Positions 1 to 64,000 are shown, counted from the stretch's first letter. The stretch: DNA of 64,000 nucleotides from Octopus sinensis (GCF_006345805.1 NC_043002.1:28706001-28770000); one strand, 5' to 3'. Notes: a model not told the origin generated them from the sequence alone. Program-made: numbers and translations.

Positions 1-418
1 TCTTTTCAAATTTCCAGGTTTTATGGAATTTTTCGTATTCAGAGGCTGGAGTTATATTGAACAGTTCATTGCCTAGCTCCACATTTCTATGCTTGTCCAT
101 AGAATAGTAGAAGTCAGCTTTATGTTTAGTGGGGCATTACCTTAAAGCGTTTAACTGGTCGTATCGACACACACACACACACGAACACGCACACATATGC
201 ACACCTTCACATACATACAAGCACACACTCTGAACACACAGATATATACACATAAGCACAACTACACGTAATATCCAGTTAAGAGGTATTTACAAAAAAT
301 CAATCGCCAAAAACACTGCGCAGTGGAACCAAATCCGACACTACGTGACCACCAATCGATATTCTTAACTTACACAACTTTTGATTTATAGAAATAAATA
401 AACGTGTTGATGTAAGCT

Positions 419-420
<2 letters not shown>

Positions 421-475
<55 letters not shown>

Positions 476-477
476 AC

Positions 478-515
<38 letters not shown>

Positions 516-539
516 AAGTATTAGTAGTATTAGTAGTAT

Positions 540-570
<31 letters not shown>

Positions 571-592
571 TGTAGTAGTAGTAGTAGTAGTA
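421..592. repeat. (AGT)n microsatellite in the intron after exon A of unit 1
   Basis: Near-perfect agt array; produces the poly-L and poly-T ORFs 300..698 and 370..678. Confidence 0.97.
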
Positions 593-607
593 AATGTATA
601 TACACAC

Positions 608-707
608 TGGCAGCGGTTCTTATCTGGATGCTTTGGTGGGTAGTCTCTTTTGGCTTCATAGCATGTTGATTGGTACATTGCTTTGCAATCACCTGCATCT
701 ACTTGTG
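608..707 (-). CDS. 6-Cys-domain cluster unit 1, exon A only (gene continues beyond the left edge)
   Basis: Exon 707-608 (100 nt; tttag|, |gtgtgt; phase 1->2) encodes xQVDAGDCKAMYQSTCYEAKRDYPPKHPDKNRC(Q). Bases 1-160 are homologous to the intron preceding exon B in units 2-6, so exon B should lie just outside the window. Confidence 0.8.
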
Positions 708-952
708 CTAAATTAGATATATTTTAGATATTCAATTTTCAAATATTTTAAAAAACGAAATGTCACATACTTTTTAACAAATTTAAACATTTTTATCTCC
801 TGTGAATCAAAGTTATTTGTTGTCACGTATAACACGGAACTGGAAAATGGAATGAATTTCATAAAACTTAGTAATGTCGTACACAAAAAATAGTTTGGCT
901 GCTGTTGCATTCTAAAATGTAGATAAAAATAAATAATGCTTATAATTATTGA

Positions 953-1162
953 TTTCAAATTTTGGCATAAGACCAACAGTTTTGGAATAAATTTTGGTAA
1001 GTCGACTGCATCGACTTCAGTGCTCAAGACCTACTTATTTTATTGACCCATAAAAGATAAAGTCGACATCGTTGGAATTTGAACTCAGAAGGCAAGACGG
1101 ACGAAATATAGCTAGGCATCTCGTCCGGAGTGCTGAATAATTCTGCCAGCTCATCGCCTCGG
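953..1162 (-). mobile_element. tRNA-derived SINE (Octopus-type) with 19-bp target-site duplication
   Basis: Body with gtcgac...ggaatttgaactcagaa...ctgccagctcatcgcc; TSD taatgcttataa(t/c)tattga at 934-952 and 1163-1181. Confidence 0.88.
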
Positions 1163-1431
1163 TAATGCTTATAACTATTGAACTACTGTTTATATTCTGG
1201 CTTTTGAAAAATGTCGTTAATTGTAAAGGTACATTTAGGTATTCTGCGAGCTTTTATACTGTCAATGCTCCTATGACTTGATTTTGTTTTACAATTTCTG
1301 TGTTGTTTCACGCTGCCAATCAAAATAGAACATAGAGATGACCGTGAGAATGACTAGTATGCATATTTAGCAAAATCTAATAACCTGGAAATGACCATTC
1401 TTTAAGAAACTATGAGTGGAAAGAAAAAGAG

Positions 1432-3740
1432 TTAGGATGGAAAAATTTCGACAAATACAGAAATTAGCACAGGAACAAAAATAAAGATCTGTCTCACAAC
1501 TTTAGACATGGAAAAACCTAATATACATCATGTGGGACCGCTTCTATTATGTTATCAAGAAGTAAGATCGAAAAGTAAATCAATGCATAGTAACGTTGAT
1601 AAAAGCCAATAGTGTTTTCTCAAATCTTAATTTGAATTGATTATAAAACTTTACTTGCCAAAATTAAACTGTTTCGAATTTAGCTTCGTGACAAAGCCTA
1701 TCCGCCAATGAGATGCAATAAATAAATAAATAACTATAAATATCTTACGTCCACAAGTTAAAAGGGAATAGTAGTGGAAGTGCAGATCGCAATTGTGTTT
1801 CTTCTTAATAGCACATTGCTCATATGCGCGTATTCGTCTGAAATATACGAAAAACGAACATCATTGTACAAAAGTAAATAACTATATATGTTTGACCAAT
1901 TTTGTCAGAGTCTGTACCAATTTAAAATATCTCGTAGCATTTACAGTCTTTAACATCTGATATCAAATTGCCACCATGTCTAATGTTTGTATTTCAGGGA
2001 TTAGTAAAATATTTCCTCATCAAATAGGAAATATGTTTTAAAAGGTGTTTACTTACCCTTGGCTCTGTCTTGTAATGCAAAGATTTTGAAAAATACTCGC
2101 TAAATTCGCTTAGGGAATTTGACTGAAATTATGTTTTAAGTTTCATAATTAGACCTCAGTAACAAAACAATTATTTTCAATTCGTAATTTTAAATAAAAA
2201 CTTATGAAGTATACGTATTTCGAGATGATAAAATATTACTACAAAATTTCTGAAGTATTAAATTGTATTTTTTAAAAGCTGATGCGAATCTTTAAGAAAT
2301 AATGTCCTAATCGCACGTTTGGGAATTTGAGCTTTGTTGGGAATTATCTATATCTATGTGTCACAATTTAGTTTAACTAATATTGTCGTACCATTTCTGA
2401 TCGATGTATTTAGCATTAGTCAGTTACTGATTCCTTTTGAATCTAGTACATTCCAAGAAAATATTTCTTGGTTTGCCAATGTAACAAATATTAGTATTTA
2501 ATACTTGGTGATACCAGTGTTTAATTTATTATATAAATTATCATATAATTTATCATATGTATGAAAACGAAAGGTATAATAATTAGACTTGTCAGAGGAG
2601 TAAAAATAGTATACTCACTTGCAATATTCCTTATCTGGTGATCGTACCGGAAAATCTATTTCGACTAGGGGACAATATTTTTGGAATATCTCCATGCAGC
2701 CACCTCTCACTGAAAAAGGTAAAATTTAATTTTTTTATTTCGTTACTCTTTAAGATTATTCAGAACTATTGTCTGTGACAGTTGATGGAAATAATTCAGG
2801 TATATTTCAAGATAAAACTTTATTAATGATTCAAGATTAATAAAATCATCTTACTAGGGCAATCAATTTCGAGGGCCCTTTTAAATGATTCGAGGCAATG
2901 TTCGTCTTTCAATGTTTCAGCACATTTTTCAAGTGCAGCAAGGCGCCTGGTCGGTGAAAATAAACTGGTAAATATTATTTCAATATTAAGAAGAAAACAA
3001 AAGAAAATTATTCTTAAGTTTGGCGATATTTCGGATTTTCGAGTTAAAAATAAATTATGCACCTGTTTAAAATATCTAGCAATAAAATTAATTATTTACA
3101 TTGTGAGGTCAAATTTCTCTTATGTGTAATTCTCCTTGCACACTTCAATTATTTCTAGTCGGAGGTAGGAGTTATATATAACAATCTGTTACCCAGCTCC
3201 ACATTCATATACTAGCGTACATGGTACAAATCAGCTTTATATTTTGTAATATTTTAAAATTGCGTTTAAATCTGAATGCGATTTAAATGTTCCTTCCTGA
3301 GATTGCTGTATCTATTACCAATCAGGTACAGTACCCTAGTGAACTACTTTATTCCAGAAAATTACTTTTGATATAAGAAATATAGATTTCAAATATTGGC
3401 ACAAAACCGACAAGTTCGAGAAAGAGCTGAAGTCGATTCCATCAGCCCTAGTGCCCAACGGGTATTTATTTTATTGACCCCAACAAAATGAATGGCAAAG
3501 CTGATGTCAGCAGAATTTGTATTCTGAACGTAAAGATGGAGGAGATACCGCAAAGCAATTTGCCCGGCGTGCTAACGATTCTGCCAGTACCCCGCTTTAG
3601 TGATGATAGAAATAATAGGAATAAGTATATATTTACGTACGCGCAGTTGTTCTTATCTGGGTAATTAAATGGGTATTTCTTCCTGACTTCATGACATTTT
3701 GACCAGTATTTTACTTGGCAATTAACTGAATCAAAATGTC
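1432..3740 (-). CDS. 6-Cys-domain cluster unit 2, two domains, possible hydrophobic C-terminal tail
   Basis: Exons 3740-3641, 2946-2855, 2709-2619, 1837-1749 (GT-AG, phases 1/2/1/2/1) plus candidate last exon 1517-1432: GHFDSVNCQVKYWSKCHEVRKKYPFNYPDKNNCARLAALEKCAETLKDEHCLESFKRALEIDCPMRGGCMEIFQKYCPLVEIDFPVRSPDKEYCKRIRAYEQCAIKKKHNCDLHFHYYSLLTCG-(RFSMSKVVRQIFIFVPVLISVFVEIFPS*). Start exon not found; last exon less certain. Confidence 0.88.
3386..3598 (-). mobile_element. tRNA-derived SINE
   Basis: Same family motifs (tttattgacccc, gcgtgctaacgattctgccag); lies in the first A-B intron of unit 2. Confidence 0.85.
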
Positions 3741-4764
3741 CTACAAATTCGAAATTTTGTTATAGTAGATCTTTAACAATTTTACCATAAACACGAAATA
3801 TTGCATGACACACCATAAATCTCAACATTTAATTCTAATCTATATCAAAGTTATTTGCTGTTTGAGGGTGGAATGGATGTTAGAAAATTTTGTGACATTG
3901 CTCACGAAAAACTGCTGGACTGATATAGTCCTTAAATGTAAATTAAAAATGTTTATAATTATCAAAATAGTGTTTCTTTTCTGGATTTTGTTGCTATGTG
4001 TATTTGAAAAATGTCGGTAACTCTAAAGATAGTCTTAGGTTTCCTGTGAATATTTATATTTTCAGTAATTGTCTTATGGCGTGTTTGTGTTTTACAAATT
4101 ATGTATTAGTTTACGCTACCATGCAGAAGTGTATCTGAGTGGTACATATCATTGGCTCCATCATCATGTTTTCTTGGTGCAAGTGCTGCATTTTTGAAGA
4201 TGTGTTTGTTAAAGTGTGTTCTATGTAGGAGTCCATAACACTCTCGCTCTCTTAATATTTTACAAGAACACTCTATACATGTTAAAATTAATGTTAAAAA
4301 TTGTCAGTGTTCAGGAACTATTAATAGATTTTACTAAGTGACCGCAAGATTTAGTGTATTGCGTGATGTACGCATGATTTTAAGATTGTATATTTCATTG
4401 CTCTATACCGGGAGATGCGTTGTAATCTTGACCAATTTTGTCTACTCAAGAAGCAAAACTTAGTAATCCTGCCATGGACCAACGCCTAGTTTAAGGGTTT
4501 ATTACAAAACAAAAAAATTAAAGAGACAGAAATAAAATTAATATCAAAAAGTAAAATTCATCATCATTTACAAGTGGATGTCGTGTTAGAACACAGCCAT
4601 TCTATATCTACCATGATAGAATCGTTCATATTGTTTTGTGGTACATTTACATTTTATTTTTTGGTATTAACACTGCTTCAGTCACTTTACTTATATCTTA
4701 TATTTATGTATGTATGTTTATGTATGTACACACACACAAGTACGCATGTATGTATGTTTATATT

Positions 4765-4807
<43 letters not shown>

Positions 4808-4830
4808 CATTATTTGCAATGGACCGATAG

Positions 4831-5285
4831 TTGTCCTCAACTTGTTTGTTATTATCACAACGTTTCGGCTGATGTACTCTTCAGCTTTCAACAGGTGTTC
4901 TGGTGGAATTTCGAACCCACCTGTTTAATTGACTAATTGGGTACACTGTTTCCATTCCTAAGGTATGTTGCTGGTGGTATTTTCCCGTTGATATTATTTT
5001 CCAGTCATTGCCTGGGATTTAACTCAGAATCCGATAGTTAGTAAACCGCGCTCTTATTCACTACGCTATATGCCCACTGGTATATAGCATAAGTTCAATC
5101 TGGGGCAGTGACTGGAAAAATAATATCAACAGAAAAATAACATCAGCAACATACCTTAGGAATGAGAGCAGTGTACTCCATTAGTCAAATAAAAAGTTGG
5201 GTTTGAAATTCCACCTGAACAATTGAAGAAGGCTGAGACTACATCAGCCGAAACATTGTGATAACAACAATCAAAGTGAGGACAT
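4831..5285. repeat. Foldback / MITE-like inverted repeat
   Basis: Arms of about 195 bp (4831-5025 vs 5091-5285) are reverse complements at roughly 80-85% identity by eye, with a ~65-bp spacer. Confidence 0.85.
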
Positions 5286-6264
5286 GTGTTCATTTTAAAT
5301 AATGTACACAATTCCTCATCTCAAAGATATAGAATAGTATACATATTTAATATACATGCAATATATATAAGGAAAATAAGACAAGGTATAAAATGCTAAA
5401 ATAATTTCATCATGAAGAACATTTTAGTACCGGTTTCAATCTTTGCGACTTTTTCAACTTAGAGTAAAGCATGAAAAACAATTAAATTGTGGAAAAATTA
5501 AATGAAACGTTTTGCTTTTAATATTCCCATAGTTTTCAAATACAAGGAACATTTTCCTTTTTCTGTCTCTCTTTTTTACTCTTGAGAAGGCTTGGTAGCA
5601 GGTAGCAGGTATATATCTTTTGTCTTTTACTTGTTTAATTCAATTGACTACTACCATGCAGGGGCACCACTTTGAAGAATATTTGGTTTGTATGTTTTTT
5701 AAGCATCTGTTCTGCCGATTCGTTAAGTTACATTGGCATAAAGACACCAACACCTGTATTCAATTGCTGGTGGGGGTCAAACGCAGACATAATGACACAA
5801 CGATACACACTTCTTTCAATTTCTGTCTACCATATGTAGTAGAAGACGCTTGCTCAAAGTGCCACGTCATTGAACCGAACCTGGATCCATACGGTTTGGA
5901 ATTAAATTTCTTACCACATAGCCACACCATATTTGTATATACATGATATATATGCTATATAATTATTCTGTACGTGATGATGTATGATTTTATTGAAATT
6001 GAAGTGTGCTGTTGTACAAAACACCTGAAGATCACTATGTCTCATAGCTCGTTTCATATTCCGACCGTGTACTGTCCAGCCACTTCAGTTACAGAAATTA
6101 CAAAAGGAAATGGTACGCATACTATGCGGATATCCTAATACGATAGAGATATCAAGAACGTACGATCCTCCATCCGCGTAGATCAGCCGTTCTAGTGTCA
6201 AGATCTAACGTCACACTATCATACATGTCTCTTGTAACACAGTAATGGATAGCTAAACATTTTC

Positions 6265-6609
6265 ATGATTACACAACCCCTAGTATATGGTTCCCCAATT
6301 CCCCAGATCTCAATCCATTGGACTATTTACATGTGGAGCGTTGTTGAGAGCGAGGTCAGTGAACACCAAAGATTCTTTGAAAGCTGCCATAGTCAGAGTA
6401 ATGGCCAAACTGACCCAGGACCACTTGATTCGAGTATGTATATGGTTTAGATCTCATACAGAAGCAGTTGTTAAAGCTGAAAGTGGATTTATTGAATAAC
6501 ATTATAGAAAAGAATGTTTATTTTTATCCCCATAGCATTTTTGATAAAGTTATTATATAACTGTTTTACATTTTTACAAACAAAAATCAAATATATTAGG
6601 CACCCTGTA
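6265..6609 (+). mobile_element. Tc1/mariner (maT/DD37D-like) 3' remnant
   Basis: Frameshifted PNSPDLNPLDY motif and KAAIVRVMAKL; ends in ...caccctgta like the related copies at 25.3 and 41.5 kb. Confidence 0.75.
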
Positions 6610-6639
6610 TTCATATTTAGCAAGATCTAGTAACTTAGT

Positions 6640-6760
6640 AAAGAACATTCACTACATAGTAAGAAGTTTGGTTCTCAGTCACATGCTTCAGGCTAAGTGT
6701 CCGACCGAAATCTTGTGAGTGGATTTGGTAGACGGAAACTGATAAAAGGCCGTCGTGTAC

Positions 6761-6856
<96 letters not shown>

Positions 6857-6873
6857 CATACATATATATATAC

Positions 6874-6969
<96 letters not shown>

Positions 6970-7215
6970 TATATACATGCATGAATGTGTGTATGTATGT
7001 GTGTTTGTGTGTATGTATGATTTTATGTCTGTGTTTGTCATCCACCATCACTTGACAACTAGTGTTGGTGTAGTTACGTCCTCGGAACGTAGCAGTTCGA
7101 CACAAGAGACGATACGGTAAATACTAGGTTTTAAAAGAGGTACTGGCGTCGATTTGCTCGACTAAAGATTTTCAAGGCGTTGACCCAATCATCGCCACAG
7201 ACTAATAACTAAAAC
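6640..7215. repeat. Abundant SINE-like interspersed repeat with internal (TA)n/(TATG)n array
   Basis: Contains ggatttggtagacggaaactg and gactaaaacaaataaaaga segments shared with 57340-57700. Confidence 0.7.
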
Positions 7216-7227
7216 AAATAAAAGAAT

Positions 7228-7622
7228 CTGTTCTACTCTAGGCAAAAAGGTCGAAATTTTGGGGGAGAGTCCAGTCGATTAGATCGTCGCAAATACGCAA
7301 CTCGTGCTTAATTTACCGACCCCGAAAGGATGAAAAGCAGAGTCGACCTCGGCTGAATTTGAACTCAGAACGTAATGACAGACGAAATACCTATTTCTTT
7401 ACTACCCACAAGGGGCTAAACACAGAGGGGACAAACAAGGACAGACAAACGGATTAAGTCGATTACATCGACCCAGTGCGTAACTGGTACTTAATTTATC
7501 GACCCCGAAAGGATGAACGGCAAAGTCGACCTCGGCAGAATTTGAACTCAGAACGTAACGGCAGGCGAAATACCGCTAAGCATTTCGCCCGGCGTGCTAA
7601 CGTTTCTGCCAGCTCGCCGCCT
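7228..7622 (-). mobile_element. Two tandem or nested tRNA-derived SINE copies
   Basis: Core cgaccccgaaaggatgaa...gtcgacctcggc...gaatttgaactcagaacgtaa occurs twice (about 7315-7380 and 7500-7560). Confidence 0.9.
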
Positions 7623-7792
7623 TAGATGAGTAAAAGATTAACGCATAAATCTGTGAGCCAGAAGGGAGAGAAAGAGAGAGAGAGAGAGTGAGAGAGAGAG
7701 ACAGAGTGAGAGAGAGAGACAGAGCTAGACAGGGGAAATGTAGACACAAACAGAAATAGGAAAAATGAGATCTGGCGCACATTCTCAACCGA

Positions 7793-10162
7793 TCAAACAC
7801 CTAGTACAGAGCATATGGCAGTGGCTCTATGACTTCAGCTGGAATTGAGTGCTGAATGCAAATCAATGCGTACCAACATTGCTAAAGTTCAACAATTCTT
7901 TAAATATTAATGGATTTTAACGTAAAAAGCAACTTGACAAATGTAATTGTGTTGGTAATTTATTGCTTCTATGCAGCCCTGAACGAAGTAAGATCGATTA
8001 AATGGATTAAAAAAATTTACCTTCATAACAATTGACGAGAGAAATTTGGTGGAAGTGCGCTGTGCACTTGTGTTTCTTCAGAGTGGCACATTTTTCATAT
8101 ATGAGTATGCGTCTGTAATATAACTTATATGGGAACCTCATTGCTTAAGAGACATGAATCATTTAACTTCTGAAATCAAATTGCCCCGTTTTTATAATGT
8201 TCATATATCTGGGATTGCTAAGATATATCCTAATGAATACAGTAAACAGATTTCAATATCTGATTTGTAATCCAGAGGTTCTCAAGTAATGAAAATAATG
8301 TTTATAAATATACTAGCGAAGTGAGCATGGAAAATTCTAAAGAAATTATGTTTCTTGATTTATAATTTGAAGAAAGATACGAAAAATTTATTTACTAATC
8401 ATATTTACAAACAGCAAATTGGTTAATAATAGTATTTTTGATATGATAAATTTAACGCGTTTTCTGAAGCCGTAGAATACATATTTTAAAAATCTAACAC
8501 GATTTGCGCAGAAACCATAGCTTTAGTCGCACATTCGTGGACTTGTGCATATACTAGAAATATACAGTGCATTCTTTGACCTGCTAAAACATGTTTCAAG
8601 TGACATTGATGTCGATATGTGACATTCTTAGATCGATGTAGTTAGCACTAATCAGTTGCTGTTTCCAATTGAAACTAGTGCACTGCAAGTAAGCATTTCT
8701 TGACTTCTACCCATATAACAAATATTCATTTCAAATTTTGGAACAAGACTAGCAGTTTTAGGGGACGGGGTCGACTTCATCGGCTGGTATTCGATTGATA
8801 CTCAATTTATTGGCCGCGAAAGATGAAAGACAGAATCAACCTCGATGGAATTCGAACACGAAACATAATGACGGACGAAATGTGGTTACGCATTTTTGCT
8901 CAGCAATGTAACGATTCTGCTCCCTCGCCGCATTAACCACTAATACAAACATTAGTAATTAATAGTTGATTGTATAATTAAAGATATAAACGGGTAACTA
9001 TTAGATGTAGTAACAATAGTAAGAGGAGTAAAAGCAACATATATACTTGCAGAAATCCTTATCTGGTGAATGTACTGGAAATTCTTCTTCGGCTTGGCGA
9101 CAATATGATTTGAAATACTCTATGCAATCGTCTTTCTCTGAAAAAAATATACAAATTTCATATTTTATTTGTTTTCGCTATAACTTCTGGACAGTTTGAT
9201 GAAATATTAGAGGAGTAGATGAATTAACATTTAATTCCGGTCTTAATCCGTGTCATAATTAGTAATTTATATTAGGCGTTTCAATGATGACAAGGATAAT
9301 ATTTTGATAATAATACAAATCTAATAATGTAATCTTACCAGGGCAAATATTTCTGAAGAAATCTTGGAATGCTTCAAAGCAACGTTCGTCTTGGATGTCG
9401 TCAGCACACTTTTGATATTCGATAAGGCGCCTGATGTTGAAAATAAATCGATAAATATTATTTTGAAATTTAAATAAACTCCGAAAACAAAACTTAATCA
9501 TAAATTTTGAATCTGAGGGTTGATAAAAAAAATATGTACCAGTTTCATATCATCTTTATCTACATTCTGAGATCAATATACTGCTTTGTTAAAGTATCCT
9601 TTCATACTTCCGGGATTTACGAAATTATTCGTATTCAGAGGCAGGAGTTATATAAGACAGTATGTTTCATATATCTATACTGGTTCATTTCGGAAAAATC
9701 ATCTTTCTATTTATTAATCAACTAAACGTGTATTTAAATCTGAGTTTAGCTCGATATATCTAGTGCCAATCTGATAAAGTAGCTTTGTGAACTGCTCATT
9801 TCCCAACGAGTATTTCTCGTCTTGTACCATGCGACATTATACCGTTCATTCACAAAGCTTCTGCTTAATATATTGGGTTGCAAAGTATTAGTCACTCGAG
9901 GCTACTTAAAAGACACTTCCTAATGTGTTCGTGGAACTAAATCTGAAGCCACGTGACTGTCAAGCGGCATTCAAGACCACGCAGCTGTTGCATTATACAC
10001 ATACTAAAACTTTATGTATTAGATGTAGTAATGAGAGAAATAGCATTAATAAATATATGTATACGTACTGGCAAAGCTTAACATCAGGATATGTAAATGG
10101 GTATTTCGTCTTAGCTGAAGTGCATATTGATCTGTACGTGCTTTCGCAATCTTGGGCTTTTC
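7793..10162 (-). CDS. 6-Cys-domain cluster unit 3, two domains
   Basis: Exons 10162-10069, 9430-9339, 9137-9047, 8112-8021, candidate last exon starting at 7800 (GV*): GKAQDCESTYRSICTSAKTKYPFTYPDVKLCQRLIEYQKCADDIQDERCFEAFQDFFRNICPEKDDCIEYFKSYCRQAEEEFPVHSPDKDFCKRILIYEKCATLKKHKCTAHFHQISLVNCYE(GV*). Canonical splice sites, no stops in the four domain exons. Confidence 0.9.
8727..8932 (-). mobile_element. tRNA-derived SINE in the second A-B intron of unit 3
   Basis: Family motifs; same insertion position as the SINEs in units 4 and 5. Confidence 0.8.
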
Positions 10163-11151
10163 CTGTTGCAAAAAATTGATATTTTTTGTCTTTAGTTCTT
10201 AAATATTATTACTAATAAAGACATGATTGGGTGTAAGTGAATCCTACATGCACTGTGCATTCTAATTATCGTCTCTTTGCGTAAGAGTGGTGCATTTTTT
10301 GAAAAATTGTTTGGTAATTATCTTGTATATAGGTGTGTATAACACCATCACTCTCCTAATATCTTCCAAAAACATTCTAAGCATATTTTTTCAATAAAAT
10401 GCATTAACCAATCAACGTTAAAATATTTTAGTGTTCTAGATGTCTAAATTTATTTCACTTAATAAACAATATTTAATCTCTAAATGCGAGTTTACGGTGA
10501 TACACTCATTAAATGTCATCTCAGGCACTTTTTAAACACTTTATGCGAGACTCTGGTGACACTTCACGCTGTATTCTAAATATGGAAGTGTTAGTGTATA
10601 TAGAGAACTACAACATTATGGTTTAAAAAAAATTAAATAATGCGTACACTATTAGAAAATTTTACAGCAGTTGCAAAAGAAAATATGTACACTCTATGTA
10701 TACTTTTGAACATCAGTTTTACAACAGGCATATTCCTTGAGCATTAAAAGTTTTTTTTGTTTCGTATAATGATTCCCACATTTCCAAACATGCATACGAA
10801 ATCCAATTGATGTTTGCATGTAAAGAAGTGTTTCTGATGTTGGTCCGCATGATGCCCTCCTGGTTGCGCTTCTGGTTTAAGAATGGAACGTAAGCATGTA
10901 AAGTAGGAGGGGAGTTAAATATCTTAATATCCTATATTGTTAACGCTTTAATTATAGATCATTTTGAATATATAAATGTGTGTATATATATAGATCGCTA
11001 GCCACTACGCATTCTTTATTTTCTCTCCTTGTTACTTTCTGTGGAAGCGCGTAGGCTCGAAACGTTAAAGACTTTCACTTCCCGAGCGTTATACTAATAC
11101 ATCTATTTGTTGTCTACACCACCTGTCTTCGTCTTTTTTTGTAAATTTTCC

Positions 11152-11198
<47 letters not shown>

Positions 11199-11206
11199 CA
11201 TATTTT

Positions 11207-12012
11207 ATTGGCCAAAATATGTGTTCGTATTTGTCGTTTTAGTAATCGTTTAAGTAGCTAAGTTCACTCTGTCCGTTTCTGTTGATGCTAACCTTCAAGC
11301 ACTCTTGTAAGTAGCTAATTTCACAATGACGTTTGGGCATGCACACCCATTAGATACTTGACACTGTACTGTAATTTGGTGCGAACTTGGGATGAGAGAG
11401 TTTGTATTTTGTGTGATTTGCATCACCCTCAAAATAGAGAATCTAAACGAACATCATCGACACTTATGCGCTGTGTAAGGAAAGAAGGTTTTTACGAAAT
11501 GTTTTTACCAGAAATCCTTTTCAAAATGTCAATCAAGGTTTCCCAACTGAGATTAACAGCGACACCAACTACCGTTATATGACTAGGATGACCGCAGATA
11601 TGTTCCCCAAATATCGAAATCAAGTGCCCTAAACCATCTGTAACAACATGGGTACGTCATCAAACTAAATGTTTGGATCTCACAATTGAATGTAATTAAC
11701 CATGCCCATCAAATTTTGATCTGAGTTTCGTTGCAGAAACGTGAAGAAAGCCATCGTTTTAATGTTTTGAAGAGAATGGTGAAAATCGGTCCTCAATGAC
11801 AATATGAAACATGAAGCCCATGCAGCAAAATTCTCAAGATAAGCTCCAAACCAGGACTTTATTCGAATAAGATTTTGTTACTGACTCGCGCCCGTTTTTA
11901 TGAAAACTGAAGTGTGTTATTGGACGAAAAGAGGTGAAAAACAATGACTATTTCACATTCCGAACGATTCACTTCCGGACGTTTCAGAAAGTGCATATGT
12001 GGGTATACCTAA
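11207..12012 (+). mobile_element. Degenerate mariner-like DNA transposon
   Basis: Starts tattggccaaaat after a (TA)n run; fragmentary transposase-like translation with many stops. Confidence 0.5.
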
Positions 12013-12019
12013 TATAATA

Positions 12020-13150
12020 GGATTATGAGAAACTTTCGATACTCCACGATCACAGATTAGCCCTTCTGCTGATATCTAATCTCAGTCTGTTTGCATATGT
12101 CCACTACTTCCTGATAAGACAATCGAAACTAGTCAATGAATCTGCGTGGTACCCAGCTTGGTCGTCACTGAAAGAAGGATATTTCTTCCATTTGCCCCCT
12201 CAAGTAGCACTGAGAATTACCATGAGATGATTACGAACTCAGAAAAAATATATTGAAGAAAAACAAGCAGATTTCAGTAAAGGTAGCAGAAGTTTTGATA
12301 ACTTCAGTACAGATGTTCTACTCTGTTTTCTCAGTGTGAAGCACCACCAACAAGAACACAAAATCTAGCATGTCATACTCTTTAGAAAGGAGCTTGATGT
12401 TTGGAATGATGATTTACGGGAAATTACTTCATAAGATTTAATAGTATAAAGAATTTGACTCGTTCTAGCAACTTATTTGTATCAAGATACCAAGTAAGTG
12501 CGAGATCTAAGCTATATTAGAAATGATATGACACGTCCTAAAACTGATACAGAAGATAAACGATACCCTTAAATATAATGGAGGTCCACTCAGCATCGGA
12601 GAAGTGTATATTACAAAACTAAGAAATGATGGGCTTCAATTGATGAACTGGTAATGAACACGTATAAACTGGTTGACTTAAAGGTACTGTTGTATGTTCT
12701 ACAATATGTTTGAACAAAAACCGTACAAAATATCATCAATACAGTTTCCATTATTTTCGTCAGAACAAGAACAGATATCCATGTCCAATGTGAAACACTA
12801 GACGAAAATGGTATTCAAATAATTAGAGAAAAATGTCGATAAAATATCAATGCAAAACTTCCTTGCATGGACAGCACAGAACACAAGTGCAGTAAACACA
12901 GGTGGGCCAATATTGTAGGAGAGAAACATCTCTATAAAAATAATATTTGGAGTACGGACACCATACGGCATAGGTGCCTTCCAGCTTTCATGCATGTGAA
13001 ATATAGATCCTTACAATATAGATACAGAGAAAAATACAGGCATTCAAAATGAGAGGGCAACTCTAAGGGATTTCGTACATAGAGAAGTTCACCAAGGAAT
13101 TTCGTTCATAGAGGCAGTCATCTAACTGACATCGAAGCACTCAATATCAT
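12020..13150 (+). mobile_element. Degenerate LINE (RTE-like) reverse transcriptase remnant
   Basis: Fragments such as EKQADFSKGSRS, ...RTRTDIHVQCETLDENG and YSWRETS resemble the RT C-terminal half; heavily interrupted. Confidence 0.5.
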
Positions 13151-13511
13151 ATGGCCGAAGAAAAGAAATATGATATGCATACTTATCAAGATGGAGTAAC
13201 TTAGAAAAAACATTTTTTAGGAAAATTGTAAAGTGTAGATATTAAAAACAAAAAAGAAATTTGATGCACATCTCCAACAGAATGAAACATCGTACACAGT
13301 ATATGGTACCGCTACTGTGTCTTCATCAAGAAATGAGAATAGAAGACAAATCCATGCTTACTAACATTGGTAACGGTTAATACTCTTTTAGCAAACATTA
13401 AGTGGAATTGAATGTAATATGTATCTTGACAAATGTAACTTTTGTTGATGATTACTGCATCGATGCACCCTACCGCAAATAATGTCAATTAAATGAATTA
13501 AACAATTTTAC

Positions 13512-15980
13512 CTTTATTACATTCCATGAGATTAATTTGATGGAAGTACCCAGTGCACACGTGCTTCCTCTCAGAGGCACAGCTTTCATATACGGGTATG
13601 CGTCTGTAATGTACATATATGGGAAGATCACATCACATGAGAGAAAAATCCTTAATGAGTTTGGCAATATTTTGAATAATCGACGTAGTGTGATAAAAAT
13701 TCACAGGAGTGACTGAGATCGAATTGTTACTTTTTATAATGTCTTTATATCCTGGATTGCTGAAATATTTCCTAATCGACATATTAAATAGATCTTAACA
13801 TCTGATTTCTAATCGAATGCCATTCTAGTAATCGGTTTTTAAATATACTAGCGAATTCCGCATAGAAAATTCTTTGGAAAAAATGTTTCATGATTAATAA
13901 TTTGAAATAAGGTAAGAAACATTCATTCACTAATGATATTCACAAATAACAAAATTATTAATAACAATATTTTTCATAGGATGTATCATTATAACGAGTT
14001 TTCTAAAGCATTAAAATACACATTTTAAAACAACGCGTATTGTTCAGAATCCACAGTTCTAATCACACATTCGTGGACTTGTGTCTATACTGGAAATAAC
14101 TTAGGTATTCTTTGATTTGCTAAAAGTTGTTTCTAGTGATAATGACGTCAATATGCCACATTCTTAGTGCGATGTAGTTAGCACTAATGAATTACTGTTT
14201 CGTATTGAAACGAGTGCACTCCAAATGAGCATTTCTTGATTTGCAACAATATAACAAACATTCATTTCAATTTTGGGTGGAGTAGGGGTTCTGAGCCGAT
14301 TGCATCGACCCCAGTGTTGAACTTTTACCTAATTCATCGGCCACGAAAAAATGAAAGTCAAAGTCGATCTCCATGGAATTTGAACAAACATGAAGACGTA
14401 CGAAATGCCACTAGGAATTTTACCAATCACAATAACGATTTTTCTCGCTCGCCGCCTTACTAAGTATTACAAATATTAATAATTAATAGTTGATTGTTAG
14501 TTGATAGTATAATCAAATATATAAACATGTAACTATTAGTTGTAGTGATAATCAGAGGAACAAAAATAACACATGTACTTGCAGAAATCCATATCTGGTG
14601 AATGCACGGGGAAATCTTTTTCCGCTTTAGGACAATAAGATTTGAATAACTCCATGCAGCTGTCTTTTCCTGAAAAATATACAAATTTCATATTATATTT
14701 TATGTTTTTACAACTTCTGGACAGTTTGATGAAATATCAGATGAGAAGATAAATTAATATTTAATTCCGGCCTTAATTTGTTATTTATATTACGTACTTT
14801 GACAACAAAAATAATCATTTCCTCATAATAGACAATTAGTAAAATAATCTTACCAGGGCAAACATATTTGTAGGTTTTTACAAAGGATTTGTAGCAATAG
14901 TCGTCCTTGTATGTGTCAGCACACTTCTTAAATACGATAAGGCGCCTGATGTTGAAAATAAATCGTTAAGGATAATTTTTGAATTATAAAACTCAAAATT
15001 TTATTCATAATTTGGCAATGCTTTGTATCTGCGGATTGATAAAAATATGGACAAGTTTAATATAATCAATATCTACATTTTGAGATTAATATACTGCTTT
15101 GTGAAACTATACTTTCATACTTCCGAGAATTACAAAATTATTCATATTCAGAGGTAGGAGCTATATAAAACAGTCTGCTGTCTTGCCTCATATATCTATA
15201 CTTGTCCATTTCAGAGAAATCATCTTTGCATTTATTAATCAGCTAAACGTGTATTTAAATGTGGTTAACATGCAGCATTCTAGCTCGGTATATGTAGTGC
15301 CAATCCGATAAAGTACCTTTGTGAACTACACGTTTCGCAACGAGTATTTCTAGTCTTGTACCAATATTAGAGTCGTTGTCAATTAACAGCAGGTTATATC
15401 GTTATATTGTTTTTGTTTATTATTTTTATTATTTCAGTCGTTGAACTTCAGCCATAATGGGGCATTCGATCGGAGAGCTTTAAATGATCATATTTCACCC
15501 CAATTACTTCATCTGAATTTAGTAGCTAGTCTTGCTTTTGGGGAGTCGCTAAGTTACAGGGATGTAAACAAACAAGCTGTGAATGATAAATACATGTTCA
15601 CACTTACATATAAGCATTCAGACACGACACATGTACACTAACTCATGTGACCTTACGCCGTTCTTGTCTAAAGTTTTTACTCAATATATTCAGCTATATA
15701 TATATTGGCCCGTGGCTAATGTAGAAAACACTTGTGCATGGAACTAAATCCGATATCACGTGGCTGCCAAAGGATTTTCTTAACCACACAGGTATTGATT
15801 TATACAAATAATAAAAAAAATTACGTGTTACATGAAATAGTGACAGAGTATTTGTAAATAATACATATAAATTTACGAACGAGCACTGGTACGTATCCGG
15901 GTACAGTAGTGGGTACTCTCTCATGGCTTCATGACATATTTGCCTGTACTTTCCTTCGCATTCACTGATTTTATCTGCAG
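13512..15980 (-). CDS. 6-Cys-domain cluster unit 4, two domains
   Basis: Exons 15980-15881, 14945-14854, 14669-14579, 13603-13512: xADKISECEGKYRQICHEAMREYPLLYPDTYQCSRLIVFKKCADTYKDDYCYKSFVKTYKYVCPGKDSCMELFKSYCPKAEKDFPVHSPDMDFCKRIPVYESCASERKHVCTGYFHQINLMECNK. First donor is weak (gttcgt); last exon uncertain. Confidence 0.88.
14244..14458 (-). mobile_element. tRNA-derived SINE in the second A-B intron of unit 4
   Basis: Family motifs (gcatcgaccccagtg, ggaatttgaac, ctcgccgcc); same position as the 8727 and 26243 copies. Confidence 0.8.
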
Positions 15981-17198
15981 CTATAAAGTTCATATATTTC
16001 ATGTCTTTAGTTCTTAAATATTCTGACCATAAAGACGAAACTGGATTTTTTCGGTTGTCATAGTTTTTAATATTTAAAATAAAATGAAAATTATCAAGTT
16101 TGGTAGATTGATGTTATTTTTCACAGTGATACCAAATTTACGATCCCTTTATTCCCAGAGATTTAGTAAAACGTTACAGAGGTTCAAAGTTTGATGATTT
16201 TTAGTCAAATTAACAAACAAAAATCGGAAGCCGGCATTTTTTACGTTATAGATGCTTGCTCATAATATGACATACGGAAATAACACAGACACAAAATAAT
16301 ACTGCATGTCAAAACTTGTGTAATTGTTGTCCTTGATTCAGTGGCAGCAGGGCAAACGAGAGCTTTGCATGTTACTATGGAAACATGCATCAATGGGATA
16401 GTTATTGTCACGCGTATATTGGTGGGCTTTCATTAGCTAAAGTTACAAACATTTCAAATTTCAGATGTTGTAACTTTTTATTTATTAATTCATGACAAAA
16501 ACTATTTTAAATTTTCATATTTAGCATAATATGCCAAATCGGTATAAACAAATTTGAAAACAATACGAAATCTGTACTAGCAACCGAAAAAGATCCACAA
16601 AATAAAAAAAATATATATCGACATTTAATTTTTATGCACTTAATTCTAATTTTTATCAAAGTCACTCGAAAAGGAAGTTGAGTTTGGAGTGGATGTAATA
16701 AAATGTTTTGATGTTGGGCATAACAATCTGTTGGACTGGTGTTGTAATCTTAAAAACAGGATAAAAATAACGTTTATAATTATAAAAATATTGTTTATTC
16801 TCTGGGTTTTGGTGTTATGTGTATTTGGAAATGTCAATAATTGCAATGGTAGTTTTAGGTCTCCTGTGAGTATATATGTTTTCCATAATTCTGTAATGAT
16901 CTGTTTGTGTTTTACATTTTCTGTATTGGTTGTTGGCTTACGTTTCAATGCAGAAATAGAACGTAACTTTTAGAATATGCTTGAATAGTGCATATCCTGT
17001 AATTTCTGATGTTTTCTTTGTAAAATGGCAGTGCCTCGTTTGAAAAAGTGCTTGATTAGGTATGTGGTATGTAGATCTCAATAACGCTAAAATTCTTCTA
17101 TTATTTTTCAAGATTCTGAGTATCACTTTAGGTGAAAATTATTTGCCAGTTAGTGTCAAAATTTATATCCACACACACACACACACATGTATATATGT

Positions 17199-17269
<71 letters not shown>

Positions 17270-17869
17270 TGTATGTGTGTGTGTGTGTGTGTGTGTGCGT
17301 GCGTTCGTATAACTATGTACGTGTGCACACTTATTGCTCCATTCTCTACTACCTCTCCCCTTTCTATATTACTAGATTTATTTTCTCCTTCTAAGTATTT
17401 AAATAGCACCAGATTAGTAACTATATATATAATGCTTCTTCGAAATGTAAATTTTGTATTATCTTATTCTCTGTATGAAAAAATTCTAGTAGAAGATAGC
17501 TTACATGTTTTCTACTACATGTACAATTTTGCAACTCCTACGAGCAAGTGAAGCCTGTATAATGGTCAGTAAATAATACCCAAAGTTTTCCCAATCAGGT
17601 AACTTATAAGCACTCTGATATAATCCAAACGTGGCTAACCATGTCGAATAATAGGGAACATATAGAGTTGTTTAAGATAAACAAGTCCTTAGTACTTAGC
17701 TCAATAGGTAAATCGCCTAATTGAATTACATTCAGTATAAGGAGTATATAACGAAGCCATCAAAAAGTAGAATGGAGAATAATATGTCTTCAAAATCTGC
17801 TTGTTACAGCATTATTCTCATTAAATTCACATGTGCAAGTTGTTTGCAAGGCATCTAAGATCTTGTGGT

Positions 17870-20800
17870 AGGTAGCCACTGACAAACCGGAAATACGGTT
17901 AGGCATCTTAGAAAGACAAGAGGACTGCTGGGAAAGACGAGCGGACAATAGGAAAGACTATCGACACCAGGAAAGACTGGCGGAGGCTGCGGACTTACAA
18001 TCCTCGCCTTTGTAATATGTTGTAACAGTTACGAATGATAATGACATCCCCACGATAGACCGAGAGGTGGGAGTCGAGAATCAATCAAACCCAGTTAACA
18101 CGGGAATGACCTTGGATATGAGTACGGCTATTCATTCGAACAGCGAATGAAGTGTAAGCAACTTTGGATGCAAGCTGTGCTGTAGAATCTTTGCAACTGT
18201 GAGAGGTTTGAAGATACATCATGGAAAGACATGTGAGAAGAAGACAGAGCAATGTGGATCAACTGAGCGTAAAACACGTGGCAAATAATCCCCGGACTCA
18301 AACCACAGCGGATCGATAAGTGCTACAGCAAAGACTTCTTCCCGTCAGGAAACTGCAGGTTATGAAACTGGTGCATCAGATAGTACTCGGAGGAAACCGA
18401 GGATTTTGTGGCCTGCTGCTAATGAGAAAGGGAAATATAAAGAGTTTGAAAACAAGTTATGTCGAGCTCTTTATAAAATGACAGTGAAGAAACTGGGAAA
18501 ATTAACAAGCTCAATTTACGATATAGGTAATGAATTATTTGGAGTGAAAGAGAATATCCGATTAGCGAAAGGAAAGTGTGGACCAAGTAGAAGGGTCAGA
18601 AAAATGAAACAGTTGGGGAAGGAAAATACCAGCCTAAGAAAGCGATAGAAGTGTGCTACATAAGAAGAGAAACCTGGCCTCGCGCTGCTGTATGACGATA
18701 TGAATAGGAAATATCGTTATATGCAACCACATATCTGCCGATATGAGCCTCAGAAGGAGAGTAAAAAGACTCGGGGGCAGTTTCTGAAGGACTCGTATGG
18801 GTTTACTAAGAAGCTATTCACTGAACCGAAGAGTGGCTCTTTATCGTGCATGAAAGACGAATTGGAAGCTCATATCAAAGAAACCTATAGCGATCCTCAC
18901 CGTAACCAGCCACTGCCACCTCTACATGGGCTAAATCATCTCTCAGAAACTGATATCGAATTCCAAATTGGGGATACCAGGGAGAGAGAGGTGGATGATT
19001 TCGATTTCGTAAGGAAAGCTGGAGCAATGAGTACCCCAGGAGGTGATAGCATCTCGTATAAAGTTTATAAATATTGCAATCGTCTGCGAAAGAAGCTCTT
19101 TGTCCTGCTCCGACAGCTGTGGCGCGAAAGACTGTAGTAGAGGATTGGTGTAAAACAGAAGGCAAATACCTGCCGAAGGAGTCTAATGCAGAGACTATAA
19201 AACAGTTTAGGCCGATATCCTTATTGAATTTGGAGGGCAAAATCTTTATGGGAATTATTTCGAGGAGAACAGTGACATATTTACAGAATAACGGATATGT
19301 TGATGAATCTATTCAAAAGGCCGGAATCCCTGGGATCCCTAGATGCGTTGAACACTGTTTTTCGATTTGGAAAGCGATCCAGGATGCCAAACAGAACAAG
19401 AGAAGTCTGAAAGTGGTATGGCTTGACCTAGCTAATGCATATGACTCAGTGCCACACGAATTACTGATGAGAGCCATGGACCACTTCCACATTCCAGACA
19501 AAGTGATCAAAATAAGGATGTATTATAACAGTTTCGAAAGGAGGTTTACGGCTGGAGATTTTTACAACAGATTGGCACCGATTGAAGATTGGCATTGCTG
19601 CTGGCTGTACAATATCTGTCACAAGGTTAATCTTAGTCATGGAGATGATTTTGAAAGCTGTGGATTTTTCAGAACAAATCGCTCATGTACAATCGCTTAA
19701 GAAAGCCTTTATGGGTGACGTGACACTTCTAGCTACAGATAAACAAATCATGCAGAATGCCCACTTGAGATTAGAACTTGTGAGGTGATCAAGGATGTGG
19801 TTTAGAGCAAAAGAGTCGCGTAGTCTGACGTTTGTTAAGGGAGTGCAGAAAGAATTAAGTTTCGAATAGCTGAAGAAAGCAGTCAAAAACTTGGGGCGAG
19901 TACACGCAGCAACATTGTCAGATAGGAGTCGGGGGATGGAAATTATGAGACAAGCCGAGGCTGGATTATCAGCGATTGATAACCAGGTATATATACAATT
20001 TAGTGCTTGCAGTTCGGTTTGCATCCGCGACTTTCGTGGCCACATTTAATATACGAGGTAGCCTTGTCACGAGTTCAGATCATTGAACAAAAATGTAATG
20101 TGTTCATTAGAAAGTGGCTAGGTCTACCTCGGATGTTGAACAGTTTAGCTCTTTATTGTAAAAGTGGTTCATTGCAGTTACTACTAGTTAATAGTCGAAA
20201 TATATGAACTGGGGAAGATACGGACGGTGATGAAGCTGAGAGAATCGAAGGAAAAGGAAATGGAAATCAGGTGAAAACGGCCAGGAAGTGGAAAGCAAAA
20301 GCAGAGACTGATGGCATCTTGTCTTCTCTTACGCACAGAGATATGGTAGGAGCAACGCAAAACCACCGGAAAGGACTTGGTTTTGGCGCAGATCAGTTCA
20401 GACCGTTTGCGAGTATGATGCGGAGCGAACGCAGATCTGTTGTTAACAACAGCGTCAAAACGAGGGAAGCAGAGAGAAGAGAGCTTCATTTGATCCGATG
20501 TATTAAACAAAGACAGATGACGAGCTGGGAAGAACTTGTTGTTGAGACGAAAATAAGTTGGAATTAGATATGAAAGTGGACCACTTCTCGGCTAAGTTTT
20601 CTGATTCGTTCATCCTATGATGTTTTGCCGTCACCTACAAATCTAGTAAGATGGAACGTCTCAGAGAATAAAATATGCAAATGCGGAAAGGTCAACTGTT
20701 CATTAACATTGAACAGGTATCCATGGAGACATAACCTGGTATCTTCAATGCTATAAAGAACCAAATTGACCTCAATAACAGTGAGTAAAAAAACCGTTGA

Positions 20801-20890
20801 ATGTACCAATTAGAAATTTCCTTACATTCATGTGCTCAGGTCAGCGGATCCGTTTCAAGAAAAAGAACATGAAACTTCCTATGATCTAGC
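17870..20890 (+). mobile_element. Non-LTR retrotransposon, RLE group (HERO-like), inactivated
   Basis: N-terminal zinc finger CKLCCRIFATVRGLKIHHGKTC (~18165-18240), WPAANEK, RT motifs FRPISLLNLEGKIF, WLDLANAYDSVPH, GIAAGCTIS, AFMGDVTL and QFGLHPRLSWP, spread over several frames with stops. Confidence 0.82.
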
Positions 20891-20899
20891 AAGCAGGGC

Positions 20900-21828
20900 C
20901 TCATATCAGTGGAATATGAGTTCGATGAAGAGCAATTAAACAACCTTTTGCACGAAAATTCTCGTCAAACGACAAGGAAACTGGCAGAGTAAATGAAATG
21001 CTCCCATTGCTTTAGAGAAGCATCTTCATTCGATTGGAAAGGTTCAGAAGTATGGAGTATGGGTTCCGCACGCTTAAAGGGTAAACAAGAAAAATGAACG
21101 GGCCACAATCTCTGCTGGTTTACTTGCTCGTCACCGCTCAACTCATGGACACAAGCAACGATTTCTTTACCGAATCGTTACTGGTGAGGAAAAATGGTGC
21201 CTGTACATCAATATGAAGCAGCGAAGGAATGACTTAGTTCCAGTAATCAAGCAACACCACGCGTGAAACAAGATCTTCATCCACGTAAAACCATGTTGTG
21301 CGTATGGTGGGACTGGGAAGGGATTATCCATTACGAATTGCTTGAACAGAACCAAACGGTCAACACGGAACTCTTTGTTCAGCAGATGGAACGTCTCAAC
21401 ACGGCTATTCAAGAGAAAAGACCTAATCGACAGCATGGAGTTCTTCTGCTGTACGACAACGCCCACCCTCATATCACCAATATGACCAAGGAAGGCATTC
21501 AAACGCATGGCTGGGAAGTGTTGCTACACCCGCTGTACACTCCTGATATGGAACCAACGGATTTCCACCTCTTTCGATCTCTTTCAAATACTATGCGCGG
21601 AGATTCGTTCAATACCGATGCAGAATTGAGAGCTTGGTTGGATCGATTTTTCTAGTTGAAATGGGGTGATTTCTACCAATGAGATATTGAAAATCTAGTT
21701 GGACGTTGGGAAGAAATTGTAAACAACAATGGTGAATACAGTATTGATTAATTAGTTGTTATTTTTTATTAAACCTTTTAAAAAATTTAAATAAAAGCCT
21801 CCACGAGAACTTATTTGGCAATCCAATA
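20900..21828 (+). mobile_element. mariner (DD34D) transposon, 5'-truncated
   Basis: IVTGEEKW, MLCVWWDWEGIIHYELL, LLYDNAHPH, HPLYTPDMEPTDFHLF; terminal repeat ...gaacttatttggcaatccaaTA ends at 21828. Confidence 0.92.
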
Positions 21829-22473
21829 TTTTGATTTACCAGATTGTAGCGTGGTTTGACACCTAGACGTCAAAAGTAAAAATGAAAAAAACGATATTTT
21901 TCTCTCTCCCCATAAATCTAAATTTAGGTTAGCGTAGCCGTTATCTGTGCGTTGAATTCGAGATTTTAGGTCATCTTCCTTCAACGGTGATGGTTGGCTC
22001 CATGTTTTATGTAAACTGTTGCAATGTTTATAGTCTCTTCTATCGGAAGGTAAATAATTTTTTATGGACATTAGTAAGGGCTAATATTTCGAAACGTAAT
22101 TTTTATTGAATGCAAAATCAAGGTTTAGCGGGATACGAAATATAATTTGATTTCAGAATTGGTTGAATCACCAAGAATATAAAATAACTAAAAATATTCT
22201 TACTTTTACATATTATGTGATAGACAGTGACGAAGTGCCTTTCGCATTCGTGTGCTACCTCATGAGCACACATATAATATGTTAACAGGCGACTGGAATA
22301 TAAAAACAAAAGAAAATCATTTCAGATAAAAGAATACAATTTCGTAATACTTTAAATTATTGATGTACTGAAGTTAAAACTCACTATAGATCACAACCAG
22401 GTATAACCTTAAAATGTTATATATATATATATGTATATATGTATGTATATATGTATATATGTATGTATATATG

Positions 22474-22506
<33 letters not shown>

Positions 22507-22517
22507 GTATATATGTA

Positions 22518-22553
<36 letters not shown>

Positions 22554-22569
22554 TATATATGTATATATG

Positions 22570-22610
<41 letters not shown>

Positions 22611-22657
22611 GCATGCATATATATATACATATGTAAGTATATATGTATGCATGAATG

Positions 22658-22712
<55 letters not shown>

Positions 22713-22735
22713 GCATAAACATACATGCATATATA

Positions 22736-22796
<61 letters not shown>

Positions 22797-25700
22797 TATA
22801 TATATATACTACGGACTTTTTTCAATTGCCGTCTATCGCATCCACTAACAAAGCTTCGGTTGACATAGTACTATAGTAGACAACACTTGACCATGGTGCC
22901 ACGGAGTGGAACTGAACTCTGAACAATGTTTCGAGAACTAAATTCCTTACTACACAACCGTACCTACTGACTTTACTTTAAATTTTAACATGTTTGAATT
23001 AAAACATTTGGAAAATATGAGGTATATAGCAGAAAATTCTGTATCTCTGTCGCATATGTGTGTTTCGATTCCCACCGTTAATCAAACGTATATTATTGTA
23101 TCTGGAGTAGATATAGGAAGTTCGATAGAAGAAAGTGTATCATAGGAAGTGTCAGTATTGAAAGGAGTGTACTCATTTACAGATGAATGAAACTGAAACT
23201 CTTTCAGCCGCAATAATTTAAAACTTTATTTTTATTTCTTATCCTGAACATTTCCAAGTTTAATTAATCTTTTTATGCCCACATTTTCTCTACTAGTATA
23301 CACTTTTTAGATAAAGATTAAACATTACTTGGGGTTTTCTATAGAATTCAATTACATTTAGAAAATGAAAACTAGCGTGCATCATTCAAGAACCATTGGA
23401 CTAACTGCACATTTTAGGTCAAAATATATTGTCTTAAAATCGATACAGTTGACACCGATTAATATATGTTCCTTATTTTAATCTAGCATATTTCAAGTAA
23501 GCATTTCTTGGGTTGTGCCGATGTAAGAAATATTGTTCTTAAATATTTGAATATACCAATGTAAAATTGAATAAACACGTAAATTTTAGATGTAGTAATA
23601 ATAGTAAGAGTAGTAAGAAAACATATGTACTTGCAAAAATTTGAATCTGGAATACGCTTAGGATAATTTCGTTCCGCATTGGGACACAAATTTTGGAACT
23701 CGTTTATGCATATGTCATTACCTGCAATACATACAAATTTGACATATCCTTTGATTTTCTAATCAAAACTTTTGAATTATTAGATGCCCCAACAGAAATT
23801 AAATCGACTAATTTTGGTCTTACCCAGCATTAGCGGTTATAGGCTGTATTACATGGTTTAATCATGACAAAGATGTTTTCTGAAATGAATTTTGTGATTT
23901 TGTTCATGGTTCTTCGTGGATATTTTTCGGTTAGATTTTAAAGAAAATACTTATTATAGTACTCATTCCAAGTTAACTGTTGCGATCTGCAATATATAGT
24001 TTGTGGCTAAAAATGGATAAATTATTTACATAATCTTGCGTACATGGGGAATTATGTGTTTTGAGGTGAGCTATTTCAATTAGTCAAACAAGTGCCTGAA
24101 ATAATTATTATTATGCCCGTACTGGTAAACTGGAGGAATCATTAGCAGTATTCCATCTGTCTTTACGTTCTAATTTCAAATTCCGCTGTGGTCAACTTTA
24201 CCTTTCCTCCCTTCGGAGTCAGTAACGTAAAGTATCAATTGAGCATTGTTGTCAATGTGAGCAACTTCAAGTATCGGTTGAGCACTGGAGTCAATGTGAT
24301 CAACTATATCCATTCCCCGAAATTTCAGGCTTTCTGTTGATAACGTAACTTATAAAATGTAATATGTTTCGAATTTAGTTTGCAAATACACCGTTTCTGT
24401 CAATATGTGTGAATAAAGTATATCTTACGAGGACAATTATCAATAGAGAGTCCATTGTAGAAATCCCAGCACTTCTCATTGATATTTTTAGCACAACTTT
24501 TGTATTTCTCAAGGCGTCTGCAAAATCAAGATAGATATGAGAAATTCACTTCAGAAAAAGGTAAGTTATAATATAATGGAGAATATTTTCGATTATTAAC
24601 ATAATGAGATTAAATTACGCCAGAGTTTATAAACTCTGTTATCAGCTTCAAATATCTTGTAATATTTATGTGCGCTGCAAGGCGGAAAATTGACGGAATC
24701 GCTAGCATATCGGTCAAATATCGTAGTGCTGTTTGGACTTGCTCATTACATTCTGAGTTCAAATTACGCCTCAGTGGTCTTTGTTTTTCAGCTTTTCGAG
24801 GTCGATTAAATAAGAACTAGCTGAGCGCTGGTGTCGATGTAACTGGCTCTCCCCACTCTCCAGAAATTCCTTGCCTTGTGCTAAATGTTTGAAACCAAGC
24901 TTTTATCTTCTTTACATACTGATATCACGCTACCATTGTGTATTTTATATTTCCAGGGTTGTAAAAATCAAATGAAGAATTAAATTTTACAAACTGATTT
25001 CTAACATCTGGCAATAAACTTTAAATATTGCTGCATTTCATGTAGTAAATTGTAACAAAATGATGTTTTACACTGAATCATTTGAACAAAATAAAATAAA
25101 GGTTTAATAATAAACAACAAATTCTAAATAGCATGTGTCTTGTGATGATCAAACATTACTATAGGTTTCCTAAAGCATGACATATTTTTAAAGATTGACA
25201 TGTTTCGGTCTCTCGATCTGTCCTAAGTGCACATTTGTGAACTTGTGCCATATTTAGTATTACTTATATACAAGGTGCGGTGAATAAATAGTCGTCTAAA
25301 TTACGCAAAAATGAAAGTAACACTGACTTCTCATTTTAGCAGATATATTTACCAAAATTACATAAAAATATCTTGAAATACAAAAGAGTAAATTTATTCA
25401 ATAAAATCGTCTCCAAACGACTTCGGAATCTCCTGCAACTATCTGGATGGTCCCCTTGTTTAAGTTGGTGAATGCTGCCGTAATCCTTGCTTTCAGTTCA
25501 TCATTGGTGTTACAAAGAGTTTTGTTGGTCTCTCGTTCAACTGTACCCCACACATAATCAAAGGAGTTGCAGTCTGGGGAGTTAGGTGGCCAAAGTTTAG
25601 GGGAGATGTGGTCACAGAAATTGTCATTACTGGGTTCTGCTAGTTTGGCATGTTGCAGACTCCTATTGCCAGGCATAGGACTTCCAGCAGTCCCCCGCTT

Positions 25701-64000: not shown

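Follow-up and report, generated by a model that had tools for sequence, protein, structure and literature searches.

The 64,000-nt stretch of Octopus sinensis DNA analysed here (GCF_006345805.1 NC_043002.1:28706001-28770000; hereafter the window) carries a gene for secreted, cysteine-rich modules whose fast-changing surface appears to be under diversifying selection and whose introns hold a separately constrained element. We assign this account as a whole a probability of about 0.62. The gene is a single minus-strand gene of Octopus vulgaris/sinensis that occupies positions 608-44271, spans at least 44 kb and contains at least 28 exons; its O. bimaculoides orthologue is LOC128248050. The product begins with a signal peptide; a half-module comes next, and after it at least 13 tandem modules (D1-D13) of ~60 amino acids, each encoded by a first-half exon (ex1) and a second-half exon (ex2). 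The exons are as follows:

44235-44271, minus strand: exon 1, carrying the ATG and the first part of the signal peptide (MKGSMYICLLIV plus 1 nt), GTAAGT donor; sequence read, with a collinear blastn match to exon 1 of locus L001
40376-40469, minus strand: exon 2, end of the signal peptide and N-terminal ex2-type half-module (…GIALANYCNKRYTARCPHIVKDNFELYFGYC); tblastn match to the P0001 N-terminus, E=5e-6
39802-39887, minus strand: D1 first-half exon
36715-36814, minus strand: D1 second-half exon
35442-35533, minus strand: D2 first-half exon
33159-33258, minus strand: D2 second-half exon
31614-31705, minus strand: D3 first-half exon, B-type
30818-30908, minus strand: D3 second-half exon
30011-30099, minus strand: D4 first-half exon
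28146-28245, minus strand: D4 second-half exon
27208-27299, minus strand: D5 first-half exon, B-type
26575-26665, minus strand: D5 second-half exon; exact match to P0004 and P0005
24429-24517, minus strand: D6 first-half exon; exact match to P0004
23631-23721, minus strand: D6 second-half exon
22204-22292, minus strand: D7 first-half exon, A-type, orthologous to ObA7
15881-15974, minus strand: D7 second-half exon
14854-14945, minus strand: D8 first-half exon (exon B1 of unit 4 in an initial annotation of this DNA)
14579-14669, minus strand: D8 second-half exon
13512-13603, minus strand: D9 first-half exon, A-type
10069-10162, minus strand: D9 second-half exon
9339-9430, minus strand: D10 first-half exon (exon B1 of unit 3 in the initial annotation); exact match to P0005
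9047-9137, minus strand: D10 second-half exon
8021-8112, minus strand: D11 first-half exon, A-type
3641-3725, minus strand: D11 second-half exon
2855-2946, minus strand: D12 first-half exon, B-type
2619-2709, minus strand: D12 second-half exon
1749-1837, minus strand: D13 first-half exon, A-type
608-707, minus strand: D13 second-half exon, ending on a donor site

Exon 1 is 37 nt long, the same length as in O. bimaculoides, and the phases of exon 2 join it in frame to both exon 1 and D1 ex1. Spliced together, the 26 domain exons give 798 codons without a stop in AT-rich DNA; all 26 are flanked by AG/GT, their phases are consistent, and 52 of 52 splice sites and 78 of 78 Cys codons are intact. 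The window locus and L001 are collinear, with 65-77% nucleotide identity and an identical exon structure. The donor site that closes the second-half exon of D13 shows that more of the gene lies beyond the window's left edge. Two proteins, P0004 from O. sinensis and P0005 from O. vulgaris, are exact fragments of the gene, and the O. vulgaris/sinensis annotation covers it in fragments only, never whole; the annotated models look like ab initio fragments with an intronic ATG as their start. The 6.2-kb intron preceding the second-half exon of D7 contains transposon fragments. The window protein and its O. bimaculoides orthologue share just ~47% identity, and the window holds more modules than the orthologue. 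The module family was found in Octopus only, and no mention of any member was found in the literature.

Each module contains six invariant Cys together with an invariant R, P (YP motif) and D (PD motif). The six Cys are invariant in all 28 aligned modules, ObA10, an O. bimaculoides module that has lost one Cys, having been left out of the alignment. AlphaFold2 modelling favoured the ex2+ex1 register (pLDDT 94.4, pTM 0.79) over the ex1+ex2 register (74.4 and 0.55), and the former is also found in the small octopus relatives, which have a signal peptide and a hydrophobic C-terminal tail, and at both ends of P0001 and P0002. The folding unit is thus a disulfide-locked three-helix bundle made of one second-half exon and the next first-half exon, bounded by phase-1 introns and split by one phase-2 intron.

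The 3' array consists of two-module, four-exon units (D8+D9, D10+D11 and D12+D13) placed ~5.5-6.5 kb apart. Domain trees showed that the recently duplicated unit runs B then A, so that the A+B register proposed initially does not fit: D7 and D9 are old paralogs, not recent duplicates. The protein identities given with that register (~45% and ~63%) also came out lower, at 38% (23/60, D7 against D9) and 55% (33/60, D8 against D10). The array probably grew via tandem duplication of these two-module units. D8+D9 and D10+D11, which we infer to be the youngest pair, are probably lineage-specific; introns are 68-80% identical between units V1 and V2, compared with 44-71% for orthologous introns.

The initial annotation had proposed that exons diverge faster than introns in this array, taking the D10 and D8 first-half exons (9339-9430 and 14854-14945) as its example and reading the contrast as diversifying selection. 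Its counts were reproduced exactly: 30 of 92 nt differ between the exons, 18 of the 30 codons carry a replacement and one a synonymous change only, and 12 of 104 nt differ between the intron blocks 9558-9661 and 15071-15174. Both intervals are exact splice-bounded minus-strand exons with an AG acceptor and a GTAAGA donor. The contrast holds against the chosen block (Fisher p=0.0004) but is not significant against all intron columns (p=0.23). For this unit pair, the whole homologous introns are 68.0%, 79.9% and 75.8% identical, and the four exons 67.4%, 79.1%, 75.0% and 60.0%; between V1 and V2, the four exons together are 70.6% identical versus 73.4% for the introns (p=0.27). Nor are introns generally the better conserved, as had been claimed, since against the older unit V3 and between species the exons are conserved as well as or better than the introns. 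In the gene-wide species comparison, dN (0.333) is lower than dS (0.493), and exons are 71% identical, orthologous introns 44-71%; neither non-coding nor synonymous divergence fell below coding divergence. The exon pair itself gave dN=0.438, dS=0.453 and omega=0.97, with differences spread evenly over the three codon positions (12, 10 and 8); omega was 0.19 for the partner exon (B_ex2) and 0.44 for the whole domain.

The intron block used as a neutral yardstick belongs to a conserved sense-strand element of ~100 nt that precedes each B-type first-half exon by 120-190 nt. Its copies in the window are:

31824-31944, minus strand: element upstream of D3 ex1, sharing 73% identity with the D10 copy; family D19
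27486-27548, minus strand: element upstream of D5 ex1, sharing 84% identity with the D10 copy
15061-15174, minus strand: element upstream of D8 ex1, including the block 15071-15174
9548-9661, minus strand: element upstream of D10 ex1, including the block 9558-9661
3092-3190, minus strand: element upstream of D12 ex1
1-65, minus strand: element at the window edge

These six sense-strand copies compare with 0.02 expected, and from the copy at the window edge one more B-type domain (D14) is predicted outside the window, past coordinate 1. The element is also found upstream of ObA8 and ObA10 in O. bimaculoides. Its copies are 65-88% identical, compared with 49-71% for the adjacent exons, and it was the better conserved of the two in 21 of 21 pairwise comparisons. 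The exon-versus-intron argument therefore fails as stated: constraint on that block alone had been named at the outset as something that would undo it, and the block proved to be constrained. To judge from its sequence conservation, the element is a feature separate from exon evolution, apparently under a constraint of its own, and most plausibly it would act in the splicing of the highly repetitive pre-mRNA. Diversifying selection as such is partly supported, on better evidence than this contrast.

That evidence comes from codon site models fitted to 23 domains from two species. The models were home-written rather than PAML or HyPhy, presume one selective class per alignment column across all domains, and give NEB rather than BEB posteriors; they keep the synonymous rate uniform across sites and take no account of multi-nucleotide mutations or of gene conversion, and any one of these simplifications can inflate omega. 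The full tree is long, at ~25 substitutions per codon. Overall omega (M0) was 0.72 (range 0.68-0.79), and pairwise dN/dS ranged from 0.39 to 1.37, mostly below 1. About 20% of codon columns, comprising the Cys scaffold and core residues, had omega ~0.05, indicating strong purifying selection, and ~35-40% had omega ~2. In site tests of the kind that the initial annotation had called for, these home-written models favoured a class with omega>1: on the full tree, the likelihood-ratio statistic (LRT) was 39.4 for M2a against M1a and 18.8 for M8 against M8a. When only shallow subtrees were used, with deep branches removed, LRTs were 29.2 (M2a against M1a), 19.0 and 19.4 (M8 against M8a). The p values for M2a over M1a and M8 over M8a lay between 1e-5 and 1e-9, and the result held under three codon-frequency models (LRTs of 21.5 with F1x4 and 35.2 with F61). 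In split-half tests, columns picked from one half of the domains had omega values of 1.44 and 1.58 in the held-out half; these were marginal (p=0.058 and 0.027) and lend modest support. Hypervariable inter-Cys residues under diversifying selection on a fixed Cys scaffold, as first suggested, are thus supported by the site models, though not by the exon pair from which the idea was drawn (omega=0.97).

On helix 1, the selected columns 37, 41, 44, 48 and 52 line up as a stripe with i, i+4, i+7, i+11, i+15 spacing; columns 19, 24, 27 and 28 are on helix 3. The Cys, R1, A9, F21, Y53, P54 and D61 make up the invariant and omega0 columns. This helical periodicity suggests that, in the modelled fold, the fast columns sit on solvent-exposed helix faces. 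Given such a placement, the protein would most likely serve outside the cell as an array of modules for binding or recognition, the surfaces of which may be driven to change by a putative co-evolving partner.

The class with omega>1 could instead be a model artefact of relaxed constraint only, the surface off the Cys scaffold being nearly free (omega ~1) and the signal arising from multi-nucleotide changes, synonymous-rate variation among sites, an AT-rich mutation spectrum or conversion between repeats that escaped detection. This is a serious contender but a doubtful one. The overall omega of 0.68-0.79, the evenly spread differences and omega of 0.97 in the exon pair, held-out values only marginally above 1, and the far better fit of M7 (omega up to 1) than of M0 are all consistent with it. 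It is opposed by the LRTs of 19-39, obtained under three codon-frequency models and also without deep branches; a parametric bootstrap of 24 null simulations at these divergences reached a largest LRT of 7.4. Moreover, independent halves of the data share fast columns (site posteriors, r=0.53), and the implied dN of ~1 at these columns would exceed both the between-species dS (0.49) and intron divergence (0.37-0.69). That the repeats are decaying, non-functional exon copies diverging neutrally is scarcely credible: the gene is not annotated whole in O. vulgaris/sinensis and ObA10 is without one Cys, but the stop-free 798 codons, the intact 78 Cys codons and 52 splice sites, and omega values of ~0.05 at ~20% of columns and 0.19 in B_ex2 speak against decay, and intact frame and scaffold conservation effectively refute a pseudogene array.

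Conservation of the intron block could also reflect homogenisation, with gene conversion or unequal crossing-over equalising unconstrained neighbouring introns and exons escaping by selection. Tandem repeats are conversion-prone, and the introns of V1 and V2 have diverged less (JC 0.23-0.42) than synonymous sites in these units (NG86 dS 0.51-0.65). Against this, the element copies do not cluster by species: the copy upstream of D10 (W_upD10) is nearer to O. bimaculoides Ob_upD8 (79%) than to W_upD12 (76%) or W_upD5 (70%), and the 83% identity of Ob_upD8 with Ob_upD10 does not go beyond what related units would be expected to show. The element also keeps its constant exon distance where the exons of the units are only ~35% identical in protein, and in the second species; outside such blocks, older-unit introns are 54-62% identical, near the alignment noise floor of 45-52%. 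We consider homogenisation improbable.

Venom peptides, defensin-like immune peptides and gamete-recognition proteins are fast-evolving secreted families built on a Cys scaffold. The window gene shares with them an invariant Cys framework, hypervariable inter-Cys residues, a supported class with omega>1 and copy-number shifts by tandem duplication. It differs from them in having a gene-wide dN/dS under 1 (~0.7), in introns that do not as a rule surpass its exons in conservation, and in a product that is a large multi-module protein rather than a short processed peptide; searches of Pfam and PDB gave the window protein no similarity to toxin, immune or gamete-recognition families.

In Dscam-type genes, docking and selector intronic elements direct the choice among tandem exons. 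The present element is similarly a conserved intronic sequence repeated upstream of each member of one tandem-exon class, and cassette skipping would stay in frame because intron phases alternate between 1 and 2. Unlike in Dscam, no complementary (antisense) copy was found in the window and no conserved RNA pairing of the element was predicted.

One relative, P0009 (UniRef A0A0L8GPX5), carries the name 'GDNF/GAS1 domain-containing protein' in its source, but no Pfam GDNF match was obtained at E<=1 in P0009 or any other family member. The GDNF/GAS1 (GFR-alpha-type) domain is, like the octopus module, helical, disulfide-rich and extracellular; unlike it, the module has six Cys. The sole recurring Pfam family was RGM_N (PF06535), a domain whose structure is known from RGMB complexes, 4UHZ and 4UI0 among them. 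The window protein scored 20.9 bits in 7 stretches, short of the gathering score of 24.2 bits; the distant relative P0003 exceeded it with 37.9 bits summed over 4 stretches, P0002 reached 10.4 and P0001 gave no match, and 12 of 32 single modules matched. RGMB N-domains were also the four best PDB matches to the module-family profile, at non-significant E values of 0.17-0.7 over 24 aligned residues. Three of the six Cys share an identical C-x8-C-x7-C spacing and a CkxLxxYxxC motif (aligned on D..fCkaLraYagC....k.C), and both domains are small, helical, disulfide-rich and extracellular. Foldseek with the pLDDT-94 module model retrieved no RGM structure, giving no 3-D similarity to the RGM N-domain. 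RGM_C was not matched in P0001, P0002, P0003, P0023 or the window protein, the 3' end of the window gene lying outside the window. RGM carries one copy of the N-domain, whereas the octopus modules form tandem arrays of up to at least 13. RGM proteins are GPI-anchored (PMC10084454), and the small octopus relatives likewise combine a signal peptide with a hydrophobic tail. The RGM N-terminal domain is, according to the literature, confined to RGMs. We regard as unlikely, though worth stating, that these proteins form an Octopus-restricted, RGM_C-free family derived from RGM_N, comprising giant secreted tandem arrays (the window gene and its neighbours) and small tail-anchored single-module proteins, with surfaces under diversifying selection and a dedicated, conserved intronic element that governs how the repeated exons are spliced and, possibly, which cassettes are chosen in frame. 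If true, it would represent a lineage-specific extracellular recognition system in octopus.

A regular-expression and tblastn scan of the window revealed a single minus-strand gene in which 13 first-half exons (ex1, pattern R-L-x5-C-x8-C-x11-C) alternate with 13 second-half exons (ex2, C-x7-C-…YP…PD…C) from 39887 down to 608, encoding the six-cysteine modules D1–D13. Each first-half exon begins in phase 2 and ends in phase 1, each second-half exon the reverse; joined together, the 26 module exons form a stop-free frame of 798 codons. The two exon intervals compared in the initial annotation, 9339–9430 (D10 ex1) and 14854–14945 (D8 ex1), are complete exons whose splice sites are AG (acceptor) and GTAAGA (donor). 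As a donor site ends D13 and a copy of the intronic element of B-type modules lies at 1–65, the gene runs beyond the window edge. A (GTA)n microsatellite directly follows the D13 donor.

Exons upstream of the module array, and repeats in the window
44235–44271, minus strand: ATG exon, with an in-frame junction to exon 40376–40469
40376–40469, minus strand: remainder of the signal peptide and a half-module, in frame with the ATG exon
412–600, 6740–7020, 11150–11200, 22400–22840, 44740–44900, 45300–45440: long microsatellites, comprising (GTA)n, several (TA)n/(TATG)n, (GAT)n and (AAT)n
19074–19700 and 47515–47910: reverse transcriptase (RVT_1) fragments
21263–21655: mariner-type transposase (Transposase_1) fragment

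The transposon fragments, found on the plus strand at 18700–21700 within the 6.2-kb intron of D7 and again at 47515–47910, account for the GC-richer stretches at 18–22 kb and 44–48 kb. SINE-like repeats of about 170–230 nt were also observed at 7227–7624 (two adjoining copies), 3418–3599, 14294–14460, 8758–8924, 26292–26443 and 998–1159, reaching 94% identity with copies at the O. bimaculoides locus.

The whole protein was matched only by O. bimaculoides LOC128248050 and LOC128248155, at 47–49% identity. L001, the locus of LOC128248050, aligns collinearly with the window at 65–77% nucleotide identity, introns included, and likewise uses two exons per domain, with 10.5 domains. In O. vulgaris and O. 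sinensis, the 13-domain gene is annotated as fragments only: XP_036359395 (O. sinensis, 147 aa) and CAI9724703 (O. vulgaris, 205 aa) consist of exact pieces of it and begin with an ATG ('MSKSVAV') in the intron immediately before D5 ex2 (region 26575–26690, minus strand), and CAI9724703 runs from D5 ex2 to D10 and D13 ex1 before entering intron sequence. Our gene model corrects this fragmented annotation. The exact matches to these two models assign the window to O. vulgaris or O. sinensis.

Domain trees paired D1–D8 one-to-one with the O. bimaculoides modules ObA1–ObA8, D7 grouping with ObA7. The B-type modules D8, D10 and D12 formed one group, and D9, D11 and D13 grouped with ObA9. Therefore, the recent duplication unit is B then A (V1, D8+D9; V2, D10+D11; V3, D12+D13), rather than the A-then-B register proposed initially. 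SINE-like copies at 14294–14460 and about 8760–8920 are homologously placed in V1 and V2, so this insertion is older than the duplication. For the orthology of D9–D13 with ObA9 and ObA10, two trees conflict, with support of 43–85. Of the full modules in the O. bimaculoides orthologue, ObA10 comes last; its second half (L001 59593–59686; KDDCMEIYKR-CPIPVRDIPLDESVMNEEDC) is degenerate and lacks one scaffold cysteine, suggesting that modules are decaying at the array's 3' end.

The initial annotation had argued that the D8 and D10 first-half exons diverge faster than the adjacent intron block (9558–9661 versus 15071–15174). Recounting reproduced its figures: 30 of 92 nt differ in the exon and 12 of 104 in the block, and, read on the minus strand, 18 of the 30 codons encode a different amino acid and one carries a synonymous change alone. 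However, whole V1–V2 introns were 68.0%, 79.9% and 75.8% identical and the exons 67.4%, 79.1%, 75.0% and 60.0% (shuffled controls, 40–52%), giving pooled values of 73.4% for introns and 70.6% for exons (p=0.27). The exon differed from the chosen block at p=0.0004 but from all intron columns at only p=0.23. In comparisons with V3, exons (57–72%) were conserved at least as well as introns (54–62%), and between the window and O. bimaculoides exons were 71.3% identical and alignable introns 44–71% (pooled 55%). The exon-versus-intron argument fails because its yardstick is a constrained element.

This element, of about 100 nt on the sense strand, occurs in six window copies against 0.02 expected, 120–190 nt upstream of each B-type first-half exon (D3, D5, D8, D10, D12 and a predicted D14).

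Conserved intronic elements
Window 9548–9661, 15061–15174, 3092–3190, 27486–27548, 31824–31944 and 1–65, minus strand: copies of the ~100-nt element
L001 52549–52624 and 59125–59220: copies of the ~100-nt element in O. bimaculoides, upstream of ObA8 and ObA10
Window 8985–9046, 23571–23630, 30727–30817 and 26480–26569; L001 38835–38882, 41544–41602 and 59691–59734: examples of a second block

Element copies were 65–88% identical and the adjoining exons 49–71%, with the element higher in 21 of 21 pairs; constraint on that block alone, which the initial annotation had named among the outcomes bearing against its claim, is thus what we found. The copies did not cluster by species. Rfam returned no match to the element in 8000–16000. 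A mir-297 match scored 28.5 bits (threshold 90) and was spurious, falling on a (TA)n run at 11147–11201. RNAalifold found no conserved pairs across seven copies, leaving a structured-RNA reading unsupported, and a search for an antisense 'docking' copy found none. The element is possibly a splicing element. The second block (gtacatatg…cttactactcttactattattactacat…) occupies the first ~60–90 nt of introns that follow second-half exons and is 76–84% conserved, both when old paralogous units are compared and across species. Between the young units, dS (0.51–0.65) exceeds intron divergence (0.23–0.42), and between species the order is reversed, the numbers being small; widespread intronic constraint near these exons, some homogenisation or a bias of NG86 may be responsible.

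The main rival to diversifying selection on the module surfaces is relaxed constraint in which positive selection plays no part. Pairwise NG86 dN/dS for whole domains ranged from 0.39 to 1.37 (D8 versus D10, 0.44); the exon of the initial comparison gave dN 0.438, dS 0.453 and ω 0.97, its partner exon ω 0.19, and the concatenated D1–D8 orthologues (485 codons) dN 0.333, dS 0.493 and ω 0.68. Site models were fitted to 23 domain coding sequences with a purpose-written Goldman–Yang likelihood (not PAML or HyPhy), which uses a single synonymous rate across sites, leaves multi-nucleotide mutation and recombination outside the model, and takes the selective class of a column as constant across domains. 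On the full tree (M0 ω 0.72), M2a (lnL −3760.6) was favoured over M1a (−3780.3) with an LRT of 39.4 (p=3e-9) and 41% of sites at ω 2.16, and M8 (−3753.6) over M7 (−3762.7) and M8a (−3763.0) with LRTs of 18.3 and 18.8 and 35% of sites at ω 1.78. Since this tree is long (~25 substitutions per codon), the models were refitted to a shallow forest of seven orthologue pairs and two recent clades, which gave LRTs of 29.2, 19.0 and 19.4, with ω2 of 2.1–2.4 at ~38% of columns. Alternative codon frequencies gave LRTs of 21.5 (F1x4) and 35.2 (F61). In 24 parametric-bootstrap simulations under M1a, the largest LRT was 7.4 and one exceeded 5.99. When the domains were split in two, columns identified in either half reached ω of 1.44 (p=0.058) and 1.58 (p=0.027) in the opposite one, and site posteriors from the two halves correlated (r=0.53).

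Posteriors above 0.95 (NEB, not BEB) fell on columns 19, 24, 27, 31, 41, 44, 52 and 56; columns 31–32 sit in an indel-rich linker, where the signal may be an alignment effect. In helix 1, the fast columns 37, 41, 44, 48 and 52 follow i, i+4, i+7, i+11 and i+15, and in helices 2 and 3 fast columns alternate with invariant or ω0 columns (R1, L2, C8, A9, C17, F21, C29). This helical periodicity is as expected for fast columns on exposed faces and invariant or ω0 columns on buried ones. Diversifying selection on a cysteine scaffold, as initially proposed, is therefore partly supported, by the codon site models and not by the exon-versus-intron evidence first offered for it.

Small family members, and both termini of the relatives P0001 and P0002, begin with a second half and finish with a first half. 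AlphaFold2 modelled the ex2+ex1 register at pLDDT 94.4 and pTM 0.79, with helices at 3–11, 13–18, 28–41 and 47–58, and this register replaced exon order (ex1+ex2; pLDDT 74.4, pTM 0.55); phase-1 introns thus delimit the folding unit. Among Pfam families the window protein matched only RGM_N, seven-fold and below threshold, which the relative P0003 exceeds; 12 of 32 single modules matched RGM_N, and no other Pfam family recurred. The four best PDB matches of the family profile were RGMB N-domains, at E of only 0.17–0.7, the alignment crossing the ex2/ex1 junction with identical C-x8-C-x7-C spacing. A phmmer search of PDB with the 736-aa window protein and P0003 returned no matches. RGM_N membership is unproven, because Foldseek found no usable PDB neighbour for models in either register. 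A UniRef 'GDNF/GAS1' label on one family member was not reproduced with Pfam.

The gene product is a secreted array of small three-helix modules locked by disulfides; the scaffold is under strong constraint, the surfaces change at or above the neutral rate, and unit duplication alters the number of modules. Most likely, it serves in extracellular binding or recognition, facing a partner that itself changes. If these results hold, the gene is among the fastest-evolving intact octopus genes, its orthologues sharing ~47% protein identity with introns still alignable. It offers a specific, experimentally accessible example of module surfaces diversifying in a secreted protein confined to cephalopods. 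The conserved intronic element is newly identified and amenable to minigene tests; for tandem-exon arrays generally, an intron block that aligns well is likely to be functional and unfit as a neutral yardstick.

The family is uncharacterised: literature searches by locus, accession and keyword found nothing relevant, and a profile run against 1.84 billion cluster representatives recovered 16 proteins, all from the genus Octopus (O. bimaculoides, O. vulgaris or O. sinensis). A second family cluster (P0006, P0009 and P0012–P0017) lies on the 55.6-Mb chromosome of O. bimaculoides and the 84-Mb chromosome of O. vulgaris. Its proteins are small and carry one to four modules between a signal peptide and a hydrophobic, GPI-signal-like C-terminal tail, several having multiple annotated isoforms; these tails recall the membrane attachment of true RGMs.
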